A stretch of DNA of 63,993 nucleotides, counting the filler. It is 8 parts of 8 records of this genome, joined end to end, with 100 filler letters (N's around TTAATTAATTAA, not from the genome) between each part and the next. Parts side by side here need not be neighbours in the genome. Positions count along the whole stretch, not along the records: positions 58,903 to 63,993 come from SRR31147125_55181; 7 more parts are not named here. The stretch is one strand, 5' to 3'. The position numbers and the translations under genes are program-made. Below the pieces are notes generated by a model. The model saw nothing but the letters and a program-made list of their open reading frames with translations. It did not search any database and had not been told where the DNA came from. Of this stretch, positions 1 to 63,993 are shown in pieces; position 1 is the first letter of the stretch; each line of letters begins with the position of its first letter.

Positions 1-1179
1 AAGCTTGGAGAAGCTTATTCCGATGCATATGATGAAACTCTGGATAAGACTCATGTTTTACACGCAAAAACTATTGAGAGTATTCTGAGTCAAGAGGTCG
101 TTTATAATCTTGATTTTGAAAAACTATTTGAAGCTATTAATATCTCTGAAGACATTAGTGAAATCCTTGAAATTATTGAAACTATTGAGCAATATGTTGA
201 AAAATTATCGAAGCATAACTTAATATCATTAAGTGATGAACAACAGAGAATTAGAGATGAATTTATTAAGTTACTCAGACTAAAAAACAAGGAAATCATT
301 GAGCTACAAAAATTAGCTGGTTGTAGAATCAATTTTATCGAAAAAACAAAACAAATTATTTCTGATGCCAATTTGAAATTGAACTTGAAATCAAGTGCAA
401 AGGCTGAAGGGAAACTACAATTAAGTAGATTAAAGGCTGAAATTAAATCAAAGTTTGAAAAATATGGAAAACTAAAAACTTTTAGCGATGAGATTGAAAA
501 TTTTGATTATGCACTTTATAAAGATATTGATTTATATGAAGATATAAAACTGGTACTTGAAGTAAGCGAGGAAGCTTCACTTAAGGAGGAAGTATTGGAT
601 GGTATTTTGCGGTCATTTAATGGAGAGAGCATTTATAAAAATATCCTTAGATTATTGAACAAGAAAACCACGGTAAAAAGTTATCAGGATGTAAAACCTT
701 TATCATTTCAGAAAAAACTTGAAACACAAGTAGGATAGATAAAGAAATACATGTTAATCCCGAAAGATTATTTGAGATATTCAGATAATGAAACCTCAAA
801 AGATAAAAGTCCAGGATATAACTCAGAAAAATATTTGGAAATAATTTTAAAACAATCAAGTACAAAGTTGATTTTGATTGACCAGCCTGAAGATAATCTT
901 GGCAATAGGTTTATTTCAAAGAATTTAGTGCAACTTTTGAGAAAGATAAAGCATAATAAACAAATCTTTCTGGTAACGCATAATCCGTCAATTGTAGTAT
1001 ATGGTGATGCCGAAACCATAGTATTGGCTCAAAATGATAATAATAGAATCAGCTACAAGCAGATAAAACTTGAAGATAAAATAGCTCAAAAAGAAATATG
1101 TGAAATACTTGATGGAGGTGAATATATATTTAAAAAACGTTCTGAAAAGTATGATATTAAAAGCATCTTAAACAACTAA
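1..1179 (+). CDS. C-terminal part of a TrlF/Ppl-like ABC-type ATPase (5' truncated; in-frame TAG at 736-738)
   Basis: Frame 1 is open from 1 to 735 (coiled-coil-like), has one TAG, then continues in the same frame through signature-like KSPG, Walker B LILIDQPEDNL, H-loop FLVTHNP and C-terminal EILDGG. Confidence 0.75.
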
Positions 1180-1182
1180 AGA

Positions 1183-1506
1183 ATGGAGACAAAAGAATAT
1201 ACCTTGAAGATTGACCAGGAGGCAAAACAGATTTTACTTACCGGTATTACACCTAATTCTGTTGCAATTGATATTTCAGGAGATATAGATTTTACGAAGC
1301 TGGTTTCTGAGCTCACCGCATCATTGAACAATAAAATCTTATTATCACCCCGAGAGGGAAATGATTCCAGTGAAGAAGGTAACCTAAAACTGGTTTTGGA
1401 GACAATCGGTTCTATTATTGAAGAGTATAATAAAACGGTTACTTCATTGATTGGAACAGCGGAATCTAAACTAGAAGAAGAACCTGAATCTGATATTCTT
1501 GATTAA
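1183..1506 (+). CDS. Small acidic hypothetical protein (107 aa), coupled to the ATPase
   Basis: ATG lies 3 nt after the ATPase stop; clean ORF with acidic C-terminus. Confidence 0.75.
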   Translation: METKEYTLKIDQEAKQILLTGITPNSVAIDISGDIDFTKLVSELTASLNNKILLSPREGNDSSEEGNLKLVLETIGSIIEEYNKTVTSLIGTAESKLEEEPESDILD

Positions 1507-1584
1507 GGCTCGGATTTATGAATTTGTGGGATATTTTTTAAGTGGTAATACATGAAATTTGATAACGCTATAATTGAACGAGTT

Positions 1585-3498
1585 CTATGCACCATCAATA
1601 TATTCCATAAGATTGGAATAAACTTTATCGAACTCATCGTAAGAAAGGGATTTGTTATGAATCTGGTCACATAGCATTTTTGCTTCGACATTAGTTCTCG
1701 AAAGTTGCATCAGCCTTTTAAAATTTTTCATGGTTTCGTTTGTCATTCCATTCGCCTTTTTGAATTCAATAATATTTGGAGGCATCTTTATCTTTAATTT
1801 TCGACAGAGTTCATAGTTTAGGTAAGACTTTACAGATACTCTTACTTTGTTCTCTATATCAAGCTCATTCTTAAACCCAAAGCCGTTTTGATATAAATCA
1901 TCAAAGAATTGACAAACATCAGGGGAGGTTGTAAATACGTCTTTTGAATTACAAATTTTTATAAATTCTTTTCGCTGCATTAAAAAATACCCTAATAAAT
2001 CTAATTCATCAAAACAGATTAGCCTTTCATGTAGTTTTCTACGATTATGCAGGTACGTGGTTAATTCACCCAATGGATTCTTCATTCTTGAAATTGTTAT
2101 TAAAGCAGATTCCAAGTCGTCAAAAGATATACACATGGGATAATCGAAACCTTCGTTTTTTTCAAGTAATAACCCTAAATCACATTGAATTTGTCCGAAC
2201 CTTTCCTGTGTAATAATCATTGAAAAAATCCTTCTAATCTTTTGTATATTAATATTATCAATTTTCTCCTTTCTCTTATTAAATACTGTTACAGACTTAT
2301 TCTGATGAAGTATGTGTTCAACTTCGCTGACTTGACGGTAGGCATCTTGGATTGACTTCTTGAAATTTGTTTTTATTTTATTAAAAGATGTTTCTTCATT
2401 CCCCTGGGGTTCATGATATTTATTGGATTTACATTCAATTATAAATGCTATATCCCTAATAATTACCAATATATCTTTTTCGTTATTACAAGAATCCAGA
2501 TAGTAATTATTGTAAATTTGAATATTATTCCCGTTAAAAAGGTTTTCGAAAAGTTTTTTAGTTTCATTTTCTAAATAGGCACTGCGTAACCTGGTTCCCA
2601 TTCCATTGTAATTGAGATTACACCCATCAATCAGAAATTGATAAATTGATGTAATTAGATGAGGATGAAACGTTAAATAATATTCGTTAGAGTTTATTAA
2701 GATGAATGGTTTATTACGTAGGGGATTGGACGAACAATAGTAATGACTTTTATTAGATTCTGTCGAAGTGCTTGTAAATATGGTAAATAATATATCCAGC
2801 TTATCAGGTTTTATATTTCTGTAATCGGATTTTGATATAGCCATCTTGTGAGGCAATGAATAAGGTAGAAATAAATCTTTTTCATTCGAAAAGCAAGTTA
2901 GGCCGTCCTCAGACAGGTCAACATCCTGAGAGGTAAATTTGTGGTAGCAAGAATCAAACTTTTTTCTACTAATAACTTTTGATTCCAGGTAAAACTGGAC
3001 AAAATCAGAAATCATTAATCCTGAAAATTGCTCTATTTGTTTACCTACATTACCAAATGTATCTTCGATTCTACTAATAGCCTGTTCAATGAAAATGAGT
3101 TCTGAGTTTAAGTAATAATTTAAGAATGTGCTTGATGAAACCAATGATTTTTTGTATTTGTCAACATAATATTCAATTGCCTCACTATCGTAGAACTTAT
3201 TTTTATAAAGACTTTCAATTATTTCGAGGTTCGAAAAAATTTTTTGAACATCAATCTCTGTAGATTTTCCCTCGTAACTATTGATTATATGTAATAGAAA
3301 AAGAACCTGTTGTACTTTGGAAGATAGTTGTAAAAATGTATCGCCGGTTAATCTATCTGCCCACAATAAAAATACAAAATATGGAATGAAAGTGTTTTTA
3401 TCAAAGTTAATCAGATACTCAACTAACTCTAGGGTGCTTTCATCTATTTTCGAATTTAGACTCTTTGCCATGGGTTTAGAATAATAAACTATGTACAA
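1585..3498 (-). CDS. PD-(D/E)xK (NERD-like) nuclease-domain protein
   Basis: 637-aa ORF with motif E...EKDILVIIRDIAFIIECKS typical of restriction-like nucleases. Confidence 0.7.
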   Translation of the reverse strand: MYIVYYSKPMAKSLNSKIDESTLELVEYLINFDKNTFIPYFVFLLWADRLTGDTFLQLSSKVQQVLFLLHIINSYEGKSTEIDVQKIFSNLEIIESLYKNKFYDSEAIEYYVDKYKKSLVSSSTFLNYYLNSELIFIEQAISRIEDTFGNVGKQIEQFSGLMISDFVQFYLESKVISRKKFDSCYHKFTSQDVDLSEDGLTCFSNEKDLFLPYSLPHKMAISKSDYRNIKPDKLDILFTIFTSTSTESNKSHYYCSSNPLRNKPFILINSNEYYLTFHPHLITSIYQFLIDGCNLNYNGMGTRLRSAYLENETKKLFENLFNGNNIQIYNNYYLDSCNNEKDILVIIRDIAFIIECKSNKYHEPQGNEETSFNKIKTNFKKSIQDAYRQVSEVEHILHQNKSVTVFNKRKEKIDNINIQKIRRIFSMIITQERFGQIQCDLGLLLEKNEGFDYPMCISFDDLESALITISRMKNPLGELTTYLHNRRKLHERLICFDELDLLGYFLMQRKEFIKICNSKDVFTTSPDVCQFFDDLYQNGFGFKNELDIENKVRVSVKSYLNYELCRKLKIKMPPNIIEFKKANGMTNETMKNFKRLMQLSRTNVEAKMLCDQIHNKSLSYDEFDKVYSNLMEYIDGA

Positions 3499-3671
3499 TA
3501 TAATATTTTAGCTCTCACTATATTCAAATTCACCATGAAAAAAATATTGCACGTTTCGGGAAAACACTGCAGGAACTTGTTATTTCACAGTTTACATAAT
3601 CGTTTCAAACTAATTATTGAGTATCTTTCGTGGAAAGAAATAATCAACTCCTTACCATGGGTAATCTTCAT

Positions 3672-6600
3672 ATGAACAATGATATTATTGAAGCATTAAA
3701 ACATTTAAAAGAGCAAATTGATAATGGGAAAGTTTCAGTTCTCATTGGTTCAGGATTTAGTAAAAATGTTAGTAATATTTTCCCAAACTGGACGGAATTA
3801 TTGGAAGATATGGCATTTGAATTGTACGAAGAGGAAATTAATCTCAAAATTACAAAGCCTGAAAAAGAAATAAATTCTGACCAAGAATCCGAGAAACAAA
3901 AAACGGAGCATATTGGAGCTATAATAACTAAGATTGGTTACTTAGAGCTTATGGCTGAATACAGGAATAGAAAGGGCTTTAGGGAATCTATTGATGCTTA
4001 TATCGAAGAACATATTCCAATAATTGAAAAGCAATCAGATTCCTATAGATTAAAATATATATATAAGAACTCAGAGCAGAGTACCCAATTATTACCACCG
4101 AATTGTATAGACCTTCATAAGAAGCTCTTAACTCTTAATTGGAATAATATTTTTACAACCAATTATGACAATTGTATTGAATGCGCTTATATTGATAAAC
4201 AGGACGAGCTTCGGGATTCGAAGAAACGTGTTAAGGATTTAGAGACTAGAATTCAAAAGAATAACGAAAAAATTGAGAATGAAAACAGATTGATTGATGA
4301 AAAAAAGGTAGCTTATATTCAAAAGGATGAAGATGAGAACTCTTATTTGAGTATTGATGGCGATTCATATAATCCTCACTATGATGAAATTGAGAAGTTA
4401 GAAATTGAAAATGATAAATTCGATTTTGAACTAAAGCAAATAAGAAGAAAAATTGAAACAGAAAATATTAATGTCGTTAAACATTCGTCTGACCTTCAAA
4501 TTCAAAAGAACAGAAACATAATTAAGCTGCATGGTTCTATTCCTAAGAACAATAGTGAAAATTTTGAATTTGATGGTGATATTCATAAAAGATATGTGAT
4601 TTCTAAGCAGGACTATAGTGATTACCCTCAAAAGCATGAAGCATTTACACAGTTAATGAGGATTAGTTTACTTCAAGATGCATTCTGTTTAATTGGGTTT
4701 TCCGGTGTTGATCCAAATTTTATTGCCTGGATATCATGGGTTCGGGATATTATTGAACGAAAATCAAATGGTTCTCAACCACATGATTATAAAATTTACC
4801 TTATTGATGTTGATGCTGAGAAGGTAACTCCTGAGAAAGAACTTTTTTATAGAAATCATAGAATTGTTCAGATTCCTATATGTTCTGAAGAAATCATTAA
4901 ATTTTTTGATCAAAATTCAAAAGAAAGTATTGATAAAAAGAATAGAAGGCAGGTACTTGAATTCTTTTTCAATTTCTTGTCTTCAGACATCAATAAAGAC
5001 TATATCAAAAATAAAGAGGCTGAGTATAAGGTATTATATGAATTATTAAGTAAAGGCACTTTTGATGAGAAATATGATTTAGGAAAATTGACTGAATCGA
5101 TAAATAGTTTATGGAGACTTAACAATATCGCTCAGGTGGGTAGTAAAGATGATATGATTGACAGAACGATGCTAACGTTTCTTCAAAACTTTGACAAACT
5201 TTTTAATAAGTTCGATTTGTCAAATCAGATAGAGAGTTTTTATCAACTAACATTAATAATTTTAGGAGACTCCAATATTCCTTTTTCTAAAGAACTCCTG
5301 AATGATAATACATATAATGAAATAATTAAGAAGACTCAGACCGGAAGCTTTTCAAAAAGATTTAATATTCTAAAGTTGCACGAAAATGTCTTGTTAAATA
5401 ACAAAGAGGAATTTGATATACAAATTGAGCAACTTGAACTAAATATCGTAGATGATGAAGTAATATATGAAAAGGCGTTAGTGCTGCTATTTAATTTGAG
5501 ATTTACAGAATTATTGAAGCATTTAGGAGCATGGAGTCCAAAATCATATTTTATTGTTTTGAAAGCTAATCTTTTAGCATATCATGATATAAATGAAGCA
5601 TTTGAGTACTTGAAAAATTTTATTTATAAATCAACAGAATTTTCACTTTTATCACCGCAAGAAAAGCTATATGCACATCAGTTCTTACATTTTTTGAGTT
5701 TTTCGATTCAATTTAAAACTGATAAAAAAATATGGAATTCCATTGAGTTAATTAAAAAGCAAGGTTGTAAAGACTTGATTGAAACGGTAAAGAGCTTTAG
5801 AAATAGTATAACTAGAAAGATTAGTCGTATTGAACCTTGTAATACCGGTGGTTTTGAAAATGCTATAGATAAAAGTATCCCGAATCAGTCTGTCTATGGA
5901 ATCCAATTCTTGCAGTATTTAATAAAGTCAGGGTTATCTGTTGAATCCATGATGTTTAAGCTAATTGAGTATGATGATTGGTATGAATTCTTCAAAATTG
6001 TCTATGAAAAATTCCCAATCCCTTCGTTATACTATTCTTTGCAATATCAAAGTTCTGGTTTTACCAAAAGAGTTGGTCAAGACTATGTAAACTCAGATAT
6101 ATTGCATTCAGAACTAAATGAGATTTTTATCAACTTAAGTATTGCATGGGAATGTAAGGACACGCCGAACAAAATCAGAAATAATATTCTATATTTTATA
6201 ACGGAACTCCTAGTTGCGTTGGAACCAAAGGTTTGGGAACCCTTTTTTATGCGAGTTTGGAAGAAACTTTTACAAGATGGGCAACTGTTCGAAGATTCCA
6301 TGTTTCATGTACACGATTTTGTTAAAAGAGGATTAAAATTTCTGGAAAAGGATAATAATATTGAGTTTATAATTACCTCTCTAATCGAGAACTTGCATGA
6401 GGGGCGCTATGTGATAAATTATCTTTATTCTTTATCCACCAGTAAAACGATTATTCGTAACAAAGAATATTTATTAAATTCAAATGTTGTAGTTAAGATT
6501 GATGAAACTATTGAGAACTTAGGACATAATCTCATGTACAGCATTTATACTCTGGGAAATCTTGAAAAAATCATTACCACTTCCCAGATGAAAAGTATTC

Positions 6601-7505
6601 AAAATAAATTTAAAGAAGTTTGTTTCAGCCAACTAAATAGCGCGAATATTTGGCATGTTATTTTATACCTCTCACAAGGTGACAAGGAAATCAACTTGAA
6701 AATAAAGAAAGCAGTAATAAAGAATAAATATTTATTTGATTCGGGCATAACCATAAATAAAAATGGTCGAGCGTCTATTTCTCCTAATGAATTTATAGAG
6801 TTGCATCGGCTAAGAAAAAGTGTTTCTAAACCTTATGGACTGGAATGGACAAAGAAAGAATCAGAGCTTATATTTAAGAAAATATGTGATGAGTTGGATA
6901 GGATTGATAGTCTAACAAAACAAGGTAAAGCTTTCTGGGGGTATAAAGACATTATCGAGGAAATGAAAGTTTTTCTTATGGATGAAAAAGCAACCTTGAA
7001 AAATCAGCCCGATTATAGTCACTGCTTGGAACGCGCCCAAAATAATCTAAACCTTGAAATTGGTACTGGTAGTATCGAAAGACGAATTATGTCGGAGAAC
7101 CAAAAAGAATACTTCCATGCAATGGAAGAGATAACCAGACATTTGTTCGAAACGGAATCAATAGGACAATATTTTGGGAGTATAGATTATGTTTTATCTA
7201 AACTATTAGTTGGATTTGACCCAAATTTGCTGTTCACGTTAAGAAAGGTTTCAATATGGGTCAAAGAAATGAAAGACGATAACAGTATGAACCAATTTAG
7301 TGACAAACTATGTCGAATTTTAGATAAATACCAAACCAATTATAAGATAGAAGGATACAAGCCATCATTCCATTTATTTCTGGTGACAATTGCTGAGGTG
7401 TTAAATTATTGGAACATTAAGGATGATGCAGTCAGTTATTGGTTAGAGTTTAAGCAAAATTCTGTTTACAATAATGTTAAACAGTTTGAATTAGATATAA
7501 AATAG
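3672..7505 (+). CDS. Large SIR2-domain (Dsr1-like) NADase anti-phage protein
   Basis: Motifs LIGSGFS, FTTNYD, IIKLHGS and FCLIGFSGVDPNF..W..WVRD, followed by a long helical C-terminus. The ORF is open from 3630; ATG 3672 is the likely start. Confidence 0.85.
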   Translation: MNNDIIEALKHLKEQIDNGKVSVLIGSGFSKNVSNIFPNWTELLEDMAFELYEEEINLKITKPEKEINSDQESEKQKTEHIGAIITKIGYLELMAEYRNRKGFRESIDAYIEEHIPIIEKQSDSYRLKYIYKNSEQSTQLLPPNCIDLHKKLLTLNWNNIFTTNYDNCIECAYIDKQDELRDSKKRVKDLETRIQKNNEKIENENRLIDEKKVAYIQKDEDENSYLSIDGDSYNPHYDEIEKLEIENDKFDFELKQIRRKIETENINVVKHSSDLQIQKNRNIIKLHGSIPKNNSENFEFDGDIHKRYVISKQDYSDYPQKHEAFTQLMRISLLQDAFCLIGFSGVDPNFIAWISWVRDIIERKSNGSQPHDYKIYLIDVDAEKVTPEKELFYRNHRIVQIPICSEEIIKFFDQNSKESIDKKNRRQVLEFFFNFLSSDINKDYIKNKEAEYKVLYELLSKGTFDEKYDLGKLTESINSLWRLNNIAQVGSKDDMIDRTMLTFLQNFDKLFNKFDLSNQIESFYQLTLIILGDSNIPFSKELLNDNTYNEIIKKTQTGSFSKRFNILKLHENVLLNNKEEFDIQIEQLELNIVDDEVIYEKALVLLFNLRFTELLKHLGAWSPKSYFIVLKANLLAYHDINEAFEYLKNFIYKSTEFSLLSPQEKLYAHQFLHFLSFSIQFKTDKKIWNSIELIKKQGCKDLIETVKSFRNSITRKISRIEPCNTGGFENAIDKSIPNQSVYGIQFLQYLIKSGLSVESMMFKLIEYDDWYEFFKIVYEKFPIPSLYYSLQYQSSGFTKRVGQDYVNSDILHSELNEIFINLSIAWECKDTPNKIRNNILYFITELLVALEPKVWEPFFMRVWKKLLQDGQLFEDSMFHVHDFVKRGLKFLEKDNNIEFIITSLIENLHEGRYVINYLYSLSTSKTIIRNKEYLLNSNVVVKIDETIENLGHNLMYSIYTLGNLEKIITTSQMKSIQNKFKEVCFSQLNSANIWHVILYLSQGDKEINLKIKKAVIKNKYLFDSGITINKNGRASISPNEFIELHRLRKSVSKPYGLEWTKKESELIFKKICDELDRIDSLTKQGKAFWGYKDIIEEMKVFLMDEKATLKNQPDYSHCLERAQNNLNLEIGTGSIERRIMSENQKEYFHAMEEITRHLFETESIGQYFGSIDYVLSKLLVGFDPNLLFTLRKVSIWVKEMKDDNSMNQFSDKLCRILDKYQTNYKIEGYKPSFHLFLVTIAEVLNYWNIKDDAVSYWLEFKQNSVYNNVKQFELDIK

Positions 7506-7538
7506 GGCTTGTGAGGAAGAAGCTGTTGGTCAGTACAA

Positions 7539-7565
7539 TAACTTTGATGTATTTAGATAAGTTTG
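7539..7565 (+). promoter_or_regulatory. Possible Bacteroidota-type -7 promoter elements (TAnnTTTG, twice)
   Basis: TAACTTTG at 7539-7546 and TAAGTTTG at 7558-7565, upstream of the AbiV-like gene, with an A-rich leader lacking a Shine-Dalgarno site. Confidence 0.3.
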
Positions 7566-7599
7566 AGGAAATCAGAAGCACTGAATAATATAAAAAGAG

Positions 7600-8256
7600 A
7601 TGAAAGGATTTCTTAATCTATCAAATGACGAATGTCTTGAAGTTTACCCTACATTATTTGTTAATGCAAATACCCTTATCTCAACAGCAGAAGATGCTTC
7701 TTTGAAGGAAAATTACGGAGTTGCTTGTTCATTAATGATACTGGGAACAGAAGAATTGGTGAAGGCGTTGATTATTCTTCTTAAAGGATATGGTGTTAAG
7801 GTGTTTAAAATTAAAGAATTTAGAGAGGTTTTTCATAAACACAAAACTAAACATGAAACCGCATTGCTAATAAAAGCAATGACTACATTAATTCAAATTA
7901 TAGATGTTTTTGAAGCTAAAAAGATACCTCAAAAGAAATCTCAGAAACACTGGATGAATAAGGTTATATCAGGTTTGCAAAAAGGCTTTAAGGTAGTAAC
8001 TTTCATGGTTGAATTTGGTTACGATGTTTTATGGTGGGAAAAAGCTAATGATTTAAAAAACAACGGTTTTTACGTTGGATATCGCGATGCTTTATTGTTA
8101 CCACAAAATATTACAAAAGAAGCTTATCAAGAAGTTAAGATAAAGTCAGAAAAAGTAAAAACCCAAATAAGGGTATTTGAACTACTTCTAAAAAGAGAAA
8201 AAAATCCAAGAGAAATAGTTAAAATGTTGAACGAAGGAATTGAGTTGTCATCATGA
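7600..8256 (+). CDS. AbiV-family abortive infection protein (HEPN-like)
   Basis: Pattern NA..LI..AE...YG.A.SL.ILG.EEL.K, F..H..K and KN.GFYV. Confidence 0.75.
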   Translation: MKGFLNLSNDECLEVYPTLFVNANTLISTAEDASLKENYGVACSLMILGTEELVKALIILLKGYGVKVFKIKEFREVFHKHKTKHETALLIKAMTTLIQIIDVFEAKKIPQKKSQKHWMNKVISGLQKGFKVVTFMVEFGYDVLWWEKANDLKNNGFYVGYRDALLLPQNITKEAYQEVKIKSEKVKTQIRVFELLLKREKNPREIVKMLNEGIELSS

Positions 8257-8604
8257 AACTTTCGTTTCAAATATCTTTCTGTCATTTTGTGACTTCGCAA
8301 TAATTCAACTTTATTAACTAAATTCTTTCTGGAAAAATGATTTCAGAAAGGAGTCTATTTTATATGTACGTCTGTTGTGTCTACCCTTAAATCCTGTCAA
8401 AGTTATTAATAGCCAGCTGGAAAAGTCAAGGGCGTACCGATGAAGAAATCGGCACGTCCTTCGGATTTGTTCAGTTTTTTGCCACCCAATTTCCTGCCCA
8501 TAAAAAACAGACATAACCCCTTGACAAGAATCCATCCGGCTCGATGGCATACGCCAAAATTTAATGGCGTGCCAGAAGCCGATATAAATCTGCAGGGCAG
8601 CAGT

Positions 8605-8704
8605 NNNNNNNNNNNNNNNNNNNNNNNNNNNNNNNNNNNNNNNNNNNNTTAATTAATTAANNNNNNNNNNNNNNNNNNNNNNNNNNNNNNNNNNNNNNNN
8701 NNNN
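8605..8704. other. Artificial contig spacer
   Basis: N run with central TTAATTAATTAA (stops in all six frames). Confidence 0.98.
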
Positions 8705-9676
8705 TTTTTTTCCACAATCATGGTGTGTTTAGGTGCTCATTTTAGTGCGGTATGGATCGTTGTCGCAAATTCATGGCAACAAACACCTGCAGGACATCAT
8801 ATTGTTCAAACAGAAACCGGTTTTAGGGCAGAAATTGTAGATTTTTGGCAAATGGTCTTTAATCCGTCTTCAATGGACCGCTTAAGCCACGTTTATATGG
8901 GAGCCTGGCAGGCAGGAGCTTTTTTTGTACTCAGTGTAAGTGCTTATTATCTATTAAAGAAAAAACACATTGAATTTTCGAAAACATCCTTTAAAATTGC
9001 ACTCGTACTTGCGGCTACTGCTTCCACGTTACAACTGGTGACTGGACACTCGAGTGCTATTGGCGTCAGTGAACATCAACCGGCGAAACTGGCTGCCATG
9101 GAAGCTCATTATCCAGAAAATGAGCCAGCGCCACTTTACTTATTTGGCTGGGTAAATGAAAAGGAAGAAAAAGTACAATTTGGCATAAAAATACCCGGAT
9201 TTTTAAGCTATCTTTTATACCAGGATTCAGATAAACCTGTCAAAGGGCTCAGGGCCTTTGCCGAAGATGAAAGGCCTCCTGTAAATATTGTCTTTCAAAG
9301 TTATCATTTAATGGTAGCAATTGGGATGGGACTCATTCTTATCTCCTGGATTGGGCTTGTTCTATGGTGGCGGGGCAACTTGTTTAATAATAAATGGATA
9401 CTCGGTATTTTCGTATTTTCAGTATTGGGTCCACAAATTGGCAATCAGCTTGGTTGGATGACTGCTGAGGTAGGCAGACAGCCATACATTGTATACAATC
9501 TGCTTAAAACAGCAGATGCATACTCTCCAATAGTCAGTGCCAGTCAGGTACTGACCTCACTTGTTTTGTTTGGTTTAATATATCTGCTTCTGGGTGTTCT
9601 TTTTATATATTTATTAAATGAAAAAATAACAAATGGACCGGAAGTTGAATTTGATACGGAAGGGAAAAAGGCATGA
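8705..9676 (+). CDS. cydA: Cytochrome bd ubiquinol oxidase subunit I (5' truncated)
   Basis: ANSWQQTP, QPAKLAAME and GWMTAEVGRQP motifs. Confidence 0.95.
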   Translation, partial: FFSTIMVCLGAHFSAVWIVVANSWQQTPAGHHIVQTETGFRAEIVDFWQMVFNPSSMDRLSHVYMGAWQAGAFFVLSVSAYYLLKKKHIEFSKTSFKIALVLAATASTLQLVTGHSSAIGVSEHQPAKLAAMEAHYPENEPAPLYLFGWVNEKEEKVQFGIKIPGFLSYLLYQDSDKPVKGLRAFAEDERPPVNIVFQSYHLMVAIGMGLILISWIGLVLWWRGNLFNNKWILGIFVFSVLGPQIGNQLGWMTAEVGRQPYIVYNLLKTADAYSPIVSASQVLTSLVLFGLIYLLLGVLFIYLLNEKITNGPEVEFDTEGKKA

Positions 9677-10701
9677 ATCTGTCATTTGATTTAAATTCAA
9701 TTTGGTTTTTTCTTGTCGGGATCTTGTTTGCCGGTTATGCTGTCCTGGATGGTTTTGATCTTGGCATTGGAGCATTACATTTATTGACAAAAACAGATAC
9801 TGAAAGACGTATAATGCTAAACTCAATTGGCCCGATTTGGGATGGCAATGAAGTTTGGCTTGTGACCGGAGGCGGGGCTTTATTTGCTGCCTTTCCCGAA
9901 GTATATGCTACTGCCTTTTCCGGATTTTACATGGCGTTCATGTTGCTCTTATTCGGGCTCATATTCAGGGCTGTGGCTATTGATTTCAGAAGTAAACAAC
10001 CAATGAAATGGTGGAGACAATTATGGGATGTCAGTTTTAGTGTCAGCAGTATCTTGTCCGCTTTTTTAATTGGGGTGGCACTGGGAAATATTGCCTGGGG
10101 CATTCCTTTAGATAAGAACCATGAATTTACCGGCACATTTTGGAGTTTGTTGCACCCTTATGCAATACTCGTGGGTATAACAACTGTCGCATTATTCATG
10201 ATGCATGGTGCCATATATGGAGTATTAAAAACCGAAGGGGAGCTACAAGACCGAATACGCAGCTGGATCAGAAATACCATGATTTTCTTTATCATTAGCT
10301 ATGTAACAGTTACCATGGCTACCCTTTTATACGTTCCCAACATGACGAATCACCTCAAACAAAGTCCACTTCTTTTTGTTATACCTTTGTTGAATATGCT
10401 GGCAATAGCCAATTTACCGCGCGAGATTTATCGCGGAAAAAATTTCAATGCATTTCTTTCATCCTGTTTCACAGTCACAAGTTTATTGGCTTTGTTTGGA
10501 ATAGGAATGTATCCGGACATGATTTTTTCGAATCCCGATTCTGCAAATAGTCTTAACATTTACAACGCTGCCTCTTCAGCAAAAACGCTGCAAATCATGT
10601 TGACCATTGCCATTTTGGGAATTCCCATCGTGCTGGCATACACAACAAGTATTTACTGGATTTTTAGAGGAAAAGTGAAACTCGATTCTACAAGTTATTA
10701 A
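9673..10701 (+). CDS. cydB: Cytochrome bd oxidase subunit II
   Basis: LDGFDLG and GPIWDGNEVW motifs; overlaps the cydA stop. Confidence 0.96.
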   Translation: MNLSFDLNSIWFFLVGILFAGYAVLDGFDLGIGALHLLTKTDTERRIMLNSIGPIWDGNEVWLVTGGGALFAAFPEVYATAFSGFYMAFMLLLFGLIFRAVAIDFRSKQPMKWWRQLWDVSFSVSSILSAFLIGVALGNIAWGIPLDKNHEFTGTFWSLLHPYAILVGITTVALFMMHGAIYGVLKTEGELQDRIRSWIRNTMIFFIISYVTVTMATLLYVPNMTNHLKQSPLLFVIPLLNMLAIANLPREIYRGKNFNAFLSSCFTVTSLLALFGIGMYPDMIFSNPDSANSLNIYNAASSAKTLQIMLTIAILGIPIVLAYTTSIYWIFRGKVKLDSTSY

Positions 10702-11006
10702 CCGACCAATTTTATCGGTCCTTTAAATCGCCATGTTTATTTTATGGCAGTTATTAGACGATTCAAGGTCAAAAATCAGTTCTTTTTTAAAAAAACTGGA
10801 ATTATTAGTAGCAAAACTTTATTAAATATAATAGTTAAGCACTCATAAATATTAAAAAAATTCATACAGGCATTATATACAAAACAAGTCTGGAATTTTT
10901 GATTCCAATTTTGAGTGCAATGTTCACTTTCTTTCGTTATTGTTTCATAGAAAAAGATTTTTTAACTCATAGCGGTTATTGCAAAAGCTATACAAAAGGA
11001 GCAAGT

Positions 11007-12170
11007 ATGAAAATTTCAGTTCCAAAAGAAATTTTTCCAGGGGAAAGACGCGTTGCTCTTGTTCCAGGTGCCCTTTCTAAAATCACTAAAGCCGGATTTG
11101 AAATCTTTATAGAAAAGGGGGCTGGTGAAGGTTCTTATTATCTCGATAAAAAATATGAAGAAGCAGGAGCAAAAATCGTTTCCACTCTTGAGAAATTATA
11201 CGAAAAAACGGATGTCATTCTTAAGGTTCGCCCGCCAGTTATCAATAAATCAAGCAAGATTAATGAGCTGAAAAAAATGCCTGAAAGTGCGATTCTTATA
11301 TGCTTTCTTGAGACGCTTCGCAATCCGGATATTGCTACAGAGCTGTCCCGTCGAAAAATCACCAGTTTTAGCATGGACACGATACCTCGAATTAGCCGGG
11401 CCCAAAGTATGGACGCTCTGTCATCACAGGCATCAGCTGCTGGTTACAAGGCAGTCCTTATTGCAGCACAAACGGCGAAAAAATTCTTTCCAATGCTCAC
11501 AACAGCTGCCGGTACCATTCCACCTGCAAAGGTGTTTGTTATAGGGGCTGGTGTTGCCGGTTTACAAGCTATTGCAACGGCAAAACGACTTGGAGCAACA
11601 GTTGAGGGATTTGATATACGGGCAGCAGCCAAAGAAGAGGTGGAAAGCCTTGGCGCAAAATTTATTGATGCACAGCTCGAAGAAGAAACAGAAGCAAAAG
11701 GTGGTTACGCAAAAGAAATTTCCCAAGAAGCAAAACAGCGTGAGCATGAGATTATGCATGATCACGTAGCTAAAGCAGACGTTGTCATCACAACAGCCCA
11801 GGTTCCGGGTAAAAAGGCACCTTTACTGGTCACAAAGGATATGATAAAGGATATGAAACCTGGCAGCGTGCTGGTCGATCTTGCCGTAGAACAAGGCGGA
11901 AATATCGAGCTTTCAAAAGCTGGAGAGCATGTTGATTTTGAGGGTAAAACAATTATTGGACCTCTCAATCTGACCAGTGAGATGGCCATGCATACCAGTC
12001 AAATGTATGCGCGTAATATATCCACTCTGTTATTACACCTAGTCAAAGAAGGTCAATTGAATCTTGATTTTGAGGATGAAATCACCAGTGGTTGTTGCAT
12101 CACCCACAATGGTGAGATTATTCATGAATTAACAAAAAATCTGTTATCCCAAGAGAAAAAACAGGGTTAA
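11007..12170 (+). CDS. pntAA: NAD(P) transhydrogenase alpha subunit part 1
   Basis: PKE...ERRVAL, RAQSMDALSSQ and GAGVAG motifs; AGGAG ribosome-binding site before ATG 11007. Confidence 0.95.
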   Translation: MKISVPKEIFPGERRVALVPGALSKITKAGFEIFIEKGAGEGSYYLDKKYEEAGAKIVSTLEKLYEKTDVILKVRPPVINKSSKINELKKMPESAILICFLETLRNPDIATELSRRKITSFSMDTIPRISRAQSMDALSSQASAAGYKAVLIAAQTAKKFFPMLTTAAGTIPPAKVFVIGAGVAGLQAIATAKRLGATVEGFDIRAAAKEEVESLGAKFIDAQLEEETEAKGGYAKEISQEAKQREHEIMHDHVAKADVVITTAQVPGKKAPLLVTKDMIKDMKPGSVLVDLAVEQGGNIELSKAGEHVDFEGKTIIGPLNLTSEMAMHTSQMYARNISTLLLHLVKEGQLNLDFEDEITSGCCITHNGEIIHELTKNLLSQEKKQG

Positions 12171-12239
12171 TCATAACAGAAACCGGATTAAAATGACCAT
12201 CATTATATTTAGATAAATGAACATTGAAAGGAACATCTT

Positions 12240-12533
12240 ATGCCTGAAGAACTGCTCGTCGGACTGACTATATTTGTATTGTCCATGTTCGTAGGTTTTG
12301 AGGTTATCACAAAAGTGCCACCAACATTGCACACGCCACTGATGTCTGGAGCAAATGCGATATCAGGTATTGCCATTATTGGCGCAATTTTGGTGACCGG
12401 ACGTAATGCAATGCAATTGGAAGTCATATTAGGAGTAATAGCCGTTGTTTTTGCTACAATTAATGTCGTCGGCGGTTTTTTAGTAACCGACCGGATGCTG
12501 CAAATGTTTAAAAAGAAATCAAACGAAAAGTGA
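12240..12533 (+). CDS. pntAB: NAD(P) transhydrogenase alpha subunit part 2
   Basis: VPPTLHTPLMSGANAISG and GGFLVTDRML motifs. Confidence 0.95.
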   Translation: MPEELLVGLTIFVLSMFVGFEVITKVPPTLHTPLMSGANAISGIAIIGAILVTGRNAMQLEVILGVIAVVFATINVVGGFLVTDRMLQMFKKKSNEK

Positions 12534-12543
12534 GAAAAAATCA

Positions 12544-13944
12544 ATGGATGGATTATCAACTTTCATTGCCTTATCCTACCTCGTAGCGGCTTCCTTTTTT
12601 ATTTTGGGATTGAAATATATGAGTTCTCCTGCCACAGCAAGAAGGGGGAATTTGTTTGCAGCCATTGCCATGTTCATTGCTATCGTTGTGACGCTTCTTG
12701 ATCGTGAAATTGTGAGTTTTAACTGGATCATAATAGGAGTTATTATTGGTTCATTAATCGGCACTTTTTCAGCACGTTTGGTAAAAATGACAGACATGCC
12801 CCAAATGGTCGGTATATTCAACGGATTTGGTGGAGGTGCATCCGCTCTTGTTGCTATTGCTGAATTTGTACGTCTGACATCCCTGCCAAACGCTGTGGTG
12901 CCTATGGATACATCTATCACGACGATTCTCGGTGTCATCATTGGAGGTATTACTTTTAGTGGCAGCATGATCGCGTTTGGAAAATTACAGGGAATCGTAT
13001 CCGGAGCACCGGTAAAATTACCCCTGCAAAATGTAATTAGCGCGCTTATATTGGTGGCAACAGTCATTGCAAGTATTTATATCGTTGCCATTACACCCGC
13101 TACCAGTATTTTTTATCTTATTATCGGCCTCGCCCTCTTGTACGGTATATTATTGGTATTACCAATCGGAGGTGCTGATATGCCGGTTGTGATTTCACTT
13201 CTTAATTCATTTTCAGGCCTTGCAGCCTGCGCAGCAGGATTTGTAGTAAAAAACAATGTTTTAATCATTTCCGGTTCCCTGGTTGGCTCGGCTGGACTCA
13301 TATTAACTCAGATTATGTGTAAAGCAATGAATCGCTCATTAACCAACGTGCTCTTCAGTGCCTTTGGAACAGGAGACATGGTAGCAGGAAGTACAACAGC
13401 AACCGGTGATAAATCAGCGAAATCAGTTGATTCGGAAGAAGCGTCAATGGTGATCGGCTATGCTCAGTCTGTCATCATCATACCAGGTTATGGCATGGCA
13501 GCGGCTCAGGCGCAGCATGCTGTTCGAGAACTCACCGAGCTATTACAAAGTCGGGGTGTTGAAGTGAAATTTGCAATACATCCGGTTGCAGGACGTATGC
13601 CCGGGCATATGAATGTCTTGCTGGCAGAGGCCAATGTACCCTACAACCTGTTATATGATATGGATGACATTAATCCTGAATTTCCACATACCGATGTTGT
13701 GCTTGTTATTGGTGCAAATGATGTTATAAATCCAGCAGCACGTAGTGACAAAAGCAGTCCAATCTATGGTATGCCTATTCTTGATGCAGATAAGGCTCGT
13801 AACGTGATCATCGTCAAGCGTAGTCTGAATCCCGGTTTTGCCGGTATTGATAATGAATTGTTTTATGATACACGAACGCTTATGTATTTTGGTGGTGCAC
13901 GAGAAAAGGTGCAGGAACTTGTAAGTGAAGTGAAAAAATTATAA
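12544..13944 (+). CDS. pntB: NAD(P) transhydrogenase beta subunit
   Basis: GGADMPVVISLLNS and HPVAGRMPGHMNVLLAEA motifs. Confidence 0.96.
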   Translation: MDGLSTFIALSYLVAASFFILGLKYMSSPATARRGNLFAAIAMFIAIVVTLLDREIVSFNWIIIGVIIGSLIGTFSARLVKMTDMPQMVGIFNGFGGGASALVAIAEFVRLTSLPNAVVPMDTSITTILGVIIGGITFSGSMIAFGKLQGIVSGAPVKLPLQNVISALILVATVIASIYIVAITPATSIFYLIIGLALLYGILLVLPIGGADMPVVISLLNSFSGLAACAAGFVVKNNVLIISGSLVGSAGLILTQIMCKAMNRSLTNVLFSAFGTGDMVAGSTTATGDKSAKSVDSEEASMVIGYAQSVIIIPGYGMAAAQAQHAVRELTELLQSRGVEVKFAIHPVAGRMPGHMNVLLAEANVPYNLLYDMDDINPEFPHTDVVLVIGANDVINPAARSDKSSPIYGMPILDADKARNVIIVKRSLNPGFAGIDNELFYDTRTLMYFGGAREKVQELVSEVKKL

Positions 13945-13980
13945 AACCTGGTCGTAATATTATTTAAGCAAAAAATACAG

Positions 13981-14003
13981 GCGGGATGCATGTCCCGCTT
14001 TTT
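13981..14003 (+). terminator. Rho-independent terminator of the pnt operon
   Basis: GCGGGAT-GCAT-GTCCCGC hairpin followed by a T tract. Confidence 0.8.
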
Positions 14004-14197
14004 CTTACTCCGATAAAAGTAATGATTTTTTCAAACAGAAGAACCGTCTTTCTCGTGATACTTTATATTTTTTTCACTTTTTGCTTTGTAGCCGACATAA
14101 AAAGAATCAACTAACCGCATTCATGTGACTCATTTTGGGACAATTATGTCACATCATATATTTTTTTGAAATTAATCCTGATTTTTTAAAATAATTG

Positions 14198-14226
14198 TTG
14201 CTTTCAAGGGACAAATGTTTTATATT
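14198..14226 (+). promoter_or_regulatory. Sigma70-type promoter
   Basis: TTGCTT-17 nt-TATATT, about 590 nt upstream of the kinase gene. Confidence 0.55.
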
Positions 14227-14299
14227 TCTATAGCCAGGTAAGCAGTTTTTACAAAAAAATGGCAAGTGCTTTTTCTAAAGATACGATTCCTCTGTTACC

Positions 14300-14507
14300 T
14301 TCAGCCCATGTCCATACATCAAATTGCAGCAACAGGTGGCGTCCGAGGGGTAGGTTTGGGTTATAGTGATTGATGGAATTGTTTTTATGCACATATTATC
14401 CTTTTTAATATGAACCCCGGATACAATTTCCAGATCAAATGGTATTGTTGTGGGCTCAAAAAAGGATGCATAAAACAAAAAATGGCTTCGCAGGTGGATG
14501 GGTTGAA
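14300..14507 (+). ncRNA. Candidate structured RNA or 5' leader (unclassified)
   Basis: Nested inverted repeats: TTCAGCCCAT/ATGGGTTGAA, TTTTATGCA/TGCATAAAA, TCCTTTTT/AAAAAGGA and ACAAT/ATTGT. Confidence 0.35.
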
Positions 14508-14818
14508 ATCTCATAATAGTCGAGACTCTCAGGAATCACTCCACCAAAGATAAAACTCCCCAATAAACCTATCTCCCCAATGGATTGGTAACAGTTCATT
14601 ACACCAAAAATAATTTAGTTCAAAATCTTGTTGTATCAGGATGTTAACTGGATATATTTCATTTGGATAAATCATTTCAAAATATAAAAATCAAACCATA
14701 TCCAGGCAATTATTTATAATCATGCCAACTTGTTTGTCATGACATATACAGTACATGAAGGTACCCTCCTCCATGTACTCAATAAAATAGAAACCAAAAG
14801 GCTTCCTATTTCAACTGA

Positions 14819-15886
14819 GTGAGGCATCAAGTGGAAAATAATTATCAAAGAATCTACTTGAACAACGATTTGACAATTTTCGATACTGTGGGATCGTTAT
14901 TTGATGATTTGGGTATATTTATAAACATCGAGAAAAAAGAACACATTGCAGAGCATTTTCCAAAATCCTGGCACAAATCCTTTACGGAAAATTGTTCACG
15001 AGCGCTGGAGAATGGAAAAACAACCACACATGAGTATCACATTCGGACGAAATCGCAGGGAACGGTAAAGCTCTCTGTAACACTAGAGCCAGATGCCAAA
15101 GATGGTTGCATAACCGGAATCATTGCCACATTTAGAGATGCTGTTGTTATAAATCGTTCCAATCACCATGTGATATTAAAAAATAAAATGAATACCTTGT
15201 CTGATTTAGCGGCCAATATCGCAGAGGAATTAAATGATCCGCTATCAACTCTGCTAAATCGGATTGGAGGTCTGCTGATGCAAAAATTTACAGCCAGGGA
15301 TCTGGGCAGACTTCGAACTGAACTTTTAGCCATACAGGAATCAATCTATTCGATGTCTCTCATTACAAATGCATTAGAAGCGTTTAGTAATGAAACAAAA
15401 TCCAGTTTTCGGTTTTTGAATATCAACACAATAATCGAAAAATCAGTTGAACTTGTCAAACTTTTGAGATTAAACAGTAATGTAACATATCAGTTAAAAC
15501 TATCGGATTATTTACCACGGGTTAAAGGCAATGAGATCACACTCGAACAAAGTTTGATTAATATTCTTAAAAATGCCATAGAAGCGATGCCCGAAGGTGG
15601 TACATTGACGGTTCAAAGCTACATTGATAAGGCAATGCCTGATTACATTCATATTTTGATCAAGGATACAGGTATCGGTATCCCCAGTGAGAATCTGGAA
15701 AAGATTTTTGATCCATTTTACAAGACAAAAAAGAACGATCACTCGGGATTAGGCTTAACGATTAGTTATGGAATTATTTCAGACCATGGTGGAGTGCTTG
15801 AAATAAGTAGCAAGATCGACAAAGGAACTCGAGTATCGATATTTTTACCTACCACTAACAATATAAAACATATGGGGAGAGCGTGA
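14819..15886 (+). CDS. Histidine-kinase-like protein with PAS-like N-terminus; phospho-His replaced by Glu
   Basis: H-box reads IAEELNDPL; N (NILKNA), G1 (DTGIGI), F and G2 (GLGL) boxes are intact. Confidence 0.88.
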   Translation: MRHQVENNYQRIYLNNDLTIFDTVGSLFDDLGIFINIEKKEHIAEHFPKSWHKSFTENCSRALENGKTTTHEYHIRTKSQGTVKLSVTLEPDAKDGCITGIIATFRDAVVINRSNHHVILKNKMNTLSDLAANIAEELNDPLSTLLNRIGGLLMQKFTARDLGRLRTELLAIQESIYSMSLITNALEAFSNETKSSFRFLNINTIIEKSVELVKLLRLNSNVTYQLKLSDYLPRVKGNEITLEQSLINILKNAIEAMPEGGTLTVQSYIDKAMPDYIHILIKDTGIGIPSENLEKIFDPFYKTKKNDHSGLGLTISYGIISDHGGVLEISSKIDKGTRVSIFLPTTNNIKHMGRA

Positions 15887-17304
15887 GGATGCGGAAGATG
15901 ATAAACGACAACAAAATATTAGTTATCGATGATGATGACCTTTTCCTAAAATCTGTAGTCAAAGTTTTAAAAACAGCCAAGTATGATTGTATCACTGCTT
16001 CAAATTCGTTGGAGGGAATCGAATTATTTCAATCAAAACGCCCTCTTGTTGTTCTAACGGATCTGCAAATGGAACACTTGAAATCCGGAATCGATGTACT
16101 GCAGGAAGTGAAACGAATAGATCCGGAAGCAGTCGTCATATTATTTACAGCATATGGCGATGTTCCTGATGTCGTTGATGCGTTTAAAAGAGGAGCATTT
16201 GATTTTATTCAAAAGTTACAAACGACACACGATATTATTCTCCCAATAGAACGTGCGTTCAAATATGCCCGCATGCAAAATGAAAACGCTTACTTGAGAA
16301 GTAAACTCGACCTATCTCAGGATGGAATTTTTTATGGTGGAGTAGGAACCAGTCCTATTATGAGAGAAGTCTTTGAAAAAGCCAAAAGAGTTGCGCAAAC
16401 CAATGCAACAATTCTCATTACCGGAGAAACAGGCACAGGAAAAGAAGTCATCGCCAAAGGCATGCACCACTATAGTAACAGGCGCGATGAATCATTTGTT
16501 CCAGTAGCTGTGGGCACGTTGCCGGATAATCTTTTAGAGGGAGAATTGTTCGGACACAATAAAGGTGCTTTTACAGGTGCGACCATGGACAAACCAGGTT
16601 TATTTGAAGCGGCTGATAAAGGGACATTGTTTCTCGATGAAATTGCCGAAGTCAGCCTGGATTTGCAGCATAAATTACTAAGGATCCTGCAAGAGCGCAC
16701 CGTACGAAGAATAGGTAGCGTCAAGGAACGGCCGATAGATGTCCGGATAATCAGTGCGACAAATTACCGGCCGGAAGAACTGGTAAAACAAAAGAAGATG
16801 CGGGAAGATTTATTTTTCCGTCTTAATGTCATTAACATTCACATTCCCCCACTTAGATCCAGACAGGAAGATATACCAGTTCTTGCTTATCATTTTTTAA
16901 AAAAATACCAGGACACCGGATTGATAGAAGTTGAAAAAATATCAAGTGAAGCCTTGTTATTATTACAGCAGTATGACTGGCCTGGAAACGTGAGAGAATT
17001 AGAACACTGTATAGAAAGTATGGTGGCACTGGCCACCAGACCGGAATTACGTCCTGAAGACCTGCCAGAACAGATCCGGCCCAAAACAAAAAGAGTTTTT
17101 GTCGATACCAATGCTGAACTGGATTTTAAAGCTTCAAAGTCCAGAATAATTGAACAGTTTGAAAAGCAATACATCGAAGGTTTGTTGGAAAAAAACAGTG
17201 GGAATATAACCAAAGTTGCCGAAGCAGCGGGATTGAATCGAAAAACAATATACCGATTGATGGAAGCAAGAGGTATTAGATACTCCAAAAATCGCGATGA
17301 ATAA
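15883..17304 (+). CDS. Sigma54-dependent response regulator (NtrC/AtoC family)
   Basis: Receiver (DDD, TDLQM), GETGTGKE, GAFTGA, LFLDEI, WPGNVREL and a Fis-type HTH. Confidence 0.95.
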   Translation: MRMRKMINDNKILVIDDDDLFLKSVVKVLKTAKYDCITASNSLEGIELFQSKRPLVVLTDLQMEHLKSGIDVLQEVKRIDPEAVVILFTAYGDVPDVVDAFKRGAFDFIQKLQTTHDIILPIERAFKYARMQNENAYLRSKLDLSQDGIFYGGVGTSPIMREVFEKAKRVAQTNATILITGETGTGKEVIAKGMHHYSNRRDESFVPVAVGTLPDNLLEGELFGHNKGAFTGATMDKPGLFEAADKGTLFLDEIAEVSLDLQHKLLRILQERTVRRIGSVKERPIDVRIISATNYRPEELVKQKKMREDLFFRLNVINIHIPPLRSRQEDIPVLAYHFLKKYQDTGLIEVEKISSEALLLLQQYDWPGNVRELEHCIESMVALATRPELRPEDLPEQIRPKTKRVFVDTNAELDFKASKSRIIEQFEKQYIEGLLEKNSGNITKVAEAAGLNRKTIYRLMEARGIRYSKNRDE

Positions 17305-17329
17305 TAAAGTTTACCATTTTCCCACTATT

Positions 17330-17354
17330 AAAAGGGGCTTTAGGCCCCTTTTTT
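17330..17354 (+). terminator. Bidirectional intrinsic terminator
   Basis: AAAAGGGGCT-TTA-GGCCCCTTTTTT. Confidence 0.8.
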
Positions 17355-17571
17355 CATTCTGTGTCCTGCCTGCCCACTTTCAGGGACATTAACTCCCCAT
17401 TAATTTGTCTATATTTTTCAATAAGTTAGACCATCTTTACTTTCAGATTAAAGTGGCTTTCAAGTCACATTTATCTGTTTTTAAAAGGGAGCAATGCCTT
17501 GAAATCTCCATTTATTTGCGTAATTCCATTAAAAACAATACTTGCAATTAATATTACCTGAACAACTCTAT

Positions 17572-17587
17572 TGGCATAAAAATTGTA
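17572..17587 (+). promoter_or_regulatory. Putative sigma54 -24/-12 promoter
   Basis: TGGCAT-AAAAA-TTGTA (one mismatch at -12), with IHF-like TTTCAATAAGTTA at 17416-17428 and enhancer-like TGCCCACTTTCAGGGACA at 17371-17388. Confidence 0.55.
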
Positions 17588-17665
17588 TATGATACAGTAG
17601 AATTGAGAAAAACTAATAACAAATATAGAAGGTAGGGTAAGCTCTAGAGAAAGGGACACTATTAG

Positions 17666-18088
17666 ATGATGCATACGAGCACTGCAACTACTTCGGACAA
17701 GCAACTCATCATAGTCGCAACTATCAATAAAGTCATTGAAGAAGCGATAGAAAAGCAACTGAACAGCCCTAATTACGACGTACACATTATTCGCCGAGGC
17801 ACAGATGTGTTACTGGAAATTCTCGATCAAAATGTAGATCTACTCGTGCTGGATATGGAATTAGCTGGTATTATGGGTATGGAAATCCTCCCAGTCATTA
17901 GAAAAATGAGGCCCCGACTGCCTGTTATTCTGATAACAGAAGATTATACCCACAGGGTTAGAAAAATGGTGGCCGAACAGGGAATTACTTATCAAGCTTT
18001 TAAACCAAAAACCATAGCAGAAGCCAGTACAATATGTTTAGCAACAGAGGATATAATAAAAAAGAATATCTCGGCCGAAGTTTATTAA
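17666..18088 (+). CDS. Stand-alone (atypical) receiver-domain protein
   Basis: LLVLDMEL..MG.E.L and PVILIT..KP motifs; lacks the N-terminal acidic pair. Confidence 0.85.
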   Translation: MMHTSTATTSDKQLIIVATINKVIEEAIEKQLNSPNYDVHIIRRGTDVLLEILDQNVDLLVLDMELAGIMGMEILPVIRKMRPRLPVILITEDYTHRVRKMVAEQGITYQAFKPKTIAEASTICLATEDIIKKNISAEVY

Positions 18089-18118
18089 GTCTAAAGCCTT
18101 ATCTCAACAATAAAAAAA

Positions 18119-18202
18119 GCTACCAGCAAACTCGCCCAGTTCTCTCTGCTGGTAGCCTCGGGCCACGCAAGAAGAATAATTGGATTACCCAATCTCTTTT
18201 GC
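18119..18202. repeat. Two tandem hairpins downstream of the receiver gene
   Basis: GCTACCAGCA/TGCTGGTAGC perfect 10-bp stem, then GCAAGAAGA..ATTGG/CCAAT..TCTTTTGC. Confidence 0.6.
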
Positions 18203-18424
18203 AGGCGTTTTAAATTAAATAATTTATTTTCAATTGTCAATATTAAAATCACAATTTTGATTTCTCAGGCAGCGAGGGTATAAATGTAGAAAATCAGATT
18301 TTAAACTCTGGCTGATGCTTAAAAATTAACAAATTTCATTAAAAAGTAGCAACGTTTTTCACCCTCTATAAATAACAACAGCAGTAATTTTTTTCATTTT
18401 TATGATTTAAACATTTCATTTTAG

Positions 18425-18528
18425 ATCAGGTTGGTGCAGCATGCATCCAGGAACAGGCTTTTTTTCAATAGCAGCTTTGATGGTTTAACAACCATCAATT
18501 TGCACTTTCTTCTGTCACCAACCTGATT
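18425..18528. repeat. Multi-stem structured element
   Basis: ATCAGGTTGGTG/CACCAACCTGAT perfect 12-bp closing stem with internal hairpin TTGATGGTT-TAAC-AACCATCAA. Confidence 0.6.
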
Positions 18529-18655
18529 ATATTTATGTCCCCTCTTCCCTCCTTTTTATTCTTCAACAAGATGTAATATTCTCATTTGAAAATGAATTTA
18601 ATTTCGTTATCTTTATTGTTACAAGCATGAATTAAAAAAATCATTTAAAGGAATC

Positions 18656-19276
18656 ATGATGAAAAACCAAAAGAACCTGATTCTTGTCACCATTTTCATT
18701 TCACTGGCAAGTTTATTCATTGCGGGATTTGCTTTAATAACATCACACCAGGCCAAAAATCTGGCTCTATCAGACATTTCCATTGAAGAGAAAAATTCCT
18801 TTTCCACGCCTGTATCTGATCAAAATACCGGTAAAAACTCTTATTTAACAATTTATGAATTGGCAATAAGCAACCTTGGAGGACCGGATGTAGAGTTAGT
18901 CAGGTTAAGTAAAGTGAAAGAAGGAGCTGGATACATGGTTCCGTTAAAAGACCAGCAGGTCATCAATAAAGATATAGAGGCTGTTTCATTTTTAGTCGAA
19001 CCCACGATATCTGCTCTTATGAATGAGCCAAAACGTTTAAGAGAAATAACAAAAAAAGATATGGGGCCATCAGCCTCTCTGAGTGTTGCCATAAAAAATG
19101 GTGAAACAAAAACGATCCGATTCGGTATATCTCTGCAGCCTTACGATGACCAGAATAATCCCATTGCCCAGGTTGTACTGGTATCCTATAAGCTCGAGTT
19201 TAACAACGGAAAAAGCTATATTTTTCGTCGTGGATTCCCTATTAAACCATTAAAGTCCATGAGTACCACAAATTAA
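18656..19276 (+). CDS. Hypothetical protein with N-terminal membrane anchor
   Basis: 206-aa ORF with an AAAGGA ribosome-binding site and a hydrophobic N-terminal helix. Confidence 0.75.
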   Translation: MMKNQKNLILVTIFISLASLFIAGFALITSHQAKNLALSDISIEEKNSFSTPVSDQNTGKNSYLTIYELAISNLGGPDVELVRLSKVKEGAGYMVPLKDQQVINKDIEAVSFLVEPTISALMNEPKRLREITKKDMGPSASLSVAIKNGETKTIRFGISLQPYDDQNNPIAQVVLVSYKLEFNNGKSYIFRRGFPIKPLKSMSTTN

Positions 19277-19382
19277 GGCAGGTTATTTCAGGTATTATTA
19301 TCTCTTTGTTTATATCAGGGACAATTATAAAACAGTAAATACTATTTTCTTCAACTCAAAAAAAGACTGGAAACAAAAATTA

Positions 19383-19649
19383 TTGACACAGGATAGAAAC
19401 ACACCTATTCGTACCTGCATTGGTTGCGGAGCCAAAAAGTTCAAATATGATCTTGTTCGGCTTGTTGCAGATAATCAAGCCACGATTCTCATCGATGAGC
19501 AGCAAAATCTCCCTGGACGTGGCGCCTATATATGCAAAAACAAAAAATGTCTCGCAAAAGCGTATCAAAAAAATAAATTCCACAAGGCATTACGGCATTC
19601 TTTTTCAAAAGAATCCGTAGCGAATCTTTTAAACAAGTTTACAGAATGA
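19383..19649 (+). CDS. ylxR: YlxR/RnpM family RNA-binding protein (DUF448)
   Basis: PIRTCIGC..K...L.R.V and GRGAYIC...C motifs. Confidence 0.92.
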   Translation: MTQDRNTPIRTCIGCGAKKFKYDLVRLVADNQATILIDEQQNLPGRGAYICKNKKCLAKAYQKNKFHKALRHSFSKESVANLLNKFTE

Positions 19650-19959
19650 AAAATATCGATAAAATCATCCCAATCCTGGGATTTGCTAAAAGAGCCAATA
19701 AACTTTCAATGGGGCGCACTCCTGTCCTGGCTTCACTTACGACGGAAAAAGCCTATCTTGTGCTTTTTTCCCTGGACGCGTCTCCTACATTAATAAAAAA
19801 ATAAGCCATGACTGTCAGGATAACGTACCTCATATTACGTTGCCATTAACAAAAGAGGAATTGGGGCAGGCGCTTGGTAGAAAACAAATAGGTGTCATTT
19901 CTGTTTGTGATCAACAGTTCACAAAATCCATCAAAAATCTTTTATCAGCCGATGAATAA
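19646..19959 (+). CDS. ylxQ: L7Ae/YlxQ family protein (frameshift in A-run near 19800)
   Basis: Manual translation gives LGFAKRANKL..G...DAS, then after adding one A, TKEELGQALGRK.IGVISVCD..F. ATGA overlap with ylxR. Confidence 0.8.
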
Positions 19960-20127
19960 TGGTTTCAGTATGTTGATGCAAAATACCAGAATACGAAATC
20001 AATCTGTAAAAACATATGATATAACAAGACACATTATATTCGCCGGAGATTAAAATTGATTGTACCTCCAGAGCATAAAGTCGCAGAGATAACAAAAAGA
20101 TTAGAAAATAACCTGGGAATCCCTGCG

Positions 20128-20227
20128 NNNNNNNNNNNNNNNNNNNNNNNNNNNNNNNNNNNNNNNNNNNNTTAATTAATTAANNNNNNNNNNNNNNNNN
20201 NNNNNNNNNNNNNNNNNNNNNNNNNNN
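20128..20227. other. Artificial contig spacer
   Basis: N run with TTAATTAATTAA. Confidence 0.98.
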
Positions 20228-20228
20228 A

Positions 20229-21166
20229 GACCTTACCATCAGGACCGGGAAAAGCGGCAGCAGCGGAAGCAGCGGAAGCAGCGGCAGCAGCGGAAGCGTC
20301 AGCCTGGTCCTAAAAGAGGCCACCCTGCCTGGCCGGGAAATCAGCCTGGAGGCAGATTGCCTGGTGGTTCCGGACACCCTTGCGCCGCTGGTCGGATTTA
20401 AAGAGATTGCTGCCCTGCTCAGGACAGACCTGGACAAAGAAGGCCTTCTCCAGTCCCCCAATGTCCGGCATCGACTGATTTCCAGCCCCAGGCGGGGAAT
20501 TTTCTTTGCCGGCCCCTGCCACGATGAGATAGACGACCAGGATCTGGCCCGGGAAATCCGGGCCATCATGGCCAACCTGTTCCTTGAGCACCGGGCCTCC
20601 CCCATGCCCGAGGCAGTCCGAATCTCCATCGATGAAACAGCATGCGCCCAATGTCTGACCTGTTACCGGGTCTGCCCCCATGGCGCCGTGATTCTCAATG
20701 ACAAGCACCGGCCCCAGATCATGCCCCAGGCCTGTTTTGCCTGTATGGCCTGTGTGTCCAACTGCCCGGCCTGCGCCATAGGGGCTGACGGCCTTGCCCC
20801 CAGCAGCCTTACCGCCGGTGCTGAAAAGGAAAAACCATAATTATGGCCTGCCAGCGATCCGGCGCCCTTGCGGCGGGCAGCCTGCCGGAAGACACCACCC
20901 TGGTCAGCATTCCCTGTGCCTGCAGTATCCGTTCAGACATGCTCATAAATCCTTTGATCAACGGCGCGGACAGGGTCATTGTCACTGCCTGCCACCCGGG
21001 CAATTGCCAGTCTGAAACAGGCAGTGCCATGGCCAAAAAACAGGTGGAAACCGCTGCTGCCCTTCCCGGTGTTGGCCAGGGAAAACTTGGGTTTCACACT
21101 GTGGCGGCCAATGAACCCCTGGCCTTCACCCGTATGATTTCACCGCCACAAGGGAGGACATCATGA
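20229..21166 (+). CDS. HdrA-like C-terminus plus 2x[4Fe-4S] plus MvhD/FlpD domain fusion (5' truncated; frameshift near 20835)
   Basis: GIFFAGPC, CAQCLTCYRVCP and CFACMACVSNCP, then MvhD-like CQRS, PC..S and GAD.V...ACHPGNC. One extra A in GAAAAA joins the two ORFs. Confidence 0.8.
20253..20297 (+). repeat. 9-bp tandem repeat x5 encoding (SGS)5
   Basis: AGCGG(C/A)AGC repeated five times, in frame. Confidence 0.9.
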
Positions 21167-22377
21167 CCCGGAACAGCCTGCCCCCGGATTCGGAACTGGC
21201 CCGGCACATGGACACCATGGGGATCGGAGACAATGCCTCAGAATGCCTGACCTGCGGGGCCTGCAACTCAAGATGCACCTGGTTTGACGGAAAAGGCGGC
21301 CCCATGCCCCGGCAAATGGTCCGCATGGCTGCCCTGGGACTGGACAATGACCTCATTGACAGCCGCATGCTCTGGGACTGCCTCATCTGCAACCGCTGCA
21401 CCCAGGCCTGCCCCATGGAGATCAAAATGGACATGGTGGTCCGCAAAGGCCGCAGCCTGTCCGCAGCCCAGCCCGGCACACCCAAGGATATCGCCAAGGG
21501 CCTTAGCACCCGGCTTGAGGTGGGGGATGTTAACGGCCTGACCACCGAAGAGTTTGTGGAAACCGTTGAATGGGTCTCCGAAGAATTTTCCGACGAGGTG
21601 GAAGATGCCGCCGCAACAATCCCCTACGACAAGAGGGACTGCACCTTTTTGTACATGCCCAATCCCAGAGAACTTGGCATCAACCTGCTACATCTGACAG
21701 CCATGGCAAAACTATTCTACGGCATAGGGGAAACCTGGACCTTGTCCTCTGCCCACACCGATGTTACCAATTGGGGTTATTTTCTGGGAAATGATGAGGT
21801 CATGAAAACACTTTGCCTCAGGGTGGTGGAGGGGGCGGAAAAACTTGGGGCCGGCACTCTGGTGCTCAGTGAATGCGGCCATGCCTACCATGTATACAGG
21901 CACCTGCTGGCCGATATCATCGGACGCCCTCCCAAATTCCGGGTCATGAGCATGCCCGAACTGATCCTGGAATATGCCCGGAAGGGCAGGCTGAACCTTG
22001 ACCCCGGGAGTCACCCCTACAAAATCGCCTTTCACGATCCCTGTAACATCGCCCGGAAGTCCGGGGGATATGAGGCCCCAAGGCAAGTTCTGGCCCTGTG
22101 CTGTGAGGAGGTGGTTGAACTCACACCCAACCGGGAGGACGGCATCTGCTGCGGGGGCGGGGGCGGCGTTCTCCAGGATGCCAGCTCCACCAAAAAACGG
22201 ATGATTACAGGCAAACCCAAAGCGGATCAGATGCAGGCCACCGGGCTTTCCCACATTGCCACGGCCTGCCTGTCCTGCCATCGCCAGCTGGGTGAGCTGT
22301 CCAAGCATTTCAAACTGGACATGACCGTGGATACCGTGGCCGCCCTGGCCTCGGAATCCCTGATTCTTAACAAATGA
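21163..22377 (+). CDS. HdrD-like Fe-S oxidoreductase (4Fe-4S plus CCG domains)
   Basis: CLTCGACNSRC, CLICNRCTQACP, ECGH, HDPC and CCGGGGG motifs. Confidence 0.9.
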   Translation: MTRNSLPPDSELARHMDTMGIGDNASECLTCGACNSRCTWFDGKGGPMPRQMVRMAALGLDNDLIDSRMLWDCLICNRCTQACPMEIKMDMVVRKGRSLSAAQPGTPKDIAKGLSTRLEVGDVNGLTTEEFVETVEWVSEEFSDEVEDAAATIPYDKRDCTFLYMPNPRELGINLLHLTAMAKLFYGIGETWTLSSAHTDVTNWGYFLGNDEVMKTLCLRVVEGAEKLGAGTLVLSECGHAYHVYRHLLADIIGRPPKFRVMSMPELILEYARKGRLNLDPGSHPYKIAFHDPCNIARKSGGYEAPRQVLALCCEEVVELTPNREDGICCGGGGGVLQDASSTKKRMITGKPKADQMQATGLSHIATACLSCHRQLGELSKHFKLDMTVDTVAALASESLILNK

Positions 22378-22397
22378 ACCCAAAGACTGCCACGCCA

Positions 22398-22991
22398 ATG
22401 AAAACCCTGTTGATCATCTCTGACATTTTCGGTGCCACTCCAGCCCTGGCCCAACTGGCCAGGGAGCTTGGGGACAGCCTGAGAGAAACCCTTCCCTCTC
22501 TTTCAACGGACATCCTTGCCCCCTATGATAAGGACACCTGGTTTGAGGATGAAGCCCAGGCCTACGCTTACTTTACCAGGCACCTGGGCATCAAGGCCTA
22601 TGCAGAACGGATCGGCCGTCATCTTGACAAGACCCCCAACCCGACAATCCTCCTGGCCTTCAGTGCAGGGGCCTCAGCCATCTGGCACCTTGCGGGAACC
22701 GCCCCCTGCCCCAGGGTCATTGGGGCGGTGGGCTTTTACGGCTCTCAGATCCGCCATGACACCTGTTTGTCGCCCCGAATTGACATTCACCTGATTTATC
22801 CGGACTCCGAGCCCCATTTTGATGTGGATAATCTGATGGCCATATTATCAGATACGCCCGGAACCTCCTGTGAAAAAGCCGAGGGGCGACATGGGTTTAT
22901 GAACCGCTTGTCAGATCATTTCGATGAACACCTTTACCGCACCTTTATCAGGGAACGCCTGCCCGAGCGCCTGATGTCCATGATAACCTGA
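22398..22991 (+). CDS. Dienelactone hydrolase family protein
   Basis: SDIFG, AFSAGA nucleophile elbow, FYGSQIR and HGFMN motifs. Confidence 0.85.
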   Translation: MKTLLIISDIFGATPALAQLARELGDSLRETLPSLSTDILAPYDKDTWFEDEAQAYAYFTRHLGIKAYAERIGRHLDKTPNPTILLAFSAGASAIWHLAGTAPCPRVIGAVGFYGSQIRHDTCLSPRIDIHLIYPDSEPHFDVDNLMAILSDTPGTSCEKAEGRHGFMNRLSDHFDEHLYRTFIRERLPERLMSMIT

Positions 22992-23012
22992 TAAAATTCC
23001 CTTTACCAAAAA

Positions 23013-24040
23013 TCATGCACTGAAATCCGGAATGGGGACCCGATAGCTGCCATGGCGTTTGAGCATCCATCCGGGATATTCTTCGGGCAATGCACTGGCC
23101 TTGTCCAGCTCGGCAAGAACCTCTTTTGAAAGGACAATTTGTGTCACCTTCAAATTTTCCTCCAGCTGTTCTTGGGTTTTTGCCCCCAGGATCACACTGG
23201 TCACCCCGGGCTGGTGCAGCAGCCAGGATAAGGCCAGGGCGGCAACGGAAATCCCCAGGGCACTGGAGAGTTTTTCCATCACCGGCAATACCCCAAAGGC
23301 CCGGTCCAAATCCACGGGGGAAAGTTAAATTCTTTTCTCCGGGCATTGTCCGGCCCGCTGCCGTCTCTGCGATATTTTCCCGATAAAAGGCCTCCGGCCA
23401 GAGGACTCCACACCATCAGCCCCAGATCCTGATCCTTGAGCAAGGGGATCAACTCCCGTTCCAGATCCCGCCCGGCAATGGTGTAATAGGCCTGGAGGGT
23501 TTCAAATCGCTGTAGCCCGCACTTGTCCGACACCCACAAGGATTTCATCAATTGCCAGGCCGCCAGGTTGGAGCACCCCACATACCGGACCTTCCCGGAA
23601 TGTACCAAGTCATCCAGGGCCCTCAGGGTCTCTTCCACTGGAGTCAAGGGATCAAAACCGTGGATCTGGTAAAGGTCGATATAATCGGTCTGCAGCCGGG
23701 AGAGACTTTGGTCCACTGCATCCATGATATGCCCCCTGGACAATCCGGCATCATTAGGGCCCGGCCCCATGCGGCCATAAACCTTGGTGGCCAAGACCAC
23801 CTCCTTGCGCCGGCCTTTCAAAGCCTTGCCCAGGATAATTTCCGCCTCCCCTTCCGAATACATGTTTGCCGTGTCAATAAAGTTAATGCCGGCATCCAGG
23901 GCTTTTCCGGTCAGGGAGTCTGCGGTTTTCTGGGACTGACCGCCAAAGGCCTTCCACCAGCCCTTGCCCCCAAAAGTCATGGTGCCAAAGCATAATTCCG
24001 ATACCAAAAGGCCGGTACGGCCAAGTTTCTTGTACTTCAT
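23013..24040 (-). CDS. Aldo/keto reductase (frameshift near 23318)
   Basis: LGRTGL.VS..CFGTMTFG, DTANMY, DYIDLYQIH and WSPLAGG motifs; the C-terminus continues in ORF 23013-23315. Confidence 0.9.
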
Positions 24041-24118
24041 ATCTTAATTTTCCTTTCACAGGGGGTTATCCTGGGTTACGGCATCCAAAAGCTGCAATCT
24101 CTTGCCCCGGGCTGACAT

Positions 24119-25597
24119 TCACCTTGCGTCCATCCCCCGGAATGGGCCTGAATCGTCAGGCAGGGTAATGCCCCGGCGCTCAAGCAAAGAGCCTTCGGCC
24201 AGGAAAAGCTTGATCAGGGCGATGCGATAATTGATCACGGCCCGGACTTCGGCAATCTGGCTGGACAAAAGGTCCCGCTGGGCCTGGGCCACCAGAAGGG
24301 AGGTGCCTGCCCCGACCTTGAAGCGCTCCTGCTCCGAAATCAGGGTCTGTTCCTCATACTCCCGGGTTTTCCGGGAGGCAAAAATCTGCTGCCGGGTCCG
24401 CGCCACCTCATTGACGGCCAGGCTGACCTGGAACCGGATGGCATGTTTGAGGGTGTCAATGGCGGCCCGGGCCCGGGCCTGGGACAATTGGGCCGCCCTG
24501 TGCCGGGCGGTGGCCTCCCGGTTTCCCAGGTATTGGCTAAGAGAGATCCCGGCACCGATGTCATGATCTTCCGGGGTCATATTTGAAATACTTTCCCCCG
24601 GGCTTGGGCCGAATCCGTTGATGCCCAAGGTGATGAAAAAATCCAGTTTGGGCAGCATTCCGTTCCGGGTGACCACCACCTCAAGCACTCCCCGGTCCCG
24701 TTTCAACTGGGCCTCCTGAAGATCCGGTCTGGCATCCAGTGCAAGGGCCATGCGGTCTGCCAGGTCTTCCGGGATCTTTTCATGGATGGCCGGACGGCTC
24801 AGGGCGGTAACGCCAAGGTCCAGCCGGTCCGGGTTCACCAGCCAAAGCAAGGTCAGACGCCGCTGTGTCACAAGGCTGTTTGCATTGATCAGGGCCTGGT
24901 TTCGGATGGCTTCCTCGGCCCGGGCTGCTGCGGCCTCGTTTTCCGGAAGCAGGCCCACCTCAATCTGCTGTTCCACCTCGTCCCGCTGCTGGGCGGCCAC
25001 ATCTAGGGACCGCTGAAAAATCTGGATCTCTTTTAAGGCCAGGACATACTGCCAATAGGCGGTTTCCGTTTCAGCCACCAAGGCCTGGATAAATCCTTTT
25101 AATTCGTAAACGCTGGCCAGGGTATCCAGCCTTCGCTGGCGAACGCCGGCCAGGTTGACAATACGCCCCCGGCCCCGGAGCAGGGCCTGGGTGACGGAAA
25201 GTTCGACCCGGGTATTGTGGCGGGAGTTGCGGTCTTCCGAGGAATCTTTGTCATAGGCCAAATCCGCCGTCATCCGGGTTCCCGGGGCAAATCGTTTTCT
25301 GACCCCGGCCTCGACCTCAATGGTACGGTCCTGATCCGTGCTGTCATCCATCTGCCTTTCCCAGGCAAACTCCCCGTAAAGCTCAGGGTCAAACCGGCCC
25401 ATCTCAATCTCTTCAAATGTGGCGGCAATTTTTGGAGAGAACCGTTGGATTTCAAGATCCCGGTTGTTCTCCAAGGCCATAAACACCGCCGCTTCCACTG
25501 TCAGATCCAGGGATGGCCCAGGGGATGCTGCCGTAAAAACAGCAGCCCCAAAAACCAGGGCCAATCCAGACATCAAAGCCGCACCCCAGCGCATCAT
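24119..25597 (-). CDS. TolC-family outer membrane efflux protein
   Basis: Signal peptide and OEP repeats ([14 protein letters not shown]...L.V.QAQ). Confidence 0.88.
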
Positions 25598-28500
25598 TGC
25601 CGGTCCTCCTTTTTTCAGGGTGAAACAGGGAATAGACCGCCGGGATCAGCACCAGGGTGATAAGGGTGGATCCGGTAAGCCCGCCCACAACGGTCCGGGC
25701 CAGGGGAGCCTGGGCCTGCGCCCCTTCCCCCAGCCCCAATGCCAATGGCAACAGCCCCAGTATGGTGGTCATGGTGGTCATAAGGATAGGCCTCAGCCGA
25801 CGTCGCCCCGCCTCGGTCACTGCCTCTCGAACACAGACCCCTTCCCGGCTGAGCCGACCGGCCTGGTCCACCAGAAGGATGGCGTTGTTCACCACAATGC
25901 CCCCCAGCATAATGCAGCCGATATAGGACTGAAGATTAAGGGTGGTCCGGGTAAAATACAGGGTGACCAGCACTCCGATGGCAGCCAGAGGGACTGAAAA
26001 CATCACCACCAATGGGTTGACCAATGATTCGTATTGGCAGGCCATCACCATATAGACCAATAAAAGGGACATGACCAGGGAGATCACAAGCTCCTTGAAC
26101 GCCTTTTGCTGTTCCTCGTAGTTTCCAGCCACTGTCAGGTCATACCCGGCCGGCCGGGGAATAGTCTGCAGGCGAGTCTGGATCTGGGCGGCAGCCGATC
26201 CCACAGGACGCCCGGCCACGTTGGCTGACACCGACACCACCCGCTGCTGGTCCTTTCTTTCGATGAGAATGGGGCCTCTGCCGGTTCTCACAGAGACCAG
26301 ATTTCGGATGGCCACCTGCCGGCCCGATGCCGCTGTCAAAGTCAGGTCCAGCAATTCCCCAAGGGACCGTTGCTCCGCATCCTTGAGCTGAATCAGTATC
26401 CGGCAGGAATCTGCCTGGCTTCGGTACTCTCCGGCCTTGGTGCCCACAACGGCAGTCGACAGGACATCCACCACATCCTTGACCGACAATCCCAAGTCTG
26501 CGGCCTTGTCCCGGTCCACCAGAATTTCCTGCTGGGGGGTGCCGTCCTCACGACTGACCTGGACATCGGTAACCCCGGGAACCTCCTGGAGCACAGCTGC
26601 CGCCTTCCGGGCCAGGGCATCCAGGACTGAAAGATCCCGGCCCCTGACATCCACAACAATGCCCTCATCCGACCCCAGGATCCTGCCCAGCAGGAACTGC
26701 CCCTGGGGGGCCCGGGTCCAAATTTTCATGCCTGGAATTTTTCCGGCCACCTGCTTACGAAGATCCTTAGCAATTTGGGTATTTGACCGCTCTCTTTGGG
26801 AGGATGGCACCAGGGACATGCGAATCCTGACCCTTGACGCCGCACCGGGATTCCAGCCGGGTGGCCCCACACGGACCACCGAAGAAACCGCTTCAGGTAC
26901 GGCCGGATAAACCAGGGCCTCCATCTTTTTGGCCTGCTCATTCACCAGTGCCAGACGGGTCCCCTGCTCCATTTCACCGTAAATTCGAACCTCCCCCTCG
27001 TCACTGGGGGGCAAAAATTCCGTGCCAATGCCTGGGACCAGAAGCAGGCTGGCCCCCAAAAGGCAGAAGGAAACAAAAACCGTGGTTTTCCGATGGTCCA
27101 AAACCTTTCCCAAAAGCCGGACATACCGGGTATTCACCCATTGGAACACCCTTTCGGAAAGGGCAAAGGAACGGGCCAGAAACGACCCGTCTTTCCTGCC
27201 GTTGGCAGGGGTAAAGGCCAGCAGTCTGGACGTAAGCATGGGAACCAGGGACAAGGAGACCAAAAAGGCGCAGATCAGTGAAAACATAATCACATAGGCC
27301 ATCTGCTTAAAAAGGACTCCAGAGACCCCCCGGACAAAAATAAGGGGCAAAAAAATTACAAGGGTGGTGGCAGTGCTGGCCAGAATGGCCGGTCCCACTT
27401 CCCCTGCCCCCGCCACCGAGGCCTGTTCCGCTGTTTCTCCTTTTTCCGTTCTGCGCCGAAAAATATTTTCCAGGACAACAATGGAGCTGTCCACCATCAT
27501 GCCCACCCCGAGGGCCAGTCCCCCCAGGGTCATAAGATTCAGGGTAAACCCGCCGAAAAACATCAAAGCAAAGGTGGCCACCATGCAAATGGGGATGGAC
27601 AAAGAAATCACAAGGGTGCTGCGCAGGGTGCGCAGGAAAAAAAGGAGGACAAGAACTGCCAGGCCGGAACCGTACATCACAGACCTGGCTACATTTTGGA
27701 TAGACCGCTCAATAAAGTTGCCCTGGTTGATCACCGGCACCACATGAATCTGGGGCAGGGCAAGATTGATCTCCCTGATCTGGTTTAAAATCCGCTTGGA
27801 AACTTCCACGGTATTGGCATTGGACTCCTTGCGCACGGCCACCTGAACCCCCCGCTCCCCGTTGACCCGGACGATGCGGTTCCGCTTTTCATGGGTTTCC
27901 CGAACCACGGCGATCTGCCCCAGCCGCACCATTCCCCCCGGCCTCCGGAGCACAATGGTATTTCGGATCTGATCCAGATCAGTATACTCTGCCGGGGCCC
28001 TGAGAACCACAGAGTACCGCCCCTGGTCCAGACTGCCTGTGGGCTGATCCAGGTTTGCGCTTTTAAGGGCCTGGATAATCCGGTCCATGGGCACCCCCAA
28101 AGCCTTGATCCGGTCCGGATCCACTTCAACACGCACCTCCCGGGTAAATCCCCCCCAAAGATCCACTTGGGCCACCCCTGGAATCCGGGCAAACCGATAC
28201 CGGACCTGGTCCTCGATAAGCGTTGTCAATTCCACCGGATCCAGGCGGCTGGAGATCCCCAGCAAGACCACAGGAAAAGCGTTAACGTCAAACTTCCTGA
28301 TCCTGGGCCTCACCACCTCATCGGGCAGTTCACTGAGTTCATCCTCCAGAACCGAACGGACATCCAGGGCAGCCACATCGATATCCGTTCCCCAGGCAAA
28401 ACTTAAGTCAATGCTGCTGCGGCCCTCGGATGAGGTGGAGGTCATCTGCTCTACCCCGGGCACCGTGGCCACAATCTCCTCAACGATTCGGGTCACCAGG

Positions 28501-28682
28501 CGTTCGATAACTTCCGGGCTTGCGCCCTCGTAATAGGTACGCACAGACAGGGCGGGCATCTCCACATCCGGCAACAGGTCAATCTGAAGACGACTTAAGG
28601 CCACAGCCCCCACCACCACGACCATTAGGGCAATCATTGTGGTAAATACAGGACGCTTGACGCTGAATCCGGGCAGGGTCAT
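25452..28682 (-). CDS. RND efflux transporter permease (AcrB family)
   Basis: [26 protein letters not shown] and RRLRPILMT motifs. True stop is probably about 25594, with an A-run indel extending the ORF. Confidence 0.93.
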
Positions 28683-28881
28683 TTACCGCCTCCAGGAATG
28701 GTAATTTGGGAGCCATTCTCCAGCATCTGCTGGCCCAGGGTCACCACCCGTCCGCCCGGGGGAAGGCCTGAGACCTGGATTCGATTCCCCTCCTGAATGC
28801 CTGGGGTCACCGGCTGCCATGTCACGGTGAGATCCGCCTCCCGGATAAGAAACACCCCATATGCTTTGTTGCGTCGGGTCA
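28679..28881 (-). CDS. RND membrane fusion protein, C-terminal fragment
   Basis: [29 protein letters not shown] overlap with the RND gene. Confidence 0.8.
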
Positions 28882-28981
28882 NNNNNNNNNNNNNNNNNNN
28901 NNNNNNNNNNNNNNNNNNNNNNNNNTTAATTAATTAANNNNNNNNNNNNNNNNNNNNNNNNNNNNNNNNNNNNNNNNNNNN
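28882..28981. other. Artificial contig spacer
   Basis: N run with TTAATTAATTAA. Confidence 0.98.
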
Positions 28982-30234
28982 AGGTCATCCCTTACGGTCG
29001 CACCAACAAACTGATGATCCTCGGTAGCGATACCTTTATTACCGAAGCGGTCAAACTGATTGCTCAGATCGATGAAAAAGCAGATGCCGGCCATTCCGGA
29101 GTGCATGTCTATTATCTGGAGCATGCGGAGGCAGACGGGCTCTCGGAGACGCTCAACCGGATCATCGCCGGTACGGTAAAAAACAGCGCTGCCAAGAAGG
29201 ATTCCAAGGGGCAGGAGGTCTTTGGTGACGTCGTGGTCACGGCGGACAAGCCGACCAACGCTCTGATCGTGAATGCGACATCTAAAGATTACGAAAATAT
29301 TGAGGGCCTGATTCATCAGCTGGATATCAAGCGCAAGCAGGTGTTTGTCGAAGCGTTAATCCTGGAACTGTCCATGGACGCTCTGCTTGATCTGGGTGTG
29401 TCTTTGCAGGGAGCCGTTGAAACCGGAAGTGACAGTGTTGTCATCGGTTCGACCAATACGTCCGATTCGATTGAAAATACGGCGTCTACGCTCACTGATG
29501 CTGTCGATGGTATTCTCCTTGGGGGATTGTTTAATCCGATCACAACGGTTCTCAACGGAGAATCAGTGACGGTCCCGGCTCTGTCTGCTTTGATCAGTCT
29601 GTCTCAAACAGATACGGATGTGAATGTCTTATCGGCTCCGCGGCTGCTGACCTCTGATAACGAAGAGGCGGAAATTGTTGTTGGTCGCAATGTCCCGATT
29701 ATCACCTCGACAACAAAGGACAGTGATGGGGAGGCGATCAATACCGTTGAACGCTACGATGCTGCCTTGACTCTGCGTTTTACCCCCCAGATCACCGAAG
29801 GGGATCTGGTCCGGCTGACAATCTATCAGGAGATCAGTGACGTGACCGATTCGGTCGGTAACGTTGATGATGTCGGACCGACCTTCACCAAGCGTCTGCT
29901 GCAGAATTCTATTGTTGCAGAGGATGGCAAGACGGTTGTTCTGGGTGGTCTGTTCCAGAACAATGTCACCAAGTCAGAGACTAAAATCCCTCTTCTCGGC
30001 GATATCCCTTTCCTCGGGCGCTTGTTCAGAAGGACGTCGGATGATGAAAGCAAAACCAGTCTGCTCGTTTTCATTACGCCAAGAGTTATCCGCAACAGTG
30101 GTGATCTCGAACGAATCACACGTGAAAATCGTGCCAGCCTGGACATGTTTCAGGACGAAGATGGCGTGGGGAATATCTTCGAGTTGGATGAGAGCTTGCT
30201 GTCGGGGAAACCTGCTTCAGAGGTTAAGGAATAA
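28982..30234 (+). CDS. gspD: Type II secretion secretin (5' truncated)
   Basis: QVFVEALILE, NVLSAPRLLTSDNEEAEI and KIPLLGDIPFLGRLF motifs. Confidence 0.93.
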
Positions 30235-30237
30235 CCG

Positions 30238-31940
30238 ATGCGTCCGATCCGCTGGCGCCAGCTGGGCGAGATTCTAATCTCGGAGAAAGGGGTCCCTGAG
30301 GATGTCGTCCGTCAAGCTCTGCGTGAGCAGGAAGACAGTTCACGGATGTTGGGTGAAATCCTGCGTGAAAAGGGCGAGATGAATGATGTCGTCCTGGCGG
30401 AAGCGCTCGCCATCCAGAGCGGTATGGAGTATGTCGCCGAACCGAAGGTCAAGGCCAGCGCACTGCACCTGCTGACGACGATCCCGATCAGTTACGCCAA
30501 GGAAAACCTTGCGATCCCTCTCGAAATCGATGGACAGACCATCCGCCTGGGAGTTGTTGACCCGGCCAACAACAGGATCCTGAATGATCTGTCGGTGATG
30601 ACCGGGTGCCGGATTATCCCCTGCCTGGCCGAGGCCGACAAGCTGATGGCTGCCATCAATCAGGGCTATGAGACGTTGAGTGGGGGTGGTGACAGCTCGA
30701 TATCGGATATCGGTCGGGACGACATCGATCTGGACGACACTGTTCAGGTCGAGGATCTTCTCGATACCAGTGATGAAGCGCCGATTATCCGTTTTGTCAA
30801 CAGTCTTCTCACGCAGGCCTATCGCCAGCGTGCCAGCGATATTCATATTGAACCTTTTGAAAATGAAGCTGTCGTTCGCTACCGGGTCGACGGGATCCTT
30901 TACGAGGTACAAAAGCCGCCACTGCGCGCACTGGCAAATATCGTCTCCCGCCTGAAGATTATGGCGAATTTGGACATCGCTGAAAAACGCTTACCTCAGG
31001 ATGGCCGTTTTTCCGTCCGGATCGCTGGGAAGGAGGCCGATGTCCGGGTTTCGACGCTGCCGACGGCGTATGGTGAGCGGATCGTTCTGCGTTTGCTTGA
31101 CAAAAGTGCCGGACTGCTCGGCCTGGGTGATATCGGAATCGACGGGGATCTCCTGCCGCAAATCGAGGGAATGATCAATAAGAGCCACGGGATTTTTCTG
31201 GTCACCGGGCCGACGGGTGCCGGTAAGACGACGACGCTCTATTCGGCCCTGTCATCGATCAACTCCCGTGAGCAGAATATCATTACGGTTGAGGATCCGA
31301 TCGAATATCAGCTGCCGGGAGTCGGGCAGATCCAGGTCAATCCGAAAATCAACTTGACCTTTGCTCAAGGGCTGCGCTCGATCCTCCGCCAGGATCCCGA
31401 TATCATTATGGTGGGTGAGATTCGTGACAGCGAAACAGCCAAGATCGCCGTACAGGCGGCTTTAACCGGGCACCTGGTTTTCTCGACGTTGCACACCAAT
31501 GACTCGGCGGGGGCTCTGGCCCGACTGGTCGAGATGGGGGTCGAACCTTTTCTGGCGGCCTCAGCTCTGGTGGGTGTTATCGCTCAGCGGTTGGTTCGCA
31601 CCGTCTGTCCCCACTGCCGCGTCAGTTATCGTCCGGACCCACAGGTTCTGGAGCAGCTGTTCGAGGACGAATCGATTCCGGGCGATGCGACCTTCTATCG
31701 CGGGCGCGGCTGCAGTCATTGCATGCAGGTGGGGTATCTTGGCCGAACCGGTTTGTACGAACTGCTGGAAGTGACTGATCCGATCAGGCAGCTGATAACG
31801 GCCAACGCAGACGCCTCGATGATTCGACAGAAAGCGATGAAAATGGGGATGGCGCCTTTGCGCCGGGCAGGTTTGAAAAAGCGTTGTCCGGTGAGACGAC
31901 GGTTGAGGAAATTCTAAGAGTCACACAGGAAGAGGTCTGA
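30238..31940 (+). CDS. gspE: Type II secretion ATPase (frameshift near 3' end)
   Basis: ASDIHIEP, GPTGAGKTT, LRQDPD and a Cys4 motif; corrected end G.TTVEEILRVT at 31940. Confidence 0.93.
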
Positions 31941-31944
31941 GAAC

Positions 31945-33151
31945 GTGGCTCTCTATGAATACAACGCATATGATCAGCAGGGGAAAAAACAGCGAGGTGT
32001 TGTTGAGGCCCTGAGCCAGAAGGCGGCCAGTCGAAAGCTGAGAGGTCAGGGACTTTTCCCGACGCGGCTGGCGACCACACGAACCGCCCTGGGACCAGCG
32101 CAGCGGACCTTTTCCGCCGGGTCAGTGCCATCCAGATGGCTGTCGTGACGCGTCAGCTGGCGACGATCCTTGCCGCCGGGATGCCGCTTGATGAGGCCCT
32201 GGCAACGGTTGCGGATCAACTTGGTGGGGCGGAGCTGGGATCTGTTCTGACGCGGGTGCGTGACGATGTCCTGCAGGGGAGCTCTCTTCACGGTGCCTTA
32301 GGTGTTCACAGCCGTATCTTCCCGGCGCTGTACACCAACATGGTTCAGGTTGGAGAGGCGAGCGGCACGTTGGATAAGGTTCTGCTGCAGTTGGCAGACT
32401 ACATGGATGAACAGGCCCGCTTTTCAGCGCAGATGAAGACGGCATTGACCTATCCTCTGCTGATGTTTCTGGTCGGTAGCGGGGTGCTGGTTTTTCTGAT
32501 GAGTTTTGTCGTTCCGAAGGTTACGCGGATGCTTGAAGATCTGGACCAGGCCCTGCCTCTTCCGACTCTTCTGCTGATGGGGACAAGTGACTTTCTGGCG
32601 CGCTATTGGTGGTTGTTGCTGCTGCTCGGCCTGTTTTTGTTCTGGGCGTTCCGACGCTATGTCGCGACAGCAAAAGGGCGGCACTGGTTTGATCAGAAGA
32701 AGTACCGCCTCCCTCTGTTCGGCTCTCTGGCGCTGAGCAATGCGACGGCCGCTTCGCGCGGACAACGGCCACTCTGCTGCATAGCGGAGTGCCGCTATTG
32801 ACAGCACTGGAGATCGTCCAGAACCTACTGGGGAACAACTATCTTCAGCGCGCTCTGGAAACGGTCCGGGAGAGGGTCACGGAAGGGGCGGGTCTGTCTG
32901 AGCCGCTCTACGACGTCGCTGTTTTTCCATCGATGTTGGCACAGATGGCTGCGGTCGGGGAAAAGAGTGGTGAACTGGAGGGGATGTTGTTCAAGGTCGC
33001 GGAGATTTATGAGCATCAGGTGCAATCGCGCCTGAACAGCCTCATGGCTCTGATCGAGCCTTTGATGATTCTGGTGATGGGGGCGGCGGTCGGTTTTATT
33101 GTTCTGGCCGTGTTGTTGCCGATCTTTCAGGCCAGCCAGGGAATGGGGTAA
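31945..33151 (+). CDS. gspF: Type II secretion inner-membrane protein F (two frameshifts)
   Basis: Pieces 31945-32148, 32136-32801 and 32789-33151 carry TRQLATIL.AG, GEASG.L and GEKSGEL..EP motifs. Confidence 0.88.
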
Positions 33152-33224
33152 TCTTTCATTTTAGATGGATGCCGTGTGTGGCAGGGACGTTTATTCGATT
33201 GTTCATGATGGAGACGATACAAAA

Positions 33225-33662
33225 ATGCAATATCTGAAAAATAATCAGCGTGGTTTTACCCTGATCGAAATTATGGTTGTTGTCGTTATTCTGGGGATTC
33301 TGGCCGGGATTGTTGTGCCGCGTCTGCTCGATGAACCGGAGAAGGCGAGACGGACAACGGCCGCAACCCAGATCCGCAGTTTTGAAGAAGCCCTCGGCAT
33401 GTTCAAACTCGATAACGGCTATTTCCCGACAACCGAGCAGGGGCTTCAGGCTCTGGTTGTGAAGCCGACGGTTGGGCGGATTCCGACACGCTACAAAGAG
33501 GGCGGTTACCTTAAAAAAGTACCGCAGGATCCCTGGGGTCAGGCGTATATATACCTGGCACCGGGTGTTCACGGTGATTTTGATCTGTTGTCTTACGGTC
33601 CGGATGGGGAGTCGGGCGGCGAGGGAGATGATGCGGATGTCGCGAACTGGTCCCTCGACTGA
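33225..33662 (+). CDS. gspG: Major pseudopilin
   Basis: GFTLIEIMVVVVILG, PTTEQGL.AL and DPWG motifs. Confidence 0.95.
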   Translation: MQYLKNNQRGFTLIEIMVVVVILGILAGIVVPRLLDEPEKARRTTAATQIRSFEEALGMFKLDNGYFPTTEQGLQALVVKPTVGRIPTRYKEGGYLKKVPQDPWGQAYIYLAPGVHGDFDLLSYGPDGESGGEGDDADVANWSLD

Positions 33663-34146
33663 TCGCTCCGGATTTACCCTGATTGAGCTGCTGGTCGTGA
33701 TTGTCCTCTTGTCTTTGACCAGCCTGATTTCACTGCCTCTGCTCGCAGACCGGGGTGAAGGGCTTGAGCGGCAGACACTTCGGCGTGTCGCCGGAACCGT
33801 GAAGCAGCTCTACAATGAGGCGACGCTGACGCGTGACCGCTATCTGGTCACATTTGATCTGGATCGCAACAGCATGGAAGCCTTCCGTCTCGACAGCGAG
33901 GCGGGGCAGCTGAACAAGGAGCAATTCGGCCGGACTCTGACGCTTGATCCTTTGACGGTGAAAGAAGTCGACGTTGACGGACAGGGGCGCGTCCGATCAG
34001 GGAGGATCTCCTTTCGGGTCTATCCGCTGGGCTGGATGGATGCAACCGAAGTTGTTTTTCAGCGCGAGGACGGCCGAGAAATTCAGCTGGCGTTTTCGCC
34101 GTTGACAGGAACGACAACGATTCATGAAGAAGGCACACAACTCTGA
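33637..34146 (+). CDS. gspH: Minor pseudopilin H
   Basis: GFTLIELLVV prepilin motif; operon position. Confidence 0.8.
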   Translation: MSRTGPSTDRSGFTLIELLVVIVLLSLTSLISLPLLADRGEGLERQTLRRVAGTVKQLYNEATLTRDRYLVTFDLDRNSMEAFRLDSEAGQLNKEQFGRTLTLDPLTVKEVDVDGQGRVRSGRISFRVYPLGWMDATEVVFQREDGREIQLAFSPLTGTTTIHEEGTQL

Positions 34147-34516
34147 TCAGGGTTTTACTCTGTTGGAAGTAATGATTGCTCTGGCCATCATTGCCACGGC
34201 CTTGGTGACATTGCTCGGCTTGTCGCAGCGGACGATCCTGGTCCATGACCGGGTGCAGAAGTTGACCCGGGCGACCCTGCTGGCTCAGCAGCTGATGAAT
34301 GAAGAAGAGCAGAGGGCGGCGGGATTGGCCTCGGAGCAGTTGTTCCGGGAAGATGTCTTTGCGGAGCCTTTCGAGGACTTCCGCTGGCAGATCAGCTATC
34401 AGGACACTCTGATTACGCAGGTTCGACAAGTGACGGTGCGGGTTATCTGGGGAGAGCCGTCAAAGAATGAAGATGTGCAGCTGGTGTCATTCGTTCTCAC
34501 GGGAGGCAGCGGATGA
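34124..34516 (+). CDS. gspI: Minor pseudopilin I
   Basis: GFTLLEVMIALAI motif; operon position. Confidence 0.88.
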   Translation: MKKAHNSDQGFTLLEVMIALAIIATALVTLLGLSQRTILVHDRVQKLTRATLLAQQLMNEEEQRAAGLASEQLFREDVFAEPFEDFRWQISYQDTLITQVRQVTVRVIWGEPSKNEDVQLVSFVLTGGSG

Positions 34517-35103
34517 CACGAAATATGCGTGGTTTCACTCTGATCGAAGTTCTGTTGGCGATCCTGATCGGTGGCCTTGTGCTGAGCAGTATTTACGGTG
34601 TTTTCAGTTCGGTCAGCAGTGTCAGCAAGCGGCTTGAAAAAGAGGGTGAGCAGTTTCACAAAGTCCGTGTCCTTTTTGATCGCATCGGTGGTGAGCTGGG
34701 CAGTCTGCGCGCTGACCGGATCGGTCAGGCGACGATCCTGAGTATCGGCACAACCGATGCGGGGCAACCCTTTCTGGAATTTAACACCGAGCTGGTGTCG
34801 CCCGCCTACGAACGTTACGGAGGGGTCACACGCGTTCGTTATGAGGTGCGTCCGGACGATGAAACCGAGACCCTCTACAGGGAAGAAAAGCTCCTGCTGG
34901 TAGATCTGGAAGAGGAGGACGCGCGACCGTTTATCGACGGCCTTTCGAACTTTAAGGTTCGTTGCTTTTCCCGTGGTCGCTGGCGCGACAGCTGGTCGGG
35001 GCAAGGCTTGCCACAGCAGATCGAGATATCGTTCGAACTTGAGGCGGATAACGGCAGCATTCCTTTCAGCAGCAGTATTGTGCTGTCGGGGGTGAGCGGA
35101 TGA
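34513..35103 (+). CDS. gspJ: Minor pseudopilin J
   Basis: GFTLIEVLLA and W...W...LP motifs; operon position. Confidence 0.85.
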   Translation: MTRNMRGFTLIEVLLAILIGGLVLSSIYGVFSSVSSVSKRLEKEGEQFHKVRVLFDRIGGELGSLRADRIGQATILSIGTTDAGQPFLEFNTELVSPAYERYGGVTRVRYEVRPDDETETLYREEKLLLVDLEEEDARPFIDGLSNFKVRCFSRGRWRDSWSGQGLPQQIEISFELEADNGSIPFSSSIVLSGVSG

Positions 35104-36047
35104 AGACACTCAGAAATCAACGCGGAATGGCTCTGCTTCTGGTTCTGGTCGTGGTTGCTCTGCTCAGTTCGCTGCTGATTGAGTTTTCCTTCTCAAGTCT
35201 GGTTGATTTGCGCGGGACAGAAACCTTCCGTGACCGGACCAAGGCTTATTATCTGGCCAAGGGGGGCGTTGAGGCTGGACGGGCCCTGCTTGAGGACGAT
35301 CAGAATGGATTTGATCATCCCTCTGAGTTCTGGGGAGATGTCCTGGCCAATATTCCTGCCGGTGATGGAGATGTCAGCGTGGAAATTCGTGACCTGACAG
35401 GGCTGTTCAATATCAACTATGTTGCTGATACACAGGGGAATCCGTTGCCGGGGTACCATCGTTTTGTCTCCCTGTGTGAGGAGGTCCTCGCAATAGATAC
35501 CACTGAAGCCAGCGAGTTGGCTGATTCGCTGCTGTACTGGTTTCATGCTGACAAGACCGTGACGACTCCGGATGATTCGTATTATGCAGCACTTGAGCCG
35601 CCATACAGCAGGCGGGGCGCGCACCTTCTCAGCCTCGATGAGCTGCAGTTGGTCAAAGGGTTCTCGCCTGAGCGGTACGAGCGCTTGAAACCTTTATTAA
35701 GGGTTGTTGGTGCGGAACAGATTAACCTGAATACGGCCCCGGGTCCTGTTCTCTATGCCTGGCAATCTTCAGCTGCAGAGGGGAATGTGGCGATTATACT
35801 GGATCCTCAGGATATTGAGGCCATCGTTTCCTATCGCCAGTCGACTCCTTTTCGTGAACTTCAGGATGTCGCCCTGGTCGAGGGGATCGGAAGTCGCTGG
35901 TCCTCGGCCTGGTTGGGCGGCTCCGTCGGTGTGAAGGGTGAGATCTTTCGGGTCGACAGCCAGGGGAGGGTTCATCAGGGTGTTCGCCTGGCCGAGGCTG
36001 TTATCAGGAAGCAGGGGAACGAACTTTTGACGTTCAAGGTGGAATAA
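35100..36047 (+). CDS. gspK: Minor pseudopilin K
   Basis: RGMALLLVL, EL.LVKG and INLNTAP motifs. Confidence 0.9.
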   Translation: MKTLRNQRGMALLLVLVVVALLSSLLIEFSFSSLVDLRGTETFRDRTKAYYLAKGGVEAGRALLEDDQNGFDHPSEFWGDVLANIPAGDGDVSVEIRDLTGLFNINYVADTQGNPLPGYHRFVSLCEEVLAIDTTEASELADSLLYWFHADKTVTTPDDSYYAALEPPYSRRGAHLLSLDELQLVKGFSPERYERLKPLLRVVGAEQINLNTAPGPVLYAWQSSAAEGNVAIILDPQDIEAIVSYRQSTPFRELQDVALVEGIGSRWSSAWLGGSVGVKGEIFRVDSQGRVHQGVRLAEAVIRKQGNELLTFKVE

Positions 36048-36051
36048 CTTT

Positions 36052-37437
36052 ATGGCGAAACGTTTTATCGGTATCGATCTTGAGGGTGCTGATGTCAGGG
36101 TTGCGGTCCTGACGTCCGGATCAGGCAAGATAGATGTTGTCCTGGATAAACGGCAATATGCGTCACCGGAAGATGCTGCCGAAGCGATCATTGAGATCCT
36201 CGGAGGGAAGATCTCTCTTGGTGATCGCTTGATGACTGCTTTGCCTTGTCGCGTCGGGCTGTTTCGCCGGCTGCGATTCCCTTTTCGTGAGAAGAGCAAG
36301 ATTGCCGATGCTCTCCCCCTTGAACTCAGTTCACAGCTGCCGGTGCCGCTGTCGGAACACCTGATCTCTTTTCTTCCTCCCAGAGCCCGGGAAAATGATT
36401 ATGAAGTCGATGCCGTTGTTGTTAATAAGCTTGAGGTTGAAGAGCTGTTAACTCATTTCCCGGACCCAGAGCAGCACCCGCGTTCGATTAATCTGTTCCC
36501 CTTTGCACTGTTACCGGTTCTTTCTGAACGGGATGGCATTCTGGTGTATTGTCGGCGGCTTGAAGTCGTTGTCGCGCTGGTTTATGACGGTCTGGTCTGG
36601 GATTACAGATTGCTGCCCGGCACGAGCGAGTTGCAGGAGGACGAGGTTTTCGAGTTTGTCTCGCACCAGATCGGCCAGCTGGAAAATGGGATCGCTGTTG
36701 ACGGATTGCCCCTCTGGGTGATCGGTGCCGGAGTGACGGAATCTCTCCTGGTCAAGCTCTACCAGACCGACAGAACGATCCTCAGCCCGGCAGAAGACGT
36801 CTTTGGTGATGATCTCAGTTGCGAGATGGCTCCAGCAGCGCTGCTGGCCCTGATCGAAATGCGCAGCAGCAGGAAAGAAGAATCGCTGAACTTTCGCAAG
36901 GAAGAATTTTCCGCGCGTGGGCAATTGGAGGTTTTTCGAACGAAGCTGGTGGTGGCGGCATTGATGTTCCTGCTGGTTTTCATCGGTGGCGCATTGACCA
37001 TGCATATGGGCTACCTGCAGAAGACCCGTTCGGTCAATAACCTGAAAGAGCGGATGGAATCAACCTTTCACCAGGTGATGCCGGCAAATGCTGCGGTCGT
37101 TGACGTATCGATGCAATTGACGGCAAAACTGAATGAACTTCGCCAGCAGGTTCAACTTTTTGGTCTCGGAGGGCAGGGAGCCGCGACGGTCCTTCAGAGT
37201 TTATCGCGCAGTATCGATCAGGACCTTCGCATCGATGTTGATGAGTTCAATTATGGCGGCAAAGAGGTGCGTATTGTCGGCCGTGCGGAGTCCTTCGATG
37301 CGGTCAACCAGATTGCTGAGCGGGTTGCAGGTCAGTCCGTTTTTTCAAACGTAGAAATTGTCGATGCCAAGCTGGCGGCTGATAATAATCTTGTCAATTT
37401 TGAGCTAAGTGTCACGTTGAGCGGGGGGTTGTTATGA
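36052..37437 (+). CDS. gspL: Type II secretion protein L
   Basis: Actin-like N-terminus (IGIDL), LNFRK before the TM helix; operon position. Confidence 0.85.
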   Translation: MAKRFIGIDLEGADVRVAVLTSGSGKIDVVLDKRQYASPEDAAEAIIEILGGKISLGDRLMTALPCRVGLFRRLRFPFREKSKIADALPLELSSQLPVPLSEHLISFLPPRARENDYEVDAVVVNKLEVEELLTHFPDPEQHPRSINLFPFALLPVLSERDGILVYCRRLEVVVALVYDGLVWDYRLLPGTSELQEDEVFEFVSHQIGQLENGIAVDGLPLWVIGAGVTESLLVKLYQTDRTILSPAEDVFGDDLSCEMAPAALLALIEMRSSRKEESLNFRKEEFSARGQLEVFRTKLVVAALMFLLVFIGGALTMHMGYLQKTRSVNNLKERMESTFHQVMPANAAVVDVSMQLTAKLNELRQQVQLFGLGGQGAATVLQSLSRSIDQDLRIDVDEFNYGGKEVRIVGRAESFDAVNQIAERVAGQSVFSNVEIVDAKLAADNNLVNFELSVTLSGGLL

Positions 37438-37952
37438 TCAAGCGTCTCAGTCAGCGTGAACGGTGGATTGTCGGGGGAGGGTTGGTGGTCGTGGCCCTGG
37501 TGTTCGGCTGGTTTGCGCTGTTGGCTCCTTATTTGACGACTATGGATCGGTTGGATCGGAAAGTTGCGGCCCTGGAGCGTAATCTGGGCGAAGCGACCCG
37601 GATGAGTGAAGAGATCCTGCACTTGCGCGGTCAGCTGGCCTCTGCCGGAGAACAGCGGACTGGAGTTCGTCCCCTGTTCTCTCTGGTCGAGAGTTTGACC
37701 GAGCAGACAGGTGTCCGGGAGCAGCTGCTTTCCATGCGTCCTCAGCCGGCAACGGTTCAGGGAAACTTCCGTCAGCAGCTGGTTGAAATCCGACTGGAAA
37801 AACTGTCATTGTCTCAGTTGGTCAGGCTGCTGCACGCGGTTGAATATCGCAGCGGCGGTGTTCAGGTTAAATCGATGCGCGTCAAACCGAGGTTCGATGA
37901 TCGTTCTGCCCTGGATGTCAATATGGTTCTGATGTCGTTGGAGAAGCCATGA
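37434..37952 (+). CDS. gspM: Type II secretion protein M
   Basis: LSQRER plus TM helix; operon position. Confidence 0.85.
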   Translation: MIKRLSQRERWIVGGGLVVVALVFGWFALLAPYLTTMDRLDRKVAALERNLGEATRMSEEILHLRGQLASAGEQRTGVRPLFSLVESLTEQTGVREQLLSMRPQPATVQGNFRQQLVEIRLEKLSLSQLVRLLHAVEYRSGGVQVKSMRVKPRFDDRSALDVNMVLMSLEKP

Positions 37953-38824
37953 GCAGCTCTGTTCGATCCTTTTTCAATATCCGACCGATGGCTGGCAACA
38001 GGCGCCTGTTTCTTCTGTGCCTGATTCTCTTCGGTTTGAGCGCGCTGCTGTCATTTGCCTGGTTTTTCCCGGCAGACATTGTTCAGCGTCGACTCATCAA
38101 CGAACTGTCGAGCCAGACCGGCTTGCAGATGGTGGGAGATGACGCCTCCATGGTTTTCCCGATCGGTCTGCAGTTGGATCTTTATGTGGAGTCGCAGGTC
38201 GACGCGGTGGCCGATATTGAAATTGATGAGCTCCGTATCAGGCCATATTTAAGTACATTGTTTTCTGATGCGCCATCGGCGTCCCTGGAAGGAACTCTCG
38301 GCGGTGGAACCGCTGCGGCGGTGGTCAGTCAGAAAGGGCTTGAGCTGCTTGAATTGTCCGCTGTCGAGGTCGCGTCACTGCAGACGTTCAGGAATGACTA
38401 TCGTCTCAAGGGGGTTCTTGATGGTCGCCTGCGGGCCGATGCTTTGACTGGGGCATTGCAGGGACAGGGTGAGTTCAGCGCCGGGTTGCGCAACGCTGTT
38501 GTTGTCGGGCTGGAAAAGATTGGGCTTCCGACGGAGTTGCCTCTGGGAAAAGTTCTGATCAGCGGAAAGTTTAATAACAAGCGTTTCAGTATCGAACGGA
38601 TGCAATCGGAAGAGGGGGCTCTTGATCTCAGCGGGGGCGGGACTCTGCTGGTCGGAGACACGCCTGAGCAGACGCGCCTCAACCTGAATGTGAGACTTCA
38701 TCCGAACCAGTCGACACCGGGCGGTCTGCGCGACCTGATTCAGCTGACCGGCGTGCGTCCCACGACAGACGGGAGTTACCTGCTTCGCGTCGGCGGCACT
38801 CTGGCCAAGCCGGTTGTTCGTTAG
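37949..38824 (+). CDS. gspN: Type II secretion protein N
   Basis: TM helix followed by FP, beta-rich body and C-terminal GTL.KP. Confidence 0.8.
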   Translation: MSSSVRSFFNIRPMAGNRRLFLLCLILFGLSALLSFAWFFPADIVQRRLINELSSQTGLQMVGDDASMVFPIGLQLDLYVESQVDAVADIEIDELRIRPYLSTLFSDAPSASLEGTLGGGTAAAVVSQKGLELLELSAVEVASLQTFRNDYRLKGVLDGRLRADALTGALQGQGEFSAGLRNAVVVGLEKIGLPTELPLGKVLISGKFNNKRFSIERMQSEEGALDLSGGGTLLVGDTPEQTRLNLNVRLHPNQSTPGGLRDLIQLTGVRPTTDGSYLLRVGGTLAKPVVR

Positions 38825-38842
38825 CCGCCGGGCCGAATCTCT

Positions 38843-39546
38843 CTACTTCGGTTCGCGGATGAAGCGATAACCACGGCCGCGAACCGTACGGAAATACTTC
38901 GGTTTCGCCGGGTCCTCCTCAAAGTACTTTCTCAGCCTGACGACAAAGTTATCGAGCGTCCGTGTCTCGGTTTTCGGAGACAGGTCCCAGACTTTTTCAG
39001 AATTTCACCGCGGGACAGAACCTTGCCTTCGTGGCTGAAGAAGAGGTTGATCATTTTGACTTCAAGTTCGGTCAGCTGAATGGTTCCATGAATCGTCTCG
39101 GCCTGATGCGATTCAAGATCAATCCGATTGTCGCCGAAACAGATCTCATCGGCTGGTTGTGGCAACTCCTGCCAGTTGGAGCGGCGCAGCAGGGCTGCAA
39201 CCCGAAGCAGAAACTCTTTGAGATTGAACGGTTTGGTCAGGTAGTCATCCGCCCCTGTGCTGAGCCCGTTGATCCGATCCTGATCCGCTCCTCGCGCCGT
39301 CAGCATCAACACCGGAACCCGGCTCCCGGATTCTCTCAGCTTCTGACAGACATCGAGTCCGTCAATCCCCGGCAGCATCAGATCGAGAATGACAAGAGCG
39401 AAGCTTTTTTGCTGGAGCAGATCAAGGGCCTGCTCGCCGCTGGTCGCATGGGTCACCTGGTAGCCTTCCTCAGTCAGATTGAAAACCAGTCCCTGGGCGA
39501 TGTGTGGTTCATCCTCAACCAGCAGTAGGGGAGTCTGTTCAGTCAT
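38843..39546 (-). CDS. OmpR-family response regulator (frameshift near 38995)
   Basis: VEDE, LDLMLP and GADDYLTKPF motifs; corrected end TRTLDNFVVRLRKYFE..TVRGRGYRF. Confidence 0.9.
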
Positions 39547-39733
39547 CCAGACCCTCCGTTGCAATCAGAGGAAATGTCATGTGGAAATTTGTTCCCCGGC
39601 CCGGCCCCGGGCTGTCGACCCAGACTTTGCCCCCGTGCAGACGGATGACGTTGCGGACGATGAACAGCCCCAGTCCGCTGCCCCGGATTGTCCGACCGCT
39701 ACGCCTGATGCGGTAGAACATGCGGAAAACTTT
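39539..39733 (-). CDS. Sensor histidine kinase, C-terminal fragment
   Basis: FYR..GSGLGLFIV..HGG.V...G.G.GT.F motif. Confidence 0.85.
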   Translation of the reverse strand, partial: KVFRMFYRIRRSGRTIRGSGLGLFIVRNVIRLHGGKVWVDSPGPGRGTNFHMTFPLIATEGLDD

Positions 39734-39833
39734 NNNNNNNNNNNNNNNNNNNNNNNNNNNNNNNNNNNNNNNNNNNNTTAATTAATTAANNNNNNNNNNN
39801 NNNNNNNNNNNNNNNNNNNNNNNNNNNNNNNNN
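39734..39833. other. Artificial contig spacer
   Basis: N run with TTAATTAATTAA. Confidence 0.98.
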
Positions 39834-40637
39834 GAACAGGTGGGGCTCGGCTCCTCCTCCTCTCTGACCCTGGCGGTGGTCACCGCCCTCAAGCAGCTTT
39901 ACGAATTTGATATTTCCGATATTCAGCTGGTCGAATCCGCCCGCCTGGCGGAGATGAAGTTCATGAAAAAGGATCCCGGCCTGACAGCCTGCACCATTTC
40001 CTACTATTCCAGAGAGGGACAGGCTCTTCTTATCGATACCAGAACCATGGACATGAGCTATATCGATATGGATTTTTCTCCCATTGAACTTCTTGTCACC
40101 GATTCCCATGTGCCCAACGGGAACGGATACGGAGAGACCGATGAGCTCAGAAAGGACTACGAAGTCTGTCAGACCATACTGAATCAGCAGAAAAAAAGCA
40201 TGTCCCTGCGGGATCTGACGGCCGCCGACCTCCGGTCCGGTCTCGGCGGACTTCCCGAAGGCGTCAGACGGCGCTGTCTGCATATTGTGGAAGAGAACCA
40301 GCGGGTCAGGGAGATGAGTACCGCCCTGGAGATCCGGGATCTGACGACCGTGGGGAAACTGATGAACCGGTCTCATGAAAGCCTGAGGGATCTTCTCGAA
40401 ATATCCTGTCCCGAACTGGACTGGCTGGTCAAGCGTGCCAATGAAACCAGCGGTGTTCTGGGGGCCAGAATGGTGGGGAACGGATTCGGCGGGTGTACAA
40501 TCAACCTGATAAATGCTAATAATATTCCATTATACGACGAGCACCTGGAAGAGTATGACCGGATTTTCGGCTTCAAGGCCGATCACTTTATCTGCACTCC
40601 CGCGGCAGGTGTCAAATATCTGAAAAACAGCAGGTAA
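39834..40637 (+). CDS. galK: Galactokinase-like GHMP kinase (5' truncated)
   Basis: GLGSSS, H...EN.RV, SH.SLRD..E.S.PELD and GARM.G.GFGGC motifs; the GxMDQ motif is degenerate. Confidence 0.75.
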   Translation, partial: EQVGLGSSSSLTLAVVTALKQLYEFDISDIQLVESARLAEMKFMKKDPGLTACTISYYSREGQALLIDTRTMDMSYIDMDFSPIELLVTDSHVPNGNGYGETDELRKDYEVCQTILNQQKKSMSLRDLTAADLRSGLGGLPEGVRRRCLHIVEENQRVREMSTALEIRDLTTVGKLMNRSHESLRDLLEISCPELDWLVKRANETSGVLGARMVGNGFGGCTINLINANNIPLYDEHLEEYDRIFGFKADHFICTPAAGVKYLKNSR

Positions 40638-40644
40638 CAATACA

Positions 40645-41391
40645 ATGAAAATACTGATAACCAACGATGACGGGATTCAGAGTCCCGGTCTGCAGATCCT
40701 GAAGGACGTTCTGTCCTCACGCCATGAAGTCTGGGTTATGGCTCCCGACGGAGACCAGGGCGGCTACTCCCAATCCATCACCCTGCGGGATCCCGTAAAG
40801 ATCACATGCGTCGATTCCCGTTCCTATGCCTGCAGCGGTACGCCTGTCGACTGTGTTGTCTACGGTCTGGGCGGATTTCTGGATGTGGAATTCGACTTGG
40901 TTCTGTCGGGAATCAATCTCGGTCCGAATCTGGGAACCGATCTCCTCTACTCGGGTACGGCCGCCGCAGCCCGGCAGGGCGCTCTGAAAAAGGTCCCCTC
41001 CCTGGCGCTCTCTCTGGACCGGTTTCTGCCCCTTACGATTTCACCGTCATTTCCGAGTACCTCCTGGAGAATCTGGAGGAGCTGGTCTCTCACTGGGAGG
41101 ACAGCTGCTTTCTGAATATGAACTTCCCCGGGGAGATGAATGAGGATTCCTGTCTGGAGTGGACCAGGCCGGCGGTACGAAACTATCAGGACGAAATCGT
41201 TCAGTTTCAGCCCCCGGGACAGCGGAACCTACTGCTTCCTGAAAGGCAGCCTGATTACCTCGGAAGAGGAGGAAGGCACCGATGCCCTGGCTGTTAAACG
41301 GGGCAATATCGCCATTTCCGCCGTCCGACTGTCTCCCGCCATTGTTCCCCATATCGGCCGGGTGCCCGACAGTGCGGGGGTCTGCAGCTGA
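40645..41391 (+). CDS. surE: 5'/3'-nucleotidase SurE (frameshifted)
   Basis: ILITNDDG, GTPVDC and SGINLGPNLG...YSGT motifs; C-terminus split over other frames. Confidence 0.88.
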
Positions 41392-42059
41392 TGACTCCGC
41401 GGGAAGACGGTCTGAGCCTGTATAAAAGCGGTCTCTACCAGGATGCCCTGGACGCTTTTCTTACTGAAGATATTGATCCGGTGGAAGATCCGGAACTCTC
41501 CTATCTTATGGGGCTCTGCTATACCCGCCTGAATGAGTACAATGCCGCCATTTTTTATCTGGAGAAGTCTCTGGAGTATGATCCCTCGTTTATCCGGGTG
41601 TATCAGACCAGAATGGTTCTCAGTTTTATCTACAATCTGACCGGGAATTATTCCGGGGCCGAGAACCAGCTGAGGAAGATCCTGGATGACGGATTCGAAT
41701 CCTCCCAGGTCTTCACCTCTCTGGGATTCGCCCTCTGGAATCAGGGCAAGATTCAGGATTCCCTGGATTTTCTGACCCGTTCCCTGGAACTGGATCCCGA
41801 AAATCCCAATACCCTGAATTCCCTGGGTTATATCATGGCCGAGGAGGGGATCAATCCCGAGAAGGCCGAGGAGTACTGCCGGAAGGCCGTTTCCCTGAAT
41901 CCGATCAATCCGAACTACCTGGATTCTCTCGCCTGGGCTCTCTTCCGGATAGGGAAGTACGGAGAAGCCAGGGAGTATCTGAACAGGGCCCTGAATGAGG
42001 ATGACGATCCGGTCTTCCGGGAACATCTCAGTATAGTTAACCGTTATGAAAAGATATAG
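41391..42059 (+). CDS. TPR repeat protein
   Basis: Repeated TPR units (LGLCY, LELDPEN, NSLGY, YLDSLAW). Confidence 0.88.
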   Translation: MTPREDGLSLYKSGLYQDALDAFLTEDIDPVEDPELSYLMGLCYTRLNEYNAAIFYLEKSLEYDPSFIRVYQTRMVLSFIYNLTGNYSGAENQLRKILDDGFESSQVFTSLGFALWNQGKIQDSLDFLTRSLELDPENPNTLNSLGYIMAEEGINPEKAEEYCRKAVSLNPINPNYLDSLAWALFRIGKYGEAREYLNRALNEDDDPVFREHLSIVNRYEKI

Positions 42060-44091
42060 AAATGGATTTCTGACAGTTCTTTTCCTCCTGACCGTGCTGC
42101 TTGCCCCGGGTGCGCAGCAGACCGAAGCGACCGATTCGGTGAAGATCCGGGCGGACGAGGAGTTCCGCTGGGGTGTCGTCTCCTTTCATGAGGGGCTGTA
42201 CAACAAGGCCATCCTGTCCCTGGAAAAATCCCTCGCTCTCGATACGGACAACGACCTGACCCGGTTCTGGCTCGGCAGGAGCTACTATCAGTCGGGTTTT
42301 GAAGAGGCCGCCCTGAACGAATGGGACAACCTGATTGCCGCAGGAAATGCCGGCTCGGTTCTTATGAACTTTACGGAAACCGTCTCGGACCGCCGGGGAC
42401 TCTCCCGGGAACTGAAGTCCAGCGGCCGTCTTGTGGAACTGTACGAGATTCCGCGGGAGCAGGAGGGACTGATCTTCTACAACCGGCCCGTATCGGTGGC
42501 GGCTTCGCCCGACGGGGACGGCAGTTTCTATCTTCTTTCCTATCTGAACGGCGACCTTCTCAAGATCAGCACCACCGGCCGGATCAGTCATGTTCTGGCG
42601 GGAGGAGTGCTGGGATTCGACCGGCCCTTCGATCTGGATTTTCTGCCCGACGGGCAGCTGCTTGTCTCCGAATACGGCTCCGACCGGCTGTCGATCTGCA
42701 ACGGGGAAGGCTACCGGACCCTGACCATCGGCGGCACGGGGACCGAAGCCGGGAAGCTTCTGGGACCCCAGTATGTGGCCGTTTCGGATGACGGCTATAT
42801 CTATGTGTCGGAATGGGGAAACCGGCGGGTCAGCAAGTTCAACCTCCAGGGGGAGTTTATCCTCTCTTTCGGCAGGGCCCGGGCGGATTACGGCGGTCTG
42901 AAAGGACCGAGCGGCCTGGTTCTGAAAGACGGTCTGATATACGTCGCCGACTCGGCCAACCGAAGGGTGGACGTTTTCGATCAGAGCGGAAACTTTATCC
43001 GAACCCTGATCAGGGAGGGGCTGACTTCGCCGGAAGATCTCCTGTTCACCGGTGACGACTCCCTGCTGATTGCCGACGGAGGGCGTATCCTGGTCTACGA
43101 TCTGGCCAACGATGTCCTGTCGGTGGCGTCCGATCTGAGCGGAACCGGACTGAGAGTTCTCAGTATCTGCCAGGACGGCAACGGGAATATCGTTTCGGCG
43201 GATTTCGACGGGAATACCGTTTCGGTGATGACGGATATCACCACCCTGTATGCGGGACTCTTCCTCCGGATCAACCGTATCGCCACGGGCGAGTATCCGC
43301 TGGTTCATGTGGACTTTACGGTAGAGGACCGGTGGGGCAGGCCCGTGGTCGGGCTGGATCAGAGCAATTTCTTTCTGAGGGAGAACAACCGGACCATCGA
43401 GGGCTTTGATCTGAGTTATGCCGGGTACGATAACCATGATCTGAGCATTGCCGTTGTGGCTGACAAGAACCGCCTTCTGGAAGACCGGAAGGATCTGATA
43501 CGGGACGGTGTCCGCAGTCTCTTCCGGAATCTGCAGCCCGGTGATGATGCCTATCTTCTGGGGGCCATGGATGCGCCGCAGATCCTTGCGGAACCCTCGG
43601 ATGATTTTCTGCCGGCCCTGCAGAATCTGACCGCCGGCTGGTCGGATCAGCCGGATATTGCCGCGGGACTCCGTCTCGGAGCTTCCCAGCTGATCCCCGG
43701 AAGGAAGAGGAAGGTCCTGATTTTCCTGACCGACGGACGGATTCATCCCGATACCTTTGTCCGCTACGGACTGCAGGATATGGCTCAGTACCTGAAGAAT
43801 AACGGGATTCAGTTTTATCCTGTTTATCTGGATCCGGAATATCGGAACAGCGAACTCGACTACATTGCCCGTGAAACCGGCGGAGCGGGACAGTACCTCC
43901 TGCAGCCCCGGGGAATCCTGCCGGTTCTGGAAAAGGTCCGTTCGGCGGGGACCGGATTCTATACCCTCAGCTACAATTCCGGCGCGTACACGGATTTCGG
44001 ACGGGCCTATATCCCCCTCTCCCTGGAAGTGAATTATGTCCGCAAAAGCGGCCGGGACGAACTGGGATTTTTCGGACCTCTGGAATACTGA
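42046..44091 (+). CDS. Secreted TPR plus NHL beta-propeller plus vWA-like protein
   Basis: Signal peptide, TPR, NHL repeats (P..VAV...G.IYV.E..N.RV.KF) and IFLTDG. Confidence 0.85.
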   Translation: MKRYRNGFLTVLFLLTVLLAPGAQQTEATDSVKIRADEEFRWGVVSFHEGLYNKAILSLEKSLALDTDNDLTRFWLGRSYYQSGFEEAALNEWDNLIAAGNAGSVLMNFTETVSDRRGLSRELKSSGRLVELYEIPREQEGLIFYNRPVSVAASPDGDGSFYLLSYLNGDLLKISTTGRISHVLAGGVLGFDRPFDLDFLPDGQLLVSEYGSDRLSICNGEGYRTLTIGGTGTEAGKLLGPQYVAVSDDGYIYVSEWGNRRVSKFNLQGEFILSFGRARADYGGLKGPSGLVLKDGLIYVADSANRRVDVFDQSGNFIRTLIREGLTSPEDLLFTGDDSLLIADGGRILVYDLANDVLSVASDLSGTGLRVLSICQDGNGNIVSADFDGNTVSVMTDITTLYAGLFLRINRIATGEYPLVHVDFTVEDRWGRPVVGLDQSNFFLRENNRTIEGFDLSYAGYDNHDLSIAVVADKNRLLEDRKDLIRDGVRSLFRNLQPGDDAYLLGAMDAPQILAEPSDDFLPALQNLTAGWSDQPDIAAGLRLGASQLIPGRKRKVLIFLTDGRIHPDTFVRYGLQDMAQYLKNNGIQFYPVYLDPEYRNSELDYIARETGGAGQYLLQPRGILPVLEKVRSAGTGFYTLSYNSGAYTDFGRAYIPLSLEVNYVRKSGRDELGFFGPLEY

Positions 44092-44149
44092 TCCGACCGG
44101 GGCGGAGGTCTTCTAATAACCGGCACCCTTTGCTACAATAGGCGCATCT

Positions 44150-44473
44150 ATGGATCTCTTTAAAAAATGGAATGAAAAATGGGAAAGCCTCTGTAACCGG
44201 TGCGGTAAATGCTGCTATGAGAAGCACTATCTGCCCGGCGGGACTCTCATTACGGATTATGACAAACCCTGCCGTTTCCTGAATGAAGAATCCATGAGCT
44301 GCAACGTCTATGTGAACCGGTTCCGCGCCTGCAGGGAGTGCCGGAAGGTGACTCTGTGGACGGCTCTGTTCTCACCGGCCCTGCCGCCGGACTGCGGTTA
44401 TGTGACGAATGTCCGCAAACCGCTCTTCCGGTTCCGGCCTCTGCGAAGCCGGCGGACCCGTTACGACTCCTGA
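44150..44473 (+). CDS. YcgN-like cysteine-cluster (CxxCxxCC) protein
   Basis: WESLCNRCGKCC, C.FL...C..Y..RF...C and LP..CGY motifs. Confidence 0.85.
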   Translation: MDLFKKWNEKWESLCNRCGKCCYEKHYLPGGTLITDYDKPCRFLNEESMSCNVYVNRFRACRECRKVTLWTALFSPALPPDCGYVTNVRKPLFRFRPLRSRRTRYDS

Positions 44474-45077
44474 CCGGCGCTGACGGCGATCAGCCTCCAG
44501 CCCTCCCTGTTCTCCCTGAAGTAGAAGATGTGAGTCTCTCCCGGAAAGGAGAGGTTCTTTTTCATGATATCCTGTCCCTCCGGGGTCAGCCGGATGGTGA
44601 CGGTCCAGGTATTTCCCTCCGGCCGGATATAGAGGCGGTCGGTCTGATAGATCAGATTGGGATCCGTTTTGTCCAGGGGATACTGTTCAAAGGCTTTTTC
44701 CAGATAGATTTCGGCTTCCTGACGGGACACGCCCTGATCGAATCCGGGAAGATAGAGTCTGGAGGAGAGGAGGGACATGACAGTCTGACTGTTTTCCGTG
44801 AAGATTCCCCGCATGAGTTTGGAGAAGTAGTAGCGGACAGCTGAGGGCTCCCTGCCCCGGGGCCGCTGGGGAACGGCGGCGGCCACGGCCGGTGCGTCCG
44901 CGGCGGGGGGCGGATTCGGCGGACAGGCGGTTCGCCTCGATTTCAGGAAAAATTTCCAGTGCCATTTCCCGGAATACCTTCGCTTTTTCCGGATCTCCCA
45001 TTTTTTCATACTGTTCCGATACCGACAGATAGGCGTCGGCAATCATCAGACGTTCTTCTTCCCGGTAGGAGTCGTAG
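44461..45077 (-). CDS. Hypothetical protein (5' truncated, frameshifted)
   Basis: TPR-like helix in ORF 44687-45046 continues into ORF 44461-45042 (C-terminus ..GWRLIAV). Confidence 0.55.
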
Positions 45078-45177
45078 NNNNNNNNNNNNNNNNNNNNNNN
45101 NNNNNNNNNNNNNNNNNNNNNTTAATTAATTAANNNNNNNNNNNNNNNNNNNNNNNNNNNNNNNNNNNNNNNNNNNN
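45078..45177. other. Artificial contig spacer
   Basis: N run with TTAATTAATTAA. Confidence 0.98.
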
Positions 45178-45811
45178 CCCCGCCTACACCGAGTACCTGG
45201 ACCGCATTCGCAAGCGTGTGAACGCCGGCCCGGCGCCCAGGAAGGACTATACCCGTTTCGGCCCGACGATAACCGAGCTTAACCACGCCATCGTCGATGA
45301 GAAAAAGATACACCTGACCTACTTTACCATGGGGCGACAAAAAGAAAGCCGACGCACGGTGCATCCCTACCAGTTTCGCCATGTGGAAGACACCCTCTAT
45401 TTGATCGGCTATTGCGCCCTGCGCAAAGGGGTGCGGACATTTGCCGTGGACCGCATCAAATCGGTGACCCTGACCGATGAAACCTTTCAGGTACCTGAGG
45501 GCTTTGATATGCAAGGGTTTCTGCAAGACAGTTTCGGGATTTACCAAGGGCCGCCGGTAAAAGTGAAAATCCGTTTTTTGGACTCGGTGGCCGGCTATGT
45601 TCGCGAACGGATCTGGCACCCCAGTCAGCAATTATCGTATCAGGAGGACGGCTCCGTCATTTTCACCGCGACGGTTGCCGGTATAGAAGAGATCAGCCAC
45701 TGGGTGCTGCGCTGGGGGGCCGGTGCCCAGGTGCTGGCGCCGGATGATCTGCGCCAAACGGTCAGCCGGCATGCGTCAGCGATGGCGGCCTTCTATCAAC
45801 AAGACCCGTAA
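45178..45811 (+). CDS. WYL/WCX domain transcriptional regulator (5' truncated)
   Basis: R.VHPY, LYLIGYC..R..RTF.VDRI, WHPSQ and WVL.WG...V..P..LR motifs. Confidence 0.92.
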
Positions 45812-45840
45812 TTCGATGCACCGGCAGAGTGGAGAAAACC

Positions 45841-46632
45841 ATGCAGGACCTAAACGTCGCCCTGATTCAAGCAAGGCAGGTGTGGGAGGACACGGAGGCC
45901 AATTTAAATCGTTTCCAGCGAAAAATCGATCAGATAGAAGCCGGTACGCATCTGATCGTCCTGCCCGAGATGTTCACCACTGGATTCACCATGCATCCCC
46001 GGCATCTGGCCCAATCCATGGACGGTCCCGTTATTGCGTGGATGAGGGCGCGGTCCCGAGAAACGCGCTCAGATATCACAGGCAGCTTAATCATCGAGGA
46101 AAAAGGTTGCTATTACAATCGTCTGGTCTGGGTTAAGCCAGATGGCAGGTTGCACTGGTATGACAAGCGCCACTTGTTCCGCCATGCCGGCGAGCAGAAG
46201 GTGTATTCCCCCGGTCGGCAGCACCTGCTGGTGGAGTGCCACGGCTGGCAAATCCGCCCGTTCATCTGCTATGATTTACGGTTTCCCATATGGATCCGCA
46301 ACCTCGACCTTATTTATGACGCCGCCCTTTTTGTGGCCAACTGGCCGCAGCGTCGCGCACCGCACTGGAAGGCCCTTTTAACGGCCAGGGCCATCGAAAA
46401 TCAATGCTATGTGGCCGGCGTCAACCGTGTGGGTGTTGACGGCAATGGGTATCGCCATAGCGGCGACAGTCGTATCATCGACCCGCAGGGGCGAGTGGTT
46501 GCCGGGGAGAGCGATGTGGAAGGAATCATTACCGGTATTTTCTCAGCAGACGTGCTTCAAGCGTATCGCAAACAATTTCCAGCCTGGATGGATGCCGACA
46601 AGGCGTTGATCACGAAACAACAGCGGCTATAA
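45841..46632 (+). CDS. Nitrilase-family omega-amidase (YafV-like)
   Basis: LPEMFTTGF, YDKRHLF, ICYDLRFP and ARAIENQ motifs. Confidence 0.92.
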   Translation: MQDLNVALIQARQVWEDTEANLNRFQRKIDQIEAGTHLIVLPEMFTTGFTMHPRHLAQSMDGPVIAWMRARSRETRSDITGSLIIEEKGCYYNRLVWVKPDGRLHWYDKRHLFRHAGEQKVYSPGRQHLLVECHGWQIRPFICYDLRFPIWIRNLDLIYDAALFVANWPQRRAPHWKALLTARAIENQCYVAGVNRVGVDGNGYRHSGDSRIIDPQGRVVAGESDVEGIITGIFSADVLQAYRKQFPAWMDADKALITKQQRL

Positions 46633-46680
46633 CGGTACGGATAAACCATTCACGTGAAGGCCGCCTTTTCCTGTTTTAAG

Positions 46681-47217
46681 TTAGCGAAACAGGTACTGCC
46701 CCAACTTGCCATAGTGATCGGTGTTAGTAAAGGTCAACCCGATGATGTTGGTCTGGATACGCCGGACGGTCCCCGTCTCGCGAATTTGGGAATGGTCTTC
46801 ATCGTCCAGCGTGAACTCGACGATCAGCTTATCCCCGACCTTGAAATCGGGAATACTGCTGACCGAAAACCGGATACCGGACTGGGAAATGTCTTGTACC
46901 TTGATCAACCCCTTAGCAGGGCGATCCTGGTTGCCCTCAAAGAAAAACCTGCCAACCAAGTTGACCGGTTTTCGAAAATGGCGGCGACGTTCGACCAATA
47001 CTCGATAGACGTTTCCGCAGCTACACTTGCATTTGAGCCGAACGGCCGAGGGCGCCTCTAAAAACTCACCCAAGTCTCTGATAACCCCTTTATCGCATGC
47101 CGGACAGATGAACGAGGCTTCACCGCGATCATTGACAAACACCCGATGGTGCTTTTTACCCGTCGTTGGTTTTGCCGACGGGTTAGTCGTGATGGTGTTC
47201 TTGTTATCCTTTGCCAT
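46681..47217 (-). CDS. Zn-ribbon plus PilZ domain protein
   Basis: CPAC..CKCSCG followed by PilZ motifs RRHFR and DISQSG. Confidence 0.85.
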   Translation of the reverse strand: MAKDNKNTITTNPSAKPTTGKKHHRVFVNDRGEASFICPACDKGVIRDLGEFLEAPSAVRLKCKCSCGNVYRVLVERRRHFRKPVNLVGRFFFEGNQDRPAKGLIKVQDISQSGIRFSVSSIPDFKVGDKLIVEFTLDDEDHSQIRETGTVRRIQTNIIGLTFTNTDHYGKLGQYLFR

Positions 47218-47355
47218 GCCCCCCACCCCGTTCTTTTCATCGGCCCGTTTATCACTGATATCTATTCAGAAATTATATAAGCAGCAAAGAGGATGTATCG
47301 TCGTAATAAACACACGACCGCAAAAGCGAGTCACCCCTTCTTTTTAGGTCACAAT

Positions 47356-48080
47356 CTATTGCCCGCCACCTTCATATCCGGTGTCGGGCAAAAGGTTCCG
47401 TTCGGCGGCGGCCTGGGTGGCCAACTGATCGCAACGCTCGTTACCGGTATTACCGGCGTGCCCTTTGACCCAAATGAAACAGACATCATGCCGGTCGCAA
47501 AGGATCAGCAGGCGCTCCCAAAGATCGATGTTCAACGCCGATTGACCGTTACTCTTACGCCAGCCGTTACGTTGCCATTTTTTGGCCCACCCCTTGGTTA
47601 TGCCGTCCACTACGTAGCGCGAGTCGCTATAGAGCGTCACGGAGGAAGGCGTCTTGAGCTGCTCCAATCCCACGATACAGGCCAGCAGTTCCATACGGTT
47701 GTTGGTGGTTTTCCGGAAACCACCGGAAAATTCTCGCACGCCATTATCTGCGGGGATGACCACCCCGTAGCCTCCGGGGCCCGGGTTTCCCAAGCTGGAG
47801 CCGTCCGTGTAGATTATCACGCGATCGGAACAATCGACCACTGTTGGTGCGGCCGGTGTGGCTTTCGAACGTTTGATGGGCTTTTTTTCTTTGGGCCGGC
47901 ACTGTTTTCCGATGAATGCTCGCGAATAAAGGAACGGGCATCCTCAATGGAGGCGAAGCCTTTGTAGCGTGCGCCTTGAAAGCCATCAATCTGGGCATGG
48001 GCACCGGTTTTCCCGAACCACTGGGTATAGATGCCCGGCTGCCTGCCGATGGCAACGGCATAGTATTTTTTGACCGCCAT
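47356..48080 (-). CDS. rnhA: Ribonuclease HI with N-terminal viroplasmin (hybrid-binding) domain (frameshift near 47885)
   Basis: YYAV..GR.PGIY..W...GF.GA.YKGF, then [13 protein letters not shown] and [12 protein letters not shown]. Confidence 0.9.
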
Positions 48081-48674
48081 GGGTATTGGATCATCCTTGC
48101 CGGCAAACGCGAGGTCCGAAAAGCCGGTCTGGGACGTCTCCCGATCCTTCATCCACGCATGCCTGTTAATTTTTATTGAAGAGGTCTTATAGGCAAAAGC
48201 GTATGCCATGGCAATACGTTTTTTACAATCGGTTGCCCTAATCGTGAAGAGCCAGAGAACGATCCGGGTGGTGGGATCACTCAAGGCTGCCCAGCATTAA
48301 TATCGAGATCAAACGCTAATCTGCCGTTGAATAGGTAATTGTAAAGTGGAGACACGATCATAGCATTCCGGCCAGCGGTATGCGAATAAGGATAGGTCAG
48401 TTCTCAACGGTTCGTTTTATGATCAATGATGTACCAACCATAGTAAGGCCGCGCAAGAGTGGGATTGCATGAGACATCATCGACCACGCCAATCTATAGA
48501 CTATCATGGTGGCGCTCGGCAAGCAATGCGGCGCAAAAAACAGTCCACCCAGCCGATGGGGTCGCACTCCACTGGTCACCAACCACAGTTAGTGCCACAT
48601 CGCGGTCAAGACAGCCCGGATTCGGTCAAAACGAAGCGGGAACGCCTGCCACGTTGTGCCTGATGCCACTTCCA

Positions 48675-50229
48675 TCAGGCTGCAATCTGCGGTGAAGGCA
48701 CATTATCCGATTGCGACCGGCCATTGTTCAACGGACGATCAAGTGCGCGCCTGTAAAGGTCCATGGTCTGCCTGGCCGTTTCATCGGGGTCAAGACGCGT
48801 CAGGCTCTCTGCCATGATCCGCTGTACCTGGGAGGCGCGCCACTGAGGCGGCTGCGCATAAAAGGCCATGGCCTGATCGATGGCCCAGAGAAAGCCGGTG
48901 CCATCGAAATGGTTGAACAAAAATCCCGAACCATGATTGGCCTTTGCATCCAAGGGGTCGACGCAATCGTGAATAGCGCCCGCATCAAAGCCGATGGGCA
49001 GGGTCCCGTAGCGCTGTGCAATTCTGCAGGGCAGCGCACAGGGATCGAGGGACAAGGGCATGAACACGAAATCAGCACCGGCATAGGCCAGCCGGTAACG
49101 CCGAGCATCAAAATCGGATACCGCCACCCGGTCATGGGCCTGCAGCCGATGGATCAGCACGCGTAGCTGATCCTGGCAATCGCCCTCGGCCACGAACACC
49201 ACCTGCAGGCGCTGATCTCGGTAGCGGTCTAGAATCGTTCCCAGTGTGTCGGCCATGAGACGCCATCCAGAACGCGCCCCTTCCAGTCGGGTGGGCCAGA
49301 AACAAACCGGTGTGGTCGAGGCCATGGGCAGTCCCATGACCTCCTGGAGGTACAATTTATTGTACAGCTTGCCGATGGCGTGGGAATCCGGCCCATAGGA
49401 TCGCATCAACGCCGGATCCGTGGCCGGGTTGAAGGATGGGGCCGGCGCCGGGGCAATGACCGCAAGTGTCTCTGCGCACCGTTTGTTACGCAGCTCGGCC
49501 GAGAGCATGGGGGAGGCTGGATGCCCCTGCCCATCGACCAACGTATTCAAGAAGGTCGGACTAAAAATGGTGGCCAGGTCGGCGGCAAACACCCCTGTAG
49601 TCAACAGGTCCACTGGATTGTTGTTCCTTGTCTCCTCGTAATTGACTGGCATGCGGGAATAAAAACAATGTTGCCAGAAGGCGGCGGCATCAATCCCCCT
49701 TTCTTCGATGGCCGACAACAGCAGCCAGGGTGAGTCAAGCCGGTACAATGTAAAGATGCAGGGAATCCCCATACGGCGGGCCATGGCCGGTATCAAGCCT
49801 GTCATCCAGTCATAACAGTGAATCAGATCCGGTTGAACTTCCGGGATGATCAGGTTGATCACCTCGCGTTGAAATGCCAGAGCCGTACGGATAGTCTCCC
49901 AGTCTGTCGATAAAAACAATTTCGGATGGTAATAAAAAGAGCGGTCCTCGGCCAGGTGAATGCGGCTCTCGGGCAATTCCCGCATCCGGTTGCGCAGATC
50001 GATACCCGGCATGCGCCGGGCATTATTTTTAAAGACGTTGCGGTAGTCGGGCATTGCCAGGTGAACATCGACGCCGGCCTCGCACAAGGTATGAATCTGG
50101 GCCGTGCAGACGTCACCCAGCCCGCCGGCCCTTGCGGAGATCGACCGCCCCTGGCCCCATGCCGGCGGGGACGACGGTGACTTCGGGTGTCACCACCAGA
50201 ACACGAGGGTTTTTCCCCTGGTTATTCAT
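48675..50229 (-). CDS. glgA: Glycogen synthase-like GT5 glycosyltransferase, divergent (frameshift near 50148)
   Basis: RVLVVTPE, AGGLGDV, PDLIHC.DW.TG, AYAGADF.FMP and YGT.P motifs. Confidence 0.8.
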
Positions 50230-50431
50230 GATTGCCTCCTTTGTTCACATTCTGGGGAAGTCAGTTACCATCTATCCCTGAATAGGGTAAACTTTCGATA
50301 TTGGATGCAATTAAATCAGTATTGCCAGAGAGGATGAGGGGCGGCACGGCACAACTATCTGCCTGGAAAAACAAACTGGAAAAGGGAGTTGTTGATCGAC
50401 GATTACCTGGATAATCGCAAAAAAACTCGTA

Positions 50432-50776
50432 TCAGTCAATATATCTCACTCCCATCCCATAGCAAGATTCGTCCACATCCGTTAAATCCTGCCCCCATTT
50501 GATTTCACATAGGCAGATGGAACGCGGTTTTTCATCGTTGTCCGCAGACGCCGGCGTCGCCGGGCGGCTGACCGTGCGGACGACAAGGATAGTGCCGGAT
50601 TTAAATTCCCGATCGGTTTCGATATAAGATCCCTGGCTGGAAAAATTGCGCATCACCCCTTTAGCCGAACGCACGTTTCCGGTGCTGGCATAGGGCCGGC
50701 AGATGACCGTCACCTCGGTGGAAATGCGCCCATCGTTTCTCGAGTCAGCGTGGCGCTTCTTTTTTATTCTGTTCAT
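50432..50776 (-). CDS. Stand-alone PilZ domain protein
   Basis: RNDGR (RxxxR), NFSSQG and C-terminal W...YGMGVRY. Confidence 0.82.
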   Translation of the reverse strand: MNRIKKKRHADSRNDGRISTEVTVICRPYASTGNVRSAKGVMRNFSSQGSYIETDREFKSGTILVVRTVSRPATPASADNDEKPRSICLCEIKWGQDLTDVDESCYGMGVRYID

Positions 50777-50836
50777 GAAAACACCTTTTCTTTTTAATGC
50801 CTTACGAACGGTTTTGTCTTTTTCAAACCATGACTC

Positions 50837-50852
50837 AGCAAAAGATATACCA
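50837..50852 (-). promoter_or_regulatory. Sigma54 promoter of the PilZ gene
   Basis: Minus strand reads TGGTAT-ATCTT-TTGCT. Confidence 0.7.
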
Positions 50853-50927
50853 AGGCCCCTGCAGTCTGTATCATCATCATTTCACACAAATATCCGGACA
50901 ATTAGGAAAACAGTTCTGCCCGTTGGG

Positions 50928-50944
50928 TGTTCGTTTTTTTTACA
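50928..50944. promoter_or_regulatory. Enhancer-binding site TGT-N11-ACA
   Basis: TGTTCGTTTTTTTTACA, about 75 nt upstream of the sigma54 promoter. Confidence 0.55.
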
Positions 50945-51189
50945 GGTTGGAAAATGTGGAACCTGTCAACCGTGGTAACGCAGCGGTTCCATCACATGGA
51001 AAGCATATTATTAATGACGTCAGCTCTTCTTAAAGGTTGTATGCCTTGCCCCCCTGACCGTCCGTTTCAATGGTGAATGGCCATAAACATGAATGGCGGA
51101 ATAAGTTGCGATCCCTACCCACCGAAAAAGCAACTTTTTTTTAACCTTTCCCTTCCGAAGGGCATTGTACCGCTGACGGGAACTGGTAT

Positions 51190-51399
51190 ATGGTTAAGGT
51201 AGAGCGGAAAACCAAAGATATTGACGATAAACTGCGGGTGCTACTTCCCCGGCTCACCCTGAAAAAGGAATGTTCCTCTCTGGATCACAAGATCCGCGCC
51301 GAAAGCCTCGAGGAGATGGGCAAGACCTTCGATCTGGCCCTTTTACCAGAGCAAACCAAACCCACTATCGCCAACAACCCAAAGCGAGTCACGGGATAA
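51190..51399 (+). CDS. Small hypothetical protein
   Basis: 69-aa ORF ending 5 nt before the next gene; no recognisable motif. Confidence 0.3.
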   Translation: MVKVERKTKDIDDKLRVLLPRLTLKKECSSLDHKIRAESLEEMGKTFDLALLPEQTKPTIANNPKRVTG

Positions 51400-51404
51400 C
51401 GCTC

Positions 51405-51671
51405 ATGCCGGAAAACCATCAAAAAGCCATCCTCACCGCCATGATGAGTCCCGGATTTTACCCTCATCGGGTGGACACCATCACCCGTCTCGAGACCCAT
51501 ATCTCGACCGTTTTTCTAACCGGGCCTTATGTGTACAAGGTAAAAAAACCGGTCAATCTGGGTTTCTTGGATTTTACCAGCCTCGATAAACGCGCTCACT
51601 ATTGTCGGCAGGAGGTCGCTCTCAACCGCCGTCTGTCAAGCGGGGTTTACCTGGATGTGTTGCCCATCGCC
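51405..51671 (+). CDS. Aminoglycoside-phosphotransferase-like/AAA kinase, N-terminal fragment
   Basis: YPH...ETHIS.VFLTG..YKVKKPV.LGFLDF...R...C..E..LNRRL motif. Confidence 0.88.
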
Positions 51672-51771
51672 NNNNNNNNNNNNNNNNNNNNNNNNNNNNN
51701 NNNNNNNNNNNNNNNTTAATTAATTAANNNNNNNNNNNNNNNNNNNNNNNNNNNNNNNNNNNNNNNNNNNN
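51672..51771. other. Artificial contig spacer
   Basis: N run with TTAATTAATTAA. Confidence 0.98.
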
Positions 51772-52038
51772 TGCTTGACGGCAGCACACAAGGGCTGCCG
51801 GGGGCGACAAAAAACGCCCGGATTGATGCTATCGATATTCATTGAATAAATCCGACGGAGAGCGGCGCTGCTCGAAGGCCCGGGGCCGGATCATGAGGCC
51901 CCGGGTAAATGGGATGAACAGTGGATCGGGACTCATAAACCGAACTGCAGATATTGTGCAATCCGGTTTTTTGGGGTCTGACTTGTCAGGTATGATGTTT
52001 CACCTGCCTGAATGATTGGGCTCGTCCAATGGAAAGTC

Positions 52039-52055
52039 TGTCGATAAAATTTACA
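52039..52055 (+). promoter_or_regulatory. PEP-CTERM (PrsR-type) enhancer box
   Basis: TGTCGATAAAATTTACA (TGT-N11-ACA) upstream of a sigma54 promoter and a PEP-CTERM gene. Confidence 0.7.
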
Positions 52056-52103
52056 TGGGAAACCCTGTCTTTTGTTTACTAATAAAATCAACAATATACA
52101 CAT

Positions 52104-52119
52104 TGGAATGTTAATTGCT
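52104..52119 (+). promoter_or_regulatory. Sigma54 promoter
   Basis: TGGAAT-GTTAA-TTGCT. Confidence 0.8.
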
Positions 52120-52172
52120 TATAGAATTGGTAGGAAATGGTTAGGTTGAATAAACGTCTGAAGGAGGTGCTC

Positions 52173-52781
52173 ATGATGTTTAAAAAGAGATTGTCAATTG
52201 GTATCGCCACTCTTCTTGTCCTTCTGTTTTGTTCATTAGCCCAGGCACTGACGTTTTCCGTCAGTGACGTTCATTTCACAGATGTTATAGGTGATGATGA
52301 AGTCTTCAGATGGCGGCTCGCTACAAAAGATGATTTTTCTTTCACACTCGATGTGGGAGATGCTCGCACTTTTACATATGGATGGTTTCGCACAAACGAT
52401 TTCCCAATCAGCTCAGGTGAGGATGCTGATAACGATGACAGCTTTACCTCCAACTTTACGATTGCGCCGCCTGGTGTAGATTTCATGGTGACCGGCACGC
52501 CTGATGCCGTTCAGACTACCGCTAATAACGACGCAGATGGTGATTACGCGATTATAAATTTTGACAACTTAAGCTGGCAGCAGGTTGCTTTTGGGGATGG
52601 AGGTCTTTACAGTTTCCGATTTTTAAGTACCAGGCCAGATAACCTTGAAGATGACGGCTCTTTCAGGTTAAGAGCGCGTGTCAGATATGATGTTGCTCCG
52701 GTTCCTGAGCCAGGGACACTTCTATTGCTGGGAGCAGGTTTGGCGGGTTTAGCTGTTGTCAGAAGAAAACAGCGCAAATAA
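52173..52781 (+). CDS. PEP-CTERM sorting domain protein
   Basis: AAGGAGG ribosome-binding site, signal peptide (AQA) and C-terminal VPEPGTLLLLGAGLAGLAVVRRK. Confidence 0.95.
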   Translation: MMFKKRLSIGIATLLVLLFCSLAQALTFSVSDVHFTDVIGDDEVFRWRLATKDDFSFTLDVGDARTFTYGWFRTNDFPISSGEDADNDDSFTSNFTIAPPGVDFMVTGTPDAVQTTANNDADGDYAIINFDNLSWQQVAFGDGGLYSFRFLSTRPDNLEDDGSFRLRARVRYDVAPVPEPGTLLLLGAGLAGLAVVRRKQRK

Positions 52782-52834
52782 ATTCGAGGTTTGTTACAGA
52801 GACCTCTCACATTTCACAAGTAGCAGAACTGAAG

Positions 52835-52866
52835 AAGCCTCGGTCGATTTTCTCGGCCGAGGCTTT
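52835..52866 (+). terminator. Intrinsic terminator hairpin between convergent genes
   Basis: AAGCCTCGGTCGA-TTTTC-TCGGCCGAGGCTT. Confidence 0.8.
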
Positions 52867-52949
52867 GTTGTCACTGATGGTATGATAGCGAGGTAAATGG
52901 GATTGGGGCAATTCAATCACTGCTTCTAAAAGCTCCCCTGTTTACATGA

Positions 52950-54215
52950 TCACGGGCGATCCCGTTCCAGGATGCGTTCCAGAACAACTGAAGTCAGGTA
53001 GAGGTTGTAGCGAGCGTCGATCTCCAGGTTTCTTGAACGGGTCAACAGAAATTGCGCGTCCAGAAGGTCGACCGTGGTCGCCTGCTGTTGCTGAAAACGA
53101 TTCTGAGTGACGCGATAGTTTTCGGCTGCCTGTTCAACACCGATTCTGGCTTCTTTCAGATTTCCTTCAGCAATAGCGGTCTCTTCAAGGGCGGTCTGGA
53201 GTTGCAATAAGAGTTCATCTTCCGCGTCTTTGAGTTGTGCTGACGCGTCCCTGAGTTTTGCTGTTGACGTTCGGGTTTTGCTTTGGGACGAGAAGCCATC
53301 GAACAGATTCCACTGTGCCGCCAGCAGCAGTTTGTTGTCATAGTCGGCAACGTTGGGTAAACCGTCAGGGGTGACGGAATCTCCGTAGCGTTCATGACTG
53401 AGAGACAGCTCAAGATCGGGCCAGAAGTGATTCCTGTTCGCTTTCAGCTGGTATTCGGCCGCCTGAACCTGCTGCTTCAGATAGTTGAGTTCACTGCGAT
53501 TGACCAGCATCTCCTCGGCATAGACTTCCTTCGCCGCAGTCCAGGTTTTATGCTTAAGGCTCTGTTCCGTTAATTTTTTTATGTCGAGCGATAGGCCGGT
53601 CAGGCGTTCCAGTCGGTGGCGCGCAATTCTCAATTGCCCCTGGGCCGCCAACTGCTGTTGTCGGGCTCCCGACAACTCAACATCGATACGCAGGAGATCA
53701 TTTCGGGCAATGATGCCATAATCGAACTGATGCTGGGCATCCTGCCTCTGCTGCTCCAGAAGAGCGACCCCGTCTGCGGCTGTTTTGACCGTTTTGTCTG
53801 CACGCAATATTTCAATGTACGCCTGACGAGTTGTCAGCGCGATGTCGGCAATAGTCGCCCGAAGTCTGAACTCTGCTGCCTGAGCTCGGGCTTTGCTGGC
53901 TGAAAGAGAATGCTGATCCTGCCACCCGTTGAACAGGTTGATTGATCCTGTGGCGGCCAGTGTGGAGCCTTCCGAACCGTATGAGAAGGGGTCTCGATCC
54001 CGGTTTATGTACTGGTAGCTCAGATCAAGGCGTGGCATAAATGCAGACCGAGTCGCCTCTACATCGGCTCGGGCGAGGTCAACACCGGCCTGAGCCTGAA
54101 CAATCTGCTGATGGTTGTTGATCGCTGCCTGAACCGCATCCTCAATGGTAAAGGAAAAAGCGGCTGTGGACCACAGCAGGGCGAACAGGCATGTCAGCAG
54201 TGTGCGCATCAACAT
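52950..54215 (-). CDS. TolC-family outer membrane protein
   Basis: Signal peptide and OEP repeats (NLFNG, T.VDLLDAQ). Confidence 0.9.
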   Translation of the reverse strand: MLMRTLLTCLFALLWSTAAFSFTIEDAVQAAINNHQQIVQAQAGVDLARADVEATRSAFMPRLDLSYQYINRDRDPFSYGSEGSTLAATGSINLFNGWQDQHSLSASKARAQAAEFRLRATIADIALTTRQAYIEILRADKTVKTAADGVALLEQQRQDAQHQFDYGIIARNDLLRIDVELSGARQQQLAAQGQLRIARHRLERLTGLSLDIKKLTEQSLKHKTWTAAKEVYAEEMLVNRSELNYLKQQVQAAEYQLKANRNHFWPDLELSLSHERYGDSVTPDGLPNVADYDNKLLLAAQWNLFDGFSSQSKTRTSTAKLRDASAQLKDAEDELLLQLQTALEETAIAEGNLKEARIGVEQAAENYRVTQNRFQQQQATTVDLLDAQFLLTRSRNLEIDARYNLYLTSVVLERILERDRP

Positions 54216-57200
54216 CAGTGCTCTCCTTGACGTGTTTGACGTTTTCCATCCGAATGACGACAATCAGAATGGCCGGAATAACGAAAATGGTGAAGATGGT
54301 CGAGACGGCCAGTCCGCCAAGGATGACACTTCCCAGACCACGGTAGAGTTCAGACCCTGGACCGGGGATCAGAACCAGGGGGAGCATGCCGCAAATACTG
54401 GTTGTTGCGCTCATGTAGATGGGACGGAGGCGGCTGCGAGTCGATTCGAGTACGGCTTCGCGGTAATCCATGCCGTTATCGTGAAAGTTGTTCAGCGACT
54501 GATGAACGATCAGAATGGCGTTGTTGACCACGACCCCGATCAAGATGACAAATCCGAGCATGGTCAGCACATCCATCGGCTGAGGGGTGATGAAAATGTT
54601 TAAGAGTTTCAGCCCGATGAAGCCCCCGGCTCCCGCCAATGGGACCGTCAGCATGATGATCAATGGATAGATGAAATTGCCGAACAGTGATGCCATAAGC
54701 AAGTAGGCAATCAAGATGGCCAGCAGAAAATCCCATTGAAGAACCTCACGGGTTTCGACCAGTTTGTCGGCGGCACCGCTCATGTCGACCTGAAGCCCTT
54801 CTAGAAGGCCCATTTGTCGAACCTGGGGAATGATTTTGGTGTCGATAATTTCCATTGCGGTCTGCAAGGGCATCGTTTTGGGAGGTGTCACTTGCAGGGT
54901 GACCGTCCTGTCTCGTTCGAGATGGCGGATCAGGGCCATGCCTGTGGTTTCCTGGAGGGATGCAAGAGAGGACACAGGGACCAGCTCACCGCTTGGTGTT
55001 GCCAACGTCGCGTTGTAAAGAACCTGGGGTGTGTTGATTTCCGTATCCGACGCTTTGAGGACCAGGTCGATCTTCTTTTTGCCTTCCTGTTTGAAGTCAC
55101 CCACCACGCGGCCGTCCATCAGCACATCCAGGGCAGTGCCCAGGTCGCGGGTGCTCATGCCATTGGCCTTCAAACGATCCCGGTCAGGGATGATGCGGAC
55201 CTCAGGGTAGGTCAGTTCGATCGACGGAACCGGGCGCACCTGACTGTTCTCAATCGCTCCACGGATCATGCCGAACATGGTCCCGGAAGCGGCAACGATC
55301 TGGTTCAGATTGTCGCCGCTGACATTGAGCTTGATCGCTCGGCCCTCACCAATTCCAGATTCGAAAACACCAGGCTGAAGGCTGACGCCGTACATGCCGG
55401 GGATGCTGTAGATCAGCCGGGTAAAGAAGGGGAGAAGCTCAGCCGCCTTGTCGAAGTGGTCGCTGATTGCACCGACAATCATGAACCCTTCGGCACCGAC
55501 ATAAAACATGTTTTCTATCGAAGGCACGCCATTAATATCTGCACCGATGTGCGGTTCAGCCATCTGATGAAACCGGTTGCCGATGTCGCCGCGTTCAGCG
55601 GTGGAGAGACCCGGTGGTGGAACCAGAATATTCAGGACCAGATTCCGGTTTCCTTGTGGCAGGTATTCCATTTTAGGTGTCAGGAAATATACGGAGGCAA
55701 AAGCCAAACTGATGAGTAGAGTCAGCGTTGCCAGACGGGTCAGCCCGTTCTTGATCGCCAGAGATACCAGAGCCATAATCGCAAGGGACAGTTTACTGCC
55801 GATCTGATCGAGGACCGGCAGGTTCACTTTGCTGCTTTTCTTTTTTGCGGCAAACAGCTTGTGAGACAGCATCGGGATCACTGAAACGGAAACAAACAGG
55901 CTAAAAGAGACCGCGGCAACGACCGCAATCGCGATATCGCGGAACAGTTGACCGGCTTCCTCCTGAATGAAAACGACAGGAAGAAAGACAGCAACGGTTG
56001 TAATGGTTGACGCGAGAACGGCACCCCAGACTTCCTTTGTACCATCGAGGGCGGCATCATAGGCCTTTTTGCCCATCAAACGGTGCCGGTCAATATTTTC
56101 GATGACAACGATAGCGTTGTCGACCAGCATGCCGACCGCAAAAGCGATCCCGGCGAGGGACACAACATTCAAATTGCGGCCGAGTAGATCAAGAAAAACA
56201 AAGGTGCCGACAACACTGATCGGGATGGCTGTGGCAACAACAATGGTTGCTCTCAGGCTGCGCAGGAACAGGAGCAGGACGCCGATCGCCAGAAGACCGC
56301 CGTACATGATATTCTGCTTAATCTGGTCGATCGCACCGTTGATGTAAAAACGCTGGTCGTAAACCCAATCGAGATAGAGTCCTTCATCTTTCAACTTATG
56401 CTCATTCAACCAAAGGTATTTCTCTTCACACAGGTTGGTCATGTCAAGGATGTTGGTCCCTGCTTCCGGACGCACGCCGATGGCAATCCCAGGCACGCCA
56501 TTTTGCAGGACCACCGAATTCTTCTTTTCGAAACCGGGACGGATTTCCGCCAGGTCCCCGAGCAGAACACGTTGCTGGCCAGTGGAGCGCAGAACAACTT
56601 TGGCAATGTCCTCCGGTGCGTTAAATTCTCCTGTCGTTCGGACACGAAAATCACGTCGCCCGACACCGATTGTTCCAGCCGAAATATTGAGATTCTCGCC
56701 TCGGATGGCAGTGATCACGTCATTCGTTGTCAATCCGTAGGCGGCAAGCTTCTCGGCAGAGACGATGATATGCATTTCCGCTTCAGTACCGCTGCCGATA
56801 AACAGGTCGGAGACCCCTTTCACCCGCTCGATATGTTGCCGAACTTCATCTTCAAAAAAAGTTTTGTAGTTCTGGACTGGCGTGTCGTTGTCGTCGAGGG
56901 TTTTGAGAATCATCCAAATGACGGGTGAAGCCGTTGCCCCGGACGCATTGACGACCGGATTGTCGACCCCGGCAGGGTAAGACGGTACTTCATTAATCTT
57001 GTTTGAGACGCGTAACAGGGCCTCTTCGACGCTGGTTCCAACTTTGAATCGCAGTGTGACACTGCCACGGCTGTTGCGCGCTTCACTCTCCATTTCAATC
57101 AGGTCGGGCAGGCCCTTCAGGGTATTTTCCTGTTCTTCGATGATTTCCCGCTCTATCTCGTAAGGCGTTGCGCCGCGCCAGGTCGTTTTAATCTCTATTT

Positions 57201-57330
57201 CCGGTTCAATAACTGTCGGGCTGAGCTGGTAGGGGAGGCGATCGAGACTGATCAGCCCGAACATTAGAACCATGATAACGCCGGCAACGATAGTAACCGG
57301 CTTAAGGATTGAAAAACGGATGATATCCAT
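54142..57330 (-). CDS. RND efflux transporter permease
   Basis: GMLVDNAIVVIENI, GVVVNNAILIV and RLRPI motifs. The true stop is probably near 54216 (A-run indel). Confidence 0.93.
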   Translation of the reverse strand: MDIIRFSILKPVTIVAGVIMVLMFGLISLDRLPYQLSPTVIEPEIEIKTTWRGATPYEIEREIIEEQENTLKGLPDLIEMESEARNSRGSVTLRFKVGTSVEEALLRVSNKINEVPSYPAGVDNPVVNASGATASPVIWMILKTLDDNDTPVQNYKTFFEDEVRQHIERVKGVSDLFIGSGTEAEMHIIVSAEKLAAYGLTTNDVITAIRGENLNISAGTIGVGRRDFRVRTTGEFNAPEDIAKVVLRSTGQQRVLLGDLAEIRPGFEKKNSVVLQNGVPGIAIGVRPEAGTNILDMTNLCEEKYLWLNEHKLKDEGLYLDWVYDQRFYINGAIDQIKQNIMYGGLLAIGVLLLFLRSLRATIVVATAIPISVVGTFVFLDLLGRNLNVVSLAGIAFAVGMLVDNAIVVIENIDRHRLMGKKAYDAALDGTKEVWGAVLASTITTVAVFLPVVFIQEEAGQLFRDIAIAVVAAVSFSLFVSVSVIPMLSHKLFAAKKKSSKVNLPVLDQIGSKLSLAIMALVSLAIKNGLTRLATLTLLISLAFASVYFLTPKMEYLPQGNRNLVLNILVPPPGLSTAERGDIGNRFHQMAEPHIGADINGVPSIENMFYVGAEGFMIVGAISDHFDKAAELLPFFTRLIYSIPGMYGVSLQPGVFESGIGEGRAIKLNVSGDNLNQIVAASGTMFGMIRGAIENSQVRPVPSIELTYPEVRIIPDRDRLKANGMSTRDLGTALDVLMDGRVVGDFKQEGKKKIDLVLKASDTEINTPQVLYNATLATPSGELVPVSSLASLQETTGMALIRHLERDRTVTLQVTPPKTMPLQTAMEIIDTKIIPQVRQMGLLEGLQVDMSGAADKLVETREVLQWDFLLAILIAYLLMASLFGNFIYPLIIMLTVPLAGAGGFIGLKLLNIFITPQPMDVLTMLGFVILIGVVVNNAILIVHQSLNNFHDNGMDYREAVLESTRSRLRPIYMSATTSICGMLPLVLIPGPGSELYRGLGSVILGGLAVSTIFTIFVIPAILIVVIRMENVKHVKESTDVDAHTADMPVRPAVVHSRFFLYH

Positions 57331-57342
57331 AGTTGAGCCTTT

Positions 57343-58405
57343 TTAGTTCGTGCGAATCGCTTGACCGTCCCGGATGCGTTCATTCCCTTTGACGACAACA
57401 GGGAGCCCACTCTCGAGTCCGGGGCCGGTAACGGCGACGCTCAGTCCCTGATACCCTTCAATTGCGATCGGAATCATTTTGGCCACACCATCGGCCATGG
57501 TGTAGAGAATGTTTTGTCCGAATTGATTGAGAACTGCGTCGCGGAACCAGAAGGCTTGCTTTCTGTGGCCCACTGGGCAGCGGAGTTGACGCTTCCATTC
57601 CCTCAATCAGTTTTTTTGCATCAATGATTTTCAGCTTGATGGTAAATGTTCGGGTGGAGATATCACCCTGGGGAACGATCGCCGTCAGTTCGGCATTGAA
57701 CTTGTTCCCACCGATAGTCACGGTCGCAGGCCGCCCTTGAGAAAGATAAGGAAGCTGACTCTGGGGAACATCAATATGAACTTCAATCTGGGAGTCGTCA
57801 GCTATGAGAGCGACTTGTCCCCCCATAGAAAGCCATTCACCCTGTTCCGACATCTTTTTTTGAACCGAGCCGCTGAAGGGAGCGTAGACGGTTGTTTTTT
57901 TCAGTTCGAGCTGCTGTCTTTCCAGAGTTGCTTGCAGGGTCTCAGTATGTTTTTCCAATCCCAGAACTTTGAAGTAGATGTCATCGTAAACAGATTCAGA
58001 CACCGATTTTTTCTCAAACAGGGCCTGGATACGAGACAGCTCTTTTTCGGCGCGTTGTTTTTCGATCAGGGCTTGCTCCAGTCCTGCACGGGTGCTGTCG
58101 ATGGTTTTTTTCAAAAGGTCATTTTTCAATCGGATCAGGCGGTCACCTTTTTTAAGCCGCTGGCCCTCATTGAAATAAACCTGATCGACAATTCCAGAGA
58201 CCTCGGTTGCAACGCGTGAGATGCGTGCATAGCGGATGGTGCCGACACGTTCGACCATCGGTTCCGATGTTCCACTGGTGACCTGTGCCGTTTCAACCAG
58301 CATCGGAGGAGGCCCCTGTTTTTTTGTCTTTTTCTCTTCGGCTGAAGCCGGTATTGAGCCTGCGGTGATCGACAATAATAGAATGAGCAACAGTATGGAG
58401 CGCAT
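57343..58405 (-). CDS. RND membrane fusion protein (frameshift near 57540)
   Basis: Signal peptide, EVSG.V..V...EG..VK.G, APFSG and TRTF motifs; LLVPRDAV continues in ORF 57343-57606. Confidence 0.88.
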
Positions 58406-58802
58406 GATGTCTCTCCTGCGTGGAAATGTTGAATGTGAAGTACAGAAGACTATGTTATTCCTCTTGCCTCTGCAAGGCAATTCCATGGCCCGCTTTGCTG
58501 ATCGTGAAAGCTTCGTGTCAGTGGAATACAGGCAGAAATTTGTTAGACTTTTATGAGACTGCTCTGCTGTGTTGTTTGGTTGTTGAAAAACTATTTGTGT
58601 TGCAATTGCGGTGTTGAACATCGCCTCAAAATGCTCATTGACGTCATGTGAATTGTTCTTTCAGCTATTTTTGTTTTAAACCTGCTGATTCTAAAAGGTT
58701 TTTCAATGCTCTGTCCGTTGCTGATACTTGTGGTTTTGGCTGTTACTTGAGGAAGACATTATGGGAGAACGCTTGCAGGATATTATTGATCTGGAGGAGT
58801 TG

Positions 58803-58902
58803 NNNNNNNNNNNNNNNNNNNNNNNNNNNNNNNNNNNNNNNNNNNNTTAATTAATTAANNNNNNNNNNNNNNNNNNNNNNNNNNNNNNNNNNNNNNNNNN
58901 NN
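58803..58902. other. Artificial contig spacer
   Basis: N run with TTAATTAATTAA. Confidence 0.98.
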
Positions 58903-58903
58903 G

Positions 58904-59122
58904 GGCAAGTTATTAAAAACCGATTCCTTAGTAATATTTGCACCCATCTTCTTTTTCATTCCGTTATCCGCCATCGGGGATGAAAAGAAGATGACCATTG
59001 ACTATCCTGAATTCTATCCTTTTTTTGCCCAAACTGAAAATAGGGAGATTGAAGGGTTCTTCTACGACATCATAATGCAAAATGAGGGCATCCTGGAAAA
59101 AATTATCTCAAAATATCATTAA
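58904..59122 (+). pseudogene. Internally deleted family-3 solute-binding protein remnant
   Basis: Signal-like stretch plus YPEFYPF....EIEGFFYDII fused directly to C-terminal-type M..EG.LEKIISKY. Confidence 0.5.
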
Positions 59123-59198
59123 CTCATCTTTTTTCATGACGCTATCTACAATTATGAGATAAGCTGAAAAAAGAACGTTGTTTTTAGGACCCAAAGCA

Positions 59199-61330
59199 AT
59201 GGAAAAAAAGTACCAACACATCTTCATCACCGTTCTGTTTATCTCGATTATCCTGTTTTATCTTTTTATATCGGTTTACCAGACAAAGAGCCTTGAACAA
59301 GCCAATATGACCCTTGAAAGGCACGCATCCATCGTTGCCGACGCCCTTTGGAGGTTTGAACAAGATACTCAGGTGACCTATTTGAAACTGGCCGCGGAAT
59401 CCGACAACTACACCAATTTGATTGTTTGCGATAGCGCCGACAACGTCTTCGTCTCGCTCACCGAGCAACGCCCTCGATCACAATTCGATACATTTTTGTC
59501 CAAAGTAAACCTTTTGTCGGTCCACCCATTGGAAAAACCGATATCATTCAAAAAAAGCAAATCGGCACAATCAAAGTGAATTGGGAAAACAGAGCCATTT
59601 TTCTGTACTGTTATCTTTTCATTTGCCTGATGTTGACGTTATTCGCACTTTGGCTCTTGTTAAATCTGATCATTGCAAAACGCACATTGGAAGAGAAAGT
59701 GCTTGAACGAACCGCGGATTTGAATGAAAGCAAGCAACGCCTGAAAAAAAGTGAAGAGCGGCTCGAGCTTGCCCTGGCCGGAGCCAATGACGGCATTTGG
59801 GATTGGAATTTAAAGGATAATATCGTTCATTATGATCCTCGGTTTTATACCATGATCGGGTACGCGCCCTATGAATTTGAGTGTACATTTTCAGAATGGG
59901 AAAAACGGGTCCATGTGGATGACATCGAAAAAGCAAAAAGAGCAATTGAAAAATACATTTCCGGAGAAGTGGAGACCTACAATCAAATTTTTCGATTACT
60001 CAATAAAAAAGGAGAATATCAATGGATCCAATCCAGAGGTAAAATTGTCAAGAGAGATGAAAATAACCAACCGATTCGGTTTATCGGAACCCATGCGGAC
60101 ATCACCGACTCAAAACAACTTGAAAAAGCTCGGGATGACGCCCATGAAGAGATCCGCAGTCTGAGAAATTACCTGTCCAACATCATCGACTCCATGCCTT
60201 CCGTGCTGATCGGCGTCGATAAAGAGGGGCGCGTGACCCAATGGAATCATAAAGCCGAGTCTTTGACAGGCGTGCCGTCTAAATCCGCCGTCGGTGTCCC
60301 CTTTGACAAAATATTTCCCACTCTTTCAAATCAATTGGAACGGGTGAATCAAGCCATTACAATGAGGCAAATTTGCCAAGATTCCCGCCTGGAAAGAAAA
60401 GTGGGCAGCCAAACCATATACGAAAGCATCACGATATACCCTTTAACTTCCAATGGGGTTGAAGGGGCTGTCATTCGGATCGATGACGTCACCGAACAGA
60501 TCCGGCTTGAGGAGATGATGATTCAATCGGAAAAGATGTTGTCCGTTGGCGGTCTTGCTGCAGGGATGGCCCATGAGATCAATAACCCACTGGCCACCAT
60601 GATCCAGACAGCCAATGTGATGAAATTACGTCTTCAAAAACTCGACATGCCGGCAAATATTCGCGCCGCAGAAGCGCTGGGGCTCACCTTGGATGATATC
60701 AAAGCATATATGAAAAACAGAGGCATTTTTCGTATGGCGGACGCCATCACCGAATCTGGTCGCCGAGTCGCTGAAATTGTAGACAATATGCTCAGTTTTG
60801 CAAGAAAGAACGATACTATCGTATCCACACACGATCCTGCTCAACTGATCGATCAGATCCTTGAACTTGCCGCTACAGATTACAATCTGAAAAAGCATTA
60901 CGATTTCAAGGCCATCTCCATCGTCAAGGAGTATCAGGATCAACTCCCCATGATCCCGTGTGAGGGCGGTAAAATACAACAAGTGATTTTGAATATCCTA
61001 CGCAACGGCGCCCATGCCATGCAAAAAGAGAACGACGCCGACGCGAAAACACCATGCTTTACCATTCGACTGTCAGTGGAAGAGGTGCATCAAATGCTGA
61101 GAATCGAAATTGCAGACAATGGACCCGGCATGGACAAAGTCACCCAGACCCGAATTTTCGAACCCTTTTTTACAACAAAACCGGTGGATGTGGGCACCGG
61201 GTTGGGGTTATCGGTGTCATATTTCATTATTACACAAAATCACGGGGGAACCATGGACGTCGTCTCCGAAAAAGGCCAAGGGGCGACATTCATCATTCGT
61301 CTCCCATTGAATCACACTGAAAATAAATAG
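59199..61330 (+). CDS. Membrane PAS-PAS sensor histidine kinase (frameshift near 59555)
   Basis: Two TM helices, GANDGIWDW PAS, AHEINNPL, NGAHA, DNGPG and FFTTK...GTGLGL motifs. Confidence 0.9.
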
Positions 61331-61348
61331 GTCTCCCACCATTACGAA

Positions 61349-61550
61349 TCATCGAATGTGACCTCTGCTGTTGAGAATCAAACCGGCCAAGCGGTGTCCT
61401 TCTTGCTCCGCCTCAAAATTCTTCACGCCTTTGAAAATATTGTTGGCCGCGTAGAGAGACATGAATTCCTCCGTATCCGGTATGGAGTACATCATCCAGC
61501 CGATGAAGTGCCGCCGGGGTGTTTTTCATGTAATCCAGGGCCGTGACCAT
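61349..61550 (-). pseudogene. Remnant of a nitrogenase iron-protein-like (NifH/CfbC family) gene
   Basis: Frame A reads TALDYMKNTP...RLDDVLHTGYGGI; frame B reads EFMSLYAANNIFKGVKNF...RLAGLILNSR. No P-loop and no cluster Cys residues. Confidence 0.75.
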
Positions 61551-61560
61551 GGCGATTGGC

Positions 61561-63246
61561 TCAGACAAAGAGCCTTTCAAAATCGACATTATCCTGAAAT
61601 CGTTTACTGCGGGTCCGACGGGTATCCAGCGTATGCCAACAGATCGCCCCGGATTCACGATTGGGATCCCCTTCCGGTTCAACCAATATTTCCTTCCACC
61701 GGGCATGACCTTCCGGCGTCTCCCAGAACCCCGCCCGATTGACGGCGCAGATGCCCACGGCAATATTTTCGATGGATCTGGCTCCGGCCAACAACGCGTC
61801 ACCATCCGTGAGGCTCATCTCAAAGCAGAGAATCAGATCACACCCCTGCTTTGCCGCAGCCACGGCGGTTTCCGGATGGTCCAGTTCCGACATTGCAGAA
61901 ATCTGAACACGTGCCGGTCCGATATCCAGAAACGATACATCAGCGCCGTCGTTCGTCACCCATCGTCCCGATTCCGGGATGAACCGAAAATGAAAATGGG
62001 AAGCCATGCCCTCTTTGGGGGTGAAAAGATGGAAATCAATGGGAGCGAATGCGGTTGCGTCGTTGAATTCTTTGCCATGGGTCTCTTCGGGAATGCGTGC
62101 CAGCAGCACACTGTTTTCACTCGATCCCAAAAACCGATGGATCCGTTCCATATCATCCACCGAATAAGAAAAGGGAGGTAGTAAAAAGAGAGCGGCCCGC
62201 TTTGACGATCCATCACAGATTTCATCTGTCTTCCCCTTTTCTCCGACGTTGACGTAGGATTCCACCGGCGTTTCAAATAACCGCTCCAGTGGGTTTTCCC
62301 TTTTGGCCGGAACAACGGGCACAAGATCGAGCAGACCCGGCTCCGGAAGCTCCAGAAACGATGTCAGATCCCGGATGGGGCGCAAATTGCGATAGCAGTG
62401 GTGGTATCGCTCCCTGCGACGCCCCGACAATCGCTGACGACGCGGTTCGGAATCGAGATGCCCTTCCGGAGAGAGTGGAATGTCAACATTGACGATTTGG
62501 GAATTCATCACCCGTTGATGGTGTTCAGATTTAACTTTGGTATCGACAATCAAATCCCCTTGGGGATCGCAAACACAGGATGAGGCATCCCGACAATCCA
62601 TGATCCGATCCACACCGGTCCGATTGCAGGCGGCTACGTAAATCCCGTTTTCCAAAGCCCGGGCTTTCCAAAGCTCCCTGGGATCCAACCCGGACGGCGG
62701 CCAATTGGCCGGAACCAAAAGCAAATCCGCTCCCCGAAGTGCGGTGATCCGAGGCATCAGCCCGTAATAGGTGTCCGAACAGATAAGTACCCCCATTCGT
62801 CCCCAAGGGGTCTCAAAGGTGTTGTCCTCATTGGGATTTCCCGGACAGGCCCAGCGGCTCTCTGCGTTAATCTTCCGATACCGACAAATCACCTGCCCCC
62901 TGTCAAGCCCGCCGTCACCCATGTCCGGCCCCAGAACAAAGGCACTGTTGTAGAGCATTCCGGTTCGAGCATCTTTTTCCGCCATTCCGAAACAGCCGTA
63001 AATTCCCAGCTCTCGAAGCAGATGGGAGAACGTACTCAACGTCGGACCGTTCAATGTTTCCGCATAGGGCGCCACATCGGCATGATCCGTAAATGAATAT
63101 CCGGAGATGCTCATCTCCGGTGCAACGACAACCTGCGCCCCTTGACGCGCCGCCTCAACAGTGAGTGTCAACAGCGCCTCCCGGTTCTTTTTCGGTTCTT
63201 TGTAAAGGATATGCTGATGAATCAGTGTCAATCTCAACGATGCCAT
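61561..63246 (-). CDS. Carbon-nitrogen hydrolase with a second degenerate nitrilase domain
   Basis: E-K-C triad (APEM, YRKI, LICSD) in domain 1; domain 2 keeps HPE...A..GCD and ARSIEN but lacks the triad. The ORF is open to 63300. Confidence 0.88.
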   Translation of the reverse strand: MASLRLTLIHQHILYKEPKKNREALLTLTVEAARQGAQVVVAPEMSISGYSFTDHADVAPYAETLNGPTLSTFSHLLRELGIYGCFGMAEKDARTGMLYNSAFVLGPDMGDGGLDRGQVICRYRKINAESRWACPGNPNEDNTFETPWGRMGVLICSDTYYGLMPRITALRGADLLLVPANWPPSGLDPRELWKARALENGIYVAACNRTGVDRIMDCRDASSCVCDPQGDLIVDTKVKSEHHQRVMNSQIVNVDIPLSPEGHLDSEPRRQRLSGRRRERYHHCYRNLRPIRDLTSFLELPEPGLLDLVPVVPAKRENPLERLFETPVESYVNVGEKGKTDEICDGSSKRAALFLLPPFSYSVDDMERIHRFLGSSENSVLLARIPEETHGKEFNDATAFAPIDFHLFTPKEGMASHFHFRFIPESGRWVTNDGADVSFLDIGPARVQISAMSELDHPETAVAAAKQGCDLILCFEMSLTDGDALLAGARSIENIAVGICAVNRAGFWETPEGHARWKEILVEPEGDPNRESGAICWHTLDTRRTRSKRFQDNVDFERLFV

Positions 63247-63278
63247 TTTCCGCTCTCCATCTCCCATCTCTCTCTTTA

Positions 63279-63993
63279 TCAATTTTTTATACTCTCCCAA
63301 ATTCTACGATATACCGTACAGATCAACCGGCTCTCTTCTCGATTATTGTAATGAAGTCTGCCGGGGCACTCCCCCGGGCATCTCTCTTCCAGCGGACAGG
63401 CACTGCACTCCAGGCGCCCATAGTTGTTCAAAAGCGTTGTCTCCCCGCCCAAAATATTCAATTTTTCCGGCTCCGGCTGCCACACTGTTCCAGCCTGGAG
63501 AGAGAGATCCCCCAAGGTCTGACCGCAGGGAAAGAGCCGTCCGTCCGGATGAATCGCCACACTCTCCCCTTTGCAGGCGTGACAAAACGCCTTTCGATTT
63601 CCTCCCCGGTTCATCTGAGCTTTTACCATTTCCAGCTCCCGAAGCTGCAACGGAATCGATCGCCTGCGATTGATCTGTGACAATGCGCTCAGCATGGCAT
63701 CCACCCCCATTCGGAGTTCATCCGGCTCAGCAAATGTCACGGTCTGGATTTCATCGGCTCCCTTAATATCGGTTTCAAGGGTGACTCTGGAAATATCGGC
63801 ATGCGTCATCACTCTTCCTTTATGCACCAGAAGGTCCAGCCCGATCCCCTTTGCCTGTGAGAAACCGGCCAGCATCCACATGAGCTGATCCAACGCGCCG
63901 ACATTGTCCCGGCTCACCACGGTGGTCACGCGAAAGGGAACCCTTTCTTCCTCCAACAGTTGAAGTCCTTTCAATGTGAGGGCAGCCTTCCCC
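63279..63993 (-). CDS. Radical SAM protein with SPASM domain (5' truncated)
   Basis: C-terminal CHAC...I.PDG..FPC...CSAC.....CPGECP SPASM-type pattern. The N-terminal CxxxCxxC lies outside the window. Confidence 0.8.
   Translation of the reverse strand, partial: GKAALTLKGLQLLEEERVPFRVTTVVSRDNVGALDQLMWMLAGFSQAKGIGLDLLVHKGRVMTHADISRVTLETDIKGADEIQTVTFAEPDELRMGVDAMLSALSQINRRRSIPLQLRELEMVKAQMNRGGNRKAFCHACKGESVAIHPDGRLFPCGQTLGDLSLQAGTVWQPEPEKLNILGGETTLLNNYGRLECSACPLEERCPGECPGRLHYNNREESRLICTVYRRIWESIKN

Follow-up and report, generated by a model that had tools for sequence, protein, structure and literature searches.

A probable NifH-NifD fusion stub beside a radical SAM/tandem nitrilase pair that lies among cobamide salvage genes in its relatives

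Introduction

The last contig of the window (by which we mean the whole stretch of 63,993 nucleotides analysed) carries part of a radical SAM/SPASM gene, a gene for a two-domain C-N hydrolase and, just past the latter on the same strand, a short stretch that resembles nitrogenase reductase genes. This raises the questions of where that stretch came from, whether it once belonged with its two neighbours, and what a nitrogenase-like protein might have done in such company. The explanation that we think probable is that positions 61361-61550 are what remains of a dead gene that encoded a NifH-NifD fusion protein, that the radical SAM/nitrilase pair is of a family that relatives carry in B12 uptake and salvage clusters, and that this lineage has lost the nitrogenase-like part. 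On its own the stub is unremarkable as a decayed gene; of more interest is the B12-linked clade of fused nitrogenase-like proteins to which it points.

Table 1. Features of the last contig of the window and the linker that precedes it
Feature	Coordinates	Strand	Basis or correspondence
Artificial contig linker (N run, ttaattaattaa, N run)	58803..58903		Read from sequence; real contig starts at 58904
PAS histidine kinase, convergent	59178..61330	plus	Pfam PAS_3, PAS, HisKA, HATPase_c
NifH-remnant piece B, frame B	61361..61474	minus	Residues ~150-185 of intact fusion
NifH-remnant piece A, frame A	61464..61550	minus	Residues 53-81 of intact Desulfosarcina variabilis fusion (L084)
Two-domain C-N hydrolase ('tandem nitrilase')	61561..63246	minus	Pfam CN_hydrolase, alignment, fold search
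Radical SAM/SPASM enzyme, C-terminal 237 aa	63279..63992	minus	NCBIfam TIGR04085

The NifH-like remnant and its contig

The remnant is about 190 nt long, lies in two pieces in two reading frames (Table 1), and begins 10 nt past the stop codon (61561-63) of the minus-strand nitrilase ORF (61561..63300). Frame A, read from 61550, translates as MVTALDYMKNTPAALHRLDDVLHTGYGGI, beyond which homology ceases; frame B translates as ..TEEFMSLYAANNIFKGVKNFEAEQEGHRLAGLILNSRGHIR* and terminates at 61349, with piece B sitting inside a 48-residue ORF (61349..61495) in which homology stops after ..NSRG. The homologous parts of the two frames share 11 nt (61464-61474). The original prediction had placed two NifH-family segments here, on the nitrilase strand, and both of the peptides it quoted are present, in different frames. 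The 48-residue ORF matches Pfam Fer4_NifH (PF00142) over profile positions 149-184 of 271 with 32.0 bits and an E value of 1.1e-7, above the gathering cut-off of 25 bits, as that prediction anticipated; among NCBIfam models nifH comes first (36.5 bits, E 3.1e-9) and CfbC scores 30.3 bits. Piece A alone has no Pfam match at E<=1. When the intact fusion protein of locus L009 is searched against the whole 64-kb window, frame B is found at an E value of 7e-10, frame A at 0.014, and the next best match at 0.6; with the intact L010 fusion frame A reaches 0.003. On these matches we regard 61361-61550 as a remnant of the Fer4_NifH family.

About 67 homologous residues survive, ~29 in piece A and ~38 in piece B, with stops in both frames, and the single ORF of at least ~270 residues expected of the NifH family is absent. 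Missing are the equivalents of residues 1 to ~52, which carry the P-loop and switch I in intact relatives, and 68 internal residues (equivalents of 82-149), which bear both Fe-S cysteine motifs in all seven aligned intact fusions; homology is likewise absent past residue ~185. The cysteines holding the [4Fe-4S] cluster are Cys97 and Cys132 in the numbering quoted by Meheust et al. (preprint, 10.1101/765248). In the intact fusions, alignment mapping shows the P-loop and switch I in place, and likewise the two cysteine motifs. Because the P-loop, both Fe-S cysteine motifs and the C-terminal part are missing here, the stub is unable to bind either ATP or an Fe-S cluster and is taken to be non-functional. 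The alternative that the 48-residue ORF encodes a functional small protein found no support: relatives lack a comparable ORF, and a NifH-like remnant occurs in none of the other 72 loci.

Nothing similar to NifD or NifK beyond chance occurs in the 64-kb window (best E values 0.2-0.6), and searches across it for remnants of CbiK, BtuF-like and FecCD-like genes gave nothing above low-complexity noise. A scan of 61100-61800 returned one promoter-like site (0.7 expected) and two terminator-like sites (0.8 expected), numbers that are not informative, and a repeat search of the 58904-63993 contig found short repeats only and no mobile-element ends. There are no other cobamide genes on this 5-kb contig and no cobalamin riboswitch (RF00174) in the window, outside which the 5' end of the operon falls.

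In an independent assembly, a Logan contig from run X1 (5,516 nt, depth 103) spans 58904-63993 whole and without mismatch, and reaches 1 nt past 58904 and 424 nt past 63993; run X2, from the same sample, contributed no sequence. Run X1 is possibly the source sample, and this agreement tests the assembler, not the biology. The Logan contig has no joint or loose end within 61349-61563, and the assembly joints at 60584-61208 stem from other contigs with common kinase motifs and not from the remnant. The convergent kinase gene stops 30 nt short of the NifH homology and is split in the assembly into two ORFs (59178..59579 and 59576..61330), which would be merged by one additional A that the Logan contig has in the A-run after 59549. 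Several genes elsewhere in the 64-kb window also appear truncated.

The radical SAM and tandem nitrilase genes

The C-terminus of the radical SAM fragment matches the TIGR04085 SPASM model with 32.7 bits (cut-off 27) and an E value of 7.4e-8, in agreement with the enzyme class proposed originally. The 237-residue fragment has no match in Pfam; the N-terminal ~140 residues, including the SAM-cluster motif, lie past the window end, and full-length relatives carry Pfam Radical_SAM. It is 36-51% identical to the radical SAM gene that adjoins the nitrilase in 30 of 75 related loci.

Alignment suggests that the nitrilase likely starts at Met19 of its ORF. Pfam CN_hydrolase covers residues 34-258 (E 1.1e-37), and E62, K143 and C174, which their spacing and the known features of the family suggest to be the catalytic triad, are unchanged across 22 sequences. 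The fold of the N-domain matches 6ypa_A and 2w1v_B with a Z score of 29.7 and an rmsd of 2.4-2.5 over 253-254 residues. The C-half has no Pfam match at 1e-4, and hhalign of the N-half with the C-half gives 42% probability over 21 columns; Pfam and hhalign being insufficient, the kinship of the halves is settled by a fold search with the C-domain alone (pLDDT 84.7), in which the best 24 matches all belong to the CN-hydrolase superfamily (Z 12.0-16.9, 187-215 residues aligned) and the next match has a Z score of 6.1. A resemblance of the C-half to a metallophosphatase-like sandwich, seen with the whole 579-residue model (Z 5.5-5.8), is superseded by this domain-alone search. No cysteine is invariant or near-invariant among 25 aligned C-halves. 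As modelled, the nitrilase is an intramolecular pseudo-dimer, with a catalytic N-domain and a C-domain of the same fold that has no conserved cysteine, and the predicted two-domain C-N hydrolase is borne out by fold searches for both domains. A role as a cyanide-detoxifying partner of a decyanation reaction was set aside as pure speculation. The best match to the nitrilase among 5.8 billion proteins is 50% identical, and with no relative closer than this the history of the locus is not traceable step by step.

Cobamide genes and riboswitches around the pair

A CbiZ, CobA, CobN, CbiK, CbiR-like or Btu-like gene, or a cobalamin-riboswitch-like element, is present in 63 of the 75 nitrilase loci, and 44 of the 48 that are at least 15 kb long have a cobamide-type gene or riboswitch-like match. 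CbiZ is the most frequent (34 loci), followed by TonB receptors (32), CobN (23), CobA (20), CbiK (15), BtuC-like (14), BtuF-like (12) and CbiR-like (AP_endonuc_2; 8) genes; the cobamide families were confirmed by Pfam in 12 loci, and the TonB, BtuF-like and FecCD proteins may alternatively transport haem or siderophores. CbiZ stands alongside the nitrilase in L025, L027, L049 and L053, for example. Rfam RF00174 is found in seven of the 11 nitrilase loci scanned, as in L006, where it lies directly upstream of the operon (8583-8806), and 36 of the 75 loci have a riboswitch-like match to a home-made nhmmer profile, which does not use Rfam thresholds. This gene content supports the view that in these relatives the radical SAM/nitrilase pair is a member of clusters for the uptake and salvage of cobamides (B12), often with a cobalamin riboswitch in front of them. 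By the same sequence evidence the pair, which has no name as yet, appears to form part of the core B12 regulon in several groups, among them sulfate reducers and green sulfur bacteria. The original suggestion of a cofactor or metabolite modification pathway is supported to this extent, and is narrowed by the neighbours and riboswitches to cobamide uptake and salvage.

The NifH-NifD fusion clade

The closest relatives of the remnant are the NifH domains of ~740-residue NifH-NifD fusion proteins, so that the partner of the pair is such a fusion and not a stand-alone reductase of the CfbC, NflH or MarH kind. In tblastn searches of a database of 11 loci, piece A is 62% identical over 29 residues to L077/L084 (E 5e-9) and 44-55% identical to four further fusion loci; it scores 30-42 bits with the fusions and 25-28 bits with free-standing NifH-like genes, the best of which gives 50% identity with a gap and 28 bits. 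Piece B is 59-67.5% identical to all seven fusion loci (49.7-53.9 bits), against 36-42 bits for four free-standing NifH-like genes. With both pieces all seven fusion loci thus score above all four free-standing genes from those genomes, in what is a ranking by bit score among these seven and four, and not a tree. Two traits of the fusion clade, the continuation of the gene into a NifD-like domain (Oxidored_nitro) and a NifK-like gene after it, are absent from the window.

The fusion family is widespread, and its members bear generic names only ('nitrogenase iron protein' and 'NifH1' are examples); among the best 120 matches, all hold both domains. In a sequence search of the PDB the fusion NifH domain scores 252 bits with nitrogenase Fe proteins and 166 bits with BchL. 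The intact L009 NifH domain falls below the equivalog cut-off of NCBIfam nifH (315.2 bits, cut-off 394.35) as well as that of CfbC (313.7 bits, cut-off 402). These scores and the cobamide neighbours uphold the expectation that the pathway is not one of N2 fixation, and it would be wrong to take such fusion genes as markers of nitrogen fixation.

Cobamide genes also occur around the fusion itself. The D. variabilis locus runs CobN, CobA, CbiR-like, BtuF-like, BtuC-like, fusion and NifK-like, and 21 of 80 metagenome fusion loci have a cobamide-type neighbour. RF00174 lies upstream of, and on the same strand as, the fusion gene in L053, L126, L137, L144 and L172; 13 of 17 scanned fusion loci have no same-strand riboswitch upstream of the fusion gene, among them L177, whose riboswitch is downstream of it on the opposite strand.

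Linkage of the fusion to the radical SAM/nitrilase pair

The prediction that homologues of the pair co-occur with nitrogenase-like genes is confirmed in five loci. In L009 and L010 a single operon runs BtuF-like, FecCD, NifH-NifD fusion, NifK-like, radical SAM, nitrilase and CbiK; in L053 the fusion and the pair are 4 kb apart; and the metagenome loci L144 and L172 contain both. In a sample of 401 genomes from one phylum, the nitrilase family is present in four of the five genomes with a fusion and in 13 of the 396 others (Fisher p 1e-5; 2e-4 when the centre genome, G003, is removed, and 4e-3 when G395 is removed as well). The fusion is within 10 kb of the pair in just three of the 75 nitrilase loci, and is therefore accessory to these clusters, not part of their core; the nitrilase is found in only two of the 80 fusion loci. 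In none of the 75 or the 80 does the fusion lie directly downstream of the nitrilase, so that the ancestral gene order is a matter of inference. The proposed ancestral three-gene operon is accordingly supported in part: the trio is linked in relatives, but the reductase is accessory and the order seen at the remnant recurs in none of these loci.

A proposed history and mechanism

The lost fusion protein would have combined the reductase and the catalytic subunit of a nitrogenase-like enzyme, and three lesions are visible in its gene. One removed the first ~52 codons, with the P-loop and switch I, such that NifH homology now begins ~10 nt from the nitrilase stop. A second is an internal out-of-frame deletion of 68 residues, with which switch II and both [4Fe-4S] cysteine motifs were lost; the 11-nt overlap of its flanks suggests a deletion between short direct repeats. 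The third took all past residue ~185, and with it the entire NifD-like domain as well as the partner gene of NifK type. It seems most likely that the lineage once had the three-part version and then lost its nitrogenase-like part, like most of its relatives.

In an intact system, the fused Fe-protein domain would use ATP to send low-potential electrons into a NifD/NifK-like scaffold that holds an imported corrinoid, where electron transfer would lead to Co(I) for adenosylation or to reduction of the ring; the hydrolase would cut an amide and the radical SAM enzyme would alter a side chain. We offer this specific corrinoid chemistry tentatively, as a possibility with the odds somewhat against it. 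Similarly doubtful, if possible, is the broader proposal that the fusion, the NifK-like protein, the radical SAM/SPASM enzyme and the pseudo-dimeric CN-hydrolase constitute an undescribed corrinoid-processing module, induced by B12 scarcity, that would apply ATP-driven low-potential electrons to an imported corrinoid, to give Co(I) for adenosylation or to reduce or repair the ring, and of which the lineage in the window would only recently have lost the reductase. If true, this would be the first nitrogenase-like enzyme in vitamin B12 metabolism; if the link holds, the fusion would be a candidate for the reduction or reconditioning of scavenged corrinoids by anaerobes, and corrinoids would be a new substrate class for nitrogenase-like enzymes. 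In the accessible text of a 2026 review of nitrogenase-like enzymes (PMC13474568), the known groups are assigned to N2, chlorophyll, F430 and sulfur chemistry, and the words 'fused' and 'fusion' are not mentioned. No published link among nitrogenase-like enzymes, nitrilases and cobamides was found in a search outside which most subscription journals lie, and this is hence not proof that the link is new.

Alternative explanations

The alternative that survives best concerns function, and comes nearest to the original wording: sirohydrochlorin might be turned by the intact trio into a new tetrapyrrole cofactor with nickel or cobalt, by a route like that to F430, in contrast to the salvage of imported corrinoids. 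Such a route would fit the equal scores of the fusion NifH domain on the CfbC and nifH models (314 and 315 bits), the CbiK-type chelatase, extended at its N-terminus by a long His-rich stretch, that follows the nitrilase in L009, and the cbi ring-synthesis genes that the nitrilase adjoins in L049; known nitrogenase-like enzymes outside sulfur metabolism also use tetrapyrroles, according to the accessible portions of Chem Rev 2026 (PMC13474568) and 10.1101/765248. We nevertheless consider it unlikely, as the commonest neighbours are those of uptake and remodelling (CbiZ 34, TonB 32, CobA 20 and CbiR-like 8 of 75, together with ABC importers) and not ring-builders, and are under cobalamin riboswitch control.

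Somewhat less probable again is that the NifH-like fragment was never in the operon, having arrived with the kinase segment or in an unrelated rearrangement so that its adjacency to the nitrilase is accidental. That the nitrilase-then-NifH-like order recurs in none of the 75 nitrilase or 80 fusion loci speaks for this, as does the fall in GC across the kinase region (40-49%, against 52-57% in the nitrilase), and the contig is just ~5.5 kb with assembly breaks at both ends. There is also an exact 15-nt direct repeat (59280-59294 and 61562-61576) whose second copy lies at the 5' edge of the remnant, where ~0.012 such repeats would be expected per 5 kb under a uniform base model. However, the GC content and strand of the fragment agree with the nitrilase side, and its nearest relatives are in the very clade that is linked both statistically and physically to the nitrilase family, a notable coincidence for a gene present in five of 401 genomes.

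That the remnant derives outside the fusion clade, be it from canonical nifH or some other nitrogenase-like reductase (CfbC, MarH, BchL or the group VI type), we judge to be improbable. For it speak the mere 67 residues left, the lack of a NifD-like remnant to indicate a fusion, and the first place of nifH for piece B in NCBIfam; against this, both pieces score higher with every one of the seven fusions than with any of the four free-standing genes. Lastly, an assembly artefact (a chimeric join or collapsed region) is very improbable, for although the record consists of contigs joined with linkers, contains at least one homopolymer indel (at 59549) and includes other genes that look truncated, a second assembler gives the identical sequence at depth 103 with no joint at 61349-61563, and a 68-codon deletion and two truncations are not explicable by single-base error.

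Comparison with known systems

If the stub is, as we think probable, what is left of a NifH-NifD fusion, a close parallel for its intact relatives is CfbC/CfbD, in which an ATP-dependent NifH-type reductase and a NifD-like catalytic part act on a metal tetrapyrrole and a chelatase of the CbiX/CbiK class adjoins. The NifH domain of the relatives scores 313.7 bits on the CfbC model, below its cut-off of 402, and the systems differ in that the reductase is here fused to the NifD-like domain and accompanied by a second, NifK-like subunit, whereas CfbD is homomeric (Chem Rev 2026, PMC13474568, accessible text). The relatives also differ in having bacterial hosts, B12 salvage neighbours and cobalamin riboswitch control; the window itself holds a dead stub only.

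Dark-operative protochlorophyllide reductase (BchL/BchNB) and the group V chlorophyllide reductase share the three-part NifH/D/K-like logic and a tetrapyrrole ring as substrate, and BchB is the best NCBIfam match of the NifK-like partner, but at 53.9 bits this is very low relative to the equivalog cut-off of 490, and the fusion loci have no photosynthesis context. For the NifD-like domain the best sequence match among solved structures, at 73 bits, is to 9fmg/9d9u, entries titled 'Nitrogenase' that we take to be methylthio-alkane reductase and that point to MarHDK and group IV. The group IV systems are reported to co-localise with sulfur-metabolism genes (mBio 2026, PMC13753814, accessible text), whereas cobamide genes surround the present clade, whose annotated loci showed no NifB/MarB-like gene.

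The group VI paralogs of Elusimicrobia, as described in the accessible part of 10.1101/765248, resemble the present loci in that nitrogenase-like genes lie beside radical SAM genes and are predicted to act in tetrapyrrole reduction and not on N2. They differ in that nifH, nifD and nifK are separate and that radical SAM genes are numerous, several of these encoding a B12-binding domain, and that part of the text makes no mention of a fusion, a nitrilase or a riboswitch link.

Finally, CbiZ and CbiR are found in the same gene clusters as the nitrilase (34 and, for CbiR-like genes, 8 of the 75 loci). CbiR is an enzyme of the AP endonuclease 2 superfamily from cobamide loci (mBio 2020, PMC7733943), and the accessible text of that paper mentions neither nitrilase, radical SAM nor nitrogenase. 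Like CbiZ the CN-hydrolase is expected to cut a C-N bond, but the folds of CbiZ and CbiR are unrelated to that of the CN-hydrolase; and as the nitrilase co-occurs with CbiZ and does not replace it, it probably performs a different step.

NifH-like remnant next to the nitrilase gene

Two short NifH-like peptides, in two different frames of the minus strand, begin 10 nt past the stop codon of the two-domain nitrilase gene. The original prediction of a NifH-family stretch in this position is confirmed, as the 48-residue ORF in frame B matches Pfam Fer4_NifH above threshold (32.0 bits, cut-off 25, E 1.1e-7, profile positions 149-184), as well as NCBIfam nifH (E 3.1e-9), and intact relatives match both frames. 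Frame A on its own has no Pfam match; its best relative is a Desulfosarcina variabilis protein, with 62% identity over 29 residues. Searching the whole window with the intact NifH-NifD fusion protein of L009 (L-numbers denote relatives' genomic loci) recovers frame B at E 7e-10 and frame A at E 0.014, with the next best match at E 0.6; with the L010 fusion as query in a search of the same scope, frame A is recovered at E 0.003.

When the two pieces are mapped onto seven intact relatives, the first 52 residues, which hold the P-loop and switch I in those relatives, are absent from the remnant, as are 68 internal residues that include both [4Fe-4S] cysteine motifs and switch II. The homology stops at ..NSRG and the rest of the gene is gone; a search of the whole window found no NifD-like or NifK-like trace. 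None of the defining features of a working Fe protein is left, and the stub is a fossil of a nitrogenase-like reductase. The homologous parts of frames A and B share 11 nt (61464-61474), an overlap that would fit a deletion between short direct repeats. We also note an exact 15-nt direct repeat with one copy in the first ORF of the neighboring kinase (59280-59294) and the other overlapping the nitrilase stop codon, next to the 5′ edge of the remnant (61562-61576); the chance expectation for such a repeat in 5 kb is about 0.012, and it may be either a trace of rearrangement or a product of chance.

Features at the right end of the window, with the correspondence of the remnant to intact relatives
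Feature	Coordinates	Strand	Remarks
Radical-SAM gene, last 237 residues	63279-63992	-	Window ends inside gene
Nitrilase ORF, 579 codons	61561-63300	-	From ORF listing
NifH-like remnant	61361-61550	-	Pieces A and B
Piece A (frame A)		-	Residues 53-81 of intact relatives; mapped on seven relatives
Piece B (frame B)		-	Residues ~150-185 of intact relatives; mapped on seven relatives
PAS histidine-kinase gene, convergent	ends 61330	+	Stop 30 nt past last NifH-homologous codon
Kinase ORFs, membrane sensor part and PAS-kinase part	59178..59579 and 59576..61330	+	Appear split
Artificial linker	58803-58903		N run, ttaattaattaa (all-frame stop linker), second N run

Integrity of the assembly

Because contigs have been joined artificially at the linker, the finding occupies a short contig of its own, and the remaining 58.8 kb, with the genes left of 58904, are not proven neighbors. 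One public sequencing run contains the stretch, and a contig of that run in the independent Logan assembly (5,516 nt, depth 103) spans 58904-63993 unbroken, with no mismatch or joint at the remnant, and extends about 424 nt past the window end; since this run could itself be the source sample, the agreement is a check on the assembler alone. The two sequences differ solely by an extra A after 59549, within an A-run at 59545-59551, which would fuse both kinase ORFs; the apparent division of the kinase is thus probably due to a homopolymer error.

Elsewhere in the window, partial Pfam matches (49 of the 73 listed ORFs were scanned) are seen at 8720-9676, 32136-32801, 39840-40637 and 40645-41115, and comprise a cytochrome bd subunit I that matches from profile position 126, roughly half of a T2SS F protein, a partial GHMP kinase and a partial SurE; these may be further indel errors or real pseudogenes. 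The segment at 3630-8256 encodes a 1,291-residue SIR2_2-domain protein followed by a HEPN/AbiV protein, which looks like an anti-phage defence pair.

The radical SAM and nitrilase genes

The radical-SAM fragment carries a SPASM domain (NCBIfam TIGR04085, 32.7 bits, cut-off 27) and has no Pfam match. Alignment of the nitrilase with 21 homologues places its true start at Met19 (position 63246). Its N-domain matches Pfam CN_hydrolase (E 1e-37), with E62, K143 and C174 invariant, and its fold matches those of amidases and nitrilases (Z 29.7). The C-terminal half has no Pfam match, and hhalign against the N-terminal half matches over 21 columns only; folded alone (pLDDT 84.7), its 24 best structural matches are all in the CN-hydrolase superfamily (Z 12.0-16.9), the next being at Z 6.1. 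There is no conserved cysteine in this half, and we infer that the protein forms an intramolecular pseudo-dimer in which a single active site is present. The closest relative among 5.8 billion proteins is 50% identical, and the matches are mostly from sulfate reducers. The window protein (61561-63246) has six insertions of about 7-18 residues each that occur in none of the 21 homologues, most of them in low-confidence loops of the structure model; it is apparently a divergent yet intact family member. A single-domain CN_hydrolase (267 residues, E 7e-42), unrelated to this tandem nitrilase, adjoins a WYL/WCX-domain regulator at 45218-46632.

The lost gene as a probable NifH-NifD fusion

We fetched 75 genomic loci around nitrilase homologues and searched them with the remnant pieces; NifH-like genes are present in only three (L009, L010 and L053); the L004 and L006 genomes contain further fusion genes. 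For example, the L009 fusion has 747 residues, consisting of Fer4_NifH (E 1e-93) and Oxidored_nitro (E 7e-69) domains, and is preceded by genes for a BtuF-like binding protein and a FecCD permease, and followed by those for a 455-residue NifK-like protein, radical SAM, nitrilase and CbiK. This CbiK (9588-10763 of L009) has an N-terminal extension of about 125 residues with an extremely high content of His, Asp and Gly, like metal-binding tails. Each remnant piece scores higher with every one of the seven fusion loci than with any of the four free-standing NifH-like genes of the same genomes, a ranking by score and not a phylogeny. The lost gene was probably a NifH-NifD fusion.

The intact NifH domains retain the P-loop, switch I and both cysteine motifs, and score almost equally with NCBIfam nifH (315 bits) and CfbC (314 bits), under both cut-offs. 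In a sequence comparison with solved structures, nitrogenase Fe proteins come closest to the NifH domain (252 bits; BchL is more distant at 166 bits), and entries 9fmg/9d9u to the NifD-like domain (73 bits), with NifE next. The fusion family is large, and the best 120 database matches, under generic names, all have both Pfam domains; they have about 730-800 residues, apart from a ~1,090-residue variant. Proteins of this variant type (P0196, P0197, P0209 and similar; ~1,080-1,100 residues) have extra NTPase-type Pfam matches, which suggests a further fused domain. Desulforapulum autotrophicum HRM2, like D. variabilis, has the fusion. Contigs with fermentation and gut metagenome labels contain members at 34-42% identity (L125-L127, L156, L192), and the family therefore extends well beyond sulfate reducers. 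In L085 (5989-7395) the fusion and its NifK-like partner are by themselves, beside DDE transposase and type VI secretion genes and apart from cobamide genes; the two genes may be mobile together.

Association with cobamide genes

Pfam analysis of the nitrilase surroundings in 12 loci, covering 103 of the 151 predicted ORFs, identified CobA (ATP:corrinoid adenosyltransferase), CbiZ, CbiK, CobN, AP_endonuc_2 proteins and BtuF/C/D-like transporters, together with TonB receptors, methylmalonyl-CoA mutase and cbi ring genes. According to PMC7733943, the AP_endonuc_2 superfamily includes the cobamide-remodelling enzyme CbiR. In a tblastn survey of all 75 nitrilase loci, the neighbors are CbiZ (34 loci), TonB receptor (32), radical SAM (30), CobN (23), CobA (20), CbiK (15), BtuC-like (14), BtuF-like (12), CbiR-like (8) and the fusion gene (3). 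A cobamide-type neighbor or riboswitch-like match is present in 63 of the 75, and in 44 of the 48 loci of at least 15 kb. The Rfam cobalamin riboswitch model (RF00174) matched in seven of the 11 nitrilase loci scanned, including L006, where the riboswitch immediately precedes the radical-SAM and nitrilase pair, and a home-made nhmmer profile finds riboswitch-like elements in 36 of the 75. No cobalamin riboswitch was found in the window, and the operon start lies beyond it.

The fusion loci show similar surroundings. The D. variabilis order (L084; 30 of 36 predicted ORFs scanned) is CobN, CobA, CbiR-like, BtuF-like, BtuC-like, fusion and NifK-like, and in L053 a riboswitch is followed by TonB, fusion and NifK-like genes. 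Among 80 metagenome loci for which the NifD-like domain served as query, the NifH part is directly upstream in 76, a NifK-like gene is present in 68, at least one cobamide-type neighbor in 21, a radical-SAM gene in three and the nitrilase in two (L144 and L172). RF00174 was scanned in 17 fusion loci, with L053, L009, L010, L084 and L085 scanned separately; four of the 17 (L126, L137, L144 and L172) have a same-strand upstream cobalamin riboswitch and the other 13 do not.

Within a 401-genome sample of one phylum, the full-length fusion is found in five genomes, the nitrilase family in 17 and both in four (Fisher p 1e-5; 2e-4 without the center genome; 4e-3 also without G395, apparently the L010 genome), p-values that overstate independence because related genomes share genes. 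The proposal of an ancestral operon joining the radical SAM, nitrilase and reductase genes for a purpose other than N2 fixation is half right: a reductase does accompany the pair in some relatives, and the chemistry of the lost system is not N2 fixation, but the gene order implied by the stub is not seen in any other locus examined. The pathway is probably B12-controlled cobamide salvage, in which the nitrogenase-like part is an optional accessory that most relatives lack.

Comparison with known nitrogenase-like systems

We found no published link of nitrogenase-like enzymes or of this nitrilase to cobamides in a search outside subscription journals and supplements, and such a link may exist in print. 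PMC10553843 offered nothing on the subject. The groups in the available text of a 2026 Chem Rev review (PMC13474568) are those of N2 fixation, chlorophyll, F430, methylthio-alkane and isethionate, and group VI with a proposed tetrapyrrole function; 'fused' and 'fusion' have no occurrences in that text, and cobalamin appears there only as a sibling pathway. In an Elusimicrobia preprint (10.1101/765248), group VI genes lie beside radical SAM genes and are predicted to act in tetrapyrrole reduction; for the module described here, we hypothesize an action on corrinoids.
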